DNA of 64,000 nucleotides from a virus (taxonomy: Duplodnaviria > Caudoviricetes), in IMG/VR virus record IMGVR_UViG_3300012665_000674, positions 1 through 64,000 of that record. One strand, 5' to 3'. Below, one piece after another: positions 1 through 64,000 of the stretch. A program made the translations under genes and the position numbers. The first letter of the stretch is position 1. Each line of letters starts with the position of its first letter. Under the pieces are notes generated by a model, which had not been told where the DNA came from, searched no databases, and worked only from the letters and a program-made list of their open reading frames with translations.

Positions 1-1130
1 ACACCTTGCTCCACGACACCTTTAATCTCAAAGTGATTAACTGGATTACCGTTAATCATATAGTGACCATTCTTGTAATCAGTTATTACGCCTACCCCTC
101 TACCACCATCTTTCCAATCAGGTTGATGCGGACTTGTTTCATACTTGACTCTTTGGCCGACTTTATACTTCGGCTGTTCTGGAGCAGCACCCATTACTTT
201 GTTGGCAATTTTATTCATAATGCCTTCGTTAGTGCCTGTTGCCATTCTATCGTGGTCATCACGTTTGCGTAGTTCACTCTTAGCCATCTTGCCCTGCATC
301 TTGGCAACTTTGCTATGGAATGGTCCAGTCGTTTTGTCTGCGGTTGATTTAACAAACTCGTCACTTGCTCCACTCATTTGATTCTTAATATCTCTTGGCG
401 TGCGTGTATCGCCCATACCAAAGCGTGATTTTTCTACGGGCTTGTTTCCAGCCTCCGCCACACCTTGCTTTGCCATTCTTCTGACAACTTCGATGGCTCG
501 GTCTTTTGCGCCATATGGCATACCACGAGTAGCGTGATAAGTGTTATTATGCTCACCATTTACGAATGTAAGGTAATCACCCTGGTATTCTTTTACTTCC
601 CATTGATTACCGTCTGGTGCTTTAGCTCTATAAACAGTTTTCATTTCTGATTCATCTGGCAAGTAGCCTTCCGCCACACCTTTATTTTGAGGTGGGTTAA
701 CTGGAACAGTCTTATATACACGCTTAACAGGATCATAAACAGTTTTGCGAGGACCTTCTTTTGCTAATTGTCCTACACGCTTAACCATGTTTTGATAATC
801 ATCGCCGTAGTCTACTTCTTTACTTTCGTCAACATTGTAGTTTTCTAATTTTTTCAATATTTGACGAATCATTATACTCACATCACTAGTGCCTAATTCT
901 TCTGCACCAGCATGAAAGTCAGCTACATCCATTACTATATCACCTACTACTTCATGTCCATAACGTGTAACGATATCAGGATAGCGCATTTCTAAGCGAT
1001 TATAAAGTATGTCAGCTAAATCACTAGCACTAATGCCATTTTGACTTTCTTTCAATGCCACTGGTTTACTTGTACTGTATTTACGTTCAGGAGTAGCTTC
1101 GTTTAATATGCCTGTTAAAATATTACTCAT
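1..1130 (-). CDS. Modular putative head-internal polyprotein with GVAE repeats (3' end runs off the window; absent from the ORF track)
   Basis: Manual translation from ATG at 1130: MSNILTGILNEATPERK...ALKES...NVDES...NKGVAEG...KQGVAEA...GTNEG...KGVVEQGV; open to the window edge. Confidence 0.8.
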   Translation of the reverse strand, partial: MSNILTGILNEATPERKYSTSKPVALKESQNGISASDLADILYNRLEMRYPDIVTRYGHEVVGDIVMDVADFHAGAEELGTSDVSIMIRQILKKLENYNVDESKEVDYGDDYQNMVKRVGQLAKEGPRKTVYDPVKRVYKTVPVNPPQNKGVAEGYLPDESEMKTVYRAKAPDGNQWEVKEYQGDYLTFVNGEHNNTYHATRGMPYGAKDRAIEVVRRMAKQGVAEAGNKPVEKSRFGMGDTRTPRDIKNQMSGASDEFVKSTADKTTGPFHSKVAKMQGKMAKSELRKRDDHDRMATGTNEGIMNKIANKVMGAAPEQPKYKVGQRVKYETSPHQPDWKDGGRGVGVITDYKNGHYMINGNPVNHFEIKGVVEQG

Positions 1131-1554
1131 ATTATTATTTTTTCTTATTCTTGTTATCTAACATACCGCGCTTGTTAGCTGTAGCCCATGCAATGTTCTC
1201 TGCTTCTTTATCTGAGTGACCAAGTTTCTTTTCGCTAGACTTGACATGTTTTACCATTCTATCAACTTTTGTGCCTTCAGCCACACCTTTTTGCAAGAAA
1301 GATGGGATAGGTCTATCACCACCTAGTCTTTTAACTGATGTTGGAGTGATAGTAGGATCAACTCTTGTGGCGTATGTTTTACGTGTGCTGTCTGCGCGAC
1401 CGCGAACAGTTGGGTGACCGTCAGCACTCTTGGTAACATTTGGTACTTCGGCTTGACTCACTGTTCTTTTTGCTAGACTGTTGCTAGTGTCGGCGTACTT
1501 TTGTGTACTATGGTCACGTTGATGTTGCATTGACAATTCTTCCGCCACACCTTG
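1..1554 (-). repeat. Dispersed in-frame repeat (C/A)AAGGTGTGGC(G/T)GA(A/G) encoding (Q/K)GVAE
   Basis: Copies at 453-467, 669-683, 1276-1290 and 1540-1554, plus a truncated copy at 1-8; core AAGGTGTGGC identical in the four full copies. Confidence 0.9.
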
Positions 1555-2019
1555 AAGTTGTTTTCCCTCTAGATATTCACGGATAGTGTTTAGATAGTCA
1601 TTGGCTTTAATAATCTTTTCTTGAACCCAACCTTCAAGGCCTTCTTCTTCACTAACATCTTTAATCATATGATAAACTGTTTTGGCGTTCTTTGCCGCAC
1701 TAAACAAATCACTACGTGCCATTTCAACTTCATGGTCTAAACGACTTTGACCATGTTTAATTAAACCGGTTTTACTAGTACGGCCTTGACCAGGAACAAT
1801 GATTAAGTCTTGTTCAGAAATTTCTTCTTCATTTACTTTGCTTTCTGAAATGCTATTACCATAAGAACCTTTCTTTTTGACTTTACCCTTCATTAAGTAT
1901 TGAACTGGTTTTAGTCCAGGAACACTAACACTTTCTCGGGCTTGAGCCATCATAGGCATTGCTACGGATGAGACTGATCCGGCTGTGGTTGTAGATTCTG
2001 ATATTTCTGTAAAACGCAT
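1135..2019 (-). CDS. Putative head-internal polyprotein with two GVAE sites
   Basis: N-terminus MRFTEISES resembles a capsid-targeting sequence; internal ISE/VNE/GVAE motifs; GATAAATA upstream. Confidence 0.65.
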   Translation of the reverse strand: MRFTEISESTTTAGSVSSVAMPMMAQARESVSVPGLKPVQYLMKGKVKKKGSYGNSISESKVNEEEISEQDLIIVPGQGRTSKTGLIKHGQSRLDHEVEMARSDLFSAAKNAKTVYHMIKDVSEEEGLEGWVQEKIIKANDYLNTIREYLEGKQLQGVAEELSMQHQRDHSTQKYADTSNSLAKRTVSQAEVPNVTKSADGHPTVRGRADSTRKTYATRVDPTITPTSVKRLGGDRPIPSFLQKGVAEGTKVDRMVKHVKSSEKKLGHSDKEAENIAWATANKRGMLDNKNKKK

Positions 2020-2042
2020 AATGTAATTCCAATGTTATATAG

Positions 2043-2050
2043 TATTTATC
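2043..2050 (-). promoter_or_regulatory. T4-type late promoter (GATAAATA)
   Basis: TAAATA core, recurring upstream of many virion genes in this window. Confidence 0.7.
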
Positions 2051-2074
2051 AAAATACCATATTATGGAAAGTTA

Positions 2075-4171
2075 TCAGATTTTGCCGTTTGCTTTTGCTG
2101 TTGGGGGAATTCCGGCTCTACTAGTGAGCCATCCGAATGCTTTTGCATTCTTTTTGATTGAATCAGGATGAACATCTACTGTCAATGCAGTCTTAAAACG
2201 TGGGTCGTTTTTCTCTTTTTCACTGGGAATATAACCACTTGCTTCTGACATTGATCCACGATATTGAATATCTTTACGGCCACCATATGGATTTATTGCT
2301 GGTGTTTTTTCGGCAGCAAATTGCAATGTTTCATCCTCTGCTACTTTTTTGTTTACATTAGATAATTCATATATAACTAAATCGCCATTGTCTGCCCTGA
2401 ATGCTCTATAGCCCCATGCTTTGCTGTAACGCTGTACCAATCTATCGTATAACTTAGCACGACTTTCAGGGTTTTGACCCTGTTCCACTTCTTTCCTTGC
2501 TGAAAATGTCAATCTTACAGGCTTGTACTTTTTAACATACTGTTGAATCGCAGTCAATACTGTAGCAAAGACACGCATTGCGTCACCCTCGCCCGTTACT
2601 TCTTGACTGTTGTTTCTATAAAATTCAACTTGCACGACTTCTTCACCTTCGTCATCTTGTTGATTGTTGAACATGATACTTAGTGGGCTACCATCTGGTA
2701 ATTTAGCTAATGCATCAACATCACCGTACTCACTCTTTTCCCACGTTAAGGGATATGGTTGGTCAAAGCCTTCATTAACATTATATGTAGGATCAACCTT
2801 CTGACGCTTCATGCCCTTAGGTTGATTAGGGTCCACTGGATCAATATCAGTTGTTGTCAACCCAGTCTTTTCTAAATCGTTGATGTATTGGTGTTCTAAA
2901 TCTTCATCACCAAATGCCATGATAGTACTCGGAGGTCCTTTGCCAAAGTCATGTTTACCCAACCCTTTAAGATTACTGATATGTTGACCTAACTTGTACC
3001 AGTCATAAACATCACTTACATCTACTTTAACAGTACCTGCCGGCATAGTCGGTTTGAATTCAGGGCCAGGTGGTTTACCGTTTGGATCATAATCTTCATC
3101 GATAGTAGACAATACTTTTATTCTATTAGGCGGTACCAATGAAGTGATAGCAATTTCAAATTCCGCATTTGGTGTATATTCACCGGTTAGGTTTCTAGTA
3201 TCAATCTCTATTATTGCTAGTTCTTCATCTTCATCGAATTCATCACCTAGCCAGTTCATCATAGCATCTTCTAGTGACGCTTTGTCCGGAAAGCAATATA
3301 TAGCTGACTGTTCACCTTGAATTTTACTTGAACGTGCACCAACTTGAGGACGTAAACCTGCCTTCATGATGCTATCTAAGTTACTAGTAGGAGTAACGTG
3401 ATAAACTTTTTCCGGTAGTTTGTTTTTTTCTTCTTGTATCTTAGTTGGATCTTGATACATTGTTTCGATAGTTAATAATTCACTGTGTAACTTATCTTTT
3501 AAATCATATAGTTTTGTAATGTAACCTTGACTACGCAATGCTTTGTATGCTAAATTTTCAGGACCAAACTCACCACCATTATCTAATCCTGCTTGTCTAT
3601 ATCTTCTAATTGTTTTAATTATATTTTGAACTTTACTATATTTTTTGGTCTTAAGTGCTATCTCTATAAGATTTAATAATTTTTCATATTTTGCTTTAGT
3701 GGCGGTTTGGTCAAAATTTGCTCTACGCTTAGTTGGGATTCTAAGCCATTTATCATTAAGGATACTGTACTCACCTAGACTTACTACTGGTTCTCTGGCG
3801 TCTTGTACATATAACTCTACGGGCACCCCATGTATTTTTATATCGTGGCTATCATTGTATAATGATTTTTTTGCATTGAATAGTTCTTTATATATTTCAT
3901 CATTGGGCATTTTACTCATATCAACTAATATGTGTAAATCTAAGTCTGAGTGAGGGGTATAACTATATGCGGCATTACTACCTGAAACAGTTAAGTCTTC
4001 TACATCTATTCCCTGTATGCCTAATTCTTCTAAAAAATCTCTTGCTATTAATTTAAGTTGTAATTTAACTTCCGGACGCAAGTTATTATTATTCCATAAC
4101 TTTGGATTAAGGTCATCATGGAAGGTGACTGCATCAGAAAGACGAAAGGAATCAAGTTCTTTTAAATTCAT
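2075..4171 (-). CDS. Multi-module polyprotein: Pol-beta-type nucleotidyltransferase, ADP-ribosyltransferase-like domain and further modules
   Basis: GSNAAYSYTPHSDLDLH (GS...DxD) motif; YHVT...SIMKAGLRP...IYCF...EFE...VPP ART-like motifs; start moved to MNLKELD at 4171 because the longer ORF overlaps a terminator and the upstream gene. Confidence 0.7.
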   Translation of the reverse strand: MNLKELDSFRLSDAVTFHDDLNPKLWNNNNLRPEVKLQLKLIARDFLEELGIQGIDVEDLTVSGSNAAYSYTPHSDLDLHILVDMSKMPNDEIYKELFNAKKSLYNDSHDIKIHGVPVELYVQDAREPVVSLGEYSILNDKWLRIPTKRRANFDQTATKAKYEKLLNLIEIALKTKKYSKVQNIIKTIRRYRQAGLDNGGEFGPENLAYKALRSQGYITKLYDLKDKLHSELLTIETMYQDPTKIQEEKNKLPEKVYHVTPTSNLDSIMKAGLRPQVGARSSKIQGEQSAIYCFPDKASLEDAMMNWLGDEFDEDEELAIIEIDTRNLTGEYTPNAEFEIAITSLVPPNRIKVLSTIDEDYDPNGKPPGPEFKPTMPAGTVKVDVSDVYDWYKLGQHISNLKGLGKHDFGKGPPSTIMAFGDEDLEHQYINDLEKTGLTTTDIDPVDPNQPKGMKRQKVDPTYNVNEGFDQPYPLTWEKSEYGDVDALAKLPDGSPLSIMFNNQQDDEGEEVVQVEFYRNNSQEVTGEGDAMRVFATVLTAIQQYVKKYKPVRLTFSARKEVEQGQNPESRAKLYDRLVQRYSKAWGYRAFRADNGDLVIYELSNVNKKVAEDETLQFAAEKTPAINPYGGRKDIQYRGSMSEASGYIPSEKEKNDPRFKTALTVDVHPDSIKKNAKAFGWLTSRAGIPPTAKANGKI

Positions 4172-4175
4172 ATAG

Positions 4176-4183
4176 TATTTATC
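4176..4183 (-). promoter_or_regulatory. Late promoter GATAAATA, 4 nt upstream of ATG
   Basis: GATAAATACTATATG on the minus strand. Confidence 0.7.
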
Positions 4184-4184
4184 A

Positions 4185-4208
4185 AACAAAAGCCCCTTTC
4201 GGGGCTTT
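4185..4208 (-). terminator. Intrinsic terminator
   Basis: AAAGCCCC-GAAA-GGGGCTTTTGTTT directly after the stop of 4212..5117. Confidence 0.8.
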
Positions 4209-4211
4209 ATT

Positions 4212-5117
4212 TTACTGAACTGATATAGACTTAACTTCGTTACCGTCTTTATCAATTAGCTTTAATCCAGCTAACTGTTGTTGCTGTTCTAAGAACATAG
4301 GTCCAATTGTTTTCATCAAGTGATCTTGATTTTCTTGACAGAAAACATATGAACCTGAGTGACGTAATAATACACGTTTGTCAACCCAGATACGGCCGCC
4401 CATGTCACGCCAGTTTTCACAGAATGTCCAGTCTTCACTGTAGTAACGATTTTGACGAACTGCGGTATCAAAGTATGTTTTCAAATGTACATCATACTTT
4501 GGATCTAATCCAATGTCGTTCTTGTACTGCTTAACTGCAGGATGAGTTTTCATCTTTTCAAATACATGTTTCTTCATTAACAAGAATCCTGTACCTGCTT
4601 TACTTACTTCTTGTAAGCCGTCTGCGCCTTCTTCTGCACCTTCAAATCCGTTAACTACCCACTTGATTGGCATAGTCTTCATTGGGTACAATCCGCCGAT
4701 AACGTCAACGTCACGGTTCAACAATACTAACAAGTGCCATGGTTCCCAACCAATGTCTGCGTCAACAAAGAACAAGTGTGTTGCGTCTGGCATGTCCAAG
4801 AACTTTGCAGTCAATGTATTACGGGCACGACTGATTAGTGACTCGTTAACCATTGTTTCTAATGTCCAATCAATGCCAAGCTGACGGGCAGTGTTTGCCC
4901 ACTTGATAAATGACATGAATGTACTTTCAGTTAACATACCACCGTAACATGGCATAGCAATGTGTACACGGGTAGTTTTTAGAAAGTCTACGTTAACTTG
5001 AACTTGACCCTGTTGCGGGGCTTGTTGTTGCTCTTGTGCCGCTTGTTCGGCAATTTCCTGCACAGCTTCTACTGGTACAGTTTTTTCTTCAGTTTGTTTG
5101 GTTTTCTTAGTTGCCAT
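4212..5117 (-). CDS. GT-A fold glycosyltransferase-like protein
   Basis: IAMPCYGG, SLISRARN, FFVDADI (DxD), GTGFLL, SEDWTFC and a distal His. Confidence 0.7.
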   Translation of the reverse strand: MATKKTKQTEEKTVPVEAVQEIAEQAAQEQQQAPQQGQVQVNVDFLKTTRVHIAMPCYGGMLTESTFMSFIKWANTARQLGIDWTLETMVNESLISRARNTLTAKFLDMPDATHLFFVDADIGWEPWHLLVLLNRDVDVIGGLYPMKTMPIKWVVNGFEGAEEGADGLQEVSKAGTGFLLMKKHVFEKMKTHPAVKQYKNDIGLDPKYDVHLKTYFDTAVRQNRYYSEDWTFCENWRDMGGRIWVDKRVLLRHSGSYVFCQENQDHLMKTIGPMFLEQQQQLAGLKLIDKDGNEVKSISVQ

Positions 5118-5167
5118 TTGATCCTCTTAAATGATATAATTATTTACATCAGTTTGAGGTGTACGAA

Positions 5168-8100
5168 TTATTTTTCTTCTATATAATCAGCACTTTCGGT
5201 TACCTTCTCTTGTTCATATGTTCCTGGGAAGGGTAAACCTAAAGAGCCACCGGTTTCTTTTTCAGTTATTGCGGCAATACCAGTTCCTATGCCTGCACTA
5301 GCCAATGTATACTTTACAGTATCACTCCAGCTTTTACCATTGATACGTGAAACAACAGTAGGAATAACAGTGTTTAATATTGCTTGTAGTGCTAGGTTAG
5401 TTTGTGAAGGACTTAGGCCCATTCGTTGTGCTGTAGTTAATACACCACCTGCTAATAATGCACCAATAGTAGTAACTATGCCACCCTGTATATATGGATT
5501 TTCTTTACCTTTTTTAAAGATATCAATTAACTTGCTACGAACTTTAGGATCATCTGTTTTTTGTAATAGGTCACGTGCTTGGTCAACGTAGTTATCTACT
5601 TTTTCTTTATGAATATTATTGACTACAGGTTTGTAAAAACTTATAACTGTGTCAGTTATTGGATCAACTTTTTTATCTTCTGCATAATTTACGCTTTCAC
5701 CACCTCCACCGCCGTCGCCACCACCTTCACCGGATTCTCCACCACCATAATAGGCATAGCCCGGGAAGAAATAACCTCTCAGTGATCTTGAAGATTTTTT
5801 CTTTTTCTTTTTCTTGCCTTCATCTAACTTAACTTTGGCTCTCACTAAAGATTCGTAAATCTTAGCTTTCTGTTCAGGAGTAGCGTGTGGCAACAATACT
5901 TTAACTCTCTCAATATATTCTTTAATAGCTTGTTGTTGCTGGATGCCCATGTTCTTTGCTGTTACATCCATAAGGTGTTCTACCCAATCTGAGCCTAAAG
6001 TGTTAGTATCAAAAGCATTATACCATGTTTTAAGTTTATCTTGTTCGCTTGCGTTAGGGTTTGACAATACATTTCTAAGTTGTGTGAAACTGATACCAGT
6101 TCCACCTTTGTTTGGATCACGTTCTGTTCTAACTGTTTCAAAGTCTACTTGATTCTGTGTACCACCGTACTTAGCAATAGATGCTGGATCTTTCATACGC
6201 TTTTCTAAACTATCCATCCAGTTTTTCATACCTTCATAACGGTCATCACCTACTAATAAGATGACTTTGTTATATGGACTATTCGCTGGAAGAACAAGTT
6301 CTTTCTCAATCTTCTTCATTGGAGTACCTTGAGGATTCCAAACTTGAATGTTGTTTGCATACTTAGGATACAATTTACGCAGTGTTCTTACTTTATCACC
6401 GGGCGGGATAGGATCGTCTGTTGGATTAGTTACAGGACTAACATAGATATAAGGATCACCACCTACACTTTTAGCAGTATCAATTGTTTGTTGAATTAAT
6501 TGTTGATGACCTTTATGTCCAACGAATGATCCAATGGTTACAACAGCAGGCTTAACACGGTTGCTACCTTCTGTTGGTTTTTTGTTCATTGCTTGTTTTG
6601 CAGCCATCTTGTTTTGCATATCAGGGCTAGTAACTTTAGCAAGTGTACCACTAGGCATATTGATAACAAGACCTTCAATCATATCACCCAATTGATCTTT
6701 GCCTGCAATAGGACTACTAATAATAGCATTGCTCAATGCTTGTCGTGCTTTACTTAATATAAGTTTTGCTTTTTGTTTGTCAGGAGTGTCTCCGCGTTGT
6801 GCAACTGCACTAGTAAGTGCTTCAGCATTCTTAACAATTGGATTAACAATTTTACTAACATCAATACCCTTATGTGATAGAGTATTGTTTATCATTTTAA
6901 TATTAGGTGTACTATCTTTGATTAACGCTTGCTTAATCTTTTGACTGTCAGGTCTTGTTTCACCTGTGCTATATTGCTTAACACTTATTGGAACAAGAGT
7001 CATTGACTTTCCTAATTTCTTAGGATCATAAGGAATGTTTACGAATTTATAGCCACCGTCTTCTTGTTGTGCCATTGGATTGAATAACATCTCTGCTTGC
7101 ACAATTGTATCAGATGGAATATCTTTCATAAAATCAGCATTAACAATTGTAGCTAATGCTTTATCGTAATTCTGTGTACGTGCTAACTGTTCTTCTGACT
7201 GACCCTGACTTCTTCCATAGATTTCAAAATCACCAATATTATCTGCTGTCATAGGCTTGTCAACACGACTGGTCATGAAGAATGGCTCACCTTCAGGTGT
7301 TTTACCAAATCTTATACCAGCACCATCAACTTTCAAGTTGATTGGAACACCTTGAAACTTGCCACCGTCTTGTGCAATTTCTTTTGCAAAGTTAATGAAG
7401 TCTACATCCTTCATCTCAGTACTTGATCCGGGATTGTATATGTGTTGAATACCTTTGCGTTTATAACTTGGAGCAGCCTCATCAAGTGTGTTCTTTGCCA
7501 TTTGTTTGACAATATTTTTTCTTGTTTCAACACCTTCATCTGTGCCAGTCATCTTATATGATTTGCGATATGTATCAAGCATTTGATCCAAATTAGCTGG
7601 CTTCTCTATCTTCAACGTATTCAACATCGTGTTGATAGCAGTAGTCTTTTCTGCAATATCTTTATCAGGATTGTTTTTGTACATTCCTTGAGCACCAGGA
7701 CCAATAGTCTTTTGCAAGAATCCGTTCAACACTTGTTGTTTTTCTTCTGGACTCATCAACGTATTCATAACATTCAATAAGCCAGTGAACGACCAAAATT
7801 GTTTTTGTAATGCTTGTGCTTGTTTAGGATTTAAACGTTGTCCCAAAATTGTTGAAAAAATCTGTCCAATGTTTTGTTGATATCCTGCAGTGGGTGCCTC
7901 ACGCATTACAGGCAATCCGTTGATTACTAATGGCTTACCATTATCATTTAAAACTGGTTCATACTTTGCACGTAACCCGCCGCCTTCTTTACTAGACACG
8001 GCAAAACTATACATGTTATCTGTTGTTGGTTCGTCAACTTCTTGACGTAGTTTTCCGCGACCTTTCATTTTACGCAATAAGAAATCCTTGCGTGTTAATG

Positions 8101-8701
8101 CTGTAAATGCTTGAATCAACCACTTGTGGAATACACCCTTAACACCTGCTTGCAAATCTTCCCATGAACTACTATGACTGAATTTAGCCCAATCAGTTGG
8201 CAAATCATTTTCAAACTCTACAAATTCAAAATCTATTTGTACCTTTACCGGTGGGTCTTGTAATTCAAACAGTCCAGAGAACTGTTCATTACCACGTTGA
8301 AAACCTAAAAACTTAGCAGGACCAATTTGTTTGTTTGTGTATGCAGTTAAGAATTGTTGTAAATCAGGTTCTTTTGTTTTGTCAACCATTGTATCAATGT
8401 CACCAACTGTTGGTTTCTTCTCTACAAAAGTTTCATCAGGAATACCCTTGACATTAAAGAAGTGTAAACTACTTCCACTTAAGAACTCACCACTTGCTAA
8501 TACTTTTGGATTCCATAATGGTTGCTTATACATCTTAGCATAAGCCTGATTGATTGCATTTAGTAGCTCATTTAATTTAGGAACCATGTAGTTACGATTT
8601 GTAACCTTTAGGTCTAAGTGTTGTGCTTCCTGTGATCCTATGGATAGGTTGCCGCCTTCAAGTAGGCATTTACGGCTTTCAAGTATTGCGGCTATTTTCA
8701 T
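5168..8701 (-). CDS. 1177-aa polyprotein: Pol-beta-like NTase, KxDG ligase-like domain, HxGH cytidylyltransferase-family domain and C-terminal modules
   Basis: SGSS...VGDIDT; LKVDGAG...QAEMLF...EGLV...AKV; TIGSFVGHKGH...VGDDR...ISFTQLR; modules split by ILE/LLE/LDE/IKE/ITE/VTE motifs. Confidence 0.7.
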   Translation of the reverse strand: MKIAAILESRKCLLEGGNLSIGSQEAQHLDLKVTNRNYMVPKLNELLNAINQAYAKMYKQPLWNPKVLASGEFLSGSSLHFFNVKGIPDETFVEKKPTVGDIDTMVDKTKEPDLQQFLTAYTNKQIGPAKFLGFQRGNEQFSGLFELQDPPVKVQIDFEFVEFENDLPTDWAKFSHSSSWEDLQAGVKGVFHKWLIQAFTALTRKDFLLRKMKGRGKLRQEVDEPTTDNMYSFAVSSKEGGGLRAKYEPVLNDNGKPLVINGLPVMREAPTAGYQQNIGQIFSTILGQRLNPKQAQALQKQFWSFTGLLNVMNTLMSPEEKQQVLNGFLQKTIGPGAQGMYKNNPDKDIAEKTTAINTMLNTLKIEKPANLDQMLDTYRKSYKMTGTDEGVETRKNIVKQMAKNTLDEAAPSYKRKGIQHIYNPGSSTEMKDVDFINFAKEIAQDGGKFQGVPINLKVDGAGIRFGKTPEGEPFFMTSRVDKPMTADNIGDFEIYGRSQGQSEEQLARTQNYDKALATIVNADFMKDIPSDTIVQAEMLFNPMAQQEDGGYKFVNIPYDPKKLGKSMTLVPISVKQYSTGETRPDSQKIKQALIKDSTPNIKMINNTLSHKGIDVSKIVNPIVKNAEALTSAVAQRGDTPDKQKAKLILSKARQALSNAIISSPIAGKDQLGDMIEGLVINMPSGTLAKVTSPDMQNKMAAKQAMNKKPTEGSNRVKPAVVTIGSFVGHKGHQQLIQQTIDTAKSVGGDPYIYVSPVTNPTDDPIPPGDKVRTLRKLYPKYANNIQVWNPQGTPMKKIEKELVLPANSPYNKVILLVGDDRYEGMKNWMDSLEKRMKDPASIAKYGGTQNQVDFETVRTERDPNKGGTGISFTQLRNVLSNPNASEQDKLKTWYNAFDTNTLGSDWVEHLMDVTAKNMGIQQQQAIKEYIERVKVLLPHATPEQKAKIYESLVRAKVKLDEGKKKKKKKSSRSLRGYFFPGYAYYGGGESGEGGGDGGGGGESVNYAEDKKVDPITDTVISFYKPVVNNIHKEKVDNYVDQARDLLQKTDDPKVRSKLIDIFKKGKENPYIQGGIVTTIGALLAGGVLTTAQRMGLSPSQTNLALQAILNTVIPTVVSRINGKSWSDTVKYTLASAGIGTGIAAITEKETGGSLGLPFPGTYEQEKVTESADYIEEK

Positions 8702-8702
8702 T

Positions 8703-9065
8703 TTAGTAGCTCAATTTTACGAAATTGACTAATCCTTGTTGGAAGTCTTCTACCTTAGCCCGCATATAAACAAAATTACCTTGTATATTGGTATAAACAC
8801 TTGCGTTTGCATTTTGCTCACTATTAGCTTCTAATGTATACACATTAAACCAATCTGTACTATTAGGATTTGATGCTAAACTTGCTTGGATGACAATATT
8901 TCCAGTACAATTAGTTAAATTAATATTAACTGTTTGCAGGTCTCTGTTTCCTAAATAATAGGCAGCGGCTGGTTGTGTATTGCCTGTTACAGTGTAGGGT
9001 GCCCCATTACCAGGATTCTGATAAGCAGTTTGAGGTAACAGTACAAGTGTAGTAGTTTGGCTCAT
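8703..9065 (-). CDS. Hypothetical beta-rich virion protein
   Basis: 120-aa ORF; resembles the C-terminal half of 60361..61122 (IQAS/IQGS, DW(F/Y), IQG..Y.R). Confidence 0.55.
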   Translation of the reverse strand: MSQTTTLVLLPQTAYQNPGNGAPYTVTGNTQPAAAYYLGNRDLQTVNINLTNCTGNIVIQASLASNPNSTDWFNVYTLEANSEQNANASVYTNIQGNFVYMRAKVEDFQQGLVNFVKLSY

Positions 9066-9232
9066 TATGCTCGTACCACTTCTACGACAACTGCGTCACC
9101 GACTAGTTCTTGTGCTACCTGCTCTAATGCTTGTTGAATGTCATGACCAGCGATACCGGAAACGTCTGTTTCACTGTCCTTGACGATTTTACTAAATTTA
9201 ATGACGATAACGTCCTCTACAATCTGTGCCAT
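9065..9232 (-). CDS. Small hypothetical protein (55 aa; absent from the ORF track)
   Basis: MAQIVEDVIVIKFSKIVKD...VVVEVVRA*; GGAG SD and GATAAATA upstream; TAATG coupling to the next gene. Confidence 0.75.
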   Translation of the reverse strand: MAQIVEDVIVIKFSKIVKDSETDVSGIAGHDIQQALEQVAQELVGDAVVVEVVRA

Positions 9233-9264
9233 GAAAAATACTCCATTATAGAGTATTTATCATT

Positions 9265-9990
9265 CTAAACAAGTTCTGGACGCTTTTCTAATTTATATCG
9301 TTTTCCAAGATGTTCCCCGTGCATTAATGCTAGATAACTCAATGTGCTTTCATTATCATAGTCAATAAAATGACTTGAACTAGAATATCTATACCGCCAA
9401 CTACTAGCAGCATTATTATAGCCTTTTAACCATATTTTTAATGAATTACTTGGATGCAGGGATTTTGTTCTACCGAACAACTCTGTTAAATCTTTGCAAA
9501 AGTTTTGTGGTATAACTTTTGATTTTAAATAAATTCTGTAGGGATATTTAGGTTCATTTACAAAATGCTTTACTCCCGCAAACTGTGATTTTTGAACCTC
9601 AGTATAATCATATGCTAGATTAGCATCAATGGTTTCAATTGTTTTTAACAAAGATAAATCATTGCAAAAAATAGAAACTGTGTCACGTTCAATTCGAATG
9701 GTTGCAGACTTTTCTTTACGTCTGAGATTTCTCCATTCAATATATGCTTTTATAGATTCTAGATTTTTAGTAACATCAGGTTTATCTTTTTTATTAATTA
9801 CTTGCCAACCAGTAGTTGCAGTATACCGAGTCATGAAGTCTGCTACAGATTTTGCATACCACGTATAACGCACACCGGGTAAACGAAACCGTACCCTGTA
9901 TGCGTATTTGTTGTAATAATCATCATCACGGTAATCGTAAAAATCAATTCCCGGAACGTTGTCAACTGACTTCAATAATCCCATTTTCAT
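9265..9990 (-). CDS. Hypothetical protein
   Basis: 241-aa ORF overlapping the end of clpA. Confidence 0.6.
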   Translation of the reverse strand: MKMGLLKSVDNVPGIDFYDYRDDDYYNKYAYRVRFRLPGVRYTWYAKSVADFMTRYTATTGWQVINKKDKPDVTKNLESIKAYIEWRNLRRKEKSATIRIERDTVSIFCNDLSLLKTIETIDANLAYDYTEVQKSQFAGVKHFVNEPKYPYRIYLKSKVIPQNFCKDLTELFGRTKSLHPSNSLKIWLKGYNNAASSWRYRYSSSSHFIDYDNESTLSYLALMHGEHLGKRYKLEKRPELV

Positions 9991-12226
9991 TTACCTTAGC
10001 TGTGAGTTTTTGTGCAACCGTAAAATCAACTTTATCTTCATTCATAATAACAGTAATTGTACTATTTTTGATTCGCTCAAACAATACTTTTTTACTTAAC
10101 GGTACCCTAATTAATTCATCAATCTTGCGTGATAGTGGACGTGCGCCCATCTTTTTATCATATCCTTGCTCAGCCAAATAATTGATAACGGGTTCAGTAA
10201 GTGTAAGACTAATATTATGTTTTTCAATGAGGCTCTTTTTCAAGTCATCAGTAAACTTAATTACAATCTTCTTAATAGCAAGTGTGTCAAGTTTATTGAA
10301 TTTGCAAATCAAATCAACACGGTTTCTAAACTCAGGTTTAAAGAATTCTTTCAATGCTTTATCATCTTCACCTTGTTTTTCTTGTGCTCCAAAGCCAATG
10401 TTATTACGTTCTCCGTCAGCACTACCCAAGTTACTAGTCATAATGATAATAGCATTTTTACAGTTAACTTTTTTACCGTTACTTCCTGTAATCTGACCTT
10501 CATCTAACATCTGCAAAAAGATATTAAAGATATCAGGGTGTGCTTTTTCAACTTCGTCAAACAACATGATAGCATGTGGGTTCTTACTTAAGTCGCTAAT
10601 CAAACGACCACCGCCAACTTGACTATCACCGAAGCCAACATAACCAGGGGGAGGGCCGATCAAACTTGATACTGAGTGCTTCTCACCGTATTCACTCATA
10701 TCATATTTGAGCAATGGCATGTCAAGGTTCTTACTTAACAACTTAGCCAATTCTGTTTTACCTGTACCTGTTGGTCCTAAGAACAAGAAACTACCTGTTG
10801 GTTTAGTGTCATTGCCGATACCAGCAAAGTTAACATAGATACGTTCCAATACTTGCTGAACAGTTTCATCCTGTCCATACAACTTACCTTTGATGTTAAT
10901 TTCAAGATTATTGATGAGGTCAAAGTTATCACCTTTCATCTTGTCTGCCGGCACACCTGTGAACTTCTCAACTTGGTCAAACACAAGTTCTTTAGTAATC
11001 AATGCACCCTTATTGCCTGCAACACGTTGTTTAGCACAAGCCGCATCAAGCAAGTCAATACTCTTGTCGGGATTCTTGCGGTCATGAATATAGCGTCCTG
11101 ATGATTCTACTGCGGCTTTAATTGCATCCTCAGTAATCTCAACACTATGGAAGTCATTCAACCGTGTACTAAGTCCTGAAAGAATTCTAATAGTTGAATC
11201 AGGAGAGGGCTCATCAATTGCTACACGATAGAACCTACGCATCAAGGCACGATCCTTCTCAAAACTTTCGTAGTACTCTTCCCATGTAGTACTTGCAATA
11301 ACCTTTAGTGTACCTTTAGTGATAGCAGGCTTAATCATGTTAGCAAAGTCAACACTACCATTGTTTGCTGAACCTGCACCCTGCATGGTATGTGCTTCGT
11401 CAATGAAAAGAATTGCTTTCTTTTTAGTATTCAATGCATCCAATACCGCTTTTACTTTTTCCTCAAAGTCACCTCGATATTTACTTCCTGCAAGTAGTGA
11501 GCCTACTTCCAAACTATAGACAGCGTGATCCTTAAGGAACTCGGGTCCATCACCATTTTGAATTAAGCTAGCAAGACCTTCTGCAATAGCAGTTTTACCA
11601 ACACCCGGATCACCAACCATCAATACGTTTGCTTTAAATCGTTTAGCTAGTACGTTGACAATATCATCAAGTTCTTTGCTACGACCAATCAATGGTTCAA
11701 GTTTACCTTGTTCAGCAAGTTGTGACAAGTTGATAGTGTATTCTTCTAATATTTCGTCGGCTTGATTTTCACTAAGATGTGAAGTATGCTCACCACCTTT
11801 ATAATGTTTCTGCCAGTATGCAACAAATTCATTTTTATTAATGCCGTATTTTAGTAGAAAGTAATGTGCATGGCTATTACCTTCTGCGGCAATACTTAGA
11901 TATAAATCAATCGTAGTTACTTGTCTACGACCGGTGAACAATACTTGTGTGACACTACGATTAATGACACGTTCTAGGCTATTTGTTTTGCGTGGCACTA
12001 CTTCATCAGTTGCAGAAATAATAGCGTGTAAGCTATCTAAGTATGCAGTGATTTCTTGTTCCATTGTATCAATGTCTGCACCAAAACCACCCACACATTT
12101 TTTAAATGGGGGATATGTAATTAATGCAAGTAATAGATGTTCAACAGTAACGTACTGTTGTTTTCTAGTTTTAGCAGATTCAATCGCTTGTTCAATGATG
12201 CTTTCGATTTCTGGTGAGTTTATCAT
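9962..12226 (-). CDS. clpA: ClpA-type AAA+ unfoldase (Clp protease ATPase subunit)
   Basis: Clp N-domain (EHLLLAL); two Walker A motifs (GDPGVGKT, GPTGTGKT); FIDEAH and FDEVEKAH; GPPPGYVG; ClpP-docking IGF loop; no ClpB middle domain. Confidence 0.9.
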   Translation of the reverse strand: MINSPEIESIIEQAIESAKTRKQQYVTVEHLLLALITYPPFKKCVGGFGADIDTMEQEITAYLDSLHAIISATDEVVPRKTNSLERVINRSVTQVLFTGRRQVTTIDLYLSIAAEGNSHAHYFLLKYGINKNEFVAYWQKHYKGGEHTSHLSENQADEILEEYTINLSQLAEQGKLEPLIGRSKELDDIVNVLAKRFKANVLMVGDPGVGKTAIAEGLASLIQNGDGPEFLKDHAVYSLEVGSLLAGSKYRGDFEEKVKAVLDALNTKKKAILFIDEAHTMQGAGSANNGSVDFANMIKPAITKGTLKVIASTTWEEYYESFEKDRALMRRFYRVAIDEPSPDSTIRILSGLSTRLNDFHSVEITEDAIKAAVESSGRYIHDRKNPDKSIDLLDAACAKQRVAGNKGALITKELVFDQVEKFTGVPADKMKGDNFDLINNLEINIKGKLYGQDETVQQVLERIYVNFAGIGNDTKPTGSFLFLGPTGTGKTELAKLLSKNLDMPLLKYDMSEYGEKHSVSSLIGPPPGYVGFGDSQVGGGRLISDLSKNPHAIMLFDEVEKAHPDIFNIFLQMLDEGQITGSNGKKVNCKNAIIIMTSNLGSADGERNNIGFGAQEKQGEDDKALKEFFKPEFRNRVDLICKFNKLDTLAIKKIVIKFTDDLKKSLIEKHNISLTLTEPVINYLAEQGYDKKMGARPLSRKIDELIRVPLSKKVLFERIKNSTITVIMNEDKVDFTVAQKLTAKVNENGIIEVS

Positions 12227-12241
12227 ATTAACTTCCTTTTA

Positions 12242-13033
12242 TTATTTAGATTGAAGAATGCTTGTAACAATTTGTTCATCGATTATATCAGGAACAAATG
12301 GTTTAAGCAATATTATTTGGTCTCCGTACTGACTAGTACCGTAGACGGGCATACCCTGTCCTGCAATTTTTAATTGCACATATGGTTGTGTTTTTGGTTT
12401 TATAGATACTTCAAATGTTTTTCCCGAAATAGTAGTAAATTCAAATGTAGTTCCTGTTATCAAATCAAGCACTGACATTGCAATATTGCAAACCAAATCG
12501 TGGTTCTTTCTTTCAAACTTAAGATCAGGTTGAATTCTAAATTCAACCATTAATGAAGCACCGTCGATTGCATTATCAATTCTAATTTGATTCCCATTTT
12601 GAACACCTTTCGGTATTTGAATTTTTACCAAGTGTGTATTAGTTGGGGTTTGTAATTTCAATGTTTGTTCTTCACCGAAATATACTTGTTGTAATGTTGT
12701 TTGAACACTAGTTCTAAAAACTTGTTGTTGTGGTCTTTGTTGTCTATTTTGATGTTGCTGAAACATATCAAAGAAATCAGCAAATCCACCTGAACTAAAT
12801 GGGAAACCACCGGGTGTACCTTGATTAAAATGAAACCCTTGTGGCATAGGGTTATCATATTGTTGTCGTTGATTTGGATCGCTTAATATACGATATGCTT
12901 CTTCGATCTTTTGAAACGTGGAAGTATCACCACCCTTATCCGGGTGATGTTTACTTGCCAATCTGCGATATGCTTTTTTGATATCATCAGGTGTAGCGTT
13001 TTTATCAACACCTAAAGTTACGTAATGGTCCAT
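12242..13033 (-). CDS. DnaJ/CbpA-type co-chaperone
   Basis: J-domain with HPDKGG, G/F-rich linker and DnaJ C-terminal domain; no Zn finger. Confidence 0.9.
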   Translation of the reverse strand: MDHYVTLGVDKNATPDDIKKAYRRLASKHHPDKGGDTSTFQKIEEAYRILSDPNQRQQYDNPMPQGFHFNQGTPGGFPFSSGGFADFFDMFQQHQNRQQRPQQQVFRTSVQTTLQQVYFGEEQTLKLQTPTNTHLVKIQIPKGVQNGNQIRIDNAIDGASLMVEFRIQPDLKFERKNHDLVCNIAMSVLDLITGTTFEFTTISGKTFEVSIKPKTQPYVQLKIAGQGMPVYGTSQYGDQIILLKPFVPDIIDEQIVTSILQSK

Positions 13034-13039
13034 TCATTG

Positions 13040-13068
13040 AGTATAGCAAATATTATTGCTATTGTCAA
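13040..13068 (-). promoter_or_regulatory. Sigma70-type promoter for the dnaJ-clpA operon
   Basis: TTGACA-17 nt-TATACT, 6 nt before ATG. Confidence 0.8.
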
Positions 13069-13074
13069 TATTTA

Positions 13075-13686
13075 TTAAGATTTTCCTTCAATCTTTTCTT
13101 TTGTGCGTCCATAGGCTGCGATACCAAGAACTGCACCCATTGCAATATGGTACAAGCCTGCACCTTGCAATGTTAAGGGTTGCCACTGACTAGTCACGTT
13201 ACCGTGTGTTAGTGCTTGTAGTAAACTCCATAATATAGGAAATACAACAAAGTCCATAGTACAAGTTAGCATATAGATCCAACCCATAACTGGACGCCAT
13301 TTTTTATTAATCCAATCTGTGTTGTCGTTAGCTACTAATACGTCTGCACCACTGGCTGCATTAGTAGGAGCCGCACCTGTCAATACTGGTTGACTACCGG
13401 TTGATTGATTAATATTTGTTGTACTTCCAAATCCTGTTGTGGGCGGTACTGCACCGAATCCCGGACTTGATGTACCAAAATTACTGGGCCCGAATACGCC
13501 TGTCGAAGGTAAGCCAGATGTTGAAGGCCCGGTGAATATGTTGGTTGTTGCATTTATATCTCCGAATGAGCTACCTTGAGGGAATTGAGCAATGCTAGGA
13601 TCACTTGCTAATGCTTCGTGATGGTCATCGTTAGTTGCTAATGGATTTTCAAATCCTGATTTTTTGGGTAATATTGTTGTTGCCAT
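13075..13686 (-). CDS. Holin-like membrane protein (3TM holin family) with low-complexity N-terminus
   Basis: KKWRPVMGW followed by TM helices and LGIAAYGRTKEK C-terminus. Confidence 0.6.
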   Translation of the reverse strand: MATTILPKKSGFENPLATNDDHHEALASDPSIAQFPQGSSFGDINATTNIFTGPSTSGLPSTGVFGPSNFGTSSPGFGAVPPTTGFGSTTNINQSTGSQPVLTGAAPTNAASGADVLVANDNTDWINKKWRPVMGWIYMLTCTMDFVVFPILWSLLQALTHGNVTSQWQPLTLQGAGLYHIAMGAVLGIAAYGRTKEKIEGKS

Positions 13687-13687
13687 A

Positions 13688-14236
13688 TTATAATCCTGCC
13701 ATAGATTTAAAGGCTCTTAACTCAGCATCTTGTTCTGGTAAAACTTTAACTGGTTCAAGCCCTGCTTTCTGACGCATTTCGTTTAATTCTTCTTCACTTT
13801 CTTCTTCTACACGATATTCATGTGGGCTTATAGTGATAACTTGTTTTAACTGTTCAACGTCAGGTTCATATTCTTCTTCATTAACTTCAACTGTCCATTC
13901 GTCTAAATCCATGTCAGTTAATGTTTTTAAATCTTCTAAAAGTTCTACAATTCTTTCGGGTACTTTACTTCTGCGTTTCATTTCTACAAATACTAAATGC
14001 TGCCCTGGCGCTAATTGACCATCACTTAAACTAGCATCAAGTATCCAGTCATACCCACGTTCAAACCAATCAACTAAATCATTTCCTGCGGCTTCACTCG
14101 TAACAATGAATGCTAGTGTTACAATCTCGCTATCTCTACCCATTTTTGCCGCATATTCATCTACAGAAACGTTAGGTTCTATTTGATCTACCATATCCAG
14201 ATAATCTAAGCCTTCATTAATAATTCTTTTATTCAT
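13688..14236 (-). CDS. Hypothetical protein (possible head component)
   Basis: 182-aa acidic ORF; N-terminal IINE motif. Confidence 0.6.
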   Translation of the reverse strand: MNKRIINEGLDYLDMVDQIEPNVSVDEYAAKMGRDSEIVTLAFIVTSEAAGNDLVDWFERGYDWILDASLSDGQLAPGQHLVFVEMKRRSKVPERIVELLEDLKTLTDMDLDEWTVEVNEEEYEPDVEQLKQVITISPHEYRVEEESEEELNEMRQKAGLEPVKVLPEQDAELRAFKSMAGL

Positions 14237-14245
14237 ACTTTACCT

Positions 14246-14854
14246 TTAAACGGGCGGAGGGGGTGCTTGCGGTGGTGCCATCATACCGGCATCTGCTGGT
14301 AATGATTGGCCATTTTGCCCGTCATCTAAATTATCATCTTTTTGTAAATCTTTATCGTATGCGTCATCGATTTCTTGTAGGTCAATTGTGTCGCCGGCTA
14401 AGTCAATTGAACCTTCTTTAATGTCATCTAGTAAATCTTTAGGAACTTCAATATAAACAAACCAAACTTTTCTAGGAGCCATTTTAGGATATCTTGTTCC
14501 CGGCTTGTAATCGTCATAGTCTTTTACTTCTACGGGAACTTCAATCTTTGATTTTGCAAACTTTACTTTACAACCAATTGAAACTAATCTTTTAGCACCT
14601 TTTGGATCAGGCATCAAATTATATGGCCACATGAAAATACAACTAACTGTGTATCTACGGACATTAGGTCCTTGGACCAACTCGCCTAAATCCCAATTTC
14701 TAAAGGCGTATAAATCTGATTCGTCTAATACTCTCTCATAATCTAAAAGAGTGTTCATAGAACCATCACTGGTAAAAATACCTTTTACTGTGCTGATTAT
14801 ACTAACGTAATCAACATTGTCAAAAAAGTTGTCTGCTGTTTCATGGTGCTTCAT
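14246..14854 (-). CDS. Hypothetical protein
   Basis: Start moved to MKHHET, 5 nt after GATAAATA. Confidence 0.6.
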   Translation of the reverse strand: MKHHETADNFFDNVDYVSIISTVKGIFTSDGSMNTLLDYERVLDESDLYAFRNWDLGELVQGPNVRRYTVSCIFMWPYNLMPDPKGAKRLVSIGCKVKFAKSKIEVPVEVKDYDDYKPGTRYPKMAPRKVWFVYIEVPKDLLDDIKEGSIDLAGDTIDLQEIDDAYDKDLQKDDNLDDGQNGQSLPADAGMMAPPQAPPPPV

Positions 14855-15026
14855 TATTATATTTATCTTTAATTGAATATTAGCACTAATAAGAGTCTTT
14901 GGTGCCATGCAGCCTAATATTTAGTCTAAACAAATGTGTTAAAAGTATGCTACTTTGCATAGTGAATAGCCTCTTAAATAGATTTGAATGTTATGAGCAT
15001 TCATGCTCTTAAAAAGGAGAAATAAC

Positions 15027-15815
15027 TTGAGCAAACGTAAAACAAGCGCATTACGCACACCGGAACAAGACACACGATTTTCACACAGTAGAAAAAAAGA
15101 TGAGCAAACATTTTATACGAAAGAGTCAAAAACAATAGATTTCTCACAAGCACATAAGATTATGCGGGTAAACACAAAACCCGTTCAACTAGTCCCAAAA
15201 TCTCTAAACCAAGAAAAATACATCCTAGCTTTACTAGACGAATCCACAGATATAGTGGTTGTTACAGGTCCAGCAGGCACGGGTAAAACATACTTGGCTA
15301 TGCAGGCAGCAATCAAGGCCTTAAGAAGTGGTGACTGTGATAGAATTATATTGACACGACCTGCTATAGGTGTTGATGATGAAAAACATGGATTCTTGCC
15401 CGGGGATATCAATCAAAAGATGGAACCGTGGACTAGACCGTTATTAGACGTATTGCGTGAGTATTATACCACTAAGGAAATTACCCACATGCTAGAAGAA
15501 CAAATAGTGGAGATTGCGCCCCTAGCATTCTGTCGAGGTAGAAATTTCAAGAATAGTTGGATAGTATTAGATGAAGCGCAAAATGCAACTCCTGGTCAAC
15601 TCAAAATGATTATGACTAGAATCGGCGTTAACAGTAAGATTGTAATTACTGGTGACATTGAACAAACCGATAGAAAAACAGCCGACAATGGGCTACTAGA
15701 CTTACAAAATCGATTGAGGAAGGGGGTGATTCCAGGGTTGCAATTATGCCACTTTGAACTGAAAGATGTTCAACGTCATAAGATTATTGAACACGTACTT
15801 AGAATGTATACGTAA
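15027..15815 (+). CDS. phoH: PhoH-family ATPase
   Basis: GPAGTGKT, GFLPGD, RGR, LDEAQN, TGDIEQTD; probable TTG start after AAGGAGA. Confidence 0.92.
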   Translation: MSKRKTSALRTPEQDTRFSHSRKKDEQTFYTKESKTIDFSQAHKIMRVNTKPVQLVPKSLNQEKYILALLDESTDIVVVTGPAGTGKTYLAMQAAIKALRSGDCDRIILTRPAIGVDDEKHGFLPGDINQKMEPWTRPLLDVLREYYTTKEITHMLEEQIVEIAPLAFCRGRNFKNSWIVLDEAQNATPGQLKMIMTRIGVNSKIVITGDIEQTDRKTADNGLLDLQNRLRKGVIPGLQLCHFELKDVQRHKIIEHVLRMYT

Positions 15816-15818
15816 AAT

Positions 15819-15841
15819 AAAAGGGGCTTTATGCCCCTTTT
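15819..15841. terminator. Bidirectional intrinsic terminator
   Basis: AAAAGGGGC-TTTAT-GCCCCTTTT between convergent genes. Confidence 0.8.
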
Positions 15842-16749
15842 ATATTCCAATTAATAACTTTGGTATTTGCTAGTTTATTTTTAAAATCAGACACTTCAGC
15901 TAAAGTAGTCGGCAAAGGTCTGTCACTAATACTTTCAAGTTGTCCTATTTTCATGTATCCAAATGCAATTTTTGGATCAGCTATGTCTATCCCAAAATAA
16001 TCAAACCCACCTTTTGCTTCATAGAAAGTCTTCCATCGTTGCATGTATGCAAGTTTTCTTTCTTCTGTATGTGAAATATAATCAAAGAAATGCATCCGTA
16101 CGCTTGCAGTAAACTCACGTTGTGGAACAAATTGATCTTTGGGGCATTCAAAATCATTGGTTATAAAAAGTTCTTGTGCATGTTTACCCACATGACAATA
16201 ATGTATCATTAAATCACCAAATAAAAAATAACTGGTAAATAAGTTATATCCTTCTTCAGGAATGGGTATTCTAACAAAAGTTGACTTATTGAAATCTAAG
16301 CCAATTCTAAAAGCAGGAGTAATAACAGGTTCTTCACCCGATGATGTCCAAAAGCTAGCCAAGCATGATTCTAACCAATGAATTATATCGTTGTATTCAG
16401 TTAAAAATCCCCATAAATGTTCATAGTTTTTGTCATTTACTAAATGAGGGAAATGAACATGCATAATGTGTAATGCATGACTCCAATTAGATTCAGTTAT
16501 TTCAACTTTGTAAATTTGATCCGGTATATTGCTATTAATAATATCTGATAGCTGATATAATCTTTGTATTCTAGAATCGATTAAGTCTCTAGAAGCATAA
16601 CCTGTATAATGATTTAATGGACAGCAATCATCAATAGTACAAGATTGAATTAAAGTTGCCCATTGGTCAACTACTGTATGCTCTACTAAATTGTAGACTA
16701 GCGTTATGTTATCAGTAAAATTTACTTCAAACTTTTTGTGTAGCGTCAT
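15829..16749 (-). CDS. Hypothetical protein
   Basis: About 306-aa ORF; likely start MTLHKK. Confidence 0.6.
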   Translation of the reverse strand: MTLHKKFEVNFTDNITLVYNLVEHTVVDQWATLIQSCTIDDCCPLNHYTGYASRDLIDSRIQRLYQLSDIINSNIPDQIYKVEITESNWSHALHIMHVHFPHLVNDKNYEHLWGFLTEYNDIIHWLESCLASFWTSSGEEPVITPAFRIGLDFNKSTFVRIPIPEEGYNLFTSYFLFGDLMIHYCHVGKHAQELFITNDFECPKDQFVPQREFTASVRMHFFDYISHTEERKLAYMQRWKTFYEAKGGFDYFGIDIADPKIAFGYMKIGQLESISDRPLPTTLAEVSDFKNKLANTKVINWNIKGA

Positions 16750-16993
16750 TATTTGCTTTTTCAAGTTGGTCAATTAATGTAGGATAAATGCGTTTGTAGT
16801 ATTCATTCATTTTAACCCAATCACTGTCAACTGTTTTACCTTCAATAATGCACTTATCAATTTTCTTTTTAGCATAATCTAAAATAACGTTGCAAGACTG
16901 TACATCAGATGTGCGTACTTTTTTACTGATGGTAACTTGTTCATCAATTTGACCGTTTGGTTTTCTTATAAATGTTATTAATAAGTATCTCAT
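16727..16993 (-). CDS. Hypothetical protein
   Basis: 88-aa ORF coupled to the clamp loader gene by ATGA overlap. Confidence 0.6.
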   Translation of the reverse strand: MRYLLITFIRKPNGQIDEQVTISKKVRTSDVQSCNVILDYAKKKIDKCIIEGKTVDSDWVKMNEYYKRIYPTLIDQLEKANNDATQKV

Positions 16994-17916
16994 GTTGTTA
17001 GTTCTACTAATGTTGCTGCCATTGATATCTCGGGGATACCAACTAATGGTAAGTTTGCAAGACCATTACGAATAACGATAATACTTGCATCACGTTTCTC
17101 TTGCGTCTTACCCCACAAATCTAGATTGTCATACATCCATTTGTATGTATCTTCAATACGTGTAGGATAGAGTGCGATATACTGCATTAATTGTTGGCGA
17201 CCTTCAAGTATTTTACCAGACTTAAATAGGGCTGTTGCTTCCAACAACAACTCATGTTCGCTATTTCCTTCTGCTTGTGGTGCCAACAACTTGCCAGTAC
17301 TGCTATTTACTTGTAATTGATTCAGACATTTACGCAAGTCTGGATAACTTACACGTACATAGCTGTCTAAATCATCTAAATCAAATTCTACGTTTTCACT
17401 TACTAATACAGTAGCCGCACGTGCAGTAAATTCTGTACGATCTGGCTTTGCAATGTGAAATTTATGACAACGACTTTCTCGCAATGCAGGAATAATTTTA
17501 TGCTCGTAATTACATGTTAAGATAAAACGAACAGTTTGTGCATATGCTTCCATATCATTACGCAATGCCGCTTGAAATTCTGATGAAGTATAATCTGCTT
17601 CATCTAACAGAATGACTTTGAATTTACCAAAGGGCATTGTTTGTGCAAAGCCATTGATTTTTTCTCTAACAATCGCAACACCGTTTTCACGACTTGCATT
17701 GATTTCCATTACATCATAATCTTCTACGCCCAACTCTTTGATTAAGACTTTTGCAAGTGTAGTTTTACCTGTACCCGGATCACCTGAGAACAACAAGTGA
17801 GGAATAGAACCATCTTTGATCCAACCTTCTACTTGTTGCTTTTGCCGTTCATCAACGAATACATAATCATTGATTGAACTAGGACGATACTTTTCTACCC
17901 AAAGTTGATTTTTCAT
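16990..17916 (-). CDS. Clamp loader AAA+ subunit (T4 gp44 / RFC small subunit-like)
   Basis: LWVEKYRP, GDPGTGKTT, EINAS, LLDEAD, ILTCN, SRC, DLR. Confidence 0.92.
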   Translation of the reverse strand: MKNQLWVEKYRPSSINDYVFVDERQKQQVEGWIKDGSIPHLLFSGDPGTGKTTLAKVLIKELGVEDYDVMEINASRENGVAIVREKINGFAQTMPFGKFKVILLDEADYTSSEFQAALRNDMEAYAQTVRFILTCNYEHKIIPALRESRCHKFHIAKPDRTEFTARAATVLVSENVEFDLDDLDSYVRVSYPDLRKCLNQLQVNSSTGKLLAPQAEGNSEHELLLEATALFKSGKILEGRQQLMQYIALYPTRIEDTYKWMYDNLDLWGKTQEKRDASIIVIRNGLANLPLVGIPEISMAATLVELTT

Positions 17917-18602
17917 TTACGGTCGCCAAATAGTTGTAGTAAGTTAATAAACAAGTTAATAAAATCCATATATAGAGTTAATGCACCACTGATTTCTGCG
18001 GCTGGTGCAGTATCTTCACTTAGTTCTTCACGTATCTTCTGTGTGTCATATGCAGTTAATCCTAAGAAAATGATAATAGCTAATGATGAAATCACCATCT
18101 GCATTACAGTTGATCCTATGAAGATGTTGATTATACTAGCAATAACGATTGCAATCAAGCCAACAAACATAAATTTGCCCATACTATCTAAACTACGCTT
18201 AGTAAAGTACCCATAAAAACTCATAACTCCAAACAGTATTGCCGCACCCATAAAAGCTGACACAATACTGCCCATAGTGAATATAGCAAAGATTGTAGCA
18301 AAACTCAATCCCATTAATGCCGCAAAACTATGCAAGCATAACTGTGCTAGACCTTTACTAGGATTGTTAGCTAGTACCATAGAAATGCCAAGTATTGCTA
18401 ATAATGGTGCAAAGATTACAATCCATTTTGTTATACCTGTAAAAAAGAACTGCAATAATTCTGGTGTAGTTCCTACCCAGTAACTAACTAGCATGGACAC
18501 AATAACTGCTAAACTCATGTGTCCGTAAACGCGGCCCATTGCTGAATTAATTTCTTCAGCACTTCTATATGTTGGTGTTGTTTCAAAAATTGTAGAATCC
18601 AT
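17913..18602 (-). CDS. Bax inhibitor-1/YccA family membrane protein
   Basis: About 7 TM helices; AYDTQKI and GALTLYMDFINLF. Confidence 0.9.
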   Translation of the reverse strand: MDSTIFETTPTYRSAEEINSAMGRVYGHMSLAVIVSMLVSYWVGTTPELLQFFFTGITKWIVIFAPLLAILGISMVLANNPSKGLAQLCLHSFAALMGLSFATIFAIFTMGSIVSAFMGAAILFGVMSFYGYFTKRSLDSMGKFMFVGLIAIVIASIINIFIGSTVMQMVISSLAIIIFLGLTAYDTQKIREELSEDTAPAAEISGALTLYMDFINLFINLLQLFGDRK

Positions 18603-18612
18603 AATTTTCTCC

Positions 18613-18936
18613 TTATCTTTTTAATGCTTCATATGTAATGATATGATTTAGTGCTTCGCCCATGTCTTTGTCATTAGGAACAAGATGTAATGAATGTGTA
18701 TTCCTATCTGTTTGAGGATCATAGTCACGTAGTTCAACAACATGTCCGCCATTTGCTTTATACAATGTGAATGTTACTCCTCGGCTATGCAATTCATTAG
18801 AACCTGTTGGAAGTGCTAATCCTCTACGCATTTTAACAGAAGCAATTGAATTCCCCGCAATGTCTTCTTGTGGTTGATTTGCATCTTCCCACGCTTGTTT
18901 ACACTTTTTAGCAAACCATTTATCAAACCATTTCAT
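18613..18936 (-). CDS. Hypothetical protein
   Basis: 107-aa ORF. Confidence 0.6.
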   Translation of the reverse strand: MKWFDKWFAKKCKQAWEDANQPQEDIAGNSIASVKMRRGLALPTGSNELHSRGVTFTLYKANGGHVVELRDYDPQTDRNTHSLHLVPNDKDMGEALNHIITYEALKR

Positions 18937-18938
18937 TT

Positions 18939-19730
18939 TTATTCCTTAATAAAATTATGTTTTAACAGATAATTATACCACATCTCTGCTCCTTCTTCTT
19001 GTGCTTTGTCAGTTGTATGCCATCTTCTCGTAGTATTATTTTGATCCCATCGCCATGGATTTAAACTGTCACTATTGCATACTATTTTGTGATTGTTCTC
19101 GGTAGAAAAAACATTAATAGAAGCCTCCATATCAAATAGAATCATAACAAATGGAATATTACTATCCTCAAGTGCTTTATAACCACTGTGAAGAATAAAC
19201 GAATCCATATGTTTTTTATAATCTGCATCATACAGATAATCAATATAATATTCAAGTGCTTTGGCTTGCTCGTTAGTTACATTGGGTCTTGCAGATATAG
19301 TATCTGGGTTAATTATTTTTTTAAAAAATGGAACATCGCTTGTTAGAATATTGGTGAATGTTTCGCTAACTATTTTATTATTAAATTTTTTATTTTCACA
19401 ACTTCTATCAGGATATGTTTCAATATTGTAATCTAAATTATACACACCGTCACGTATATTATATTTTTTTCCTAATTTAGGAAATTCCATTCTGTTAGGA
19501 GAGGTCGCACCTATGATTACTAAATCAACTTTTTGTTTGATCATTTCATCAATTTGCAATCTTATGGCAGTATTACTACACGCTCCTCGGGCTAATGTAA
19601 AATAATCATATCCAATTTTTTTTGCAAGTAATTCTGTAAAGTGTTTGCCCGCACTATCTTTTATATCACGGCGATCACCGCTGATAGTAGCAGCCATGTA
19701 ACTATCCCCACAGACTCCCAATACTGGCAT
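18939..19730 (-). CDS. SGNH/GDSL-like hydrolase or acyltransferase
   Basis: N-terminal GDS, LARGACSN block and C-terminal His (WHT). Confidence 0.55.
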   Translation of the reverse strand: MPVLGVCGDSYMAATISGDRRDIKDSAGKHFTELLAKKIGYDYFTLARGACSNTAIRLQIDEMIKQKVDLVIIGATSPNRMEFPKLGKKYNIRDGVYNLDYNIETYPDRSCENKKFNNKIVSETFTNILTSDVPFFKKIINPDTISARPNVTNEQAKALEYYIDYLYDADYKKHMDSFILHSGYKALEDSNIPFVMILFDMEASINVFSTENNHKIVCNSDSLNPWRWDQNNTTRRWHTTDKAQEEGAEMWYNYLLKHNFIKE

Positions 19731-20101
19731 TAATATACCTTATCGCTAAATGTCATGTCATTCACGTATTCATCTGACACAAGTAGTATATCATTAATAT
19801 CAACACGGCGAATAGTTTTTTCGCCCTCTTCGTCTACAATATTAACACCGCGAGTCCATCGACCGTGACTAATCATAATCCACTTACCCTCTACTAATTC
19901 AGGGTCTTTTTGTTCAGCTCCTACTGCATAAATTTTACCCCAGCGTGGGCGAATACCTGCTGATTTCATATCATCATTTGGTAATAAAATACCACCATTT
20001 GTAATACGAGCATCAAATGACATATCGCATACAATCACATGCGATCCTATGGGTTTAAAATTAGCTTTAGTAATTTTATGTGGCTCAAATGCCTTTTTCA
20101 T
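19730..20101 (-). CDS. groES: GroES-like co-chaperonin
   Basis: KPIGSHVIV, TNGGILLP mobile loop, GKIYAVG, DIL. Confidence 0.8.
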   Translation of the reverse strand: MKKAFEPHKITKANFKPIGSHVIVCDMSFDARITNGGILLPNDDMKSAGIRPRWGKIYAVGAEQKDPELVEGKWIMISHGRWTRGVNIVDEEGEKTIRRVDINDILLVSDEYVNDMTFSDKVY

Positions 20102-20457
20102 TTCTTACCTTTCTTTACTTCTTCTGCTTTAATTTTTTCAATTTCTAAATCATCTTCAAGTGATTCTTCTAATTCAATTTCTGCTGGAGTCAACTCAGCT
20201 AAATCAAGTTTAGGCTTATCAGGTTGAATTCTTGGTTGTGATTTTTTTGTTACTTGGGCTGAACGATTACCTACTGTTTTGGAATAAGAATCACTTACTT
20301 TATTAGTTACGGCTTGAGTAACTCGCCCAAATGCATCGATAGTATCACCACGTGCGTTAAGATTCTTTACATTACCTACGGCTCTAGTTTTTTCATTTTT
20401 TGAACGTAATGCGTTCATATCAACACTTTTACCCATTGCTGTTCTGTATATAGACAT
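20098..20457 (-). CDS. Hypothetical protein
   Basis: 119-aa ORF. Confidence 0.6.
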   Translation of the reverse strand: MSIYRTAMGKSVDMNALRSKNEKTRAVGNVKNLNARGDTIDAFGRVTQAVTNKVSDSYSKTVGNRSAQVTKKSQPRIQPDKPKLDLAELTPAEIELEESLEDDLEIEKIKAEEVKKGKK

Positions 20458-20469
20458 ATAATTTTTTCC

Positions 20470-20979
20470 TTATTTTAAAAACTCATCAATAGACAAGTCG
20501 TAATATAAACTATTTATTCTGTGAATCCCTATTAGAAACAATACAAAACTTGCTACACTACTACCTCTACCCACACCCCATAAAATATTATTACTACGCA
20601 TAGTATCAACTAGATACTTTAAGTATTGTAATAATATAAACATATTTCTTTCGTGGAACATCAATAATTCTTCACCTGCTCTTTGTAGTTCTGCTTCATT
20701 GGTGCATTGATCCAAAACAAATTTAGCAATATCCATTTCTAAATATTCTTTGGGCATTTGCCAATTAGATTGATTCTTCTTATCGAATTCTTCTATTGAG
20801 ATATCGGGATTAACATATTCAATGAGTTTTGGTAAATCTTCAATTGAATATAGTACATTGTCAAGGGTAATTAACTTTTCAGTGTAAACTTGTTTTATAT
20901 TGCGTGTAGGATCACGCAAAAATAAATCACACAAGTCATTTTCACTAAGAATAGGTTGTCCGTATATATCAGTACGCAT
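20470..20979 (-). CDS. DNA polymerase III alpha (DnaE)-like N-terminal fragment
   Basis: WGVGRGSSVASFVLFLIGIHRIN matches the C-family GxGRGS motif and following helix. Confidence 0.8.
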   Translation of the reverse strand: MRTDIYGQPILSENDLCDLFLRDPTRNIKQVYTEKLITLDNVLYSIEDLPKLIEYVNPDISIEEFDKKNQSNWQMPKEYLEMDIAKFVLDQCTNEAELQRAGEELLMFHERNMFILLQYLKYLVDTMRSNNILWGVGRGSSVASFVLFLIGIHRINSLYYDLSIDEFLK

Positions 20980-20984
20980 ACAAC

Positions 20985-21013
20985 ATTATGACATAATTGA
21001 TTTTAAAAATCAA
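20985..21013 (-). promoter_or_regulatory. Sigma70-type promoter
   Basis: TTGATT-17 nt-CATAAT with extended TG, 5 nt before ATG. Confidence 0.6.
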
Positions 21014-21022
21014 CTAATATGG

Positions 21023-21616
21023 TTATTTTTCAGCTTCTGTGGTAAACAATATTTCGGATGATTTGTTATACTTTTCTTCCCAATCAAGTCCGCAGCCAAA
21101 CCAATCACTATTTTTTACCAATTTAACAATTTTTTCTTTTTTGCTTATTTTAGGAATATCAGTAATTGATGTTGAAGATTCTAACCACCATCCCTTATTA
21201 CCAAAAGGGTTATGTGAAGCACTATCTATATCATATACAAATCTTACATCATCGCTTAACTCTGACCGAAACACTATGTCAGTTATTTCTAATCTACCTT
21301 CAACAATAGCATTTAATTTTAACAACAACAATATTGCTAAAATTTGATCATATGGTTCTTCGGGTAAAGTACATACTTTAATATCTGCTTGGGTATATTT
21401 CTCAATAGCCTTTTTTTCAGCATCATGAACAAATACACTGTTTGATAAACAATCTGAAAGAAAATATATTATTCTATCCATTGCAATATTTTGTTCTCTA
21501 ATTGACATGGTCTCAACTTCCATTGCCAATGATATTTCATAGATGTTCATTAAAAAGTTTCCTTCAAAATGAACAGCAGCCTGAAAACTAAAATCACGTT
21601 CTATTCTTGTTCCCAA
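21023..21616 (-). CDS. Hypothetical protein
   Basis: 197-aa ORF. Confidence 0.6.
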   Translation of the reverse strand: MGTRIERDFSFQAAVHFEGNFLMNIYEISLAMEVETMSIREQNIAMDRIIYFLSDCLSNSVFVHDAEKKAIEKYTQADIKVCTLPEEPYDQILAILLLLKLNAIVEGRLEITDIVFRSELSDDVRFVYDIDSASHNPFGNKGWWLESSTSITDIPKISKKEKIVKLVKNSDWFGCGLDWEEKYNKSSEILFTTEAEK

Positions 21617-21851
21617 TTTGATCCTCTCGTTGTATGTTTACTTGAGTTTGGATGTTTTGTTTGCTAAACAATTCATCCATTTTTTTGCGTGATTCTTTAT
21701 GGTAACTTTCGATTACCATTTGAATCTGATGTATTAATGGACCGTTTCCCGTACGATGTGCAAAGGTTAGTTTAGTAGTTAAATCTGACAGTGCAGTTTG
21801 AAGTTCTTCCAAACTTTTATCAGATAAGTTATTGATGAACGGGTGTTCCAT
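21594..21851 (-). CDS. Hypothetical protein
   Basis: 85-aa ORF; TAAATA upstream. Confidence 0.55.
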   Translation of the reverse strand: MEHPFINNLSDKSLEELQTALSDLTTKLTFAHRTGNGPLIHQIQMVIESYHKESRKKMDELFSKQNIQTQVNIQREDQIGNKNRT

Positions 21852-21862
21852 TCAGATATTTA

Positions 21863-22900
21863 TTACCAGGTTGTCAGAGCAATTCTTTTCCAGATGTCCG
21901 AACCGTTGTATGTAACTGCACTGAATGAGTTAGCAGTGGTTGTTAGTGGAACGTTTGCCCCTGCTGTTCCAGATGTTCTAGATGCACTAACAGATATAGT
22001 TCCATTTGCACCCGAAGTAGCAATAGTTTTAACATAGTAAATTGTACCGGGTACTAAGTTAGCCTGTGTTACATTTGCTCCAGAGAAAATAATAGGATCA
22101 TTTGCTGTCAAACTACCTGTATTAGAAACAGTTATAATATTTCCAGTAGCATTTGAGTTTGCTACTGTAATAGTATTTGCAATAGAATCATATGAAGCAG
22201 TACACACATAGACATAATTTGCGTCAATAGAAATGTCTCCAGCAACATCACCTTGAAAGCCTGTCGGAGAAGGAGTTCGTTGTTGAACCTGTGTTGCTTG
22301 TCTTGGCCTATTAATTGGCGAAATGTATAATGTGTTTCCACAATCAACTGTACTTATTTGATAGTTCATTTGTGTCACACCATATGGTACTGACACTGTT
22401 ACGAATCCACCTACATTTGAATAATTTTCTAATGTTGTTGCACCGCTATCATTACTGACAACTACGTTACCTGAAAAAGTTACAAACGCAGTTGAGTTTG
22501 AAACTGCTAGTTGCAATTGAACATTACTTTGTGTTCCGGTAGGTGCCCAACTACCAAAGTTAATAGTAGTATTACCGGCAACAGTACCGTAATGTACATC
22601 ACCTAAAGAAACATCTACTAAAACGGTTCCTGATAATGCATTGCCTAAATTATAAGTGGTTGCTCTAAAGCTACGTGTGCTTGCATTGCTAATAAGAGTA
22701 TTAGCCATATCATTGTTAACAGTAGTGTTTGCTAATGCTTGCTTTACCACCACATTGTTTTGTAAGTCTGTGATTTCTGTGGCAGCAACATTTAGATTGT
22801 TTCTAATAGAGGCAAAATTATCTCTAAACCCTTGGCTGTTATTATTGACACCGGGTATTGGGTAATTTACGTTAATTGCATTTGTGTTGATTGTACTCAT
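21863..22900 (-). CDS. Virion structural protein (baseplate or fibre associated)
   Basis: N-terminal SQGFRDNF coil; N/T/S-rich beta repeats; C-terminal WKRIALTTW. Confidence 0.65.
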   Translation of the reverse strand: MSTINTNAINVNYPIPGVNNNSQGFRDNFASIRNNLNVAATEITDLQNNVVVKQALANTTVNNDMANTLISNASTRSFRATTYNLGNALSGTVLVDVSLGDVHYGTVAGNTTINFGSWAPTGTQSNVQLQLAVSNSTAFVTFSGNVVVSNDSGATTLENYSNVGGFVTVSVPYGVTQMNYQISTVDCGNTLYISPINRPRQATQVQQRTPSPTGFQGDVAGDISIDANYVYVCTASYDSIANTITVANSNATGNIITVSNTGSLTANDPIIFSGANVTQANLVPGTIYYVKTIATSGANGTISVSASRTSGTAGANVPLTTTANSFSAVTYNGSDIWKRIALTTW

Positions 22901-22922
22901 TGTTTTATTCCGTTATATATAT

Positions 22923-25403
22923 TTAGTATTGTGTATTGTCCGGTAAAATAGTTTGTCTCGGGAATAACACATAAAAATCTTTACTATTCAACGGATCTGG
23001 TACAGGATTTGCGCTAGGTAAGCCAGTCCAAGCAGGAGGACTTAGGTTATTGTCCCAATTATAAGTATCACTCTTATTAACACTAAATCTATCAATTTTA
23101 AAGTTAATTTGATTTAGTGTGTACGGCCAATTAGTTTCAATATTGACTTTTATCTCACTTGCTCTTCCGGGCTTTGTATAACAAATCACCCATGCTTGTG
23201 TGTACCCCAATGTACTACCGTTTTCTTGTTGACTTGTCATCCATAATGGTAAAAGTGTACTGTCAAGTTCTTGACCTAATACGTCTGCTACTTGAGTACG
23301 CATATTATACAAACTATTAGGATATAGCGTTCTTGCAAACCCAGGAGTTAAACTGGTATAATATTCTTGATCTAATACTACGTCCCAACTAGTAAAAATA
23401 TTAGTTACACTTGTGTACCAAGGTCCTAAAAATAAGTTAATAGGTCTAGGCCAATATATGCTTTTCTCTATGCTAACACCTTGAGAATTTACAAGGTTAT
23501 CGATAACTTCACTATACACTACTTCATAAATTATGTTACCGGCAGCATTTTTTGCCACTGCTGTTTTTAATTCACCTAAAGTAATATTTCTCCAATAATG
23601 ATTTTCTCTTTGTATAGCGGCGATATACTCTTGGATATCACTTGCAAATATACCATATGCATGTTCGTATATAACACTATTAGCTTTACCAAAATAAACA
23701 TCATCTGCTCTATAAAGTGCTTCATTAGGTATCAACTCAGTGTTTTCCAACAATGTGTTTAATATCTGTCTATCTTGTATACTAGGTGCAGCCTGAATGT
23801 ATACGATATCAGTAGGTTGTCCATACTGCTGTAGCACATTTAGAGTAAACGTTTTAGATGATGAGACTATATTATAATCAGGTGAGAATGCATCAACTGT
23901 AAAAGTAAATTCAGTATTTTGTCCAACTGTTAAAAATTCACTTGTTGGCTGATCTGCGATAAAGCCTGTTATCTGCCCATTAGAAAGTAACGTTAAGTTA
24001 GGAGGTAAAGTACCTGATATGACTCTGTAATTTAAAGTAACGTCAGATGTTGCTTCAACAAATAATGTACTTATGGTTCCGTTATATACTGTACCCAAAT
24101 CAGTAGGAGTTACCCATATAATTTCTCCAGTAACATCCTTACTTAAATTAAATGCAAAGTTAAAGTTTGTCGTAGAAATAGCAGGATTTCCTTGCTTTCG
24201 TACACTTACGTTAAAACTATAATTGTTTATACCAGGCAATGATAATTCTGGCGTTCCAGTTATCCATCCTGTTTCAGAGTTACCTGTTAGCCAAGAAGGA
24301 AGATTTGAAAATATATACTCTAATGGATTACCATCAAAATCATATCCTAGCATTTTAAAAGCAAAATAGTTATTACTTAGTACTGATCCTATCTGTGCGT
24401 TTTGTGTTGGAGGAACAGGTGGTAATATATAATACCCATAATAAATATCACTTGGGCTAACTTCTATTGTTAAAGGTCTAGTGTTTAAAATAGTAGGAGT
24501 TCTAGTATTAGGAGGGTTACCCGGGCCGCCTTGTGAAGAAGGTGTGTTTTGATTTATTACTGTAATTGAATACGATCCTATATTTCCTCCCAACGGACTT
24601 ATCAATCTAACTTTAAAATTGAATGTTCTGATAGTAGGCTGACCAACTGAAATTACAGGCAATGTAACCGTCATTGCTCCGGTGGAATCACTAATAGGAA
24701 ACGTATCACCGTTTTGCGTAGTACTTATTGAAATAGTATTTGCTACTGTATCAACTGTTTTAATATAGTAAGTAACTCCTTCTGAAATGTCACCTATTGT
24801 GTCTGTAAATGTTACTGGTCTTCCCGGAGTCATACCAGAAACATTTAAACAGTAGATAAAATCAGTAGTTGATTCTGTAGAAATACCAATAGTTGTTACT
24901 AAAGGTAAAGTAACGTTAATAGTAGGTGGTAATGGATATCCTTGAATTAATCCTGTAGGAGATAATTCAAGACCTGGTGGAAGACTACCTTCCTGTAATT
25001 CAATTAAAACAGGATTAGTTATATCAGGATTAGAATATTCAATGTTTAATTGAGTCCAAATACTATCTTGTGTACTTAACAATACACCTGCAGGTGTAGT
25101 AAATTGCGGAACCGCAGTACCCGTAATTGTTATGCTAAATGTTCTATCACGTATATTGTTTAAATTATCAGTAGCACGAATAGTAAATGATGTAGTTGTG
25201 TCTTGTGTGACTAGAGTTGGAATACCAGTCAATAATCCATTTACATCAATTACTAAATTAGTAGGGAGAGTGCCGGCAAGTAAACTATACGTAATATTAG
25301 TAGCAGGAGAAACAGGTGAAGCTAAAAACTGAAAAGATACATTTATACCATAAGGAAATGTACCTATAGTTCCGGCTGTAGTGTCCCATATTGGTTGTGC
25401 CAT
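22923..25403 (-). CDS. Large baseplate-associated protein with putative Ig-like repeats
   Basis: Repeated G(T/S)LP(P/T)(G/N)L.....G.I.G.P units; start MAQPIW. Confidence 0.7.
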   Translation of the reverse strand: MAQPIWDTTAGTIGTFPYGINVSFQFLASPVSPATNITYSLLAGTLPTNLVIDVNGLLTGIPTLVTQDTTTSFTIRATDNLNNIRDRTFSITITGTAVPQFTTPAGVLLSTQDSIWTQLNIEYSNPDITNPVLIELQEGSLPPGLELSPTGLIQGYPLPPTINVTLPLVTTIGISTESTTDFIYCLNVSGMTPGRPVTFTDTIGDISEGVTYYIKTVDTVANTISISTTQNGDTFPISDSTGAMTVTLPVISVGQPTIRTFNFKVRLISPLGGNIGSYSITVINQNTPSSQGGPGNPPNTRTPTILNTRPLTIEVSPSDIYYGYYILPPVPPTQNAQIGSVLSNNYFAFKMLGYDFDGNPLEYIFSNLPSWLTGNSETGWITGTPELSLPGINNYSFNVSVRKQGNPAISTTNFNFAFNLSKDVTGEIIWVTPTDLGTVYNGTISTLFVEATSDVTLNYRVISGTLPPNLTLLSNGQITGFIADQPTSEFLTVGQNTEFTFTVDAFSPDYNIVSSSKTFTLNVLQQYGQPTDIVYIQAAPSIQDRQILNTLLENTELIPNEALYRADDVYFGKANSVIYEHAYGIFASDIQEYIAAIQRENHYWRNITLGELKTAVAKNAAGNIIYEVVYSEVIDNLVNSQGVSIEKSIYWPRPINLFLGPWYTSVTNIFTSWDVVLDQEYYTSLTPGFARTLYPNSLYNMRTQVADVLGQELDSTLLPLWMTSQQENGSTLGYTQAWVICYTKPGRASEIKVNIETNWPYTLNQINFKIDRFSVNKSDTYNWDNNLSPPAWTGLPSANPVPDPLNSKDFYVLFPRQTILPDNTQY

Positions 25404-25404
25404 A

Positions 25405-26025
25405 TTATCCTTGTAAGTATTGCATTGCAATTTCGTAATGATGTTTTCTATCTTCTAATCCAATAGTCCCACCATTGATACGTTTTGTTAATGTCACAAA
25501 ATCATCTTTGTCGCAATATTGATTTAGTTTGTTATTATCCCAAAACCATCCGGCACTAGCAACAGCACCGTTTGGTGTTTCTAAATATGCAATAGTGTCC
25601 TCTAAATTCATTCCTAAATCATTAGCAAACTTTGTATAGTTATCACGACCAGTCAATTGAATTAATCCACGACCTCTGAATTTATAACCATCACCTGATT
25701 GTTCATCACCATTTTTCATGCGATTAGCATATACACGGTTGGCAATCTTTTCTGGCTTACGTTCATATTGTTTTGCTAGTTCTTCAGTAGGGAAATACTT
25801 CTTAAAAGTACCCATCAATCCTTTTGCTGAGTAATTTAAATTTTCTACTGTGGCGTTGAATCCACCTGATTCGTGTGCAATTTGTGCTAGAAAACCTGAA
25901 ACTCTGCGTGGATTTTCGAGCATGTCATAATATTCTGCTACAGTATTCAATGGTTCTATAAACCCTTGAAGAATATTTGCTTTTGTGCGAGGGCACATGT
26001 GAGTTAATAAATCTAATGTTATCAT
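25405..26025 (-). CDS. Glycoside hydrolase family 19 endolysin
   Basis: FLAQIAHESGG, ENLNYS, FRGRGLIQLTGRDNY, TKRINGG; start MITLDLL. Confidence 0.9.
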   Translation of the reverse strand: MITLDLLTHMCPRTKANILQGFIEPLNTVAEYYDMLENPRRVSGFLAQIAHESGGFNATVENLNYSAKGLMGTFKKYFPTEELAKQYERKPEKIANRVYANRMKNGDEQSGDGYKFRGRGLIQLTGRDNYTKFANDLGMNLEDTIAYLETPNGAVASAGWFWDNNKLNQYCDKDDFVTLTKRINGGTIGLEDRKHHYEIAMQYLQG

Positions 26026-26038
26026 GTTAAATCCTATT

Positions 26039-28768
26039 TTAATTATATGTTGCACCTGTAGTGTACCATTGTGTTGTAGTAGGTGCATAATATTGTAATG
26101 AGGCACCTGCTACATGACTATATGATGTGTTAGTTCCACCTGAGTTAATTGCGGCTCCTGATGCTGGGAAGACGTTTAATGTAGAAGCACTTGTGTTATT
26201 GATAATAATAACCATGCCTGCAACTGCTGTAGGTAATACGACTCCGTTTGCTCCTGCTGAAACTGTGCTAACAATATTAATTTCTTTAGTTAATAATGTA
26301 GCCCCACCTTGAAGATTAGCGCCTGCCGCAGTTATACCAGTCTCAACTGAACGTATATGATATGAACTTGCAATTAAATTAGCACCAGTAATATTGCCAC
26401 TACTAGACAATGATGTTAATGTTCCAACACTTGTTATGTTAGGTTGTGCCGCAGTTGTTACGGTACCTGCTGTGGTAGCACTAGGTACAGTACCTGTTAC
26501 ATTACCACCGGTAATACTTGTTAATGCTTGTCCATTACCTATAATATTTCCAACACTTACATTACCTGTAGTAGTAATTGTATTTGAACCGTAACTTGCT
26601 AAGAATGTAGCAACGTTGCTATTACCATAAGTACCGTCAAAACTAACAGGAGTGCCGTTAGCATAATAATAATTATCTGTTTTGATACCAAGAACAGATG
26701 CATTGCCTGTAGCACTCAACGTACCTGATATGTTCGAACCAGTACCAGTGATAGTCATTGTAGTATTACCGACAGCAGTGATAGTGACATTGCCGTTTGC
26801 TGTGGCAATATTAACATTACTATTGCCATTTGCAAGTGGACCTATTACATTTCCTACAGTAACATTTCCGCTAGCACTTAATGTACCTGTTATATTTGCA
26901 CCAGTTCCAGTAATAATAACAACGTTTGAATTACCTATTGCACTTATTCCAATATTGCTATCAGCCGCAATTTGTATATTACTATTTCCATTTGCCAATG
27001 TACCTACAAAATTACCTGATGAGGTATTCCCAGTAACTGATAAACTTGTTAGTGTACCTACGCTTGTAATATTAGGTTGTGCATTATCTACTACAGTGTT
27101 TGCTACTGTGGCTGCATTAGCATTTCCGTAAAATCTACCAACAAAGAAATTAGCAGTTGCAGTGTTACCTAAATTAGCATTGCCAAATGAAGTAGTGTCT
27201 CCGATGAAAACATTACCACGTATATTTCCATAATTTGTGAAAGTTACTACTTCACTAGATATGCTTACGTTACTTCCAAATCCAAATTCAGCATTACTAT
27301 TATCCCAGCCCATAAAGGCTGTGACTGGGGCAGTAGTATAATACTGTAGTGCAACACCTCTGTCTTTGCCGTCATTGGTTGTTAATGGATCACCGTTTGG
27401 TCCACCGCCTAATGAAATAATAGGATCTTCAACTACCAATGATTCAATATTAATATAAGTTGCATTACCTAATACCGATAAGTTACCATTAATGATTGCG
27501 TTATTTGCTACATTTAAATTACCTACATTAGCATTACCACTGGCACTTAGTGTACCTGTTATGTTAGCTCCGGTGCCTGTTATTACAACAACATTTGCAT
27601 TTCCAGTTGAACTAATTTCAATATTAGCATTAGCACTGATAACAACATTGCTATTTCCGTTAACTAGACTAGAACCCGCAGTTAACCCAGTTAATTGACT
27701 ACCGTTACCTATAAAATTACCTGCTGTTATATTGCCGGTACCACTTATAACACCGGCACCAAATCCTAAGTTGCCTACATTACTATTACCAGTACCACTG
27801 ATATTACCAACAAACAATGTTGCACCAACATTACCTATGTTAGCATTACTACTGACACTCAACGTACCTGTGATGTTAGCACCTGTGCCAGTAACAACAA
27901 TAACGTTGGCATTACCTTCAGCACTTACATTGATATTACCATTTGCACTAGGTATACTAATAGTACTGTTACCGTTTGCAAAAATTCCTAACAAATTACC
28001 TACAGTAGCATTGCCTGCAACACTTAAATTAGGGGAAGCAAGAACTCCGCTTACTTTATTAAAAGTAAATCCAGTATTGCCACCAAATGATCCTGAATCA
28101 TTAAATTGCACAAATGTATTAATGCCACCAGGAGATCCACCACCACCTCCGCCACCCGCGGCCCATGCTAGATTACCAGCACCATCTGTTTGTAAGAAAT
28201 ACCCTAATGTTCCACCTTGAATTTTAAAATTTGATACGTTAGCAATATTAAAATTAGCACCAGTAAAATTAACATTACCAGTTAATGTTACATTGTTTCC
28301 TACAGATAAATTACCAGAAACTGTGAGATTTGACAATGTACCTAAACTTGTTATATTAGGTTGTGCATTTGAATTACTTGTTAAGGTTCCGTTTAAACTT
28401 GCTAATCCATTACTAACAGATGCAAAACGGTTTGAAAGTACTTGTGCAGGGTTTATATCTATGTTTAATTGTTGACTAGAACTAGTGATAGAAACATTAC
28501 TTTGTGTATTATCAGAACCGCGCCCTACTTTCAACGATGACGTTGCCACTTGCAAACATGCAATATTTGCTGATATAACAACGTTACCTGTAGGAAAATT
28601 AACAGTAATACCTGCTCCAGGGGTTCTGTTAACAGAAGTAACCACTTGATCTACGTTTGCGTTGAACAACTGTGTGAAATTATTCTGTACTTTTAAGAAC
28701 GCTGTTCTAATCGCATCGGCTGATGGATCGTCGGGAAATGTTCCAAAATCTATATTTTGTTGAGCCAT
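26039..28768 (-). CDS. Tail fibre/baseplate protein with gp9/gp10-like N-terminus and repeats
   Basis: MAQQNIDFGTFPDDPSADAIRTAFLKVQNNF N-terminus; AQPNITS(V/L)GTL and ANGNSNV repeats. Confidence 0.75.
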   Translation of the reverse strand: MAQQNIDFGTFPDDPSADAIRTAFLKVQNNFTQLFNANVDQVVTSVNRTPGAGITVNFPTGNVVISANIACLQVATSSLKVGRGSDNTQSNVSITSSSQQLNIDINPAQVLSNRFASVSNGLASLNGTLTSNSNAQPNITSLGTLSNLTVSGNLSVGNNVTLTGNVNFTGANFNIANVSNFKIQGGTLGYFLQTDGAGNLAWAAGGGGGGGSPGGINTFVQFNDSGSFGGNTGFTFNKVSGVLASPNLSVAGNATVGNLLGIFANGNSTISIPSANGNINVSAEGNANVIVVTGTGANITGTLSVSSNANIGNVGATLFVGNISGTGNSNVGNLGFGAGVISGTGNITAGNFIGNGSQLTGLTAGSSLVNGNSNVVISANANIEISSTGNANVVVITGTGANITGTLSASGNANVGNLNVANNAIINGNLSVLGNATYINIESLVVEDPIISLGGGPNGDPLTTNDGKDRGVALQYYTTAPVTAFMGWDNSNAEFGFGSNVSISSEVVTFTNYGNIRGNVFIGDTTSFGNANLGNTATANFFVGRFYGNANAATVANTVVDNAQPNITSVGTLTSLSVTGNTSSGNFVGTLANGNSNIQIAADSNIGISAIGNSNVVIITGTGANITGTLSASGNVTVGNVIGPLANGNSNVNIATANGNVTITAVGNTTMTITGTGSNISGTLSATGNASVLGIKTDNYYYANGTPVSFDGTYGNSNVATFLASYGSNTITTTGNVSVGNIIGNGQALTSITGGNVTGTVPSATTAGTVTTAAQPNITSVGTLTSLSSSGNITGANLIASSYHIRSVETGITAAGANLQGGATLLTKEINIVSTVSAGANGVVLPTAVAGMVIIINNTSASTLNVFPASGAAINSGGTNTSYSHVAGASLQYYAPTTTQWYTTGATYN

Positions 28769-28820
28769 ATTTGTTTACCTATTTATAATGTATTTATCGT
28801 TTTTACATAAATGGATGTCC

Positions 28821-28852
28821 AAAAAAATACCCGACTAAAAGCCGGGTATTTT
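28821..28852 (-). terminator. Intrinsic terminator
   Basis: AAAATACCCG...CGGGTATTTTTTT after the 857-aa gene. Confidence 0.75.
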
Positions 28853-28865
28853 AATTTATCTAGTA

Positions 28866-31439
28866 TTAGATACCTGCTAATTTCTTCCAATCACTAACTG
28901 ATTCATTTAACATTTTTGATTCGTTAATATCTGTTGTACCTTGAGATACTGTACGATTAACTTGGCTAGAAAGAACAGGGATAGTTGATTGACCAGTAGA
29001 TTTACGTTTGTTCAATCCACCACTTATGACGTTCATCATAAAATCAATATCTGTTTCAAATGTTGTATCAGACACAGTTTTTCCCGGACCAGCTTCATTT
29101 GCCCACTCGTCTAGTTTTTTCTCTTTTTTGTCTTTCTTGTCATCATATTCAATGTCTTTTTTTACTTTGCTACCGGCACGTTCTGCTTTGTCATCGTCTT
29201 TACCTTTATGACCTTCGTCATATTCGATATCCTTAGCAACTTTCTTTGCAGCCTTTTCAGCTTTGTCATCTTTTTCACTAGTTGATTCTTCTGATAACAT
29301 TGCTAATTTCTTGTAAAGATTAAAGAAACTTGACTCTGACATTCCTTCTTTCTTTTCTTCTTTACCAGCTTCTTCGCCAGTTTCATCTTCAGCTTCATTA
29401 GTAGGACTTGAATATATTTGTCCTTCTTCTTCGTCCTGACCTGCATCTGCTATTGCTAATGCATTATCACTACCTACTTGACCTGCAACATCAGCATTGG
29501 TATTATCAGCACCTGAATCAGGAGCATTAGCTTCAGCTACTTCGTATTCCATTTGATCTTCTGACTCTACTTCACCGATCATTTCTTCATCGCAACCACA
29601 TGGGCTTGCACCACATGAATCGCATTCTTCGCTATGACCTTCTTCGCTCTCGTAGTCACCACTGCTAACTTCATCACCACCTGATAATTTTTTCATCAAA
29701 GCCATCATGCCGTCATGGTCATCTACTACACTGATACCACCGTGATCACCTGCGCCACCTTCGGGTGCACCATAACCACCTTTGTCTTCACCACCAAACA
29801 AGCCTAAACCTGCAGTCTTGATAATTGATAATAACTGATCTGCTTCGCCATCTTGTGCTGATACTGATACTGAATCAGGTGCGCCTTGCTGACCTTTACT
29901 GATAGAAACAGTCATGCCTTCTGAAACTTTGTTGTCGCTTTCAAGCAATGCATTTAACTGATTATCTAATGATTCAAAAGCAAATTCATCTAAAACATCA
30001 CTGTCATTGAAAGTTTGTCCAAACGCCTTAAATGTATCACCGGAAGTCTTTGCAGCCTGTTGTTTCATATAAGAAGTTTTATCCATTTCGTACATGTCAT
30101 CTTCCATAGCAGGTGTACGTGCGCCATAGCTAGCCATGTTTTCTACTTCATTATTCATCTCACCAACATAACCTTGAATTGGCATTTGACCATAACATTC
30201 GTCTAGACCACACTTATAACCTTCGTGATATTGACGGGCTTCTTCCATGTTATCATGTCTGCAATTATACGGCATCTTTGATAACCCATGACTCTTGCCT
30301 TCATGATAGGCTGCTTTTAAATGGTGTTCCATACCTTCTTTAACTTTCTTTTTCTTTAAATCGTTTTTACCCTTACCATCTTCTGCATAGTCAGGTATAC
30401 CGTTTTTGTTTGCATCTGGTTTAGATTTTTTACTTTCTAGTGCAACATTACTTCTAGCAGTGCCACTCAATGGACTTGCTTGTGCAAAGTTTTCTGGTCT
30501 TTCAGCTTCTTTGATTTTCTTTAGTTTTGAACCGGCAATACGCTTTGCAGCCTCTACACCGTATTTTGGTGTTAGTTTTTTAACTAATGCATCAAAGCCT
30601 GTAGTAGCATTGTTGTGCTTACCGATATCTTTTTCATTTACTTGGTCACGATAATCATATGCTGCACTATCTTTTCCTGATATGCGAGAGGCTACTGACT
30701 TACGGTCATATGTGTGATGCTTTACAGGAATGTCGGGCTTGCCAGCCGAAGCTGAGACATTTGGTGGATTAGCAGCATTTATAGCATCACGCCTTTCGTC
30801 ATCATTATTTGCAAACATTTCATCTAACTCATCTTCTGCCATTGCACCAACTTGCGAACCTGCACCTGTTGTTGAGGTAGCACTAGATGCAGTAGGACTT
30901 GCTCCTGGCTTATGCATTGACAATGTTCCCTTCTTGGCTGCATCAACAACTGCTGGATCACTAGTTGTAATAGCTGCCGCTTGAGGATTTGAAGGGTCTT
31001 TGATCATGAAGTTTTGACCAGTTTGTTGCTTTGGCGCCGGAATAGGTTGAACAGATAATCCACCTTCATTCATTACTTCTTTATCCAATTGATCAAACCA
31101 ATCTTTTAAAGTACTTTTCTTTTTTTCTTCTTTCTCAGCAGCTTTTTCAGCTTTGTCACCAGCCTTCATTTTAGAATGTACTGTTCCTTTTTTGCCTGCA
31201 GGTGCTTTGCCTGTTGTACGACCAAATAGATCACCTTTTGGCGTATCTTTACTTGCTTTGGGTCCTTCATCTTTTTCTTGTCCGCCACGCTTTTTCTTTG
31301 GCTCATCTGATGCATCAGCACCAACGTCAAATTTGCGACCATAACCACCTGGCTCACTAGTATGTTTTACTCCAGTTTTAGTTTTTTCTGTAGCTTCATT
31401 TAACTGGTCTAGTGACTGTAATAAGTTTCTAAAATTCAT
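28866..31439 (-). CDS. Highly charged putative prohead core / internal polyprotein
   Basis: Low-complexity 857 aa; about 20 [LIVM]-x-E-type motifs (QLNE, VMNE, ELDE, QVNE, KIKE, KVKE, VLDE, KVSE, EVAE, KLDE, DINE, MLNE). Confidence 0.65.
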   Translation of the reverse strand: MNFRNLLQSLDQLNEATEKTKTGVKHTSEPGGYGRKFDVGADASDEPKKKRGGQEKDEGPKASKDTPKGDLFGRTTGKAPAGKKGTVHSKMKAGDKAEKAAEKEEKKKSTLKDWFDQLDKEVMNEGGLSVQPIPAPKQQTGQNFMIKDPSNPQAAAITTSDPAVVDAAKKGTLSMHKPGASPTASSATSTTGAGSQVGAMAEDELDEMFANNDDERRDAINAANPPNVSASAGKPDIPVKHHTYDRKSVASRISGKDSAAYDYRDQVNEKDIGKHNNATTGFDALVKKLTPKYGVEAAKRIAGSKLKKIKEAERPENFAQASPLSGTARSNVALESKKSKPDANKNGIPDYAEDGKGKNDLKKKKVKEGMEHHLKAAYHEGKSHGLSKMPYNCRHDNMEEARQYHEGYKCGLDECYGQMPIQGYVGEMNNEVENMASYGARTPAMEDDMYEMDKTSYMKQQAAKTSGDTFKAFGQTFNDSDVLDEFAFESLDNQLNALLESDNKVSEGMTVSISKGQQGAPDSVSVSAQDGEADQLLSIIKTAGLGLFGGEDKGGYGAPEGGAGDHGGISVVDDHDGMMALMKKLSGGDEVSSGDYESEEGHSEECDSCGASPCGCDEEMIGEVESEDQMEYEVAEANAPDSGADNTNADVAGQVGSDNALAIADAGQDEEEGQIYSSPTNEAEDETGEEAGKEEKKEGMSESSFFNLYKKLAMLSEESTSEKDDKAEKAAKKVAKDIEYDEGHKGKDDDKAERAGSKVKKDIEYDDKKDKKEKKLDEWANEAGPGKTVSDTTFETDIDFMMNVISGGLNKRKSTGQSTIPVLSSQVNRTVSQGTTDINESKMLNESVSDWKKLAGI

Positions 31440-31457
31440 TTTATTTTTCCTTGATAA

Positions 31458-32081
31458 TTAAACCATTGCGCCAGTTCGTGGCTTTGGTGGTCGTGTAATT
31501 TTTGTCATTGGGCTATTATCACCCATTGATTTATCATCTAAATATGGCTTGAACGGATCAAATGCATCTGGTGTCTTTTTACCTGCATAAGTTTGATCAA
31601 TCTTGTCGCCCTTCATTTGGTCTTTTATAGAAGTTAGATATGAATCACCGTATGCTTTGCTTGCTTCTTTTGCACCAGGTTGTTCTTCCATTTCTTCATG
31701 TGTAAGAACTGGAGTATGGCTCATCTCATTTTCATAACCAACCATTTCACTGTTGATACTATCATCAAAGTTTGTACTTACAACACGCACAAAATCTACA
31801 TTGCAACCTAATAATTGTGCAATCTGCTGAATCATTGGTTCAGTCGCTGGATATCTAAATTCAGCTTTGATTATTGTTACTGGTTGATTAGATACGTTGG
31901 GGAAACCATACGGGTCTTTTTGTATAGGGGTTGAAACCGGATCGTGAATTTTGATAGGGTCAAACTTGTTTAGATTGTACTTAAACATATCTAAAAAGTT
32001 TTTATCAACTTCTCCGGCAATTTTGATAGTGTAATTGTAAGTATGTACACTTTCCATGATGTATCGTTTTAGGCTTTTCAT
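31458..32081 (-). CDS. Hypothetical late protein
   Basis: MKSLKRYIMES N-terminus; GATAAATA upstream. Confidence 0.6.
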   Translation of the reverse strand: MKSLKRYIMESVHTYNYTIKIAGEVDKNFLDMFKYNLNKFDPIKIHDPVSTPIQKDPYGFPNVSNQPVTIIKAEFRYPATEPMIQQIAQLLGCNVDFVRVVSTNFDDSINSEMVGYENEMSHTPVLTHEEMEEQPGAKEASKAYGDSYLTSIKDQMKGDKIDQTYAGKKTPDAFDPFKPYLDDKSMGDNSPMTKITRPPKPRTGAMV

Positions 32082-32107
32082 TTCTTAATTCCTGTATATA
32101 TTATTTA

Positions 32108-32590
32108 TCATTTTTCATTAGTTTTGCCTGCTAGTATTTTTAACAATTCGTTTCTGTCAAGTTCTCTACCTTCACCCAGAGGAGTGTTTTCAATTTCTTC
32201 AGTTTTACTAGCAACTTTTTGATCTAGTGTTGCTTTCTTTAATTGCAACTCAATCATTTTTAATTTCTTGTTTAATTTGGCTGTTTTAGCTGTGATAGCA
32301 TGACCTAGCATACTACTAGCACTATTGAAAATCTCACTAGCAAAACGACTGTCAACCTGCATTCCTAGATCCATCAAGTCTTTATAACTTGATGTTGCTA
32401 AACTTGCTAATTCATCCATTTCTCCGTCTGCGGCTTCTAATCCACGTACTTGAGGTAATGCTTCTTCAATCTTTGTTAAGTTATCTAATGCAGTTGTAGT
32501 GACTAAATTTGCATTTTCAGGGATAGGTCTAGATAAACTATCAATATCGTTTTGCGGCAATTCAAATAATTCTTCTAATTTTTTGGTCAT
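32108..32590 (-). CDS. Helical hypothetical protein (possible small terminase)
   Basis: 160-aa coiled-coil ORF next to the head-completion gene; the function is a guess. Confidence 0.45.
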   Translation of the reverse strand: MTKKLEELFELPQNDIDSLSRPIPENANLVTTTALDNLTKIEEALPQVRGLEAADGEMDELASLATSSYKDLMDLGMQVDSRFASEIFNSASSMLGHAITAKTAKLNKKLKMIELQLKKATLDQKVASKTEEIENTPLGEGRELDRNELLKILAGKTNEK

Positions 32591-32601
32591 AAAGTATTTA
32601 T

Positions 32602-33039
32602 TTACTTTCGTGAACCATTTCTAAAAAGATCATCCTCTGTAATTACTCTAAACGTAAAGCCTTGTGCTTTACAATATGCCATGGCTGATTGCCACTTTGC
32701 GTGGTTTACTGCAACGACTGCTCTATCTTTAGCACTTGCAACACGGCTTTCAATTAAACTTTGTTTTTTAGGTTTTATTTCAACAACTTCCGCAAGTTGT
32801 TTACCGTATTTGTTTTGATAGACTACAAAAAAATCCGGTATGTACATATGAACTTTGCCATCTAGTGGGCTTCTATATGGTATAGACATTGATTCACTAG
32901 CCCAATGTGTTACATTTTTGTTAGAATCACAAAAGGTCATGAATGTTAATTCCCAGCCTGATCTGTATTTAGGTGCGTGTTTACCTACATACTTCTGTGG
33001 ATTTTTGGGGGTGAATATACCTTGTGCCCATTTTCCCAT
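32602..33039 (-). CDS. Head completion nuclease (T4 gp4-like, TnsA-type)
   Basis: PKNPQKYVG, YRSGWE, WASE, YIPDF, VEIKP, NHAKW, ITEDDL. Confidence 0.88.
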   Translation of the reverse strand: MGKWAQGIFTPKNPQKYVGKHAPKYRSGWELTFMTFCDSNKNVTHWASESMSIPYRSPLDGKVHMYIPDFFVVYQNKYGKQLAEVVEIKPKKQSLIESRVASAKDRAVVAVNHAKWQSAMAYCKAQGFTFRVITEDDLFRNGSRK

Positions 33040-33040
33040 A

Positions 33041-33400
33041 TCATTGGACTATATTACGTTGAACCGGTTGATTAGGTCTTGGTCTAACACTGATTCCATA
33101 CAAAGATGTTTTAGATTTGAAACTATTAAGATAGTAAGCAAGAATCTGATTCATCTCCATTTTCTTAGTACCTTTAATTTGGTCTAATAAATCTAATGCA
33201 GTAATACCGGTGTCTTGTGAAACTCTAAAAAATACCGCAGTAAAATTATCAGCAATATTTTTTGTTTCACAAATTGATATAAAATAACCATGCACAATAT
33301 CATACTCGTTTCCATTAACGACTAAATCTAATGCATAAAACGAATCAAAAATTCTGATTGTGTTATCTAATGTTGAGCGGGTATCTAATATTCTTGGCAT
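33041..33400 (-). CDS. Hypothetical protein
   Basis: 119-aa ORF. Confidence 0.6.
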   Translation of the reverse strand: MPRILDTRSTLDNTIRIFDSFYALDLVVNGNEYDIVHGYFISICETKNIADNFTAVFFRVSQDTGITALDLLDQIKGTKKMEMNQILAYYLNSFKSKTSLYGISVRPRPNQPVQRNIVQ

Positions 33401-33425
33401 GATACGTTTATTTATTACCTAAATA

Positions 33426-34601
33426 TTATGGATTTCTTTTGCCTGCGTAGGGATTTACACCTACTGATTGAGGTGTGGCTTGTCCATTAACTGGTGCACC
33501 TGCTGTTCCTAGTGTAGTTGGACTTGCACCAAAGATAGGTGTTACTACGTTTATGTTTCTATTAGGAGTTTGTTGAACAGCATTTGTTATACCACTAACA
33601 ACCTCTGCTCTTGCAATTTGTTTTAAGTTTTTATTTTTAAATGTGTTGTATGTAGTACCTGCAGCCTGAATACCACCTAATATATTACCACTACCAAACG
33701 CTTCGATAGCACCACCGACGCCATCTACTAAACCACCTTGTCCTAATATCTTTGCATTAGAACCTGGTCTTGCTATTGGACTTATTGTTCTATCATAATT
33801 AGCATCTAATCCAAAACCAGCAACAATGTTACTAGGAGTTTTACCATCAATAGCACCTTCATTATATACAACGGTTTCGTATTCTACTCCCATTTGCATT
33901 TCCATAGTACCAGAGTTTTGAGCATAATCATAGGTATCATGGCTGAATCTACCAATGATAGGGTTGATTAATGTATACGCTACAAAGTTGTGTTGGTTAA
34001 AACCAAAAACTGTAATGTTTTTAAAGAAAGGAACCTTAACACCACTAACTGATGCTGGGACATTTGTGTCACCTATATAACCCCACGCTTCATTTCCTGT
34101 TATAGAAGGTACGTATGTTGTTCGTTCATTATAGTTAGCAAGAGTAGCTCCAGGCTGAGCAGGTGCCCCTCCCCTTGATCCAGCAAATACAACACTAGGT
34201 TTTGTGCCGTCAGCATAATAATAATTATAATATGCTTTCCACATACTTCTTATGATGTTACCGTTATCATCATGGAAAGATATGTCTACTGCATCATATT
34301 TAATTTTTGACTGTACAATTCTTTTACGATTATATTGATTTAACGTATGTGTATCAAATGTAAAGCTAGGAAGTTTTACTGTTTTAACTGCTAAACCAAA
34401 ATTAGCACCAGTACTTACATTTTGTGAATATACTTCAGGGTTTATATCAAAGTAGACATGGAATAGATATTTGAATTTAGGTGCATATTGATATGCGTTA
34501 GTCCTAAATGTTTTACTAGCGTGAGTGTAATCACGAAGGTAATCGCTGCCGAAAAAAGTTCCGGCAGCGTCTGTGATTAAATCTTGAAAAAATCCAGCCA
34601 T
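33426..34601 (-). CDS. Tail tube-like baseplate junction protein (gp48/gp54-like)
   Basis: Tube fold motifs (VKLPSF, NQYNRK, ISFHDD, LINPII); follows the tube gene. Confidence 0.6.
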   Translation of the reverse strand: MAGFFQDLITDAAGTFFGSDYLRDYTHASKTFRTNAYQYAPKFKYLFHVYFDINPEVYSQNVSTGANFGLAVKTVKLPSFTFDTHTLNQYNRKRIVQSKIKYDAVDISFHDDNGNIIRSMWKAYYNYYYADGTKPSVVFAGSRGGAPAQPGATLANYNERTTYVPSITGNEAWGYIGDTNVPASVSGVKVPFFKNITVFGFNQHNFVAYTLINPIIGRFSHDTYDYAQNSGTMEMQMGVEYETVVYNEGAIDGKTPSNIVAGFGLDANYDRTISPIARPGSNAKILGQGGLVDGVGGAIEAFGSGNILGGIQAAGTTYNTFKNKNLKQIARAEVVSGITNAVQQTPNRNINVVTPIFGASPTTLGTAGAPVNGQATPQSVGVNPYAGKRNP

Positions 34602-34623
34602 GTACTAGACTTTTCTAAACTAA

Positions 34624-35262
34624 TTAACCTTGACCTGAGCCAATGCCTGTTACTGAAGCACCACCTAGGGCACGACCAACAACTGCACCAACGCCAGAGC
34701 CAATTGGGCTTTGAATTGCATTATCATAACGTAATGTCATTGATATTGTTACTGCTTCGTTTGTTGCATAGTTTAGTGTATTGTAGTTGACTGTTTGCAA
34801 GAAGCAGCCATACAATTCCCAAGTTTCCAACACGATTGGAGCATTTGCACCATTACCACCGTCTAAGATTTCAATGTTTGTTTGGAACTTATAATCTTGA
34901 CCTGTAGCCGCAGATGCTTGTTCAACGAAGTCCATTTGTTTCTGTAATTGTTGTCCGACTAATCTTGCTACTGTTCCAGACGCATCATCTCTAACGTTGA
35001 TAGGTAGTGTTTGCCATGTTGGTTTTCCTGCCAAATACATTGTTGAGTTGTAAATTTGTAATGGAATTTCTGCAAATTGTACCTGTGGTCTGGCGCAATC
35101 GATAACCTGTTTTGTCAATTCAATTGAACTTGCGCTTGCTCCAAAATTCAAAAAGTTAACTCTGAATCTGAATTGTAGTTTGGGCATTAGTAAGCCCTGA
35201 TTGCCGCCAGCATTATCAGATGCTACTGTCATGTTGAACAATGATTGTGAGGCTGTTGCCAT
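34624..35262 (-). CDS. Tail tube protein (gp19-like)
   Basis: Downstream of sheath; YLAGKPTW, ETWELYGCF, LNY, LRYDNA. Confidence 0.85.
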   Translation of the reverse strand: MATASQSLFNMTVASDNAGGNQGLLMPKLQFRFRVNFLNFGASASSIELTKQVIDCARPQVQFAEIPLQIYNSTMYLAGKPTWQTLPINVRDDASGTVARLVGQQLQKQMDFVEQASAATGQDYKFQTNIEILDGGNGANAPIVLETWELYGCFLQTVNYNTLNYATNEAVTISMTLRYDNAIQSPIGSGVGAVVGRALGGASVTGIGSGQG

Positions 35263-35300
35263 TTTTTAATCTCCTGTATCTTTATTTATCTTTTATTAAG

Positions 35301-35318
35301 ATGCCCCCGAAGGGGCAT
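35301..35318 (-). terminator. C(UUCG)G hairpin between sheath and tube genes (terminator or stabiliser)
   Basis: ATGCCCC-TTCG-GGGGCAT; weak U-tract; followed by GATAAATA at 35283-35290. Confidence 0.6.
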
Positions 35319-35325
35319 TCTTATT

Positions 35326-38300
35326 TTAGCCCAATGATGCTATCTCACCTGTGTTTAGAACTCTAACTGGGATATAGATGAATTCAGCTGCCTTAACAGG
35401 CTCAATTGCAACGTCAACCCATAGTTCATTTCTATCAATTCTTGCAGGTGTGTTATTGCTTTCATCACAAACTACAAGATAGTCATAGATACCGCGTTTT
35501 GCAACTAAGTCAACAAATAGTGATTGAATTACACCAGCAATTTGATTTCTAGTCAATGCGTCATTTGGTTCAAATACGAACGGTCTTGCTGCCAATGTTA
35601 ATTGTCTACGAATATAAGCAATCAAACGTGCAACGTTTACTCTATCTAATGCGCTCTGTGAGTTGAAACTTGTTTTGTTACCATAGTTCAACAAACCAAT
35701 ACCAGTGAAGAACACTAATGGATTGATAAAGTTGATGTATAGAACATCACGTATACCCAAGCGTGTTTTAATTGTAATAAACTCACCTGTAGTTGAATCT
35801 AAGTAACCAATGTTTGTAGCATTGTCAATGTTACCACGGCGTGTACCAGCTGGTGCTAACCAAGGATAAGCAACAGTATCATTACGCAAGAATGTACGTA
35901 ACATCATGTGACTTGGGGGAACAGCAACTAAGTTGCCACTCAAGTCAGGTGCAATTCCACTTGGGTAGAATAGACCTAGATATGTATTACGTGTAACACA
36001 ACCTGCTTCTCCTGTACTCTCTGCGCCGGCTGCGTTAGTAGCCCATGCTTGAATTGCAGTAGCATCATCAGGTAATCTCATTGGTGTGTCACCGATAATA
36101 TAACCTGTTTCACCACGATCTGCATTCAATACAACCATGTTAGGTTGTAGTTCTGGATAATAAGGTGCTGCTAACAAGTTAAAGAAATTATCTTCATCAC
36201 GAATATCAGTGTTAGTATCAACTACTGAACGTAATGATTCAACAACCATGTTACGTTGTGCTTGGCGACCCATGTATGGTGCACCGTTTGACTGTAACCC
36301 ACTAACACTTACCCAAGCAGATGTTACTGTAGGTAATGTTTCGTCAGGGAAACTTAAACTATTAAAGTAATTAACTTTATATTGTTTTACATTGTATCCT
36401 GAACGGCGTGTGTTAAACAACAACATACCAGCTGGATATAGTGCAGGATCCGGAGCATCTAAATCAACATAATCGCTTGTTAACAAAGTAACGATTGAGG
36501 GAATAGGATCATCGACTGGATTTGTAGTTCCATTCGGTGCCCAACGTGCATCTAAGAATGTAGCACCTCTAGAACTTGTTTGGTCTGCATTGTCAATTAA
36601 TACCCAACCATCTGTAGTAGCATCTATTTCTTCCCAGCGACGGATGATAGGATAAGCCTCTAAGTCACTTGTGTCAATCCAAAGATCACCGTATACTAGT
36701 GCAGTACCGTCAGTTTGTGTTGTTGGCTCACTAGCACTTACAATCGGACCAGTTGGATTTGTTGTATTTGAACCTGATGTTGGGAAACCTGTAGTATCAT
36801 AGTTCAAGTTACCGTAACCATTCCATTGACCATTATATTGTACCATAATGTCTACTTGGTCAACAACACTCCAGAACCAGTTTGTATTATTAGCAGGGGC
36901 TGCTACTGGAGCGCCTTCGTTAGCTGTGTAAGTAAACTCCACCCAATTACTCAATTGAGTAGTGTAATAAATTGCAGGTGTGCCTGAAACATAAGTTACC
37001 GCTGTAACAGGACCAGTACCACCGCCACCTGAAATTGTAGCGACTTTTAATACTAAATCGTTTCCTGGTGTTGCGCCACCAAGTGTTGCACCACTGATTG
37101 TTAATGTGTCACCAACTGCATAACCTGTACCGTTTGTAATAACACCATCACCGATTAATCTGTAAACACCGTAAAATGCTGAAACTTGAATTGTTGCATT
37201 TATACCACTACCTGAAGTTGATGTTACTGCTCTAGTAAATGGTGTTGTAAATGATACACCAAACTTACAACCAGGTGTTGTACCATTGATAAAGCCTAAT
37301 TCATCGATTATACCTTGTGAAATACCTTGATCGACACCAGATGGTTCAGTGTCAGCTAAAATTATTTCTCCACCTTCAGTGTGAATTAATTGAATTGCTC
37401 CATCTGTAGTCACAAGTGCTTGTGTATAAGGAATGTTAGTAGCGGACCATGCTGTTACGAAATCAGTAGCTGTATCACCAGAGGTTATTGGTATTTGATA
37501 CGTAGTACTTGATAAACTTGTTGAACCAGGTACACTTATTTCGGCAAATAAAGTTCCGGTAATTGTTGATTCATAATCTGTTACACTACTAGTAACTACA
37601 GTAGCACCCAATGCACTTCTCTTCCACAAGTAGACCGGACCTTGTCCAAATGCGTTGTCATAATTATACTGTGCATAGATGCTTCCTGCAGGAATAGATT
37701 GTCCTCCGCTTGAATCAAGACTTGCACTAGCAGCCCAGTCAGATGTATAGAGACTAACATTTCGTGCATTCCACACCGCAGTTGTTGAATTGTATTCAGA
37801 TAATACTGGATTTAATCCATTTCCTGCAGAGCCAACTTTGATCCAAACAGAACCAGTAGGGCGAGGAACTGTTTGGCTTGATGTCCATAATGGCATCTGA
37901 GCAGATGTACCATATGACAATTCAGGTTGATAATAACTAAATGGATCTTCTGTTAAGCCCAAATCTTCAACTGCTGTACCAGTACTTACATTAATAAACG
38001 AAACATGTTGATTTGCAGTTGCAGGTTGTGCTGAATATACATTCAATTTTCCTGAAGTAACACTTGCACTTACATATCCGTTGTTTAAAGTGTTAATAGC
38101 GTTTGCTACACCAGCAACAGTATTGTTAGGTGAATTCGGAACTGTAACAGTCAAGTTATATAATCCACTAACATTAATATTGAATACATCACCTGCATTT
38201 AATGTAGGATTTGATTCTGTGCCCTGAGCAGTTGGCCAATCATTTTGCCAATCTACTGAACCTACTACTACCCATACGTTGCTAGTGGTCTTGTAAAAAT

Positions 38301-38904
38301 ATTGACCTTGCTGAGTAGGCTCACTTGTAATTTGTATTGCATTAACAGCATAATCACCTATGCTACCAATGCTAGATAGTGGAACACCACCTGATATATT
38401 AGTCGATTCAGTAATTACTATAGGAATTTGCAATGTAAACAATCCTGTTGTAGCATTGAATTCATAAATGCCCCACGTGGTTGTTGAACTATCTAACCAG
38501 TATGCGCCGTTATCGGGTGCGCCTGATGGACGACCTGTTTGTCCTACTAAGCTAGCTAGATCGATATCTGCACGTAGTACGTAGCAACGATTAGTTGCAC
38601 CTAATAAACTATATGCTGCCAATAGACCATACTCGTTAAGTTCATAGCCCTGAATTGGAGTACCGTTTGTTGTTGTGTAAAAGAACGGAGTACCGTACAA
38701 GTCTACCAAGTCTCGTTGACTTGTTACTTGATATAGTTTTCCGGCATTTGCGGCTGTAGTTGCTGGTGCAACTGCTGTGCCAGACGCATTAGCTTTGTTC
38801 TGCGCCGTAGCTAAGATAACAAGCGGAACAGAATTGGTTGGGGCTGGAAGATACTGACTTTGGTCAATGATTGTTACTTCTACGCCTGGAGATGTTAGTG
38901 CCAT
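35326..38904 (-). CDS. Contractile tail sheath protein (gp18-like) with large insertions
   Basis: SPGVEV N-terminus; WLAPAG.RRG, INP, RVNVARL, FEPND, CDESNNTP, IEPVKAAEFIYI. Confidence 0.95.
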   Translation of the reverse strand: MALTSPGVEVTIIDQSQYLPAPTNSVPLVILATAQNKANASGTAVAPATTAANAGKLYQVTSQRDLVDLYGTPFFYTTTNGTPIQGYELNEYGLLAAYSLLGATNRCYVLRADIDLASLVGQTGRPSGAPDNGAYWLDSSTTTWGIYEFNATTGLFTLQIPIVITESTNISGGVPLSSIGSIGDYAVNAIQITSEPTQQGQYFYKTTSNVWVVVGSVDWQNDWPTAQGTESNPTLNAGDVFNINVSGLYNLTVTVPNSPNNTVAGVANAINTLNNGYVSASVTSGKLNVYSAQPATANQHVSFINVSTGTAVEDLGLTEDPFSYYQPELSYGTSAQMPLWTSSQTVPRPTGSVWIKVGSAGNGLNPVLSEYNSTTAVWNARNVSLYTSDWAASASLDSSGGQSIPAGSIYAQYNYDNAFGQGPVYLWKRSALGATVVTSSVTDYESTITGTLFAEISVPGSTSLSSTTYQIPITSGDTATDFVTAWSATNIPYTQALVTTDGAIQLIHTEGGEIILADTEPSGVDQGISQGIIDELGFINGTTPGCKFGVSFTTPFTRAVTSTSGSGINATIQVSAFYGVYRLIGDGVITNGTGYAVGDTLTISGATLGGATPGNDLVLKVATISGGGGTGPVTAVTYVSGTPAIYYTTQLSNWVEFTYTANEGAPVAAPANNTNWFWSVVDQVDIMVQYNGQWNGYGNLNYDTTGFPTSGSNTTNPTGPIVSASEPTTQTDGTALVYGDLWIDTSDLEAYPIIRRWEEIDATTDGWVLIDNADQTSSRGATFLDARWAPNGTTNPVDDPIPSIVTLLTSDYVDLDAPDPALYPAGMLLFNTRRSGYNVKQYKVNYFNSLSFPDETLPTVTSAWVSVSGLQSNGAPYMGRQAQRNMVVESLRSVVDTNTDIRDEDNFFNLLAAPYYPELQPNMVVLNADRGETGYIIGDTPMRLPDDATAIQAWATNAAGAESTGEAGCVTRNTYLGLFYPSGIAPDLSGNLVAVPPSHMMLRTFLRNDTVAYPWLAPAGTRRGNIDNATNIGYLDSTTGEFITIKTRLGIRDVLYINFINPLVFFTGIGLLNYGNKTSFNSQSALDRVNVARLIAYIRRQLTLAARPFVFEPNDALTRNQIAGVIQSLFVDLVAKRGIYDYLVVCDESNNTPARIDRNELWVDVAIEPVKAAEFIYIPVRVLNTGEIASLG

Positions 38905-39024
38905 TTTATTTTTCCTTTATGTAAAATTATGAGGTTTACCACCTAAAATGCATACTATTATTTATTAAAAAAAATAAAAAAAGCGGTTTAGCCGTGCCTT
39001 CGAAGGTTCCTAACTAAATACTAT

Positions 39025-39378
39025 ATGGCACTATTAAGACCTATCTGCACTAAATGTAATAAGAATTACAAGGCTATTAATTATATCCGTGAAGGTATTA
39101 CACATTATCGTAGTTCATGCGATGAGTGCGGCAGAAAAAAGAATAAGTTAAAGCCTAGAAAATCAAGCTGGACTAAAAGTGGATACAAGAAAAAAGCCAC
39201 ATGTGATTTATGTGGCTTTAAAAGTCTTTTTACCTCTCAGATTACAGTATTTTTGATTGACGGAAATTTAGAGAATACTGCACAAACCAATCTACGTAGT
39301 ATTTGTTTAAACTGTGTAGAAGTTGTAAAGAAAAAAGAGATTACATGGAAACGTGGTGATCTTGAGATTGATTACTAA
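39025..39378 (+). CDS. Zn-ribbon / HNH-like protein
   Basis: Four CxxC pairs; IDGN...NL..IC.NC; late promoter CTAAATA at 39014-39020. Confidence 0.65.
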   Translation: MALLRPICTKCNKNYKAINYIREGITHYRSSCDECGRKKNKLKPRKSSWTKSGYKKKATCDLCGFKSLFTSQITVFLIDGNLENTAQTNLRSICLNCVEVVKKKEITWKRGDLEIDY

Positions 39379-40003
39379 TTATATTGCATATTGCTTTATG
39401 CAAATCATCAATGGTTCCGTTATTATCAATGTTATAATCATACGTAATACCTACACTAGAATATTCACTTGCATGAACTTTATGTTTGTCTAAAAACGTT
39501 TTACTCAATGACCATTTGCTATTTCCGTCAGGACCTAAATTATATGCAACTGCCGAGTCGTACCAATCAGGTTGCTTTCCCCTGACTACTCGCATAGTAA
39601 TACCCCCGGCATTTTTTATTGCCGATACCTCATTTGTAAACCTGCAATCAGTGATCACAATGTCCTCAACTGATTTTAATATCTTGTATTCAACTGAGGC
39701 AACCCAAATATCAGTATGGAAGTTATTACGGCATACATCTGTTCCCCAGTATTGTAGTACCCAACGTGGTGTTAAGTGTGGCATTTTTAATCGTTCTGCC
39801 CACCAAGGATCTACTTGCTCACGCCATATTCTACTGGCTTTAGTTGTACCCTCTAACATTTCTCTGTCCCAACCAAATACTGCTGAGACTGCATCTTTCA
39901 AACTTGCCGCAAAACTAACTCGTTTGAAACCTTTATGTGTACAAAGATAGTCAGCTATTGTGTCCTTGCCACTACCTATTAAACCAGTTACGCCTATAAT
40001 CAT
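39341..40003 (-). CDS. Deoxynucleoside monophosphate kinase (T4 gp1-like)
   Basis: GLIGSGKDT, SFA..LKD, TPR..LQ..GT, TDCRF.NE, HASE. Confidence 0.9.
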   Translation of the reverse strand: MIIGVTGLIGSGKDTIADYLCTHKGFKRVSFAASLKDAVSAVFGWDREMLEGTTKASRIWREQVDPWWAERLKMPHLTPRWVLQYWGTDVCRNNFHTDIWVASVEYKILKSVEDIVITDCRFTNEVSAIKNAGGITMRVVRGKQPDWYDSAVAYNLGPDGNSKWSLSKTFLDKHKVHASEYSSVGITYDYNIDNNGTIDDLHKAICNIISNQSQDHHVSM

Positions 40004-40066
40004 AAAAGAAAAACTCCTGTAGTATTTATTATATTACAGGAGTGTGAATAAAGAAAGTAGTTTAGG

Positions 40067-40864
40067 TTAACCTTGTACCCAAGTCAACGGTTGACTGTAA
40101 TCTACATATCGTTTCAATTCGTCAATCAATTGCTCCACTGCGGCTTTACCTTCTGCCTTCATAGCAGTTCCGTTTAATGTTGATCCGCCACCTGGCCCTG
40201 CAATGGTGCCGAATTTTTCACGTGCTTCACCTATAATTATTTTAAGATTAGCTAAAATAAAATCACTAATCCAAACCCCAGCACCAGGATCTTGTAACAG
40301 TACTTCTTCTGGACGTTGAACATCAGCCCAAATAAGAATACGCTCACCGGACCCTTTTGGATCACGCACAATTCTTAATACTTTGGTAACTGGATCAAAG
40401 GTATAAGTTACATATCCGCCGAACATACGTGCAGCCAATTCAACATATCCTGCATAGAAATCATATGTTGCCATTCCACCTGCATGATTGTAATTTAGCA
40501 AGTAAGTGTTCAAAATAGCACTTGAGAACGGATCAAAACTACTTGAACCGGGGCCAGTTTCAAGTCCAACAGTTCTACGATACAAACATCTTACATTAAT
40601 AAACTCTTGTGGTAATGTATATGTATCTACATTTTTTACTATTGTCATCAAGGTGTATGATTCGGCTGTGGCATTTTGCGCTCGTTGACGATAGACTTTT
40701 ATAGCATAGTTGTATGCAGCCTCATAATGTTGAGGGTCTAACTCAATATCAATAATACCATTACCTAAACGATAACCTAGATTACTAAAAAGTGCCTCTT
40801 TTAATTCATCTAGTGTTAAACCGGCAGGGGTAGAAAGTGGACTTGCTGTTGGAGATGTTGACAT
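40067..40864 (-). CDS. Neck protein (gp13-like)
   Basis: LG...IDIELD, GEAREKF...GPGG..LNG. Confidence 0.75.
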   Translation of the reverse strand: MSTSPTASPLSTPAGLTLDELKEALFSNLGYRLGNGIIDIELDPQHYEAAYNYAIKVYRQRAQNATAESYTLMTIVKNVDTYTLPQEFINVRCLYRRTVGLETGPGSSSFDPFSSAILNTYLLNYNHAGGMATYDFYAGYVELAARMFGGYVTYTFDPVTKVLRIVRDPKGSGERILIWADVQRPEEVLLQDPGAGVWISDFILANLKIIIGEAREKFGTIAGPGGGSTLNGTAMKAEGKAAVEQLIDELKRYVDYSQPLTWVQG

Positions 40865-40905
40865 GTTGTTACCTAATAATTGTATTTATCAGGTAACGCT
40901 ATGTA

Positions 40906-41325
40906 TTACAAATCACCCTCTTTGCGATTTTCTGAGTAGTGGGCATCAAAAGAACCACCTGGATAGCGTGATTCTAATTTACGAACGTTCTCATCAATGA
41001 CTTCGTTAGGGTCTAGGTGAAGTGCCCTACAGGCGTTAATCCAGTACCACATTACGTCACCGAGTTCACGCTTCATGTGAAAGATATTTTCTTCATTCAA
41101 TGGCTTGCCCTGAAAGAAAATCTTCTTAGGAATCTCAATGAACTCACCTGACTCAGCCGCAAGTCCTAAACATGCAGTCAATAGCAACGGAACGTTGATA
41201 TCAGGTCCACCGTCATTACCATCTAGCTCGTCACAACGATCCATGAATGCTGTTAAGCTATTACTTGGCTGACTGGTTACAGCCTCTACAAAATCTTTGT
41301 ATTTGTTTAAATCGATATTACTCAA
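40906..41325 (-). CDS. mazG: MazG-like NTP pyrophosphohydrolase
   Basis: GLAAESGEF..I.KK, ELGDVMWY, N..KL..RY. Confidence 0.88.
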   Translation of the reverse strand: MSNIDLNKYKDFVEAVTSQPSNSLTAFMDRCDELDGNDGGPDINVPLLLTACLGLAAESGEFIEIPKKIFFQGKPLNEENIFHMKRELGDVMWYWINACRALHLDPNEVIDENVRKLESRYPGGSFDAHYSENRKEGDL

Positions 41326-41564
41326 ATGGGTTCCCCTTTATAAACTTTAAATAACACATCGCCTGCAGCCTTGTCGAAAGTACTGCCCCAATCAGCGATG
41401 GTTTGCATATCTTCTTTTTCGTCATATCCGTTACCTACACCAATGTAGTATTTGTAATCGGCGTTACCTGTTTGACGATACAGTGACACTTCTTCATCTT
41501 CAATGAATTGAACGATACCAATAGTCTTTCGTCCACTAAACCAACGTACACCTAAAATTTTCAT
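41322..41564 (-). CDS. Hypothetical protein
   Basis: 80-aa ORF coupled by GGAGTTGAAGAATGA. Confidence 0.6.
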   Translation of the reverse strand: MKILGVRWFSGRKTIGIVQFIEDEEVSLYRQTGNADYKYYIGVGNGYDEKEDMQTIADWGSTFDKAAGDVLFKVYKGEPI

Positions 41565-41791
41565 TCTTCAACTCCGTTATGTTTAATTCCAAATAGTTGT
41601 TCAATCTGTTCTACAGCATCGTAGTGTGTGTCAAATGTGCGGGGCTTGGTATAACCATCAACAACATCCATACAATCCCGAACAATCAACTCGGCGAACT
41701 TTTCAGTAAACTCTTTAGGCAAATCAAAGTCTACATGGTCGGGAATTGCCTTAATAGCCTCAGAGATAAGTTTTTCAATTCGTTCGTTCAT
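41561..41791 (-). CDS. Small MNE...EKFAELIVR...GVEE family protein (copy 2)
   Basis: Paralog of 41788..42015. Confidence 0.7.
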   Translation of the reverse strand: MNERIEKLISEAIKAIPDHVDFDLPKEFTEKFAELIVRDCMDVVDGYTKPRTFDTHYDAVEQIEQLFGIKHNGVEE

Positions 41792-42015
41792 TCTTCAACT
41801 CCGAAATGTTTTAGTAAATCATTACCATTTCTAACATCCCCGTTGATAGCATACTCATTCATAAATGAGGCACATTCCCTAACAATCAGCTCGGCGAACT
41901 TTTCTGTCATAATGTCGCTACGCAAAACACCATTAGCATCCCGAGACTGTCCGTTGCATTTCTCTTGGGCAAACATCAACGCCTGGCGTTTCAGTTCATC
42001 AATTTGTTCGTTCAT
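41788..42015 (-). CDS. Small MNE...EKFAELIVR...GVEE family protein (copy 1)
   Basis: Paralog of 41561..41791. Confidence 0.7.
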   Translation of the reverse strand: MNEQIDELKRQALMFAQEKCNGQSRDANGVLRSDIMTEKFAELIVRECASFMNEYAINGDVRNGNDLLKHFGVEE

Positions 42016-43166
42016 TAGAATGCCTTCAGAATAATCATGTTCTCGTTGAATCGACCATTAGGTACTGCACCAACTGCTTTAATATCTTTAAAGTACTTAC
42101 GTGCCGCAGGCTTGCTACCCATAATTTCTTTAATCTGTTCACCGGGCTTACGTAGTGTTTTCATTTCACTTGCATTGTTGTCAAAACCCAATACTGTATT
42201 ACCTTTTACAGTAAATACCTTGCTATATTCATCGGCAATATAGTGATGCATTTTACGTTTTGCAGTATCATACACCCATGCCTCACTTGCACCATGCAAC
42301 TTAGTTGGATGTACACTAATCAAATCAAGTTTATTAGCTGGGTCTTTGAATACTTTCAAGTACTTAAGTTTACTAACAATCTTCTCAACAGGAACTGCTT
42401 TACGTTTGCGTGGCGCCTTGCTTGCTTTCTTAATTGAGATATAACTGTTCAGGTCACTCAACACTTGTTCAATAAATTTAATTGTATTACGCAATTTAAC
42501 TTTGCCCAAATAACTATAGGCTTCGTTCAATTGTTCATCATTACCTTCAGAGACTTCATTAAATTCATCAAACTTGCGTTTCCAAATGTCAACAATCAAT
42601 GGAATGTGTTGGGGCAAAACGCTAAATTTAGCAACAATGTCAACTGTTTTTTGTGTGACTTTACCTTCGGTAATCCAGTCATCAAAAATACTTTCAAGTT
42701 CACCTGCCGCATCAAACGCCTTTTCACGCATAATTTCCTGAACGTTAGGACGATTGGTTGGTTCTTTTTCTACTACTTCGGGTTTATGTACAAGTTTATA
42801 CAGACGGCTAATTTCATTTTCAAGGGTAAGTGACTCATGTTCATTGAGTTCTAATCCACGCATTGTCATACGTGCTAGCCAGCACAATGTCATTAAAAAT
42901 TCACTTTCATGAACCTTACGAATATGTTTGGCTTCGGTAGTGCGGTCGTTATGTTCCAAATACAAACACAACAATTCTTTTGCATCTTTTTTACCGTAGA
43001 AACGATTATACCAAGTAAAACCATAAGTTAATGCTAGTGTTCTACCTTTCTCATCCGGTTGTAGCGGGAAAAAGGGTTCTTCACCCATGTATTTTGTATC
43101 GGCATCCCGAGGGTTCAATGCTTTAACAAAATGATCACTTGTTTGTTTGGGTTTACGTGTTGCCAT
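42015..43166 (-). CDS. Hypothetical early protein
   Basis: Start MATRKPK after AGGAG; consensus promoter upstream. Confidence 0.7.
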   Translation of the reverse strand: MATRKPKQTSDHFVKALNPRDADTKYMGEEPFFPLQPDEKGRTLALTYGFTWYNRFYGKKDAKELLCLYLEHNDRTTEAKHIRKVHESEFLMTLCWLARMTMRGLELNEHESLTLENEISRLYKLVHKPEVVEKEPTNRPNVQEIMREKAFDAAGELESIFDDWITEGKVTQKTVDIVAKFSVLPQHIPLIVDIWKRKFDEFNEVSEGNDEQLNEAYSYLGKVKLRNTIKFIEQVLSDLNSYISIKKASKAPRKRKAVPVEKIVSKLKYLKVFKDPANKLDLISVHPTKLHGASEAWVYDTAKRKMHHYIADEYSKVFTVKGNTVLGFDNNASEMKTLRKPGEQIKEIMGSKPAARKYFKDIKAVGAVPNGRFNENMIILKAF

Positions 43167-43191
43167 AGTTGCTCCTGTTAACAATAGATTA

Positions 43192-43220
43192 ATTATATAT
43201 CAATTTCTATTATTTGTCAA
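43192..43220 (-). promoter_or_regulatory. Consensus sigma70 promoter
   Basis: TTGACA-17 nt-TATAAT. Confidence 0.85.
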
Positions 43221-43908
43221 CCTTGCCAAAAATAATACTTGAGTATTCAATATATTGAGTATGCATTTTGCGACAAATTTCAGGAAGTTCAAATCCTAAA
43301 TTTGTCTTGATCGTGTCATAGATATAGTCATACCCGTCTATAGTATAAAATATATCAGTATCTATGGTGAAAATTTTATCCGAATCAATCTTAGCATTCC
43401 TTACAAATATTTCTTTTTCGTACAATAATTGAACAGTAGTACCCTGATAATGCATATCATCTGATTCCCCTTTATGCCACGGACCATTACGCATTCTATC
43501 ATTTACTAATTTATTTGACCCTGTGGGTTTGCTAAAAAGACAGAAGATTTTTTGTTTATATGGATTGAGATATCCTTGATGATTGTTAATCAAATATTCC
43601 ATTGCATGTGAACAAAATATATAGGGCTCTTTGTGATTAAGAATTTTTGATTCAAACTCTTTTAACTGACTTAATTGCAAATTCTCTAAATCACTAAAAT
43701 GTGCAGTACAACCATGAATGGCGTTTCCTATATTGTCAGCAAAAAAATATTGGTATTTACGTGCTACACTCTCGTAATAATTGTCATGCGTATATCTAGG
43801 AGCAAAAACAGGGTGCATACTAAGTAAGTTAGCAAAATGATTTCCACCTGTACCGGGAGGGAAGATTAAAAACAGATTTTTTGATTGTCTAAAGATATCA
43901 GGTTTCAT
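43210..43908 (-). CDS. Hypothetical protein (possible sulfotransferase/P-loop-like fold)
   Basis: N-terminal FPPGTGGNHFANLL. Confidence 0.45.
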   Translation of the reverse strand: MKPDIFRQSKNLFLIFPPGTGGNHFANLLSMHPVFAPRYTHDNYYESVARKYQYFFADNIGNAIHGCTAHFSDLENLQLSQLKEFESKILNHKEPYIFCSHAMEYLINNHQGYLNPYKQKIFCLFSKPTGSNKLVNDRMRNGPWHKGESDDMHYQGTTVQLLYEKEIFVRNAKIDSDKIFTIDTDIFYTIDGYDYIYDTIKTNLGFELPEICRKMHTQYIEYSSIIFGKVDK

Positions 43909-43913
43909 AGATA

Positions 43914-43929
43914 TATTTACTGATAAATA
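43914..43929. promoter_or_regulatory. Back-to-back divergent late promoters
   Basis: GTAAATA on minus (43914-43920) and GATAAATA on plus (43922-43929). Confidence 0.65.
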
Positions 43930-43949
43930 AGTGATAAAGTAAAAATAAT

Positions 43950-45665
43950 ATGCCTAGACTATCGCTTTGGCGCCCCAATAAAACAAATGACTATAATTTC
44001 TTTGATAGAACCATATCAGAGATGTTTACCGCTGGGTCTACCGACTTATATGTACATAAATATTTAGGCCCGACTGATCAGGGTGCTTCTATTGATTATA
44101 CACAACCACAATATGATGTACTAAATCCTACAAACATTCAAGATTTGTTATTTTTAGAAAACAGAGATAGAAGTTATGATCCCAATGTTTATAGACTACG
44201 TGGTCACTATAATGTACAAAATTTAGACTTTGATTTGTCACAGTTTGGATTATTCTTAAATAATGACATTATTTTTATCACTGTTCATTACAATGACATG
44301 ATAGACTTAGTTGGTAGAAAATTAATGGTTGGGGATGTAATTGAACTTCCGCACTTATTAGATTACAATCCACTCAAAGAAACTATCCCCGTAGCATTAA
44401 AACGTTTTATGCAAATCACTGATGCGAATTATGCATCGGAAGGTTTTAGTCCAACATGGTTCCCTCATCTATGGCGCATTAAATGTGAACCACTAGTTGA
44501 TAGTGAAGAATTCAGTCAGATACTATCCGAGCCAATTAACCAAGACAATTATTTAGGTATATGGGATAAAACTAAAACTTATCCTGCAGGATATGTAATT
44601 ACGTTTGGTGATAAAAACTATATTTCAAAAACTGAAGTTCCTGCTGGTACAATGCCACCTAACGACACATATTGGGAACTTGATACTGCAAGCAACTTAA
44701 AAGATATACTTGCTACATACAATAAAAATATTGATATCAATAATGCTGTATTAGAAGAGGCTGCTAGGTTAGTACCTAAAGCAGGTTACGATAGAAGTAA
44801 TTTATACATTGTCCCTACATACGGTGAATTTGAAAGTAATAGCCAACTTAGTCAAAAGAACAATCAACCCGCACCCCCTGTTAATGTAGTAGTAGATAGT
44901 GCAGGCGCACCCGGAACTGTATCTACTACAGGTACTGTCACATATATTAGTAGCGCAAACTATAGAAATGCTAGTCCGGTAATTAAAATTTCAAAAGCTG
45001 CAATTCAAAGTATCTGGGATATGACTGCTGATATGGGATATGAAAAACTAGATATATTCAATACAGTTAATTTAGAAAAAATTAAAGTAGCACCACAAAG
45101 AACAGATAGCAATTCAGGACCGGTAAGCGGAGACAATATATTGTCTGTGTATTCAATGGGTCAAATAACAGGTCCATATGGTACTGCTGATAATACATAT
45201 GCAACTGCTGATCAAAATCCTGAGTTACCTGGATTTACTGGTACTATTAGTACTGAGATGGATTTTAGAGCAGACTGTGATCCAGCATTTCAATATATTG
45301 CTCGTAGTAGTCCAAGAAGTTTCGGTTATTCTACTGGATACTTAGATGGAACCGCTGAGGCACCAAATGGATTCCCCACAGGTGCAGGTATTAGTTTCCC
45401 GCAAAATCCACAAGTAGGTGATTATTACTTACGCATTGATTATTTCCCACAGATATTATATCGTTGGAATGGAAGATTATGGGTTAGAATTTCTACAAAT
45501 GTACGCACCGAGACTGGATTTACTCAACTTGATCAATCACAGTTGTCAGGATTTATTAATAATACAAATGAAACTAAGTTAACTGACGGAACATTTGTTC
45601 CACAACGTCAAGCATTGTCTACAATATTGACGTTAGCTCCAGATACATTACCACCGCAAACATAA
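43950..45665 (+). CDS. Neck protein (gp14-like) with C-terminal extensions
   Basis: LSQFGLF..D.I.IT, GDVIELP; adjacent to gp15-like gene. Confidence 0.6.
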   Translation: MPRLSLWRPNKTNDYNFFDRTISEMFTAGSTDLYVHKYLGPTDQGASIDYTQPQYDVLNPTNIQDLLFLENRDRSYDPNVYRLRGHYNVQNLDFDLSQFGLFLNNDIIFITVHYNDMIDLVGRKLMVGDVIELPHLLDYNPLKETIPVALKRFMQITDANYASEGFSPTWFPHLWRIKCEPLVDSEEFSQILSEPINQDNYLGIWDKTKTYPAGYVITFGDKNYISKTEVPAGTMPPNDTYWELDTASNLKDILATYNKNIDINNAVLEEAARLVPKAGYDRSNLYIVPTYGEFESNSQLSQKNNQPAPPVNVVVDSAGAPGTVSTTGTVTYISSANYRNASPVIKISKAAIQSIWDMTADMGYEKLDIFNTVNLEKIKVAPQRTDSNSGPVSGDNILSVYSMGQITGPYGTADNTYATADQNPELPGFTGTISTEMDFRADCDPAFQYIARSSPRSFGYSTGYLDGTAEAPNGFPTGAGISFPQNPQVGDYYLRIDYFPQILYRWNGRLWVRISTNVRTETGFTQLDQSQLSGFINNTNETKLTDGTFVPQRQALSTILTLAPDTLPPQT

Positions 45666-45674
45666 AGAATATAA

Positions 45675-47051
45675 ATGGCACAATTTTTCTATGACAATCA
45701 GATACGCAGATTTTTAATTCAATTTGCAAAGATTTTTAGTAACTGGCAAGTTACTAAAGGTAAAGATCCGGCAGGCAATGAAATACTTGTTCGTGTGCCA
45801 GTTATGTATGGTGATAGCAGTAGACAAGCTAGTACTATCATTGCCAATAATAGTTCAAGTAATCTTCCTAGTGCACCACTAATTACATATTATATTAGTG
45901 GATTAGAGTACGATCAAAGGCGTACACAAGACCCTACATTTATTGACACAGTAAATGTTCGTCAACGTGCGTATGATAGTGAAACACAAACGTATGAACA
46001 AACACAAGGACAAGCATTTACTGTTGAACGATTAATGCCAGTGCCCTATACATTAAGAATTACTGTAGATTTTTGGACTACTAATTACAATCAAAAACTT
46101 GAACTAGTTGAACAAATTGGCACGTTGTTTAATCCAGCATTAGAAATTCAAAGTACTGATAATTTTATTGATTGGACTTCTCTTAGTGTAGTTTATCAGG
46201 ACGGATTAACTTTTAGCAGTCGTAGTATTCCTCAGGGTACAGGTAATCCCATTGATGTATTGACTTGGAAATTCTATATGCCAATATGGATTAGTACAGC
46301 AAGTAAACTTAAGAAGATGGGTGTTATTGAAAAGATTATTGCAAGTATTTTTATGGGAAAATCTTTAACAGATATGCAAGATGAAGATTTGTTGTTGGGT
46401 ACTAGACAAAAGATTACTCCATACGGATACAAGGTATTGTTATTGGGTAATACATTGCAAATATTACCACAAGCTATAGCATTTGACCCTAATAATATAA
46501 GTTTAGATGATCCAACCCCACCCAACACAGACGTTTATTGGTCAAGTGTGTTAAACGTGTACGGAACCATCAAGCCTGGTATAAGTCAAATATGGTTACA
46601 AAATCCATATATGGAAACAGATATTGTTGGTACAATTGTACCTGATCCAGTTGATGATAGATTATTAATCTATAATATAGATCCAGATACCCTGCCACAA
46701 AACACATTGGACCCTGTCGACGGTGTAATTAATCCTCTTGTCACTGGGCCAAACGCAGGGTTACCTGGACCTATTAATGGCCGTAGATATCTTATTGTTG
46801 AAGATATAGGACATCCAGGTGATCCTACTTTGGCATGGGGTAATTTGGTTGCCCGTGCTAATGATATTATTCAATTTGATTCAACTACAATGGAATGGTC
46901 TGTAGCATTTGATGCAAATGCATCTACTATTACTACGCTTGAATATGTTACTAACTTAACAACAGGTGTTCAATATAGATTTGTTGATAACATTTGGATG
47001 AAGTCGTATGAAGGCTGGTATGGTGAGGGAGATTATTCTATTGTGATATGA
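45675..47051 (+). CDS. Tail sheath stabiliser / terminator (gp15-like) with C-terminal extension
   Basis: FFYD.QIRRF..QF..IFSN, VPV.YG, PVPY.L, EQI..LFNP. Confidence 0.8.
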   Translation: MAQFFYDNQIRRFLIQFAKIFSNWQVTKGKDPAGNEILVRVPVMYGDSSRQASTIIANNSSSNLPSAPLITYYISGLEYDQRRTQDPTFIDTVNVRQRAYDSETQTYEQTQGQAFTVERLMPVPYTLRITVDFWTTNYNQKLELVEQIGTLFNPALEIQSTDNFIDWTSLSVVYQDGLTFSSRSIPQGTGNPIDVLTWKFYMPIWISTASKLKKMGVIEKIIASIFMGKSLTDMQDEDLLLGTRQKITPYGYKVLLLGNTLQILPQAIAFDPNNISLDDPTPPNTDVYWSSVLNVYGTIKPGISQIWLQNPYMETDIVGTIVPDPVDDRLLIYNIDPDTLPQNTLDPVDGVINPLVTGPNAGLPGPINGRRYLIVEDIGHPGDPTLAWGNLVARANDIIQFDSTTMEWSVAFDANASTITTLEYVTNLTTGVQYRFVDNIWMKSYEGWYGEGDYSIVI

Positions 47052-47069
47052 TTTGTGATAAATCATATT

Positions 47070-47486
47070 ATGAAGAATCAATCCGCTGGCGTTTTCTTTT
47101 ATAACCATAATACAAAACGTTTTCTATATCTATTAAGAACTGATAGCAAGAACCCAGGCAACTGGGGAATTCCTGGTGGAAAAATAGAATTAGATGAAAC
47201 ATTACTAGAAGGTATTGCTAGAGAATGTGAAGAAGAAATTGGCTTCTTTCCAAAAAATGCTAAATTAATACCTATACAAAAGTTTATCAATAATAATTTT
47301 ATCTACCATACGTTCTTTTGTGAAGTTGACAATGAATTCATTCCAAAGTTAAATGAAGAACATTGTGGGTATGCTTGGGTGGGTGAAGGACAATATCCTA
47401 AGCCATTGCATCCAGGATTATTCAGCACTTTCAACTTTGACATTGTACAAGAAAAATTGAACGCACTAACAAAAAAAGAGACCTAA
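47070..47486 (+). CDS. Nudix hydrolase
   Basis: PGGKIELDETLLEGIARECEEEIG Nudix box; LNEEH..YAW. Confidence 0.9.
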   Translation: MKNQSAGVFFYNHNTKRFLYLLRTDSKNPGNWGIPGGKIELDETLLEGIARECEEEIGFFPKNAKLIPIQKFINNNFIYHTFFCEVDNEFIPKLNEEHCGYAWVGEGQYPKPLHPGLFSTFNFDIVQEKLNALTKKET

Positions 47487-47498
47487 GTCTCTTTTTTT
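47471..47498. terminator. Bidirectional intrinsic terminator
   Basis: AAAAAAAGAGAC-CTAA-GTCTCTTTTTTT between convergent genes. Confidence 0.85.
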
Positions 47499-47802
47499 AT
47501 TTTAGCAATTTTGCTATTACATCGAATCCTAACGATCCTACGACAACACCTGCTCCCATTAACATCCAGCGCCATTTCTCAAGTGCTGAAACTTTGTTAG
47601 CAAGTTTTTCATGTGCTTGTGTATCTTCTTCACGCATTGATTTAAGAAGGTTTCTTGTTTCTTCTGCGTTCCGATCTAAGCATTCATGTATTTGCTTCAA
47701 GTCCTCTTTAATCTCACCGACTTTATCTTCGATGTTTTTAACTTGAACTTGAAGCACTGCTATTTCAGTCTCAGATTGAATCTTAAGTCTAGCTGCTGGC
47801 AT
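47497..47802 (-). CDS. Coiled-coil protein with C-terminal TM helix
   Basis: Heptad repeats followed by KWRWMLMGAGVVVG. Confidence 0.6.
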   Translation of the reverse strand: MPAARLKIQSETEIAVLQVQVKNIEDKVGEIKEDLKQIHECLDRNAEETRNLLKSMREEDTQAHEKLANKVSALEKWRWMLMGAGVVVGSLGFDVIAKLLK

Positions 47803-47804
47803 AA

Positions 47805-49079
47805 TTAGGCACTAGCGATTTGTACGATTTCGTACGGCTGACCACCGTATGTGTTTGCCGCTTCTGCTGTATTGAATGTAGCAAATACTGGGGTAGCATT
47901 CTGGAATACAATGTTACCAGTAGCGATTGGACCCGATGTAGCAGTAAACAACTCACCAGTGTGGTCAGAAAGACTTTGAACTGTTTGAGTAGCACTGTTA
48001 GCATATGTAGCAAGAATACGCATTGTGTTTGGTGTCAATGCTGTGTTTGCAAGGTTAGCTGTAAAGCACTGCGCTGTTAAACCACTTGTTGAACCTGTTA
48101 CTAGATATTTTTGTTTGCCTTTTTGACGAACAATAAAACCAGCTTCATCGTTTGCATATACATATGCCGCATTACTTGCAATAACGTTAGCATTAGCAGA
48201 TAAAACAACACGATTCATAATTGCATTACCGGTTACAGATGCATTAGCTGTAAGAGTTACTAGTGGACCGCCTTGTGAAGCTGATACTGTAAATGCGGCA
48301 GCATTAGCAATAGTTTTAACAAAGTATGTTGTACCTGAAGTTAAACCACCAAAACTTGCATCAAATACGATTGGCATATCTGCACTAAGAGTTTCAGCAT
48401 TACCTGAAGTTCCGATAATACTACCTGATACTGTTGTATTAGCAACTGCTACAGTAACATTACCTTTTGTTGAACTTGCAAAACCTAAATTAACAAAATC
48501 AGTGCTACCGTTAATATTAGCTTGAGCAATTTGAACTGCTGCACCAGTAGTTAAGTTAGCAAGATCAGTACCTACACCTGCTACTACATTACTTGTATTA
48601 ACTGTTAATGGTGTATATAATGTACCAGTGCCATTGATACCAATAGCAACTTGTGCTAATACTTGTTTACCAACGATAGCTGTGTTACCACCAACTACAG
48701 AATATGTGTTAGCGTTTGTTGCAGGGAAGCCAGCACCACCATTTGGATTGTTGAAATATGCATCAACAACAGCAAAAGATGCTAAAACTGTCTGACCTGT
48801 TGTGTCAGTTAATGTAGCTAAAACTTGTGGTTGAACACTAGGATCAGTAGTTGCCGCAACAAACGTTGTGTTTGATGCAATTGAACTAACATAGTATGTC
48901 ACACCGGCTGTTAAACCACCAACTGTGGTTGCTACTACGAACGGCATACCTTTTATGATACCAACTGTAGGGGAAGTAGTTAAGTTTCCACCGGATATTG
49001 TAACGATACTGCCTGTTTGTGCTGTATCAGTAATTGTTAAGACTGCTTGAGCCTTTGCGATTTTTAGAGGACGTCCCAT
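47805..49079 (-). CDS. Virion structural protein
   Basis: MGRPLK N-terminus; FIVRQKG.QKYLV; A/T/N-rich; late promoter and structured leader. Confidence 0.7.
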   Translation of the reverse strand: MGRPLKIAKAQAVLTITDTAQTGSIVTISGGNLTTSPTVGIIKGMPFVVATTVGGLTAGVTYYVSSIASNTTFVAATTDPSVQPQVLATLTDTTGQTVLASFAVVDAYFNNPNGGAGFPATNANTYSVVGGNTAIVGKQVLAQVAIGINGTGTLYTPLTVNTSNVVAGVGTDLANLTTGAAVQIAQANINGSTDFVNLGFASSTKGNVTVAVANTTVSGSIIGTSGNAETLSADMPIVFDASFGGLTSGTTYFVKTIANAAAFTVSASQGGPLVTLTANASVTGNAIMNRVVLSANANVIASNAAYVYANDEAGFIVRQKGKQKYLVTGSTSGLTAQCFTANLANTALTPNTMRILATYANSATQTVQSLSDHTGELFTATSGPIATGNIVFQNATPVFATFNTAEAANTYGGQPYEIVQIASA

Positions 49080-49098
49080 TTGATTTTCCTTATAAAAT

Positions 49099-49153
49099 TA
49101 GCGGGTTCTAGCCGCTACGCAGTGGGTACTGCATAAACTTGCCGAATGCAAGT
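49099..49153 (-). ncRNA. Three-hairpin structured 5' leader (candidate cis-regulatory RNA)
   Basis: ACTTGC-ATTCG-GCAAGT; TATGCAGT-ACCC-ACTGCGTA; TAGCGG-CTAGAAC-CCGCTA; lies between GATAAATA (49162-49169) and the AAGGA SD. Confidence 0.6.
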
Positions 49154-49184
49154 GTATTTTATATTTATCTAAAAGGTAAGATTT

Positions 49185-49742
49185 TTAGTTAAGTGGGCCG
49201 CCATTAACTGGAGTAGGTAAAACACCAGTTGTGCCTGTGTTAGCATGGGGCATCCCTAATTCTGTAATAGTAAATGGTGCAGATGTAACACCTGTTACTT
49301 CTAAAAATGATACTACATTACCTTGCCCAACAATAATACTATTGTTAACTGTGTTAGCAGGAATGATTGTGCTATTAGCAGTAGCTACAGTGTATGCAAC
49401 ACCATATGGGTTATATCGTGCTGTTGCGCCGCTAATTGCTACCGCTGAATTAGCAGTCAATGTCAGACTTGTATTGTTAGCAATTGCTTTTACAATCCCT
49501 GCGGTGTTACCTGATGTATTACCAATCCAAGCACCAATGTTTAACTGTGATAAGAAGGCAGTACCAGAACCTGTTACGGTTGCACTATTAGTAGCAGCAG
49601 TAACTGTTCCTGTTAATGCAACGTTTGGGAAACTAGTTGTATATTGAATAGCACTAGTTGTAGTTGCTATTTGTATTTTGTCTGTAGCAATATTTCCTGA
49701 TGTTGCCACTGCTGAACTTGCTGTATATGCGTATGATGCCAT
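49185..49742 (-). CDS. Virion structural protein
   Basis: A/T/N-rich; VTGSGTAF beta motif. Confidence 0.6.
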   Translation of the reverse strand: MASYAYTASSAVATSGNIATDKIQIATTTSAIQYTTSFPNVALTGTVTAATNSATVTGSGTAFLSQLNIGAWIGNTSGNTAGIVKAIANNTSLTLTANSAVAISGATARYNPYGVAYTVATANSTIIPANTVNNSIIVGQGNVVSFLEVTGVTSAPFTITELGMPHANTGTTGVLPTPVNGGPLN

Positions 49743-49760
49743 TTTATTTTTCCTATTATT

Positions 49761-52007
49761 TTAAAGTCTACCGACTGCGATTTCAATAACGCCTTCGATT
49801 CCGTCAAAGTTTTCTAATGCTTTGCCGATAACTGTTCCCATGTGAGGTGCTGAACTTGGTCTAGCAAATCCATTGCCGCCAGATACCATCATATCACCTT
49901 TGTTAATTGTACCACGCACTTTCGTTGGTACTCGACCTTGCAATGCAATTGCTGTTGCAATACCGGAACATTTTGTATTCATTACATATGCTGGATCAGT
50001 AGAGACAACACCTGCAACTCTTGATGTTCCATCTGTTGCTAGTGTAACTTCTTTCTCGCCGCCAAATTCTAATACAGTTCCAGGATCATACACTGCATCA
50101 GCTTCATAATATTCTGCCAAGTCAGCATATGTTGCTTGTAGTCTAGAACCAGCTGTTAATGTCCAATTGCCGGTTAAGTTGCCTGCGGTAGAGTTTGCAC
50201 CAGTACTAATATTAGTGGTAGTTATGCCTGTTGCAACAAAATATCCATTAGCAATGTTTGCACTAAATGCAGTATTTGAACCTAATGCATAATTTGCTCC
50301 TGCTGTGCCGCTGACAAATGTTGGGTAATATGTACCTGTTGTCAATGCTGTTAGAGCACTAAAGTCACTTACGTTTGCATACGCTACATTTAAATTGGTT
50401 ACACGTGTTGTGCTTGCAATTGTTAATGGTGCTGTTCCTGTTGCTACGTTACTTTCTAATATACTACTGATTACTCTACCACTAGTACCTAAGTTACCTA
50501 CATTAGCATTACCCGAAACACTAAATGTTCCTGAAATGTTTGCGCCAGTTCCAGTAACAGTAACAATGTTTGCATTACCTACTGCTGATATGGTTACATT
50601 ACCATTTGATGAAGCAATACGTACATTACTATTACCATTTGCTAATGGACCAAATACATTACCGACTAATCCGGTAGTAGTGACTACTAATACGTTTGAC
50701 GTACCACCAACACTAATTGCAATATTACCAGAAGCAGTAGGAATATTTACATTAGATGTTCCGTTTGCATATGGACCAATTAAATTACCACCTGTAATAT
50801 TACCTGATACACTCAAAGAAGTTAGTGTGCCAAGGCTTGTGATGTTTGGTTGAGCCGCAGTAGTTAATGTACCAGTAACTAATGTAGCTGATAATGCGCC
50901 AGTAGCCGCATTGAAAGATAAATTTGCATTTGCACCGTGTGCTAAATTTCCTGATGTAGCATTTGCAAACAGTGGATAGAATGTTCCGGTAGTTTGTAGT
51001 GTAGTAACAGAAAAATCACTAACGTTTGAATAAGAAACATTTAAGTTGCTTACACGTGTTGTACTTGTAACAGTTAATGGTGCTGTTCCTGTACTAACAT
51101 TAGAAATTAATACTGGTGCTGTGACAGTTGATGTAACATTTAAATTAGCAACATTCGTATTTCCATTAATTGTCAGTGCAGTTGTATTTTTATCAAAAGT
51201 AAATCCGGTGTTTCCAGCTAAAACACCACCATCATTAAATTGAACAGTAGTAGTTGAACCTCCGGCTGCACCAGATCCACCGCCACCTGTTCCACTTAAA
51301 CTAGCCGTAGCAACTGCTACGTTTGGTGTTGATGCACCTAAGTTAGTACCTACAGCCGCTGTACTTAATCCTGAATCAGTATATAACTCAACGTTACCAG
51401 TAGTTGCAAAATTGTTAGCTAGCTTAACATAAAACGTTTGTCCATTAACAATAGTATTTGCATTTGCACCATTTGCACCAGAAATAGTGACACCTAAACT
51501 ATTTGTATATGGTGTGGTGTTTGCCACTGTCATTATGATTGGAGTAGCATTTGATAGTGCTATGATCGGAGTGTACAACGTACCTTTTGGAGTCCAAGAA
51601 AGATTTCCTGTTCCGTCTGTTTCTAACACATATCCAATAGCACCGCCATTGATATTTAAATATTCTACATTACCTAAATCTAATTTAAAATTTGCATTAG
51701 CAGATATTATATCCGTGCTTGGGTAATTTTCCCAAGTATTCGTACTTTCAATATAGGTTAATAGTTGTCCGTTATTTGCAAGATTAATATTAATATTGCC
51801 GCCATCACTACCATCTACTTGACTAAAACTAATAGTTGAATATGAAGTTAAAACTTCAATATTTTCGTTCTCTACGGCATTTCCTGTTCTTCCAATGAAC
51901 AGTCGTTTGTCATCGGTTGCCCAGCCGAACTCTGCATTATCAAGCTGAGGTAGGTCAACTAAGTTACCTGCTCTTTGTTGGATTTTACTGATTTGTACTA
52001 TAGCCAT
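49761..52007 (-). CDS. Tail fibre protein
   Basis: LPQLDNAEFGWATD.KRLFIG N-terminus; AQPNITSLGTL and APLTVTSTTRV repeats; C-terminal YADLAEYY...GRVP...IGKALE. Confidence 0.8.
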   Translation of the reverse strand: MAIVQISKIQQRAGNLVDLPQLDNAEFGWATDDKRLFIGRTGNAVENENIEVLTSYSTISFSQVDGSDGGNININLANNGQLLTYIESTNTWENYPSTDIISANANFKLDLGNVEYLNINGGAIGYVLETDGTGNLSWTPKGTLYTPIIALSNATPIIMTVANTTPYTNSLGVTISGANGANANTIVNGQTFYVKLANNFATTGNVELYTDSGLSTAAVGTNLGASTPNVAVATASLSGTGGGGSGAAGGSTTTVQFNDGGVLAGNTGFTFDKNTTALTINGNTNVANLNVTSTVTAPVLISNVSTGTAPLTVTSTTRVSNLNVSYSNVSDFSVTTLQTTGTFYPLFANATSGNLAHGANANLSFNAATGALSATLVTGTLTTAAQPNITSLGTLTSLSVSGNITGGNLIGPYANGTSNVNIPTASGNIAISVGGTSNVLVVTTTGLVGNVFGPLANGNSNVRIASSNGNVTISAVGNANIVTVTGTGANISGTFSVSGNANVGNLGTSGRVISSILESNVATGTAPLTIASTTRVTNLNVAYANVSDFSALTALTTGTYYPTFVSGTAGANYALGSNTAFSANIANGYFVATGITTTNISTGANSTAGNLTGNWTLTAGSRLQATYADLAEYYEADAVYDPGTVLEFGGEKEVTLATDGTSRVAGVVSTDPAYVMNTKCSGIATAIALQGRVPTKVRGTINKGDMMVSGGNGFARPSSAPHMGTVIGKALENFDGIEGVIEIAVGRL

Positions 52008-52059
52008 AAGTGTATTTCTTCACGATATACACTTATTTATCACAAACCCGATCTAATCG

Positions 52060-52746
52060 TTATAGGAATTTCATATAATATTCTTCTACACGCTTAAACC
52101 ATTTATCTGACCATTTATCAAATTCTGCACCCTCTACAATGAATTCCTGATATACATTATCTGCTGTACACATAAAAATAACACCCTTACGAATGTTTGT
52201 TCCGTGTACTTCATTGTGTGCATTTGCGTATGCGGTTAACTGCAAAAAGTAATCTTCAATCCACTCACGTTTTTTTAACTTGTTAGATTGTTTATGGTCC
52301 ATAATAGCTTCACTACCATCATGTATACCGCATAAGTCTGTAGTACCGGCATATACTTTTGGGAAATATAATGGAACCTCTGTTCCCCAATATTCACTAC
52401 AGTTAATCAATCCTTGATTAATGATAGATTGGGCCATTGTGTGACTTTGAATACTATATGGATTTGATCCTGGTTCTCCTATTTTTCCAGTCTTAATATA
52501 GTCTTCAATCCACTTATGCATTCGTGTACCACGTCCTGCGGCTTCAGTGGTTATCTCTTGTGCTTTTTTATGTCCTACACGATTTCGCCATTCTTGTAGT
52601 GCTTTTTTAGCCTCTTCGGGTTTAGTTGATTCTAGTATCGTGGTAACACTGGGTAATTTTTCACCGTCTGGAGTAGCGTATTTTCTTGACCCGTCTACTG
52701 TTGTTCTAAGTAAAGGTTCGTATTTATATTTGGTTGGATTGTACAT
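52060..52746 (-). CDS. PD-(D/E)xK exonuclease (Cas4/RecB-like)
   Basis: SVTTIL, RGT.MH, EVPL, YAGTTD, IMDHKQS, QLTAYA; probable start ATG at 52746. Confidence 0.85.
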   Translation of the reverse strand: MYNPTKYKYEPLLRTTVDGSRKYATPDGEKLPSVTTILESTKPEEAKKALQEWRNRVGHKKAQEITTEAAGRGTRMHKWIEDYIKTGKIGEPGSNPYSIQSHTMAQSIINQGLINCSEYWGTEVPLYFPKVYAGTTDLCGIHDGSEAIMDHKQSNKLKKREWIEDYFLQLTAYANAHNEVHGTNIRKGVIFMCTADNVYQEFIVEGAEFDKWSDKWFKRVEEYYMKFL

Positions 52747-52763
52747 GTACAAATTATACTACA

Positions 52764-53528
52764 TTACAATTTAAATTTACACCATTCTGGGAATTTCTGA
52801 TGATATTTACTTGTTGCTTGAAAATCATTTAATGATAAAAAATCACCATCAATTTTTTGTAAACCATGAAATAATCTATCAATTTGCGTAATCGTGTAGT
52901 TTGCGATTACTTTCTGAGTTTTTTCCCCATCGTGTCCGCAAGGTAATTTAGGCTCACCGTCACTTCCTATTTTATAGAAGTGTTCTATCCTATAAGGATT
53001 ATTGTCAATGATATCACTCATGTATGCTAACTTAGGTAAAAAATCGTATTTTTCTGCTGTGTCATCAGAATAATCTGTCATCATATAAGGTATGTCCATT
53101 ACCTTAAAAAGATTCATAAGTGATAGTTTATACACAAAGGTTTTTCTAAAAAAATCTTCATAATTGAAGTTAGTTAAAAAATTCTCAAATACTATTTGTA
53201 GTTTTTCATGTTCTTCAGGCATATGGAACGGTGCATAATCATTAAAATGTCGATCATTATAATTTCTTTTCTGCCATGTTTCTCTTCGCCAATATTGGCT
53301 CCATGCAATTATAAATAATGGTTTACTATTTGTGGGTAAATTTTTATAGATATATTCATGTGATACTCTATGTATAAAATCATTTCCTGCCCCGGGCACA
53401 GCAAGATTAACTAACGGAACATTTAACTTTTTGGCAACTAATGCAGGCCAACCTTGAGTTGATGGGCTATCTAACCCTTGACAATAAGTCCAGCTACAAC
53501 CTATTGTTACTACATGTGTAATTTTCAA
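52764..53528 (-). CDS. SGNH-like hydrolase or acyltransferase
   Basis: GCSWTY, NLAVPGAGND, W(S/T)Q..R.E, LPCGH; probable TTG start at 53528. Confidence 0.55.
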   Translation of the reverse strand: MKITHVVTIGCSWTYCQGLDSPSTQGWPALVAKKLNVPLVNLAVPGAGNDFIHRVSHEYIYKNLPTNSKPLFIIAWSQYWRRETWQKRNYNDRHFNDYAPFHMPEEHEKLQIVFENFLTNFNYEDFFRKTFVYKLSLMNLFKVMDIPYMMTDYSDDTAEKYDFLPKLAYMSDIIDNNPYRIEHFYKIGSDGEPKLPCGHDGEKTQKVIANYTITQIDRLFHGLQKIDGDFLSLNDFQATSKYHQKFPEWCKFKL

Positions 53529-53529
53529 T

Positions 53530-53850
53530 TTAAACCCTGAAACTTTCTCCGCATCCGCAGCGATCACGTTCATTGGGATTACGAAATTCGAATCCCTCAT
53601 TTAATCCATTACGTACATAATCAATAGTCATTCCCTGCAAGTATGCACAACTTTTAGGATCAATATATAAAGCACAACCCTCACAATCAATTTTTATATC
53701 ATGTTCATCGGGATTGTCAACATATTCAAGCACATAGGCTAAACCAGAACAACCTGTCGTTTTGACTGCTATTCTGATTCCTAATCCTTTACCTCTTTTA
53801 GAGAGTGTTTGTTTTACTTTGTGAGATGCTATATCTGTAATGTTTATCAT
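53530..53850 (-). CDS. iscA: IscA/HesB Fe-S cluster carrier protein
   Basis: TTGCSGLAY and CGCGESF. Confidence 0.95.
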   Translation of the reverse strand: MINITDIASHKVKQTLSKRGKGLGIRIAVKTTGCSGLAYVLEYVDNPDEHDIKIDCEGCALYIDPKSCAYLQGMTIDYVRNGLNEGFEFRNPNERDRCGCGESFRV

Positions 53851-53852
53851 TT

Positions 53853-54182
53853 TTACTTCATAGCATCATGTGCCATGTTGTTTACGACTTGCTGGCTTTG
53901 TTGTTGGTCTTGATTGGGTTTTACTCCTGATTCTTGACCTACAAAAATAACATTGCCTGCTTGTATATTACTTATGACTTTATTGAGTGGTGGTTTTTTT
54001 ATCATATCATATAATGAATCAATGGATAAATTCAATCCAAAATCACTAAGATATGATAAAAATTCTTCTTCAGTCCAATCAGCTTTTTCTTGACCCTTGT
54101 TTATGCTATCTTTAAGTTGATTGGCAACAGCAACAAGTCTGACAGTATCTGGATCAGGACTATCAAGTTCAAATAAAAACAT
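53853..54182 (-). CDS. Hypothetical protein
   Basis: Start MFLFELD directly after the upstream stop. Confidence 0.6.
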   Translation of the reverse strand: MFLFELDSPDPDTVRLVAVANQLKDSINKGQEKADWTEEEFLSYLSDFGLNLSIDSLYDMIKKPPLNKVISNIQAGNVIFVGQESGVKPNQDQQQSQQVVNNMAHDAMK

Positions 54183-54183
54183 A

Positions 54184-54906
54184 TTAGCGTTTGGCTCTAC
54201 CAACGCCAGACACTGGTGCTTCTTCTGGTTCTGGAATTTCTTCTTCACCAGCTTCTAAACCTGCATCCATGCCTGCATCCATGCCTACTTCTTCACCAGC
54301 TTCTAAACCTGCATCCATGCCTGCATCCATACCTAACTCTGCGCCAGCGTCAAATGCTTGTGCACCGGCATCACCTGTTACAGTACCTAATGCAGACTTC
54401 ATTCCGTTGAATGCTTCTTTTAGTGCAGCACTTAATTGGTCTAATTGTTGTGATACTTGATCATTATATGTTTGACTTTCATTCACACCAATTTCAGATT
54501 CAATACCTGATACTAATGCAGGTAATTCTTTAACTTGCATCTGACCTACTTCTTCAAGCATTTTTTGTATGCTATCAACTAAGTCTTGTGCAGCCAATAC
54601 AACTTGTGATTTTTCAACTTCTTCGTTTTCTATGACGATACGTGGTTGAGGACGTGAACGCAATTCATTAAAATGATCTGCTAGGGCTTGCTCCATAAAC
54701 ACCAACTTCATGTGTGCAGGAGTTGTTTGGTATTTGTAGAAATTTGAAGACTGTTTAGATTCAGTCATTAATCCACGTACTTTTTCAAGCATTGTTCGTG
54801 TTGATGAGATGGACATCTTGTTCACATCGAACGGAAGTTCGTAATGCTCTTTTAATGCTCTAGATGCATTGTGACGGGTTTTGTTATCAAGTTCAGTTAG
54901 TTTCAT
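54184..54906 (-). CDS. Putative prohead core / scaffold-like protein
   Basis: MKLTELD start; helical body and acidic tail; GATAAATA upstream. Confidence 0.55.
   Translation of the reverse strand: MKLTELDNKTRHNASRALKEHYELPFDVNKMSISSTRTMLEKVRGLMTESKQSSNFYKYQTTPAHMKLVFMEQALADHFNELRSRPQPRIVIENEEVEKSQVVLAAQDLVDSIQKMLEEVGQMQVKELPALVSGIESEIGVNESQTYNDQVSQQLDQLSAALKEAFNGMKSALGTVTGDAGAQAFDAGAELGMDAGMDAGLEAGEEVGMDAGMDAGLEAGEEEIPEPEEAPVSGVGRAKR
54241..54334. repeat. 48-bp in-frame tandem duplication (GMDAGMDAGLEAGEE x2)
   Basis: Units start at 54241 and 54289, each containing a 12-bp sub-repeat. Confidence 0.9.
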
Positions 54907-54954
54907 AGTTTTATCCAAAGAAATATATAATGTATTTATCTTTAATGTAATTTA

Positions 54955-55431
54955 TTAATGGGATTTAGTATTAAATCTTTTTGCATGCCATGACTTTGAA
55001 TCAATTATAAAGTCATTTAACTCTTCGGTTAATCTTTTAAGCATCAATCGTTCTTCGCCTAATTTAGCAAGGTATATCAATTTTTCTTCATTATTTTTGC
55101 TATTTTTTACCATCTTTTGATGCACAATAATATTGGCATCAAGTCTAGCTAGTTTTTTGTCAAGTTCAATAATTCTTTTCGAATCCATTATTTTATTTCT
55201 TCGATCAAATGTACACCAGGTAACCGCATTTTTTAATTCCCAAAAAATCAGTGTACTAGATGAAGTGAAAAAACCTACTTCATAGGATCCGTTTATTTTT
55301 GTAATAGTATACTTATTGAATAACTGATATGTACCAGTTGAATCTTGAAAGATAGACAAATCCTGTAGATGTTTCAAATCATCTTTGTGAATAGTCTTTT
55401 CTATCTTTTGGAATATTTTTTCATTAATCAT
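54955..55431 (-). CDS. Hypothetical protein
   Basis: 158-aa ORF. Confidence 0.6.
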   Translation of the reverse strand: MINEKIFQKIEKTIHKDDLKHLQDLSIFQDSTGTYQLFNKYTITKINGSYEVGFFTSSSTLIFWELKNAVTWCTFDRRNKIMDSKRIIELDKKLARLDANIIVHQKMVKNSKNNEEKLIYLAKLGEERLMLKRLTEELNDFIIDSKSWHAKRFNTKSH

Positions 55432-55879
55432 GGTTCAGTGTTTTAAAAAATATATTTCTTAGTTCATCACTACTATCTAAAGTATTGTCAAGTTTGTCCC
55501 ACATGGTGTGACATTTAATCATAGGTACTCTTTCACAATCACGATATAATGATCCTAAATCATGTATTCCGTCATAGAACACACTAGGGTGTTGCACAGT
55601 AAAATCAAATGACCAACAAGGATATGTTTCATCTTCTTGTTGTTCAAAAAGAAATCCAAAATCTGTAAATGTATCAAAACGAATTTCCATTTTGCTAGGT
55701 TTACGAATTATCTCAGGCTGACTACGTAAGGATATTACTTGTTGAATAGTGTCAAAATTACTTTGTGTATTACGTTTATAATACCACTCTTGTGGATCCT
55801 TGTCAATATCAGGGCGCTGACGATTAGGTACATTAGTTACTGTAATGTCAAAAAGAGTGTAACAAGTAATAATATGCAT
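55424..55879 (-). CDS. Hypothetical protein
   Basis: 151-aa ORF; TAAATA 5 nt upstream. Confidence 0.6.
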   Translation of the reverse strand: MHIITCYTLFDITVTNVPNRQRPDIDKDPQEWYYKRNTQSNFDTIQQVISLRSQPEIIRKPSKMEIRFDTFTDFGFLFEQQEDETYPCWSFDFTVQHPSVFYDGIHDLGSLYRDCERVPMIKCHTMWDKLDNTLDSSDELRNIFFKTLNHD

Positions 55880-55898
55880 AGTACTATTTAATAGAGGT

Positions 55899-55923
55899 AA
55901 AAAAACCCGAGAATTTCTCGGGT
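55899..55923 (-). terminator. Intrinsic terminator
   Basis: ACCCGAGAAATTCTCGGGT followed by TTTTTT. Confidence 0.8.
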
Positions 55924-55943
55924 CCTTTTATTCAAGTTAAAGA

Positions 55944-56327
55944 TTAACCTGTGAATGTAGCTGAAGCAGTAACAGTCAAGCTGTTTGACAAACCAGCATT
56001 AGCTAAAGCAGCAGTAGCGGCTGTGTCTAAAGTTCCAGTTGTCCATGCACCTGTTGGGTAAACAGCCATTGCTACTGTATCGTTTGTATCATTTGTGTAC
56101 TCATAGATGTAAACTGTAGCTAATTGTTGTGTAGCTTGGATAATTAGGTTAACTTGTGTACCTGTCAACTCACCAGTTCCTGTAACTGTGAAGAAGTCTA
56201 ACTTAGGACCTTGTGGTTGTACTGTGTTAGCAGTAGAAACAGCATTTGCACCGCTGTTTGTATATGCTGGGTAGTCTAAGTTTAATACTGGTAGTAAGTC
56301 ACCGTTTGATTTTGTAAATTGTGCCAT
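55944..56327 (-). CDS. Small virion structural protein (possible capsid decoration protein)
   Basis: Own late promoter, leader hairpin, strong SD and terminator; A/T-rich 127 aa. Confidence 0.55.
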   Translation of the reverse strand: MAQFTKSNGDLLPVLNLDYPAYTNSGANAVSTANTVQPQGPKLDFFTVTGTGELTGTQVNLIIQATQQLATVYIYEYTNDTNDTVAMAVYPTGAWTTGTLDTAATAALANAGLSNSLTVTASATFTG

Positions 56328-56387
56328 TTGGAAATTCCTTTAAATGTTTTGAATCCTACTGATTCATACTATTATTTATTCCTGATA

Positions 56388-56428
56388 CAAAAAAATCCAG
56401 GATTTGGTTATTAAAATCCTGGATTTTT
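56388..56428 (-). terminator. Intrinsic terminator with long stem
   Basis: AAAAATCCAGGATT...AATCCTGGATTTTT. Confidence 0.75.
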
Positions 56429-56446
56429 GTAATATAGTCGCACTTT

Positions 56447-57628
56447 TTACACTTTATCTGTCTGCCTACGTGTTGCTAATTTTTGTTGACGATTAGTTAT
56501 CGTCTGGTCTATGTTAGTTAAATCAGAATTTCCTAATTGTTTTTCAATATAAGATAATATTCTTTGTTTGCCTTTTTTATCTAATTTACCCAACAATCCT
56601 ATTGCTTGTTTGTAGGGAGTAGCAATAGTTGGTTGTACAGTTGTTGTAGGTTCGGTACTAGCAGATGTTGATGATGTACTAGTAGCCGGTGCAGTTGTAT
56701 CCGATGCAGATGCACCTTTACCTAAACCTTGTCGTATACCTGCCGCAAACGAACTAGTTGCGGGTTGTGTTGCACCTGCACCTGCTGTGTCTGTTGCATT
56801 ATCTTGATTACTGTAGGAAAAAGCATATCCTAAATTAGCTAACTTAGTGAGTGCATCTTTATTTCTTGGATAAGTACTTTCAATTTCATTTGCAAGAGTT
56901 GTCACTTGTGCTTGCACTTGGGAAGGTATAGTTTGAATTTGTAAATATTTTTTAAAAAATCGTTGAATGAAATCACTTATTGACTGCTTGGATGCTACTG
57001 CTTCATCAATATTAATAACACTTTCTAAAATATAGTCTAGTTTAGTATAAGTTGATTCTTTAAATAAATTTGCTTGAGCAGCCTGTTGTTTTTGTTTTCT
57101 AATATTAGCAGCCTGAATCGCAGTTTGATTGGCAGGTAATTTACTGACCGGAGACATTTGTGATTGAGCATTTGCGGCAGCATCTTTTTGTTTAGCTTGT
57201 CTGATATTCCCTGCTTGCACAGTTGGTTGATTAACTGGTAGTTTACTGACTGGGGCCGCAGTTTTATCTATATTTTGTTGTGCAGCCTTTTGCAATCTTA
57301 TACGTTTTTGCTCAGGGGTTTCTCCTGCAGGAGCTTGTTGAGTAGTAGGTGTTTGTTGAGTAGACGTTGTAGTGGGCTGAACACCCTTTATGCTAGGATC
57401 TACTAATCCGCCCTTAATAGCACTATCCAAATCAGCACTTGCTCTACCAATCATTTTACTAAGGAATATATTTTTAGCCATTTTATCCTGAACAGATAAT
57501 TGGTCAGAACCAGTTTTATTAAATGGATTTAGTCTACTGCCTGTTTGCTGTAAAGCCGCGGCTCCATAGTCTCCGAATGCCTGGGCCAGGTCTAATTCAT
57601 TCAATTGTTTAAATTCATTCAGTTTCAC
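56447..57628 (-). CDS. Low-complexity putative head-internal protein
   Basis: MKLNEFKQLNE N-terminus; internal FKE/ILE/IDE; duplicated PVSKLP.NQ..Q.NIR unit. Confidence 0.6.
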   Translation of the reverse strand: MKLNEFKQLNELDLAQAFGDYGAAALQQTGSRLNPFNKTGSDQLSVQDKMAKNIFLSKMIGRASADLDSAIKGGLVDPSIKGVQPTTTSTQQTPTTQQAPAGETPEQKRIRLQKAAQQNIDKTAAPVSKLPVNQPTVQAGNIRQAKQKDAAANAQSQMSPVSKLPANQTAIQAANIRKQKQQAAQANLFKESTYTKLDYILESVINIDEAVASKQSISDFIQRFFKKYLQIQTIPSQVQAQVTTLANEIESTYPRNKDALTKLANLGYAFSYSNQDNATDTAGAGATQPATSSFAAGIRQGLGKGASASDTTAPATSTSSTSASTEPTTTVQPTIATPYKQAIGLLGKLDKKGKQRILSYIEKQLGNSDLTNIDQTITNRQQKLATRRQTDKV

Positions 57629-57863
57629 GATTTTTCCTTAAAGATTTTGCAAATCTTGTTTGATCTTTGCTTTTGATAGCACTTAAAAGTTTCTTTTCCA
57701 GAAGTTGGGCTTTTTCCTCAGGATAATGACGATTAATCATTTCAATTAAATGAATTGCACTAACAATAATATTGTGGGCACGGTTTTCAATAACGTGAGG
57801 AGTATCACGATTATTTCCAAGTGCTTCTAGTTCCTGCAAAAGGGAGCGGGTTTGTTTCTGCAT
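57615..57863 (-). CDS. Hypothetical protein
   Basis: 82-aa ORF; GATAAATA at 57880-57887. Confidence 0.6.
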   Translation of the reverse strand: MQKQTRSLLQELEALGNNRDTPHVIENRAHNIIVSAIHLIEMINRHYPEEKAQLLEKKLLSAIKSKDQTRFAKSLRKNRETE

Positions 57864-57919
57864 ATGAGTATCCTAATAGTATTTATCAAAATTGGGTTTA
57901 ATTATATTTTAAGATATCT

Positions 57920-59356
57920 CTACTTTTTTAATGAATTTAATAATGTTTTAAGTTTTGATCCCTGAACATCTGCTAAAACTCTTTTATTATCAGGTTCTAA
58001 TATTTCCCCTGTAGCCTGATTAATAATGGTATCAGAAGATGCCAATGTAGACTGTGGTTTTAATCTAGTCATAATGTCATTTGGACTAGGACTAGGTTTG
58101 AATTTTGATTGTTGTTCAGCATATCCGTCTGGATCAGTATCTGTTATTCGCATAGTTTCAATGTTATATTCCAAATCAATCTTTTGTCCTACGCCAGTAG
58201 AACTACGACTTTTCATACATTGAATTTGATATTGACCACGTTCACGCATACTACGACTTGTAAAAATACCGAACACATTATCTGCTGTATTAATTTTACT
58301 GATACCACCTGCAATGTGACTATGATCGAATTCAATTTCTTCAACTGCGCTACGATTCAACTGACTTGCGGTAACCATAAGAATACCTAATTCTTTTGCT
58401 AAGTTACGCAATTCTTCACTTACGTATTTGTCTTTGATAAACTGATCGTTAGGATTTACCTTGACACTAACTGGCATAACCAAATCAAGATAATCAATCA
58501 TTACAAAGTCAACTTTGATTCCAGTTTGAATTTGTACTTCTTTTAAATATGACCTAATATCATTGACATTGCTTTGTGCAGGCAAACCCTTAACACGATA
58601 CTGTCCTGATTTTTTACCTGCCAGTTTTACTTTAAGTTCAGTATTATCAATATCTTTACGAATATCTCTGGTACTCATCATAGTCAACATAGCATCAGTT
58701 CTCAATGAAGTCAATTCTTCACTCAATTCTAAACTGATATAAACACCACTGAGCCCTTGTTGCAGCCAGTTAAGTGCAATATTCATCATAACCAATGATT
58801 TACCTGAACCACTACCACCTGCAAAGATATTCAATTCACCACGACTGAATCCACCATACAATAGTTTATCAAGTTGCGGCCACCCTGTACTTACTTGTCC
58901 ACCTGAATTGAAATACTTGTTAATACGTGCTTTAGGATCAGCAAAGTAATCAGTGCCCATGTCTCGTTGTAAACTAATCTGTACTGCATCTTTGATTAAT
59001 TTTTCAACAGGGCCAAAGTCACCCTTCTCTAGCATGTCGGCTGATTTAAGAATTGCTCGTTCTAATTCTTGTCGTTTTGTAAATGATTCAAACTCAGCAA
59101 GAAACCATTCAGTATGTTTGTCACCAAAATCTTCAATGGCATCAAGCTGAATGCCTGTAGTTGCATTGATTTGTGTACAGTCAGGTAACAAACTATATTT
59201 TTCACTATACTCCTTCATAAACTCTGCTACAGGTCTTAGTGACTTGTCAAAGTTTTCCGGATTCATTATGTTCATTACCCGTGTATATAATTCTGCGTTT
59301 GTAATCATCATACGCAAAAAGAGTTTTTGAACCTCAATATTATAATCCTTTAGCAA
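57920..59356 (-). CDS. Replicative DnaB-family helicase (gp41-like)
   Basis: GGSGSGKS, SLELSE, IDYLDL, TASQLNR, TAD, KSR. Confidence 0.92.
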   Translation of the reverse strand: MLKDYNIEVQKLFLRMMITNAELYTRVMNIMNPENFDKSLRPVAEFMKEYSEKYSLLPDCTQINATTGIQLDAIEDFGDKHTEWFLAEFESFTKRQELERAILKSADMLEKGDFGPVEKLIKDAVQISLQRDMGTDYFADPKARINKYFNSGGQVSTGWPQLDKLLYGGFSRGELNIFAGGSGSGKSLVMMNIALNWLQQGLSGVYISLELSEELTSLRTDAMLTMMSTRDIRKDIDNTELKVKLAGKKSGQYRVKGLPAQSNVNDIRSYLKEVQIQTGIKVDFVMIDYLDLVMPVSVKVNPNDQFIKDKYVSEELRNLAKELGILMVTASQLNRSAVEEIEFDHSHIAGGISKINTADNVFGIFTSRSMRERGQYQIQCMKSRSSTGVGQKIDLEYNIETMRITDTDPDGYAEQQSKFKPSPSPNDIMTRLKPQSTLASSDTIINQATGEILEPDNKRVLADVQGSKLKTLLNSLKK

Positions 59357-60311
59357 TTTTTTTCCTCTGCATTTCTATTTTAATTTTACTATTTGTTGCA
59401 CTATGAAGTATACTTAGTAGGGTAGGCAATTTGCCATATTTAACTACTGCATCATTCACATCTTTTACGTCAGTATCCCAATCGGGTAAACTAACTTGAT
59501 ATCCCAATTCTAATGCCCTATCACACATTTTTAATCCAGTCTTATCACGATCTGGCACAACAATAATTTGCTTGTTTAACGTGCTTAGTAGTTGTGCTTG
59601 GTCATTACTAATTTCATCATGCATGACTGCTACACCATCGATACTTAATGCATCAAATATACCTTCAGTTAAGATACAAACAATCCATTCAGGTTTCTGT
59701 GCATCTAAATTAAAAACATACCCTGGTTGTTGTTCATTGATATATTTTGGTATTTTGTTATCTAAGAATCTACTTGTATGACCAACTATTTTATTTTTGT
59801 ATGTGTAGGGTATAATGACTCTGTTTGACATTCTACCAAATTCATTAGGAGTAATTAAAAACGGATAGTCGTTTGTATCTATCTTTCGTTTTTCTAAATA
59901 GTCCACATATGATTTGTGTGCTGGGTTGTTACTATCAACAATCTCACCTTCAGGTAATACATGGTCGTTGAACTTTATTTTTACACGTTCTTTTTTTACC
60001 TGCGTGAAATCTAATAAGTCTTTGTGTTGTAAACTTTCTAAACTCCAGCGTTGAACTTGTTCATTATCAACTCCGCACCAGCTTAATAGATTACGTGTTT
60101 TTGATGTGATGCTTCTACCCAATACAAAATTGCATTTGAACCCACAATTAAAGCAATGCATAGACCAATTATGGCCGTCAAGTTTTACTCCACCACGCAT
60201 TCTACGATCAGGTTTATGACCGAAGTGGTTGCAACAAACTGCGTTAAAGCTAGTCCAACCTGAACTTGTTAGTTTCTTTTTCCCCGGAAGTACTGATAGT
60301 ATATCAAACAT
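59340..60311 (-). CDS. DNA primase (gp61-like; Zn finger plus Toprim)
   Basis: HCFNCG, TEGIFDA, PDRD, KDVND. Confidence 0.88.
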   Translation of the reverse strand: MFDILSVLPGKKKLTSSGWTSFNAVCCNHFGHKPDRRMRGGVKLDGHNWSMHCFNCGFKCNFVLGRSITSKTRNLLSWCGVDNEQVQRWSLESLQHKDLLDFTQVKKERVKIKFNDHVLPEGEIVDSNNPAHKSYVDYLEKRKIDTNDYPFLITPNEFGRMSNRVIIPYTYKNKIVGHTSRFLDNKIPKYINEQQPGYVFNLDAQKPEWIVCILTEGIFDALSIDGVAVMHDEISNDQAQLLSTLNKQIIVVPDRDKTGLKMCDRALELGYQVSLPDWDTDVKDVNDAVVKYGKLPTLLSILHSATNSKIKIEMQRKKIAKGL

Positions 60312-60317
60312 CTAGAC

Positions 60318-60347
60318 AGTGTAACATATTTGTATACAGTAAATCAA
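60318..60347 (-). promoter_or_regulatory. Sigma70-type promoter for primase-helicase
   Basis: TTGATT-18 nt-TACACT with extended TG, 6 nt before ATG. Confidence 0.55.
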
Positions 60348-60360
60348 CAGTTGTGGTGAT

Positions 60361-61122
60361 TTACCTAGTTAATATGTTGGTGACTGCACCCGAGTTACTG
60401 TTGAATTCCATTCTTATGTATGGATGATATCCTTGAATAACATACCCAAGTGTATCTGTTGTATTAGAAACGGTATCAGTTGTTATAATAGGATACCAAT
60501 CACCATCGACAATTGCTGAACCTTGAATTACAGTATTACCATAAAATTCTTCATACTTAGTTTGGATGGTCAAAACGGGATTGTCATTAGTAGAAAGCAC
60601 ACTAGAATAGTAAGTCAGGTCACCACTTGAGTTACTAATGTTAGGGAATTGCTGACCACTTGGAATACTTAACTCATATGAAGCTACAAAGTTAGGTAAT
60701 ACACTATTAACAATATTCATTACTCCACGTGCGCCTGCATTTTGATCTACGAATACAGGGTAGTCAAATTCACTCACAGGAATTTCTAAAGTATAGTAAC
60801 ATTTCTGTGCTTCAATGTTTTCTAAGTCTGCCGCATTTAAAAACAATGCACAAATACCAGTAGCAGGCAACTGTAGTGTCAGTGCTTTTTGAATAAGGAT
60901 CTCATTTCCTTCGTAGTTAAGGATTCTACAGGTGATGCTCTTTCCAGTAATATCGACGGGTTTTTGTTCCTGATTAAGGAATTGGAATTGAAGTTGATTG
61001 TCAACTCCTTTATGCAATGTTAATGGTTTTGCGTAGACTGGCATATATTTCCTTGGTGAATAGCCTGACAATAGCACGACAATATTGCGCTGAAAGTAAT
61101 AAAATACTGATGTTGAATACAC
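60361..61122 (-). CDS. Virion structural protein (BppU-like N-terminal domain)
   Basis: KGVDN.L.F.FLNQEQKPVDITG; late promoter upstream. Confidence 0.55.
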   Translation of the reverse strand: MYSTSVFYYFQRNIVVLLSGYSPRKYMPVYAKPLTLHKGVDNQLQFQFLNQEQKPVDITGKSITCRILNYEGNEILIQKALTLQLPATGICALFLNAADLENIEAQKCYYTLEIPVSEFDYPVFVDQNAGARGVMNIVNSVLPNFVASYELSIPSGQQFPNISNSSGDLTYYSSVLSTNDNPVLTIQTKYEEFYGNTVIQGSAIVDGDWYPIITTDTVSNTTDTLGYVIQGYHPYIRMEFNSNSGAVTNILTR

Positions 61123-61214
61123 AAATGTAGGCTCCTAATATTATATTTAGTCTAAAGAATTTTCTTTTATTAACTTTGGTTCACCCAATACTAAATAAAA
61201 CTATTGATATTACA

Positions 61215-61598
61215 ATGATTCACAACGAATTTTTTAAACGTTTAAGCGAAAATCACCCGTTCATAACAGTGTGTTCATATGCCAACCAAGATTATGTTGG
61301 GATAGTACAAAATCGTGACGAAATGGTCACTACAATATATGACTATGGATCAATAATTGACCCTAATATTAAAGAGAAATTTTTAGAATTGGGGGAAGTT
61401 TGGTGGTGGGAAAGCAATCGACTTATTCCTATAAATCTATTTTTAAAGGAAGACTGGGCTATTTTTAAGCCCTACATTCGCACCTTTAACAACAAGAGCC
61501 TAGTAGTTGTGCATGGCCCTGTATGTAGCATGGCCGAGTTAAGTAAACGCAGGTCCAAACGCCGTAGTATTACTCTGGTCAAGAGACTCCCTCAATAA
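61215..61598 (+). CDS. Hypothetical protein
   Basis: WWWESNR.IPI; basic C-terminus; CTAAATA at 61191-61197. Confidence 0.65.
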   Translation: MIHNEFFKRLSENHPFITVCSYANQDYVGIVQNRDEMVTTIYDYGSIIDPNIKEKFLELGEVWWWESNRLIPINLFLKEDWAIFKPYIRTFNNKSLVVVHGPVCSMAELSKRRSKRRSITLVKRLPQ

Positions 61599-62150
61599 GT
61601 TCATATGAACTACAACTAGATTAGCATAAGCAATTGCATGTGCTTTTTTAAAAACATACCCATCTGTTCCCTTATCCCATACAGTCTTTGCAACTTCACT
61701 CCAAGTTTTTCCGATTAAATGTTTTTTACCCGGACGAATTACCGCTAAGAACATAGCAAGTCTTGGAATACTATCTACTGGTTCTGGCATCTTTTGTAGA
61801 TTATAAAACTGATTATTTAAGTGAATCAATTGTTCAACAAATTTACTGTCTGTTAACTTAGACCAATCAGGATCACGCATTAATTCTATTAAATGAATTT
61901 CATCACGTACTTTTTCGTATACATGCACATTCAACAAATCTAATTTAAAATATCCACGTTTTTCTGCTTCTGTATAATCAATACTTGCAATATCATTGAT
62001 TGGATCATAGGGTATATCTGTAACATATATACCAGTTGCATGATTACGTATAGGCTTAACGTTACGCATAGCCGCACGTGTGTGCTTGATAAGTTTCAAT
62101 AAATGGTCTCGACTACCAAAGTCAATGTCAATGTCTGAATCGATTCTCAT
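61539..62150 (-). CDS. DNA polymerase III alpha (DnaE)-like catalytic fragment
   Basis: SDIDIDF, HATG, YFKLDLL, IRPG, YVFKKAHAIAY. Confidence 0.85.
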   Translation of the reverse strand: MRIDSDIDIDFGSRDHLLKLIKHTRAAMRNVKPIRNHATGIYVTDIPYDPINDIASIDYTEAEKRGYFKLDLLNVHVYEKVRDEIHLIELMRDPDWSKLTDSKFVEQLIHLNNQFYNLQKMPEPVDSIPRLAMFLAVIRPGKKHLIGKTWSEVAKTVWDKGTDGYVFKKAHAIAYANLVVVHMNLLRESLDQSNTTAFGPAFT

Positions 62151-62707
62151 CGAGGTGCTACCAATCCTGCTTTCATTAATTTCATATATGCTTGTTGTAC
62201 AACAATAGCCTGTCGTTCTGCATCTTCTACTGCTTTGTGACTAGTGACATGACCACCATCTTTAAGTTTTACACCAGCGACTTCATATAAAGTTCTAGTA
62301 TCTCTAACAGTCCAGAATTCCCAGGGTATAGGATTAGGCTTTTCACTTGTTTGTCGCCATGCATGTTCCATTACTACACAGTCAAAACTTGCACCGTTAC
62401 TCCAAACAGCACGACGGTTCCAACAAAACTTGTATAGTTTTTCCATACATACATCAAATGGCTCTCGCCCCCAGTCACCCATAGCCTCTTCAATTGCTTC
62501 TGGACTTTGTTCTCCCCACCAGCGCATAGTATCATCATTGATGCTTCTATTGTACTTTTCAGTTTGATCCTCAATTGTAGGTCTGAGTTCTAGTTTATCA
62601 ACGATGCCTGAGCCTTTAGGATCAAATCTTACTGCACCAATAGTAAGTATAACACAATCAGGTGTTGTGTTCAAACTTTCAATGTCTATCATTATATCAT
62701 TTGCCAT
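62147..62707 (-). CDS. DEDDh 3'-5' exonuclease (Rv2179c-like)
   Basis: MIDIES, NGASFD, RDTRT, H.A..DA. Confidence 0.85.
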   Translation of the reverse strand: MANDIMIDIESLNTTPDCVILTIGAVRFDPKGSGIVDKLELRPTIEDQTEKYNRSINDDTMRWWGEQSPEAIEEAMGDWGREPFDVCMEKLYKFCWNRRAVWSNGASFDCVVMEHAWRQTSEKPNPIPWEFWTVRDTRTLYEVAGVKLKDGGHVTSHKAVEDAERQAIVVQQAYMKLMKAGLVAPR

Positions 62708-63098
62708 TTTGTGTATCTCTTAAATATTTTGCTGCCTTCTCTAACAATTTAGGATTGTCTTTAAAATTGCCACATCCTAAATTGCACTTTCTACATAACC
62801 ATCCGCGAAATGTTTTTAGTTCGTGATTGTGATCCATCACCCATGGTCTACCTTTTTTACGTAGTGTTGGATTAATATTTTCATTCAATTGTTTTTCTGT
62901 CTGTTCGCAAATAGGACAAATATGATTGTCGGGTATTGATGGTGCAGTTTTTCTTATTTCATTACGTTCTTTAGCAAGCATTCGATCACATGCTTTACAA
63001 TCAGACCTTAGTTTTTTACCACCGCTATCATTACCAAATTGATTCAATGGTTTGATACATTTGCATCTATTACAAATCTTTGATATTAATTTTTCCAT
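62697..63098 (-). CDS. Endonuclease VII-family nuclease
   Basis: CPIC...MDHNH...FRGWLCRKCN; N-terminal CxxC pairs. Confidence 0.85.
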   Translation of the reverse strand: MEKLISKICNRCKCIKPLNQFGNDSGGKKLRSDCKACDRMLAKERNEIRKTAPSIPDNHICPICEQTEKQLNENINPTLRKKGRPWVMDHNHELKTFRGWLCRKCNLGCGNFKDNPKLLEKAAKYLRDTQNGK

Positions 63099-63123
63099 AA
63101 CTCGTATATAATTTTAAATTTGT

Positions 63124-63369
63124 CTATGACCACTTTAGAAGAAAAAATGTTAGGTCTTCGTCTTTACATAGTATTAATTCTCCGTTCACCGTGTCATCTA
63201 ACCATCTACTAGATTCAATTTCTTCTTGATAGCCACTATTGCCGAAGTTATTAGTACACCATTCTCGTATTTCATCAGAGTCAATTTCTCCGTGACCCTT
63301 CCAAGAAATAGTATGTATCTTTTTCTTGCTACCATAGTAACTTTCTGTTTTATGCGTGAATGCGGTCAT
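63124..63369 (-). CDS. Small hypothetical protein (WC...FG...FxLKW type)
   Basis: EWCTNNFG...DEDLTFFLLKWS. Confidence 0.6.
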   Translation of the reverse strand: MTAFTHKTESYYGSKKKIHTISWKGHGEIDSDEIREWCTNNFGNSGYQEEIESSRWLDDTVNGELILCKDEDLTFFLLKWS

Positions 63370-63578
63370 TTTGCTTTCTTACTTGTATAAGGTTGTTCTA
63401 CTCTAGGTAATCCGCAATCAGCACAATTACATCTTGCCCATATACTACCCCATTCATTACGCTCAACCACATCGTAGCTTGTCCAGCGATGAAACCCTAA
63501 ACGACACTTCCATGATTGTACAGGTTTAAGTCCTGCGACTGTTCTCCAAGTGTTCTCTGCTGTATTCATATCTTCCAC
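63366..63578 (-). CDS. Small Zn-binding hypothetical protein
   Basis: CRLGFHRW...CADCG. Confidence 0.6.
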   Translation of the reverse strand: MEDMNTAENTWRTVAGLKPVQSWKCRLGFHRWTSYDVVERNEWGSIWARCNCADCGLPRVEQPYTSKKAK

Positions 63579-63850
63579 AATTCATACATAACTTTAAATT
63601 TGTCTTCCCATATGATGATTGTAACATTTCCTGACGTTAAAAGAAAGTCCCAACCACTACCTCTTTCACCGAAATTGCGTCTGCACCATTTTACAATGAC
63701 ACTCGGATCTTCTTTCTTACTCTTACAATCGTATATATATTGCACCCTATTATGCCTACCCATATAAGTACGGTCTATAACCTCGTATTGTATTTCGTCT
63801 TCTCTGATTGGTATTGGTACAAATGTACCTGTAGATTTAGTTATTGCCAT
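63566..63850 (-). CDS. Small hypothetical protein (WC...FG type)
   Basis: KWCRRNFG..G..W.F. Confidence 0.6.
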   Translation of the reverse strand: MAITKSTGTFVPIPIREDEIQYEVIDRTYMGRHNRVQYIYDCKSKKEDPSVIVKWCRRNFGERGSGWDFLLTSGNVTIIIWEDKFKVMYELWKI

Positions 63851-64000
63851 TTTAATCCATAATAAGTTGCTAATGATTCTTTATAAAAGTGAAACAGTAC
63901 ATAACTAGGTTTGGATTCAATCAGTCCCGTAAAGTTGTCTTGTATACTAGGATGATATCTAAAATCAAAATCTATGCCCTGAACATAGCCGGCTTCACGC
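63841..64000 (-). CDS. Partial small hypothetical protein (5' end outside window)
   Basis: Manual translation: ...REAGYVQGIDFDF...FHFYKESLATYYGLKWQ*. Confidence 0.6.
   Translation of the reverse strand, partial: REAGYVQGIDFDFRYHPSIQDNFTGLIESKPSYVLFHFYKESLATYYGLKWQ

What the first reader, a model, noticed from the sequence alone, without database searches (positions are those of the whole stretch)
1..1554. DNA-conserved GVAE repeats bracket unrelated protein modules: candidate in-frame cassette-exchange system doubling as a protease cut site
Seen: the 15-mer (C/A)AA GGT GTG GC(G/T) GA(A/G) occurs at 453-467, 669-683, 1276-1290 and 1540-1554, with a truncated copy at 1-8. All copies are in frame, across two adjacent genes. 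The intervening segments are unrelated (repeat spacings of 72 and 88 codons, and about 153 codons to the edge copy). Synonymous positions are fixed on GTG and mostly GCG, which look uncommon in this AT-rich genome; the equivalent KVAE near 2340 uses GTA GCA. Known: T4 prohead protease gp21 cleaves after Glu in hydrophobic-x-E contexts. Inference: the repeat is under DNA-level constraint as a recombination or insertion site. Any module inserted between two copies would stay in frame, be carried into the head and be released as a separate peptide, giving an integron-like way to vary injected cargo.
Basis: partly seen in the sequence, partly recalled or inferred. Interest (0 to 1): 0.88.

Follow-up and report, generated by a model that had tools for sequence, protein, structure and literature searches.

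The report
Codon-fixed junction word in phage polyproteins
An 18-base word that spells Gln-Gly-Val-Ala-Glu-Gly in unusually rare codons sits between unrelated small protein modules in genes of uncultured giant phages, and modules have been swapped exactly at it, so it probably serves both as a protease cut site and as a crossover point.

Summary
Four in-frame copies of (C/A)AA GGT GTG GC(G/T) GA(A/G) lie on the minus strand in two adjacent genes. A degenerate copy and a truncated copy lie at the contig edge. There is no other GVAE in the 72.6 kb contig.

The window is the end of a fragment of a roughly 350 kb T4-like jumbo myovirus. In related contigs the word CAA GGT GTG GCG GAA GGC recurs at junctions of unrelated 40-460 aa modules:
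- Val is GTG in 86 of 108 instances (background 10%) and Ala is GCG in 91 of 108 (background 7%).
- All 75 distinct copies of the 11-base core are in frame on the gene strand.
- A conserved leader peptide in the same genes varies freely at synonymous sites.

Homology breaks fall on the word to the nucleotide. One relative is 89-93% identical on both sides of the 88-aa cassette but carries a different cassette. That cassette plus both words is 97% identical inside an unrelated gene elsewhere.

The orthologous junction in relatives reads Q-G-V-x-E, which fits T4 gp21-type cleavage, and near-complete relatives encode that protease. Cleavage, head packaging and the crossover mechanism are inferred. 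No integrase was found. This is a new variant of linker-mediated shuffling.

The parts
1..8 (-). Truncated copy of the junction word (CAAGGTGT = Q-G-V...). The assembled contig ends inside it.
   Evidence: Words lie near contig ends more often than expected in other contigs too: 6 of 34 words are within 100 nt of an end, against 1.0 expected.
9..23 (-). Degenerate copy AAAGGTGTCGTGGAG (K-G-V-V-E). It still reads V-x-E.
453..467 (-). Junction word copy CAAGGTGTGGCGGAG (Q-G-V-A-E), ending ORF A module 2.
   Evidence: Homology to L086 (86.7% identity over 267-469) starts here.
669..683 (-). Junction word copy AAAGGTGTGGCGGAA (K-G-V-A-E), ending ORF A module 1.
   Evidence: Homology to L005 (89%) and to a metagenome contig stops at 667.
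1276..1290 (-). Junction word copy AAAGGTGTGGCTGAA (K-G-V-A-E), the 3' border of the ORF B cassette.
1540..1554 (-). Junction word copy CAAGGTGTGGCGGAA (Q-G-V-A-E), at the end of the conserved ORF B N-terminal module.
   Evidence: Homology to L005 (92%) ends at 1539. Many relatives match ORF B residues 1-153 to 1-160 only.
1135..2019 (-). ORF B, 294 aa. It has three parts: a conserved N-terminal module (aa 1-160, nt 1540-2019), an exchangeable 88-aa cassette (aa 161-248, nt 1276-1539), and a 46-aa C-terminal module (aa 249-294, nt 1138-1275). The N-terminus MRFTEISE|S ends in I-x-E.
   Evidence: 1571 relatives at E <= 1e-5, all without a functional name; two of the 120 listed carry a DUF name from a source.
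1276..1539 (-). Exchangeable cassette (family F12). It is replaced by an unrelated 170-nt segment in a 92-93% identical relative. It is 97.2% identical, together with both flanking words, inside an unrelated 735-aa ORF of L027.
   Evidence: joint 1290->1539, 170 letters between.
3..1130 (-). ORF A, 376 aa, cut by the contig end. It has a leader MSNILTGILNE|A (nt 1098-1130), module 1 (aa 1-154, nt 669-1130), module 2 (aa 155-226, nt 453-668) and a further stretch (aa 227-376, nt 3-452). It starts 4 nt after the ORF B stop.
   Evidence: Module 2 occurs in an ORF B-type protein of another phage (P0001).
2039..2051 (-). Promoter-like word TGATAAATACTAT, 19 nt upstream of the ORF B start. The same word or near copies stand before genes in the tail region. 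The likeness to the T4 late promoter is from recall and was not tested.
   Evidence: 14 matches against 5.8 expected; 0 of 100 shuffles reach 14.
2336..2347 (-). K-V-A-E in ordinary codons (AAA GTA GCA GAG) inside the 726-aa neighbouring gene. It reads V-x-E but is not the word.

Best explanation
ORF A and ORF B belong to a large set of late-expressed phage genes in uncultured T4-like jumbo myoviruses. These genes are strings of small, unrelated protein modules.

The modules are joined by a short junction whose peptide reads (Q/E/K)-G-V-A-E-(G/E/A/D). My reading is that this junction has two uses.

1. As a peptide it is a site for the phage's T4 gp21-type prohead protease, which cuts after Glu in hydrophobic-x-Glu. 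The short N-terminal leaders (MSNILKGLxxE, MRFTEISE) end in the same kind of site and look like T4 capsid-targeting sequences. The string would therefore be taken into the prohead, cut into separate small proteins and injected with the DNA, like T4 internal proteins.

2. As DNA, the codon-fixed, GC-rich word CAA GGT GTG GCG GAA GGC is a patch of identity shared by otherwise unrelated sequences. The phage's own homologous recombination or copy-choice machinery crosses over at it. Cassettes are thereby gained, lost or replaced in frame, each keeping a cut site.

Words that stay close to the consensus keep taking part in exchange. Junctions that drift, for example to GTA GCA or to another residue at P2, remain cleavable but drop out of the exchange pool.

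Shown:
- The word, its frame specificity and its rare-codon fixation.
- Mosaic architectures.
- Nucleotide-exact breakpoints at the word.
- A V-x-E junction in relatives.
- The protease and a UvsX-like recombinase in near-complete relatives.

Inferred:
- Cleavage, head packaging and injection.
- That the codon fixation is caused by recombination.
For: Codon fixation:
- Among 108 distinct GVAE instances, Val is GTG in 86 (background 10%), Ala is GCG in 91 (background 7%), Gly is GGT in 101, Glu is GAA in 95, and the following Gly is GGC in 50 of about 65 (background 20%).
- Conservation is confined to about -5..+14 nt.
- VA dipeptides outside GVAE use GTG GCG in only 17 of 940 cases.
- The conserved leader MS(N/S)ILKG(L/I) of the same genes, in 35 distinct instances, varies freely at synonymous sites.
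- Third-position identity in the word is 0.70 where homologous flanks have fallen to 0.24. It is 0.755 between copies with unrelated flanks. Expectation is about 0.36.

Frame:
- 75 of 75 distinct copies of the 11-mer core in 973 kb are on the gene strand and in frame.
- In an independent sample picked only by the 15-mer, 103 of 110 copies are in frame.

Mosaicism:
- 59 ORFs split into 173 modules (121 families among those of 25 aa or more). The same families occur with different neighbours.

Breakpoints in the window:
- L005 is 92%, 93% and 89% identical over 1539-2100, 1090-1290 and 667-1055, with nothing in between.
- L027 is 97.2% identical over 1267-1554 only.
- L086 is 86.7% identical over 267-469.
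- A metagenome contig shows the same replacement.

Breakpoints across loci:
- Of 379 breakpoints, 84 lie at the word and 52 within 15 nt. Random expectation is 2.2% and 3.4%.

Protease reading:
- The orthologous junction after the ORF B module is x-(V/M/I)-x-E in 112 of 118 relatives, with the second-last position (P2) variable.
- PF03420 is found at 97-98 bits in 2 of 2 near-complete relatives, next to a T4-type portal and major capsid protein. The capsid protein's N-terminal part holds L-A-E before the Gp23 domain.
- gp21 cuts after L/I-X-E, and a 10-residue capsid-targeting sequence suffices for packaging (PMC9026906, passages).
- Leaders ending in (L/I)-x-E head nearly all the polyprotein genes. 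They occur in 4 of 5 genes in the first 9 kb, against 12 of 66 elsewhere.

Recombination machinery:
- A UvsX-like recombinase is present in 2 of 2 near-complete relatives.
Against: - Nothing here shows cleavage, packaging or injection.
- The window's own record holds no protease gene, but it is only 21% complete.
- Position P3 is Val, not the Leu or Ile of the T4 consensus.
- GVAE is not the only junction. 239 of 379 breakpoints (63%) lie more than 60 nt from any GVAE.
- Only 3 of 177 high-identity islands are bounded by the word on both sides; 41 are bounded on one side and 133 on neither.
- 31 of 83 related loci have no GVAE at all. A complete 348.7 kb relative has only two, one of them in ordinary codons.
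- About 18 nt of identity is short for T4-type recombination. PMC2839356 (passages) speaks of patches under 50 bp.
- Codon fixation by second-order selection for exchangeability is an indirect argument.
- Both single-sequence structure models were poor. They cannot show that the word sits in exposed linkers.
Confidence: 0.55

Rival explanations
1. The junction is only a peptide feature (a cut site or a flexible linker). Its uniform codons reflect recent common descent. Cassettes spread recently, each carrying its linker, and the DNA word plays no part in the exchange. Breakpoints fall at linkers because only fusions at domain borders survive.
For: - Amino-acid variants look like single-base derivatives of the word: GLAE = GGT TTG GCG GAA in 5 of 10, DVAE = GAT GTG GCG GAA in 6 of 9. 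That is what decay from one ancestor would give.
- Some cassettes moved very recently, at 97-98% identity.
- Selection for in-frame, folded products must filter breakpoints in any case.
Against: - The word keeps 0.70 third-position identity where homologous flanks are saturated (0.24). It keeps 0.755 between copies whose flanks on both sides are unrelated.
- Breakpoints fall within 3 nt of the 12-base motif ten times more often than at random. They do not merely fall somewhere in linker regions.
- The leader peptide of the same genes shows no such fixation.
Confidence: 0.15
2. The codon-fixed word acts at the RNA or translation level. It could be a pause site made of rare codons or a Shine-Dalgarno-like AGGUG, letting the upstream module fold. 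It could also be a signal for a co-translational break. Recombination at the word would be a side effect.
For: - The word is strictly in frame and on the sense strand.
- It uses two rare codons in a row.
- It contains AGGTG. The Shine-Dalgarno likeness is recalled and was not tested.
Against: - Equally rare GTC and GCC are almost never used, once each in 108. The selection is therefore for the letters, not for rarity.
- At the orthologous junction with another residue at P2, Val codons are ordinary: GTA 5, GTT 4, GTG 3.
- No Met enrichment follows the word, so there is no sign of internal starts.
- A two-layer G-quadruplex is marginal at -1.4 kcal/mol. GTG and GCG are as frequent when the fourth GG run is absent: 33 and 35 of 42, against 58 and 61 of 71.
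- A complete relative carries tRNA-Val(UAC) and tRNA-Ala(UGC) only.
Confidence: 0.12
3. A dedicated enzyme recognises the word and drives cassette movement, as in integrons or homing. It could be a site-specific recombinase or a sequence-specific nuclease.
For: - The site is short, sharply bounded, asymmetric and always in one orientation.
- It gives exact junctions.
- T4-type phages commonly carry homing endonucleases (recalled). An ORF after the capsid gene of G001 looks like one by eye (not tested).
Against: - No PF00589 or PF00239 match in 4 of 4 records, two of them 95-100% complete. The controls matched in 14 of 14 and 12 of 14 genomes.
- The word has no inverted-repeat structure and never occurs in the opposite orientation.
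- No conserved enzyme gene was seen next to the polyprotein genes.
Confidence: 0.08
4. The proteins are not cut and not packaged. They are intact multi-module cytoplasmic proteins, and GVAE is a structural inter-domain linker.
For: - There is no direct evidence of cleavage.
- Polyvalent proteins of other phages can be delivered uncut (PMC5512222, passages).
- Most modules have no known family.
Against: - The invariant residues are exactly those a Glu-specific prohead protease needs: a hydrophobic P3 and Glu at P1, with P2 free.
- The leaders resemble capsid-targeting sequences.
- The protease is present in relatives.
- One module occurs in both ORF A-type and ORF B-type genes, as expected of independent units.
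Confidence: 0.15

Closest known systems
T4 internal proteins (IPI-III, Alt) with capsid-targeting sequences, processed by prohead protease gp21
   Same: - Short N-terminal leaders ending in (L/I)-x-E.
- A Glu-specific T4-type protease in related genomes.
- Small, highly diverse, non-conserved cargo-like proteins in a T4-like myovirus.
- T-even internal proteins share only the targeting sequence and are anti-restriction cargo (PMC3012670, PMC9026906 and PMC12373910, passages).
   Different: - Here many modules are strung in one reading frame and separated by internal sites, instead of one gene per protein.
- The internal site is fixed at the codon level.
- No sequence homology to T4 internal proteins was found or tested.
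- Packaging and cleavage are not shown.
PeSL-mediated modular shuffling in T4-type phages (Arbiol et al. 2010, PMC2839356) and the linker sequences of the modular theory
   Same: - A conserved repeated DNA element flanks variable cassettes in hyperplastic regions.
- Gain, loss and replacement occur at the element.
- Exchange is proposed to run on the phage's general recombination system.
- The authors themselves compare it with integrons (passages).
   Different: - PeSLs are intergenic, about 100 bp long, and carry a promoter and a stem-loop.
- The word here is about 18 nt, lies inside a reading frame, encodes a peptide and keeps the frame.
- Mini-circles were shown for PeSLs and not here.
Conserved coding motifs that mediate in-frame swapping in T-even tail-fibre adhesins (gp38 glycine-rich motifs; Tetart 1998 as cited in PMC3157838)
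   Same: Short conserved coding motifs separate hypervariable segments, and exchanges occur between them in frame (PMC3157838, abstract and passages).
   Different: - There the motifs form the structural core of one domain and the segments are loops.
- Here the segments are whole unrelated modules, and the motif looks like a cut site with rare-codon fixation.
Polyvalent proteins of phages and conjugative elements (Iyer et al. 2017, PMC5512222)
   Same: - Many unrelated domains in one polypeptide.
- Proposed to be delivered with the DNA and released by proteolysis for conflict with the host (passages).
   Different: - Those are released by embedded zincin-like peptidase domains. None was found in 9 polyproteins scanned.
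- Their signature domains were not detected.
- No conserved DNA-level junction is described in the passages read.
Integron cassette arrays
   Same: An array of exchangeable units, each bounded by a repeated site, in one orientation.
   Different: - No IntI-type recombinase.
- No attC-like palindrome.
- The cassettes are parts of one reading frame, not promoterless genes.

Membership tests
Substrate site of a T4 gp21-type prohead protease (Peptidase_S77) | A gp21-type protease is encoded by the phage. | tested here: inconclusive
   No PF03420 match in the window's record, which is 21% complete. Matches of 97-98 bits in 2 of 2 near-complete relatives, G001 and G002, beside a T4-type portal and Gp23 capsid protein.
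Substrate site of a T4 gp21-type prohead protease (Peptidase_S77) | The site conforms to (L/I)-X-E with cleavage after Glu (PMC9026906, passages). | tested here: inconclusive
   The junction is V-A-E. In 112 of 118 relatives it is x-(V/M/I/L)-x-E with P2 free. P1 Glu and a hydrophobic P3 are met, but P3 is mostly Val rather than Leu or Ile.
Substrate site of a T4 gp21-type prohead protease (Peptidase_S77) | Cleavage is observed in proheads or in vitro. | not testable with these tools
   It needs virion N-terminomics or a protease assay.
T4-type internal (injected) head proteins | An N-terminal leader of about 10 residues (capsid-targeting sequence) removed at (L/I)-x-E. | tested here: met
   - ORF A starts MSNILTGILNE|A and ORF B starts MRFTEISE|S.
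- The same two leader types head nearly all related polyprotein genes.
- 4 of 5 genes in the first 9 kb have (L/I/V/M)-x-E in residues 3-13, against 12 of 66 elsewhere.
- This is a match of pattern only.
T4-type internal (injected) head proteins | Presence in the virion and ejection into the host. | not testable with these tools
   No cultured relative: 3 weak hits, all under 60% identity over about 20% of ORF B. 1571 relatives, none with a functional name.
Polyvalent proteins (Iyer et al. 2017) | An embedded zincin-like metallopeptidase and signature conflict domains. | tested here: not met
   Pfam scans of ORF A, ORF B and 9 related polyproteins give no peptidase. They give only weak hits below cut-off: DUF5872, zinc ribbons, Lar, ASCH.
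Integron | An IntI-type tyrosine recombinase. | tested here: not met
   PF00589 matched in 0 of 4 records, while the control matched 14 of 14 genomes. PF00239 also matched in 0 of 4.
Integron | An attC site with imperfect inverted repeats. | tested here: not met
   The word is asymmetric. 75 of 75 copies lie in one orientation and frame. Conservation spans only about 18 nt.
PeSL or linker-mediated modular shuffling in T4-type phages | A conserved repeated element flanks cassettes that are gained, lost or replaced at the element. | tested here: met
PeSL or linker-mediated modular shuffling in T4-type phages | The element is intergenic, about 100 bp long, with a promoter and a stem-loop. | tested here: not met
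   The word is about 18 nt, in frame and inside ORFs.

The most novel reading that the evidence does not exclude
These jumbo phages run a cassette array at the protein level. A single codon-fixed 18-nt word does two jobs: it is the head-protease cut site, and it is the crossover point for exchange. Together these create a shared pool, spread over many phage lineages, of interchangeable mini-proteins. The mini-proteins are packed into the head as one string, cut apart and injected as separate anti-defence cargo. In effect it is an integron for injected proteins that needs no integrase.
Probability: 0.4. Interest if true: 0.9.

Novelty: new variant of a known kind. Interest (0 to 1): 0.8.

Why it matters
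How phages renew the proteins they inject to defeat host defences is an open question. In T4 the internal proteins are known to be diverse, but each is a separate gene.

Here a simple, searchable DNA word marks the borders of hundreds of small unknown modules in uncultured giant phages. Those modules have demonstrably been moved between genes and phages at that word. This has three consequences:
- It gives a direct handle for cataloguing candidate injected effectors from metagenomes. Splitting the ORFs at the word delimits the modules.
- It offers a testable case of a sequence selected at two levels at once, peptide and DNA.
- It provides a natural design rule for in-frame, self-releasing cargo fusions in T4-like capsids.

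Tried and rejected
- Structure prediction. Single-sequence AlphaFold2 models of ORF A (mean pLDDT 50.4) and of the 1081-aa, 11-word polyprotein of L038 (mean pLDDT 43.5) were too poor to say whether the word lies in exposed linkers. Only isolated modules reached about 70-85. No fold search was run on them.
- G-quadruplex idea (four GG runs). Rejected: the predicted energy is marginal, and codon fixation does not depend on the fourth run.
- Codon-pair bias. Rejected: GTG GCG occurs in 17 of 940 VA dipeptides elsewhere.
- Phage tRNAs for GTG or GCG. The window has none. A complete relative has 24 tRNAs, but only Val(UAC) and Ala(UGC) for those codons.
- Family scans. Pfam and PHROGs scans of ORF A and ORF B gave nothing above cut-off.
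- ESM Atlas. It gave only viral hypothetical clusters.
- Cultured phages. Only 3 weak hits to cyanophage hypothetical proteins.
- Homologues of ORF A module 2. One hit in the near-length search.
- ORF B N-terminus against the mature N-terminus of the capsid protein of G001. There is a resemblance by eye, but BLASTP gives E = 0.22, which is not significant.
- Reads. Only Logan contigs were available, with shares of 0.28 or less. Within-population joints or circles could not be sought. The contigs showed inter-strain replacement only.
- Literature searches. 'GVAE' plus 'phage' gave 3 papers, none relevant. 'QGVAE/GVAEG/KGVAE' gave 57 papers, and the 15 listed were nearly all alpha-synuclein and none on phages. 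The five-term search on prohead protease, cleavage sites and shuffling gave 0 papers. I found no description of this junction. The other 42 papers were not listed, and subscription journals are not held.
- Repoila et al. 1994 is not held. I know it only through citations in PMC3012670 and PMC2839356.
- Supplementary files were not consulted. The cleavage-site tables of PMC10052503 and the domain lists of PMC5512222 might bear on the protease and polyvalent-protein comparisons.
Full report
WHAT IS THERE

The window is the first 64 kb of a 72,598-base IMG/VR virus record rated 21% complete, which implies a genome of roughly 350 kb. It encodes a tail sheath, a tail tube, a T4 gp15-like sheath stabiliser, a DnaB-like helicase and a ClpB-like ATPase. 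It is therefore a T4-like jumbo myovirus. G+C is 34-39%.

The finding lies at the contig end, on the minus strand:
- ORF B is 1135-2019 (294 aa).
- ORF A starts 4 nt after the ORF B stop at 3-1130 (376 aa) and is cut by the contig end.

Position 9-23 is a degenerate copy (K-G-V-V-E).

No other GVAE exists in any frame of the whole record, against 0.37 expected. With this contig's codon usage (GTG 9.3% of Val, GCG 5.5% of Ala), four GTG of four has P = 7.6e-5, and at least three GCG of four has P = 6.5e-4.

THE WORD IS A CLADE-WIDE, CODON-FIXED JUNCTION

ORF B has 165 confirmed relatives in IMG/VR, of which 80 loci were kept. It has 1571 protein clusters at E <= 1e-5 in the large protein collection, none with a functional name. 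ORF A has only three related loci.

Occurrence in related loci:
- 52 of the 83 loci hold GVAE, always in long ORFs on the gene strand. One 1089-codon ORF holds 11 copies.
- Over 108 distinct instances the codons are CAA (70), GGT (101), GTG (86), GCG (91), GAA (95), and then GGC for 50 of about 65 following glycines. Backgrounds are 10% for GTG, 7% for GCG and 20% for GGC.
- The equally rare GTC and GCC occur once each.
- Conservation is limited to about -5..+14 nt, and the flanks carry no signal.

Frame specificity:
- The 11-mer core occurs 75 times in distinct contexts in 973 kb. All 75 are on the sense strand and in frame.
In the 80 loci stored, 103 of 110 copies are in frame as QGVAE, 102 of them in ORFs of 100 aa or more.

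Controls:
- VA dipeptides elsewhere use GTG GCG in 17 of 940 cases, and 13 of those 17 are xVAE variants.
- The conserved leader peptide of the same genes varies freely at synonymous sites: Ser is AGC 19 and AGT 16; Leu is CTA 11, CTT 11 and TTA 7.
- For pairs of copies whose homologous flanks have under 75% nucleotide identity, four-fold sites in the flanks agree at 0.24 but those in the word agree at 0.70.
- For pairs with unrelated flanks on both sides the word agrees at 0.755. Expectation from codon usage is about 0.36.
- Amino-acid variants look like one-base derivatives of the DNA word.

The constraint is therefore on the letters, not only on the peptide.

MODULES ARE EXCHANGED AT THE WORD

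Splitting 59 distinct GVAE-bearing ORFs after each GVAE gives 173 modules; those of 25 aa or more cluster into 121 families. Internal modules have a median of 86 aa (range 37-463). The same families recur with different neighbours. The ORF B N-terminal module is followed by about ten different families. A DUF5872-like module is preceded by about nine.

In the window itself the evidence is exact to the nucleotide:
- L005 is 92% identical over 1539-2100, 93% over 1090-1290 and 89% over 667-1055.
- L005 has an unrelated 170-nt segment where the window has its 88-codon cassette.
- That cassette with both flanking words is 97.2% identical to a segment inside an unrelated 735-aa ORF of L027, over 1267-1554 only.
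- L086 matches 267-469 only.

A contig from an independent metagenome run shows the same picture. It has a joint 1290->1539 with 170 other letters between, and its homology stops at 667. Module 2 of ORF A sits in an ORF B-type protein of another phage.

Systematic counts:
- I defined a true breakpoint as the end of a match of at least 85% identity with unrelated sequence beyond it. Of 379 such breakpoints, 84 (22%) lie at the word and 52 (14%) lie within 15 nt. Random positions give 2.2% and 3.4%.
- Looser counts agree.

Results against exclusivity:
- 239 of the 379 breakpoints lie more than 60 nt away from any GVAE.
- Only 3 of 177 high-identity islands are bounded by the word on both sides. 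41 are bounded on one side and 133 on neither.
- Many of the other ends lie at variant V-x-E motifs (330 of 870, against 6% of random windows) or at other recurrent junctions.

Words also lie near contig ends more often than expected: 6 of 34 within 100 nt, against 1.0 expected. The window's own contig ends inside a word. This hints at strain heterogeneity at these points.

WHAT THE PEPTIDE IS FOR

At the orthologous junction after the conserved ORF B module, relatives read Q-G-V-x-E:
- x is A, S, D, N, T or V. QSVAE and QGMAE also occur, and there is a second junction type, EM(T/S)GGVIAGGxGE.
- Among the 120 best protein relatives, 112 of 118 have x-(V/I/L/M)-x-E there, followed by 18 different downstream families.
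- The invariant residues are thus a hydrophobic P3 and Glu at P1, with P2 free.

This is the logic of T4 gp21, which cuts after L/I-X-E (PMC9026906, passages). Two near-complete relatives (348.7 and 335 kb) encode a Peptidase_S77 protease at 97-98 bits. In G001 it lies in a T4-type head module with a portal (347 bits) and a Gp23 capsid protein (329 bits). The pre-domain stretch of the capsid protein ends ...L-L-A-E before the Gp23 match.

Nearly all the polyprotein genes start with MS(N/S)ILKG(L/I)xxE, and the ORF B-type genes start with M(K/R)IxQIxE. Both leaders end in (L/I)-x-E. They resemble the 10-residue capsid-targeting sequences that suffice to load T4 internal proteins, or foreign proteins, into the head (PMC9026906, PMC3012670, passages).

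A promoter-like word TGATAAATACTAT precedes ORF B and several genes in the tail region. I recall that its core resembles the T4 late promoter; this was not tested.

From these points I infer that the strings are head cargo cut into separate small proteins. T-even internal proteins are diverse anti-restriction cargo sharing only the targeting sequence (PMC3012670, PMC12373910, passages). No experiment or data set here shows cleavage or packaging.

WHY THE CODONS ARE FIXED

When P2 is Ala at the orthologous junction, the codons are the word in 5 of 6 cases. When P2 is another residue, the Val codons are ordinary: GTA 5, GTT 4, GTG 3. The protease reading alone therefore does not require the word.

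The best fit is that the GC-rich word, rare by chance in a 37% G+C genome, is the patch of identity at which exchange happens:
- Junctions that keep it stay in the exchange pool.
- Junctions that drift remain V-x-E but become fixed.
- A complete relative with only two GVAE, one of them GGC GTA GCA GAA, fits this picture.
- A UvsX-like recombinase is present in both near-complete relatives.
- No tyrosine or serine recombinase was found in four records.

General recombination or copy-choice is therefore more likely than a dedicated enzyme. The weak point is that 18 nt is short for that machinery. Rivals based on RNA or translation were examined and found weaker.

COMPARISON AND NOVELTY

The closest known systems are these:
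- T4 internal proteins with their targeting sequences.
- PeSL-mediated cassette shuffling in T4-type phages, which is intergenic, about 100 bp long and carries a promoter and stem-loop (PMC2839356).
- The conserved coding motifs that mediate in-frame swaps in gp38 adhesins (PMC3157838).
- Polyvalent proteins, which are released by embedded peptidases (PMC5512222).

The present case differs in combining them. It is an in-frame, codon-fixed junction that looks like a protease site, between whole unrelated modules. Searches for the motif and for the concept found no description. Coverage is limited to the open library, and supplements were not seen. I rate it a new variant of a known kind.

VERDICT

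- Cleavage and head delivery are a well-motivated inference.
- 'Integron-like' holds as an analogy of outcome, not of mechanism.

Noticed in passing
window 2039-2051, 4172-4184, 57876-57888 (exact); 9250-9262, 32098-32110, 40879-40891 and others (1-2 mismatches), all minus strand: The word TGATAAATACTAT recurs 15-19 nt upstream of start codons, including ORF B and genes among the tail genes. There are 14 matches against 5.8 expected. It is probably a promoter class. Its core resembles the T4 late promoter (recalled, not tested).
   Followed up: partly
window 2075-4255 (-): The 726-aa ORF listed from a TTG start probably begins at the ATG at 4171 (MNLKELDSF...). The promoter-like word covers codons FDKYY just upstream of that ATG. 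Relatives start MDLKELHSF. The protein has weak nucleotidyltransferase and Tpt1/KptA-like hits and a strong PHROG match of unknown function.
   Followed up: partly
window 1098-1130 (-) and related loci (e.g. L005, L020, L029, L046, L048 ORF ends): The leader MS(N/S)ILKGL of polyprotein genes also appears as the C-terminal tail of upstream polyproteins (...NESAIMKGLK*, ...KSNILKGLMG*). It appears internally as ...KKNESSILEGIEQ.... This suggests that gene fusion and fission occur at this second junction. Unlike GVAE, it is not codon-fixed.
   Followed up: partly
related loci L011, L019, L021, L037-L040, L053-L063 etc. (after the ORF B-type N-terminal module): A second junction type, (E/Q)M(T/S)GGVIAGGxGE(G/S), replaces Q-G-V-x-E in many relatives. 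Its role is unknown.
   Followed up: no
window 5168-8701 (-), C-terminus; L010, L017, L018, L038, L045, L078 ORF ends: The 1177-aa cytidylyltransferase-like protein ends ...ESADYIEEK. Unrelated neighbouring proteins in relatives share a tail ES-x-DY(L/I)(E/D/S)EK. It is a conserved C-terminal tag of unknown function.
   Followed up: no
related loci, intergenic: GCCCCGAAAGGGGCTTTT is the second most recurrent 12-18-mer across the loci, in about 26 distinct contexts. It is a GC stem with a GAAA loop and a T run, and it looks like an intrinsic terminator.
   Followed up: no
G001 (L104 13529-19533, L105 197-2935, L096 18319-18707): The complete 348.7 kb relative carries 24 tRNA genes in one cluster, plus a tmRNA with tag ANDSQFALAA.
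   Followed up: no
G001 about 101583-102599 (L100): The ORF directly after the major capsid gene starts MKHFIYKTIHPNGKYYIGRHS.... By eye it looks like a GIY-YIG homing endonuclease. It was not scanned.
   Followed up: no
window 1996-2019 (-) versus G001 capsid protein residues 45-85: The ORF B N-terminus after its I-S-E (STTTAGSVSSVAMPMM) resembles the capsid protein just after its L-A-E (SSAGTTTAGNIATLNRVILPV). BLASTP gives E = 0.22, which is not significant.
   Followed up: yes
window 9962-12226 (-): A ClpB/ClpA-like double AAA+ ATPase (PHROG 'ATP-dependent protease', 767 bits) lies close to the putative cargo genes.
   Followed up: no

Follow-up and report, generated by a model that had tools for sequence, protein, structure and literature searches.

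Two long genes of an uncultured giant T4-like phage string predicted enzymes together as cassettes joined at short motifs resembling head protease sites

Two long genes of an uncultured virus raise the question of why several predicted nucleotide-transfer enzymes would be strung together in single polypeptides, and whether these proteins might be cut apart, packaged into the virus particle and delivered into the host. The genes, called A and B here, reside in a fragment of a jumbo myovirus (72.6 kb, about 21% complete), of which the first 64,000 nucleotides (the window) were analyzed. A first-pass annotation, made from the sequence alone, proposed that both genes have capsid-targeting-like starts (MNLKELD and MKIAAILES), that the domain boundaries mostly coincide with hydrophobic-x-E motifs, and that the products form an injected toolkit acting before phage gene expression. 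The observation underlying this proposal is confirmed by our analysis, whereas the interpretation is only partly supported; within it, the polyprotein reading gained strong independent support.

Architecture of genes A and B

Both open reading frames exist on the minus strand. Gene A spans 2075..4255 when read from a TTG codon, but the ATG at 4171 yields 698 amino acids and is the start used by the relatives. Each motif noted in the first-pass annotation is present where it had been placed. In A these are KIQE (244-247), TIDE (356-359), NVNE (464-467), KVAE (609-612) and SMSE (640-643), and in B these are TLDE (405-408), AIKE (925-928), KLDE (958-961), AITE (1144-1147) and KVTE (1166-1169). 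The KVDG sequence lies at nucleotides 7322-7333 and HKGH at 6506-6517. The catalytic motifs are mostly on the folds expected. The features are as follows.

2075..4171 (-). Gene A, a 698-aa cassette polyprotein (M1 to M6).
3431..4171 (-). M1 (residues 1-247), a Pol-beta NTase with a helical C-terminal half (ANT/KNT-like), starting MNLKE and then L.
3095..3430 (-). M2 (residues 248-359), a minimal ART-like cassette (Arr/Tpt1-like) flanked by KIQE247 and TIDE359.
2771..3094 (-). M3 (residues 360-467), a highly conserved module of unknown fold ending in NVNE467.
2336..2770 (-). M4 (residues 468-612), a GNAT-like fold (DUF6934-like) ending in KVAE612.
2243..2335 (-). M5 (residues 613-643), a short linker peptide ending in SMSE643.
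2078..2242 (-). M6 (residues 644-698), a conserved 55-aa C-terminal piece after the last site.
5168..8701 (-). Gene B, a 1177-aa polyprotein with a constant core (1-~925/961) plus variable C-terminal cassettes.
8657..8701 (-). B residues 1-15, a propeptide-like start ending in LLE15 and followed by GGN.
7478..8656 (-). B residues 16-408, a probable Pol-beta-like NTase domain ending in TLDE408.
6581..7477 (-). B residues 409-707, an ATP-dependent RNA-ligase-type adenylyltransferase domain (KVDG 457-460).
5918..6580 (-). B residues 708-928, an HxGH (HIGH-superfamily) nucleotidyltransferase that is NMNAT/PPAT-like (HKGH 729-732), ending in AIKE928.
5261..5917 (-). B residues 929-1147, a helix to KLDE961, a Lys/Gly-rich linker and then a hydrophobic helical module (1008-1135), ending in AITE1147.
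4212..5117 (-). The gene between B and A (301 aa, phrog_1574), whose first 41 residues are variable and hold VQE21 and IAE24. Its sequence, judged by inspection alone, is suggestive of a glycosyltransferase.
1135..2019 (-). A neighboring gene with GVAE160 and GVAE248, likely another cassette protein. Its conserved C-terminal piece (q248-294) in the relatives L003 and L004 starts at GVAE248.
3..1130 (-). A neighboring gene, running off the window, with GVAE154 and GVAE226. The match to the relative L002 ends at q155.
9254..9261 (-). A GATAAATA box 21 nt before a small ORF (9065-9232), which leads into 8703-9065, B, the 4212-5117 gene and A.
4176..4183 (-). A GATAAATA box 4 nt before the ATG of gene A, which is too close for an ordinary leader.
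2043..2050 (-). A GATAAATA box 23 nt before the gene at 1135-2019.

Predicted domains of gene A

A search for relatives of A recovered more than 2354 metagenomic sequences at E<=0.001 among 8000 scored candidates. The assignment of M1 as a Pol-beta NTase is supported by a match to phrog_36119 (E 6e-45), by weak Pfam NTP_transf_2 and MTPAP-like hits, and by invariant G64, S65, D76 and D78. Foldseek matches the predicted structure (pLDDT 70-88) to AAD(9) (6xz0, E 2.6e-3) and CdnE, and the VIA structure comparison matches it to 2rff (Z 7.0). The residues LKE5 are present in 67 of 72 anchored N-termini.

The ART-like assignment of M2 rests on three weak but concordant lines of evidence. These are profile hits to the Tpt1 NAD lobe (E 0.001) and DarT (E 0.0098), Atlas features that give Arr-ms at 0.92, and an Atlas structure match to PTS_2-RNA at TM 0.62. 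Our AF2 model is poor in this region (pLDDT 27-48). The cassette is absent from the 98-99% identical relatives P0003-P0006, and it has 1086 representatives at E<=1e-3, many of which are stand-alone proteins of 100-130 amino acids.

M3 is found in 116 of 119 relatives and carries many near-invariant residues, but it models poorly (pLDDT 26-56) and gave no family hit. M4 matches phrog_16075 and phrog_6387 and has a weak DUF6934 hit. Foldseek matches M4 to the ICL2 GNAT-like domain (E 2.5e-4) and to many GNATs, and VIA gives Z 7-8.6 for GNATs, although its top hits are to the RNase E DNase-I-like subdomain (Z 9.6). M5 is found in 98 of 119 relatives. M6 is found in 119 of 119 relatives, occurs as one copy in each of 5 records, and has no match in cultured phages.

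Predicted domains of gene B

The corresponding search with B recovered 502 relatives at E<=0.001 among 7996 scored candidates. The N-terminal piece is modeled with pLDDT below 50, and [LIVM]xE at LLE15 is kept in 68% of 120 sequences and is present in 95 of 97 N-termini that hold the EGGN anchor. MKIAAILES, highlighted in the first-pass annotation, is less conserved than this neighboring site.

The Pol-beta-like NTase identity of residues 16-408 should be considered a lead only. The region matches phrog_19290 (E 1e-22), is modeled with pLDDT of about 90, and has invariant S75-G76-S77, G100-D101-x-D103, D157 and E159. Atlas neighbors are named Nucleotidyltransferase (0.96) and carry PF01909 in 33% of members (0.94), but there was no PDB match among the top 50, which places Z below 8.1. 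Stand-alone homologs occur in Vibrio, Campylobacter and Xanthomonas phages.

In contrast, the RNA-ligase fold bearing KVDG is supported by VIA matches to 5cot (Z 10.5), 1s68 (Z 9.4), 1xdn (Z 9.3) and T4 Rnl1 9do4 (Z 8.9), by Foldseek matches to Trl1-LIG, Rnl3 and Naegleria Rnl, and by invariant K457, D459, G460, E537, E676, G677 and K689. The NMNAT/PPAT-like fold bearing HKGH is supported by matches to phrog_3041 and phrog_395 (cytidyltransferase), by VIA matches to NadM 2qjt (Z 12.8), NMNAT 1f9a (Z 12.1) and PPAT 4nah (Z 11.7), and by a profile hit to RibF (E 3e-4). Residues H729, G731, H732 and R876 are invariant. The C-terminal region has breakpoints at q955-961, 985, 1008 and 1135 and is modeled with pLDDT 26-57, and its hydrophobic helical module recurs in another gene of the relative L006.

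Cassette junctions coincide with a short motif

The number of [LIVM]xE sites is neither enriched nor depleted overall, with 12 observed against 11.6 expected in A and 15 against 14.7 in B, but their placement is not as expected by chance. BLAST breakpoints in A against 119 relatives cluster at q240-256, 349-359, 464-471, 610-622 and 636-644, which are the five sites named above. HSP ends lie within 2 residues of a site 3-4 times more often than chance (421 of 1632 against 128.9 expected, and 461 of 1821 against 114.6 expected), with the mode at offset 0.

The metagenomic relatives of A (over 2,300) and B (over 500) shuffle cassettes, with the junctions falling after [LIVM]-x-E. Within the family of A, the start of M4 is preceded by [LIVM]xE in 119 of 119 occurrences (17 different tetrapeptides), and the start of M6 in 117 of 117 (28 tetrapeptides). 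For M5 the count is 39 of 66, with 24 more having the E one residue later, but for M3 the motif is present in only 17 of 100 cases, where the junction is with M1. The ends of M3 and M5 are followed by 22 and 12 different next 5-mers, respectively. Cassettes in relatives are bracketed in the same manner, wherein DUF6321 (970-1046) lies between SVEE963 and SVEE1053, LysM follows KITE932, and SLT follows ALQE1036.

In B, TLDE408 is kept as [LIVM]xE in 95% of 120 sequences, and the low-confidence linkers 1-17 and 386-409 of the AlphaFold model hold LLE15 and TLDE408. Likewise, the modeled M4 domain of A (470-607) is bounded by E467 and E612. However, AIKE928 and KLDE961 sit near cassette breakpoints but inside predicted helices, and there is no such site between the ligase and HxGH domains.

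A candidate protease, a capsid site and an upstream box

Peptidase_S77, the family of the T4 gp21 prohead protease, is present in 3 of 4 near-complete relatives (E about 1e-28; genomes of 360 kb), next to a gp23-type capsid gene. Their capsid proteins align L[SA]E followed by SSAG with LTE65 followed by A of T4 gp23, the position of the T4 maturation cut, and T4 gp21 cuts after L/I-X-E. The fragment that carries the window and the 99%-complete relative G002 gave no Peptidase_S77 or Gp23 match.

A T4-late-promoter-like RATAAATA box stands before the tail sheath, virion and fiber-like genes, and also before the operon holding B and A. Of 22 such boxes, 18 lie 0-80 nt before a same-strand start, where the chance fraction is 0.045. 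However, the box also precedes the DnaJ gene.

The genomic setting is less supportive of packaging. The cluster lies beside DnaJ and a Clp-type ATPase and far from the capsid genes, and in the relative G001 it sits at about 114 kb, against about 285 kb for the protease. No MuF or portal-type anchoring domain was found in the domain search, and no close cultured relative was found. In favor of the effector reading, B is accessory, as it is absent from four complete relatives, and cargo typical of delivered effectors occurs in the relatives, including SLT lysozyme with LysM, HD, amidoligase, DUF6321 and GP88. Other Pfam accessions among the relatives correspond to deaminase, GNAT and ParB domains, and ParB also appears in a BFVD entry.

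Comparison with known systems

T4 Alt and the internal proteins IPI-III are packaged in the head, processed by gp21 and injected. The protease family occurs in the lineage described here, and the motif is likewise hydrophobic-x-Glu. Alt is trimmed at ITE-6 and LTE-619, which removes a 63-aa C-terminal piece, and both A and B have a short N-terminal piece before a site, with A also having the 55-aa M6 piece beyond its last site. An ART-type enzyme is among the predicted cargo, although it is Arr/Tpt1-like (H-type) rather than of the R-S-E Alt type (PMC5512222). T4 packages single-enzyme proteins from separate genes, whereas here several enzymes are chained in one precursor, with internal sites that double as cassette borders. 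M6 has no detectable similarity to cultured-phage proteins.

Polyvalent proteins of phages and conjugative elements (Iyer et al. 2017, PMC5512222) hold 2-15 conflict-related domains in one polypeptide, including ART, GNAT and Pol-beta NTase, and they are proposed to travel with the DNA, with processing into parts envisaged. Those proteins are linked to MuF, portal, relaxase or N4-vRNAP contexts, and self-processing by zincin-like peptidase domains is proposed. Such domains were not found here, and release would instead be by the capsid maturation protease at generic sites. RNA ligases were said never to associate with the 2H domains of polyvalent proteins, whereas B contains a predicted RNA ligase.

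Jumbo phages also carry repair pairs composed of RlaP (an RNA-ligase-associated Pol-beta NTase) and an ATP-grasp RNA ligase, which are predicted to restore lost nucleotides before sealing cleaved tRNA (PMC7824862). B similarly couples a probable Pol-beta-type NTase with a predicted Rnl-type RNA ligase, and the same gene order occurs as an operon in Xanthomonas phage BUDD. However, the Pfam RlaP model finds nothing in the contig even at E<=10, and in B the NTase, the ligase and an extra HIGH-type adenylyltransferase are fused. No kinase or phosphatase end-healing domain was found in B.

Finally, many head proteins of the phiKZ-like giant phages SPN3US, phiKZ and 201phi2-1, among them processed ejection and inner-body proteins, are cut after Glu at a three-residue motif, with multiple sites per protein, and are ejected into the host. 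Their motif has a small residue at P3 (S/A/G-x-E or A-x-E) and the protease belongs to a different family (S80). No enzyme-cassette polyproteins were described in the accounts of these phages that we consulted.

Interpretation

The explanation we favor, with a probability of roughly 0.55, is that A and B are effector polyproteins of a T4-related jumbo phage, each a chain of autonomous enzyme cassettes joined by short linkers ending in [L/I/V/M]-x-Glu, the motif cut by T4-type (gp21, Peptidase_S77) prohead proteases. This would make them a T4-style version of polyvalent proteins, here carrying an RNA-repair-type module. In this view, the precursors would be made late and enter the prohead, where the maturation protease would cut them at the junctions, and would also remove a short N-terminal piece (MNLKE in A, the piece ending in LLE15 in B) and the C-terminal 55 amino acids of A. 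The freed enzymes would stay in the head and enter the host with the DNA, as T4 Alt and the internal proteins do. Our analysis establishes the domain folds and motifs at the levels of support given above, the exchange of cassettes at the motif, and the protease and capsid site in relatives, whereas cleavage, virion location, packaging, injection, enzymatic activities and substrates are inferred.

We cannot rule out the possibility, although we consider it unlikely, that these are ordinary cytoplasmic multidomain enzymes, arising as gene fusions of an RNA-repair or modification pathway and of defense-related enzymes, that are never cut or packaged. The x-x-E junction would then be a favored linker end or a by-product of how cassettes recombine. 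Homologs of the B domains exist as four adjacent, separate genes beside a primase/helicase in phage BUDD, which indicates that the chemistry does not require packaging, and the N-terminal domain exists as a stand-alone gene in Vibrio and Campylobacter phages. The DnaJ and Clp neighbors, the lack of a detected anchoring domain and the chance-level total of motifs are also consistent with this view. However, the motif is kept at every M4 and M6 junction counted, with many different residues at P4 and P2 and with different upstream modules, which points to selection on the peptide itself. It also equals the specificity of the protease family encoded by the relatives and the site in their capsid protein, and both ends of A and B mimic those of T4 Alt.

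Less likely still, the head protease might cut the precursors, but the products could serve head assembly as core, scaffold-like or DNA-organizing proteins, or the fragments could leave the head, such that the enzymes are not injected effectors. In T4, most core proteins are cut into pieces that leave the head, and M3, M5, M6 and the C-terminal module of B have no enzyme-like fold and model poorly. However, the enzyme domains keep their catalytic residues across hundreds of sequences, and B is not an assembly essential given its absence from four complete relatives. Moreover, fragments of 25-60 kDa are larger than the peptides described as leaving the T4 head. That the long ORFs are assembly or gene-calling artifacts joining unrelated genes is very improbable, as nothing was found to favor it and the frames are uninterrupted both here and in 119 listed relatives of each family, from many samples and contigs of up to 364 kb.

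The predicted cargo of this phage would include, from A, an ANT-like Pol-beta NTase, an Arr/Tpt1-like minimal ART, an unknown conserved module and a GNAT-like module. From B, it would include a Pol-beta-like NTase (residues 16-408) and an RNA ligase that stays fused to an NMNAT/PPAT-like adenylyltransferase (residues 409-928/961), along with the hydrophobic helical C-terminal module. Among the roles proposed in the first-pass annotation, which were RNA or tRNA end repair, manipulation of NAD+ or nucleotide signals against host defenses, and modification of host proteins, RNA-end repair fits B best. Together the B products look like an RNA-end healing and sealing kit that could reverse tRNA or RNA cleavage by host defenses. 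Because the inferred cut sites are also the cassette borders, modules could be swapped without harming their neighbors, and this would explain the large combinatorial diversity of the families.

Genomic context of the putative polyprotein genes

The window comprises the first 64 kb of a 72.6-kb viral contig that is estimated to be 21% complete. Its tail sheath is closest, at about 45% identity, to those of the jumbo myoviruses Atu_ph07, Phosso and PA5oct, and relatives of the two genes of interest lie on contigs of 343-367 kb, one of them with terminal repeats. A megablast search of the region against 50,697 phage records found nothing, and no cultured relative was found. Gene A is the ORF 2075..4255, whose ATG at 4171 gives 698 aa and is the start shared by the relatives. 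Gene B is 5168..8701 and codes for 1177 aa. The first-pass annotation had placed ten x-x-E motifs, a KVDG motif and an HKGH motif in these genes, and all of them sit exactly where it placed them. Its observation holds, whereas its interpretation of the products as enzymes packaged in the virion is only partly supported. The neighboring features are as follows.

3-1130, minus strand, gene with GVAE sites at residues 154 and 226
1135-2019, minus strand, gene with GVAE sites at residues 160 and 248
4212-5117, minus strand, gene for a 301-aa protein (phrog_1574) between B and A
8703-9065, gene preceding B
9065-9232, minus strand, small acidic ORF of about 55 aa
9962-12226 and 12242-13033, minus strand, genes for a full-length Clp-type AAA+ ATPase (phrog_4871, E 4e-230) and a DnaJ-like protein

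The Clp and DnaJ genes lie directly upstream of the polyprotein cluster and are syntenic in five related loci. A phage-encoded chaperone pair beside putative head cargo is unusual. The first 41 residues of the 301-aa protein are not conserved in relatives and hold VQE21 and IAE24. This might be another propeptide-bearing head protein. By eye alone, it looks like a GT-A glycosyltransferase.

Predicted modules of gene A

The M1 module (residues 1-247). M1 matches phrog_36119 at E 6e-45 and has the characteristics of a Pol-beta superfamily NTase. The expected G[GS], DxD strand and third carboxylate are represented by G64-S65, D76-x-D78 and E119, which are invariant in 51 sequences. Pfam hits to NTP_transf_2 and the MTPAP palm are below the cut-off. 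In the AlphaFold model, the pLDDT of M1 is 70-88, and the module resembles the spectinomycin adenylyltransferase AAD(9) and CdnE (Foldseek E 2.6e-3) and a minimal NTase (2rff), although the latter VIA match is only Z 7.0.

The M2 module (residues 248-359). M2 belongs to a family of roughly 100 aa with 1086 representatives at E<=1e-3, many of which are stand-alone proteins of 100-130 aa. A profile of 72 members was built from 71 of the 150 listed hits, all of them short ones, plus M2 itself. In this set, H258, F294 and E339 (A numbering) are conserved in at least 90% of sequences, and are candidates for the His of strand 1, the aromatic residue and the acidic residue of the last strand expected for H-type members of the ART superfamily (Arr, Tpt1-KptA and DarT-like). 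The profile hits the NAD-binding lobe of Tpt1 (E 0.001) and DarT (E 0.0098), but only over about 24 residues. Pfam gives DUF7002 in 5 of 72 members, and Tox-ART-HYE1 and PARP in one each. The ESM Atlas puts M2 next to Arr-type rifampin ADP-ribosyltransferases (0.92), and the Atlas model of the protein aligns with RNA 2'-phosphotransferase (Tpt1; TM 0.62, 87 residues). Among the Atlas structure matches, M2-like domains also occur fused to a GNAT and to a domain that Pfam calls Tad6 in other viral proteins. However, our own AlphaFold model is poor in this region (pLDDT 27-48). An attempt to deepen the M2 alignment inside full-length A misplaced all 57 short sequences and was discarded, and as a result the A model has poor M2 and M3. 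We therefore call M2 a minimal ART-like domain, with its membership in the superfamily remaining tentative.

The M3 module (residues 360-467; positions 2771-3094). M3 has many near-invariant residues across 51 aligned sequences, yet it is modeled as largely disordered (pLDDT 26-56) and has no recognizable family match. It is an unexplained conserved element.

The M4 module (residues 468-612). M4 is GNAT-like. Foldseek gives E 2.5e-4 to the GNAT-like domain of ICL2, and many acetyltransferases match at Z 7-8.6. However, the top VIA rows, at Z 9.6, are the DNase-I-like subdomain of RNase E. A search with M3-M4 gave only weak hits, to hypothetical proteins of KVP40-like vibriophages in an uninformative context.

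The M5 and M6 modules. M5 is a 31-aa linker peptide and M6 is a conserved 55-aa tail. A search for M6 among cultured phages returned no match.

Predicted domains of gene B

The model of B is good, with a mean pLDDT of 78.9. Conservation was assessed in 61 sequences chosen from the 120 relatives listed.

The N-terminal domain (residues 16-408). Residues 20-385 are confidently folded, and the Pol-beta signature-like residues S75-G76-S77, D101-x-D103 and D157/E159 are invariant. The nearest Atlas clusters are viral "nucleotidyltransferase" clusters, which are leads only. No solved-structure match appeared among the top 50 matches, whose lowest Z was 8.1, but this says little because the list was filled by the other two domains. 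There is no Pfam hit, and a profile-profile comparison of the B family against the A family showed no relation between the two NTase-like domains (probability 0.2). The RlaP model (PF10127) has no match in the contig at E<=10, although it does ring in 3 of the 14 control genomes.

The RNA ligase-type domain. Residues 410-702 match the adenylyltransferase domain of ATP-dependent RNA ligases, including Naegleria Rnl at Z 10.5 (rmsd 3.7, 196 aligned), T4 Rnl2 at Z 9.4, REL1 at Z 9.3 and T4 Rnl1 at Z 8.9, whereas DNA ligases score lower, at Z 8.3. Foldseek also finds Trl1-LIG and Rnl3. The motif I residues K457, D459 and G460 are invariant, as are E537, E676-G677 and K689, which we read as belonging to motifs III, IV and V.

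The HxGH domain. Residues 716-918 match NMN/NaMN adenylyltransferases and PPAT, which are nucleotidyltransferases of the HIGH superfamily with a Rossmann-like fold, including NadM at Z 12.8 (rmsd 3.1, 156 aligned), NMNAT at Z 12.1 and PPAT at Z 11.7. H729-x-G731-H732 are invariant, and S871, T873 and R876 of the C-terminal ISxTxxR-type motif are invariant or nearly so. These matches do not resolve the substrate.

The C-terminal region. The last 200 residues comprise a helix, a Lys/Gly-rich stretch and a hydrophobic helical module, all of low confidence.

Single-sequence searches of the PDB gave only marginal hits. Profile searches with two alignments gave only RibF for the HxGH motif (alignment A1) and nothing (alignment A2), and NCBIfam gave only sub-threshold FAD-synthetase hits.

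In Xanthomonas phage BUDD, four consecutive genes beside a primase/helicase code, in order, for a homolog of the N-domain (GDIDIQVD), an unknown protein, a homolog of the ligase domain (KLDG, EGVVI) and an HNGH nucleotidyltransferase. The three predicted activities therefore form a conserved unit. A Pol-beta NTase working with an RNA ligase is the published RlaP-ligase logic for restoring and sealing cleaved tRNA (section 3.4.9 of PMC7824862). The B core (NTase, ligase and HxGH domains) is absent from four complete genomes of the group (G001-G004), and at the syntenic place two related loci, L003 and L004, have about 1.4 kb of other sequence.

Cassettes and junctions

Both genes belong to large families, with at least 2354 proteins for A among 8000 scored candidates and at least 502 for B among 7996, each at E<=0.001. 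The best 120 of each were studied. Against 119 relatives, homology to A breaks at q240-256, 349-359, 464-471, 610-622 and 636-644, which are the five sites named in the first-pass annotation. The closest relatives, at 98-99% identity, lack M2 altogether, and in others M2 sits near the C-terminus. Other family members carry inserted cassettes, including SLT lysozyme with LysM, HD, amidoligase, DUF5661, DUF6321 and GP88, and further Pfam accessions correspond to deaminase, GNAT, ParB, zeta-toxin/AAA and Pol-beta NTase.

The [LIVM]-x-E motif occurs near both termini and at the internal junctions, and is conserved in the families. The start of M4 is preceded by it in 119 of 119 occurrences, with 17 different tetrapeptides, and the start of M6 in 117 of 117, with 28 tetrapeptides. 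For M5 the count is 39 of 66, with 24 more where the Glu lies one residue later. Many of these contexts are variants of the same upstream module, and so the number of independent junction types is smaller. The ends of M3 and M5 are nevertheless followed by 22 and 12 different next 5-mers. A cruder test on all pairwise BLAST breakpoints gives 3-4-fold enrichment within 2 residues of a site, with the mode exactly at the Glu. However, the M1|M3 junction fits in only 17 of 100 cases, and the rest read ITDE, PIND or KEFE, so M1 and M3 may stay joined in many relatives. Furthermore, the overall number of such tripeptides is what composition predicts.

The two genes at 1135-2019 and 3-1130 show the same behavior. 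Homology breakpoints in relatives coincide with their repeated GVAE sites, so they are probably more cassette proteins of the same system.

Proposed link to a prohead protease

Three of four near-complete relatives encode a Peptidase_S77 (T4 gp21) protease next to a gp23-type capsid gene, and one of them carries an 81%-identical gene A. The relative G002 and the window's own 21%-complete contig gave no match. Aligned with T4 gp23, the relatives' capsid proteins place L[SA]E|SSAG at T4's LTE65|A, where the T4 propeptide is 65 residues (section 2.5 of PMC9026906), and gp21 cuts after L/I-X-E. T4 Alt loses six residues at ITE-6 and 63 residues at LTE-619 (PMC5694885). A has MNLKE|L in 67 of the 72 N-termini that held our anchor (48 did not hold it), as well as a 55-aa piece after its last site. 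B has ...LLE15|GGN in 95 of 97 anchored N-termini (23 were not anchored).

In G001, which is the record of L003, two small ORFs (139 and 124 aa) at 201018-201194 and 13510-13689 match only positions 2-61 of the Gp23 Pfam model. This is the N-terminal propeptide part of the capsid protein and might be a shared targeting segment. A weak, sub-threshold Gp23-model match (E 7e-4) lies outside the window at 66026-66190 of contig G000, in a 495-aa frame interrupted by one TAA.

A putative expression signal

The exact T4 late promoter TATAAATA is under-represented, with 3 observed against 10 expected. Its variant RATAAATA (often GATAAATAC) is not enriched in number (22 against 17.5) but is in position. 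Of the 22 boxes, 18 lie 0-80 nt before a same-strand start, where the chance fraction is 0.045, and these sit 4-54 nt before the gene starts. Examples are at 38959-38966, 43922-43929, 52034-52041 and 9254-9261. The boxes stand before the tail sheath gene, a virion structural gene and a fiber-like gene, before the small ORF that opens the run 9065-9232, 8703-9065, B, 4212-5117 and A, before gene 1135-2019, and 4 nt before the ATG of A. The small ORF lies between the GATAAATA box and gene 8703-9065, and its stop overlaps the start of that gene. One box also precedes the DnaJ gene, and that the box is a late promoter is an inference from T4.

Interpretation and comparison with known systems

The simplest account is that A and B are precursors cut by the head protease and carried in the virion. 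In the families, the cut sites would serve as cassette borders. Our data establish that the motifs are present, that cassettes are exchanged at them, and that a protease and a matching capsid site occur in relatives. In contrast, cleavage, packaging in the absence of virion proteomics, entry into the host, and all enzyme activities and substrates are inferred. Against this account, the cluster lies by DnaJ and Clp and far from the capsid genes, the B-type domains are separate genes near replication genes in BUDD, and two of the B sites lie in predicted helices. The absence of B from four complete relatives fits an accessory, conflict-related role.

The proposal is a T4-style variant of the polyvalent proteins (Iyer et al. 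2017, PMC5512222). Like those proteins, A and B carry several conflict-related catalytic domains in one polypeptide, with NTase, ART-like and GNAT-like domains in A and NTase-like, RNA-ligase and HIGH NTase domains in B. However, no Pfam, PHROG or NCBIfam hit to a packaging or transfer anchor (MuF, portal, relaxase, vRNAP) or to a processing peptidase domain was found in A, B or their neighbors. The proposal would also extend the Alt/internal-protein paradigm to polyproteins. Literature searches for a prior description of such polyproteins found only the polyvalent-protein and T4/giant-phage maturation literature, although earlier listings of these families in supplementary tables cannot be excluded.

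A broader hypothesis, which we consider possible but somewhat less likely than not, is that T4-related jumbo phages of fresh and other waters carry a plug-and-play delivery system in which the three-residue sites of the capsid maturation protease double as universal cassette borders. Any enzyme could then be spliced into a carrier polyprotein, loaded into the head, cut free, and injected ahead of phage gene expression. Candidate enzymes seen in the families include an RNA-repair kit, minimal ARTs, GNATs, deaminases, ParB, HD hydrolases and lysozymes. Thousands of natural variants would then form a combinatorial library of pre-made counter-defense enzymes, including the first virion-delivered RNA ligase-based repair module.

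If the main reading is right, it extends the T4 paradigm from single proteins to modular polyproteins, and gives a simple rule, hydrophobic-x-Glu at cassette borders, for predicting packaged cargo in uncultured giant phages from sequence alone. This rule could also guide the design of T4-type protein-delivery vectors. The more than 2,300 A-type and 500 B-type proteins scored, both of which are lower bounds, would represent a very large, undescribed reservoir of candidate injected enzymes. It would also show that RNA repair can be delivered ready-made, before any phage gene is expressed, which bears on how phages escape anticodon nucleases and other abortive-infection systems.
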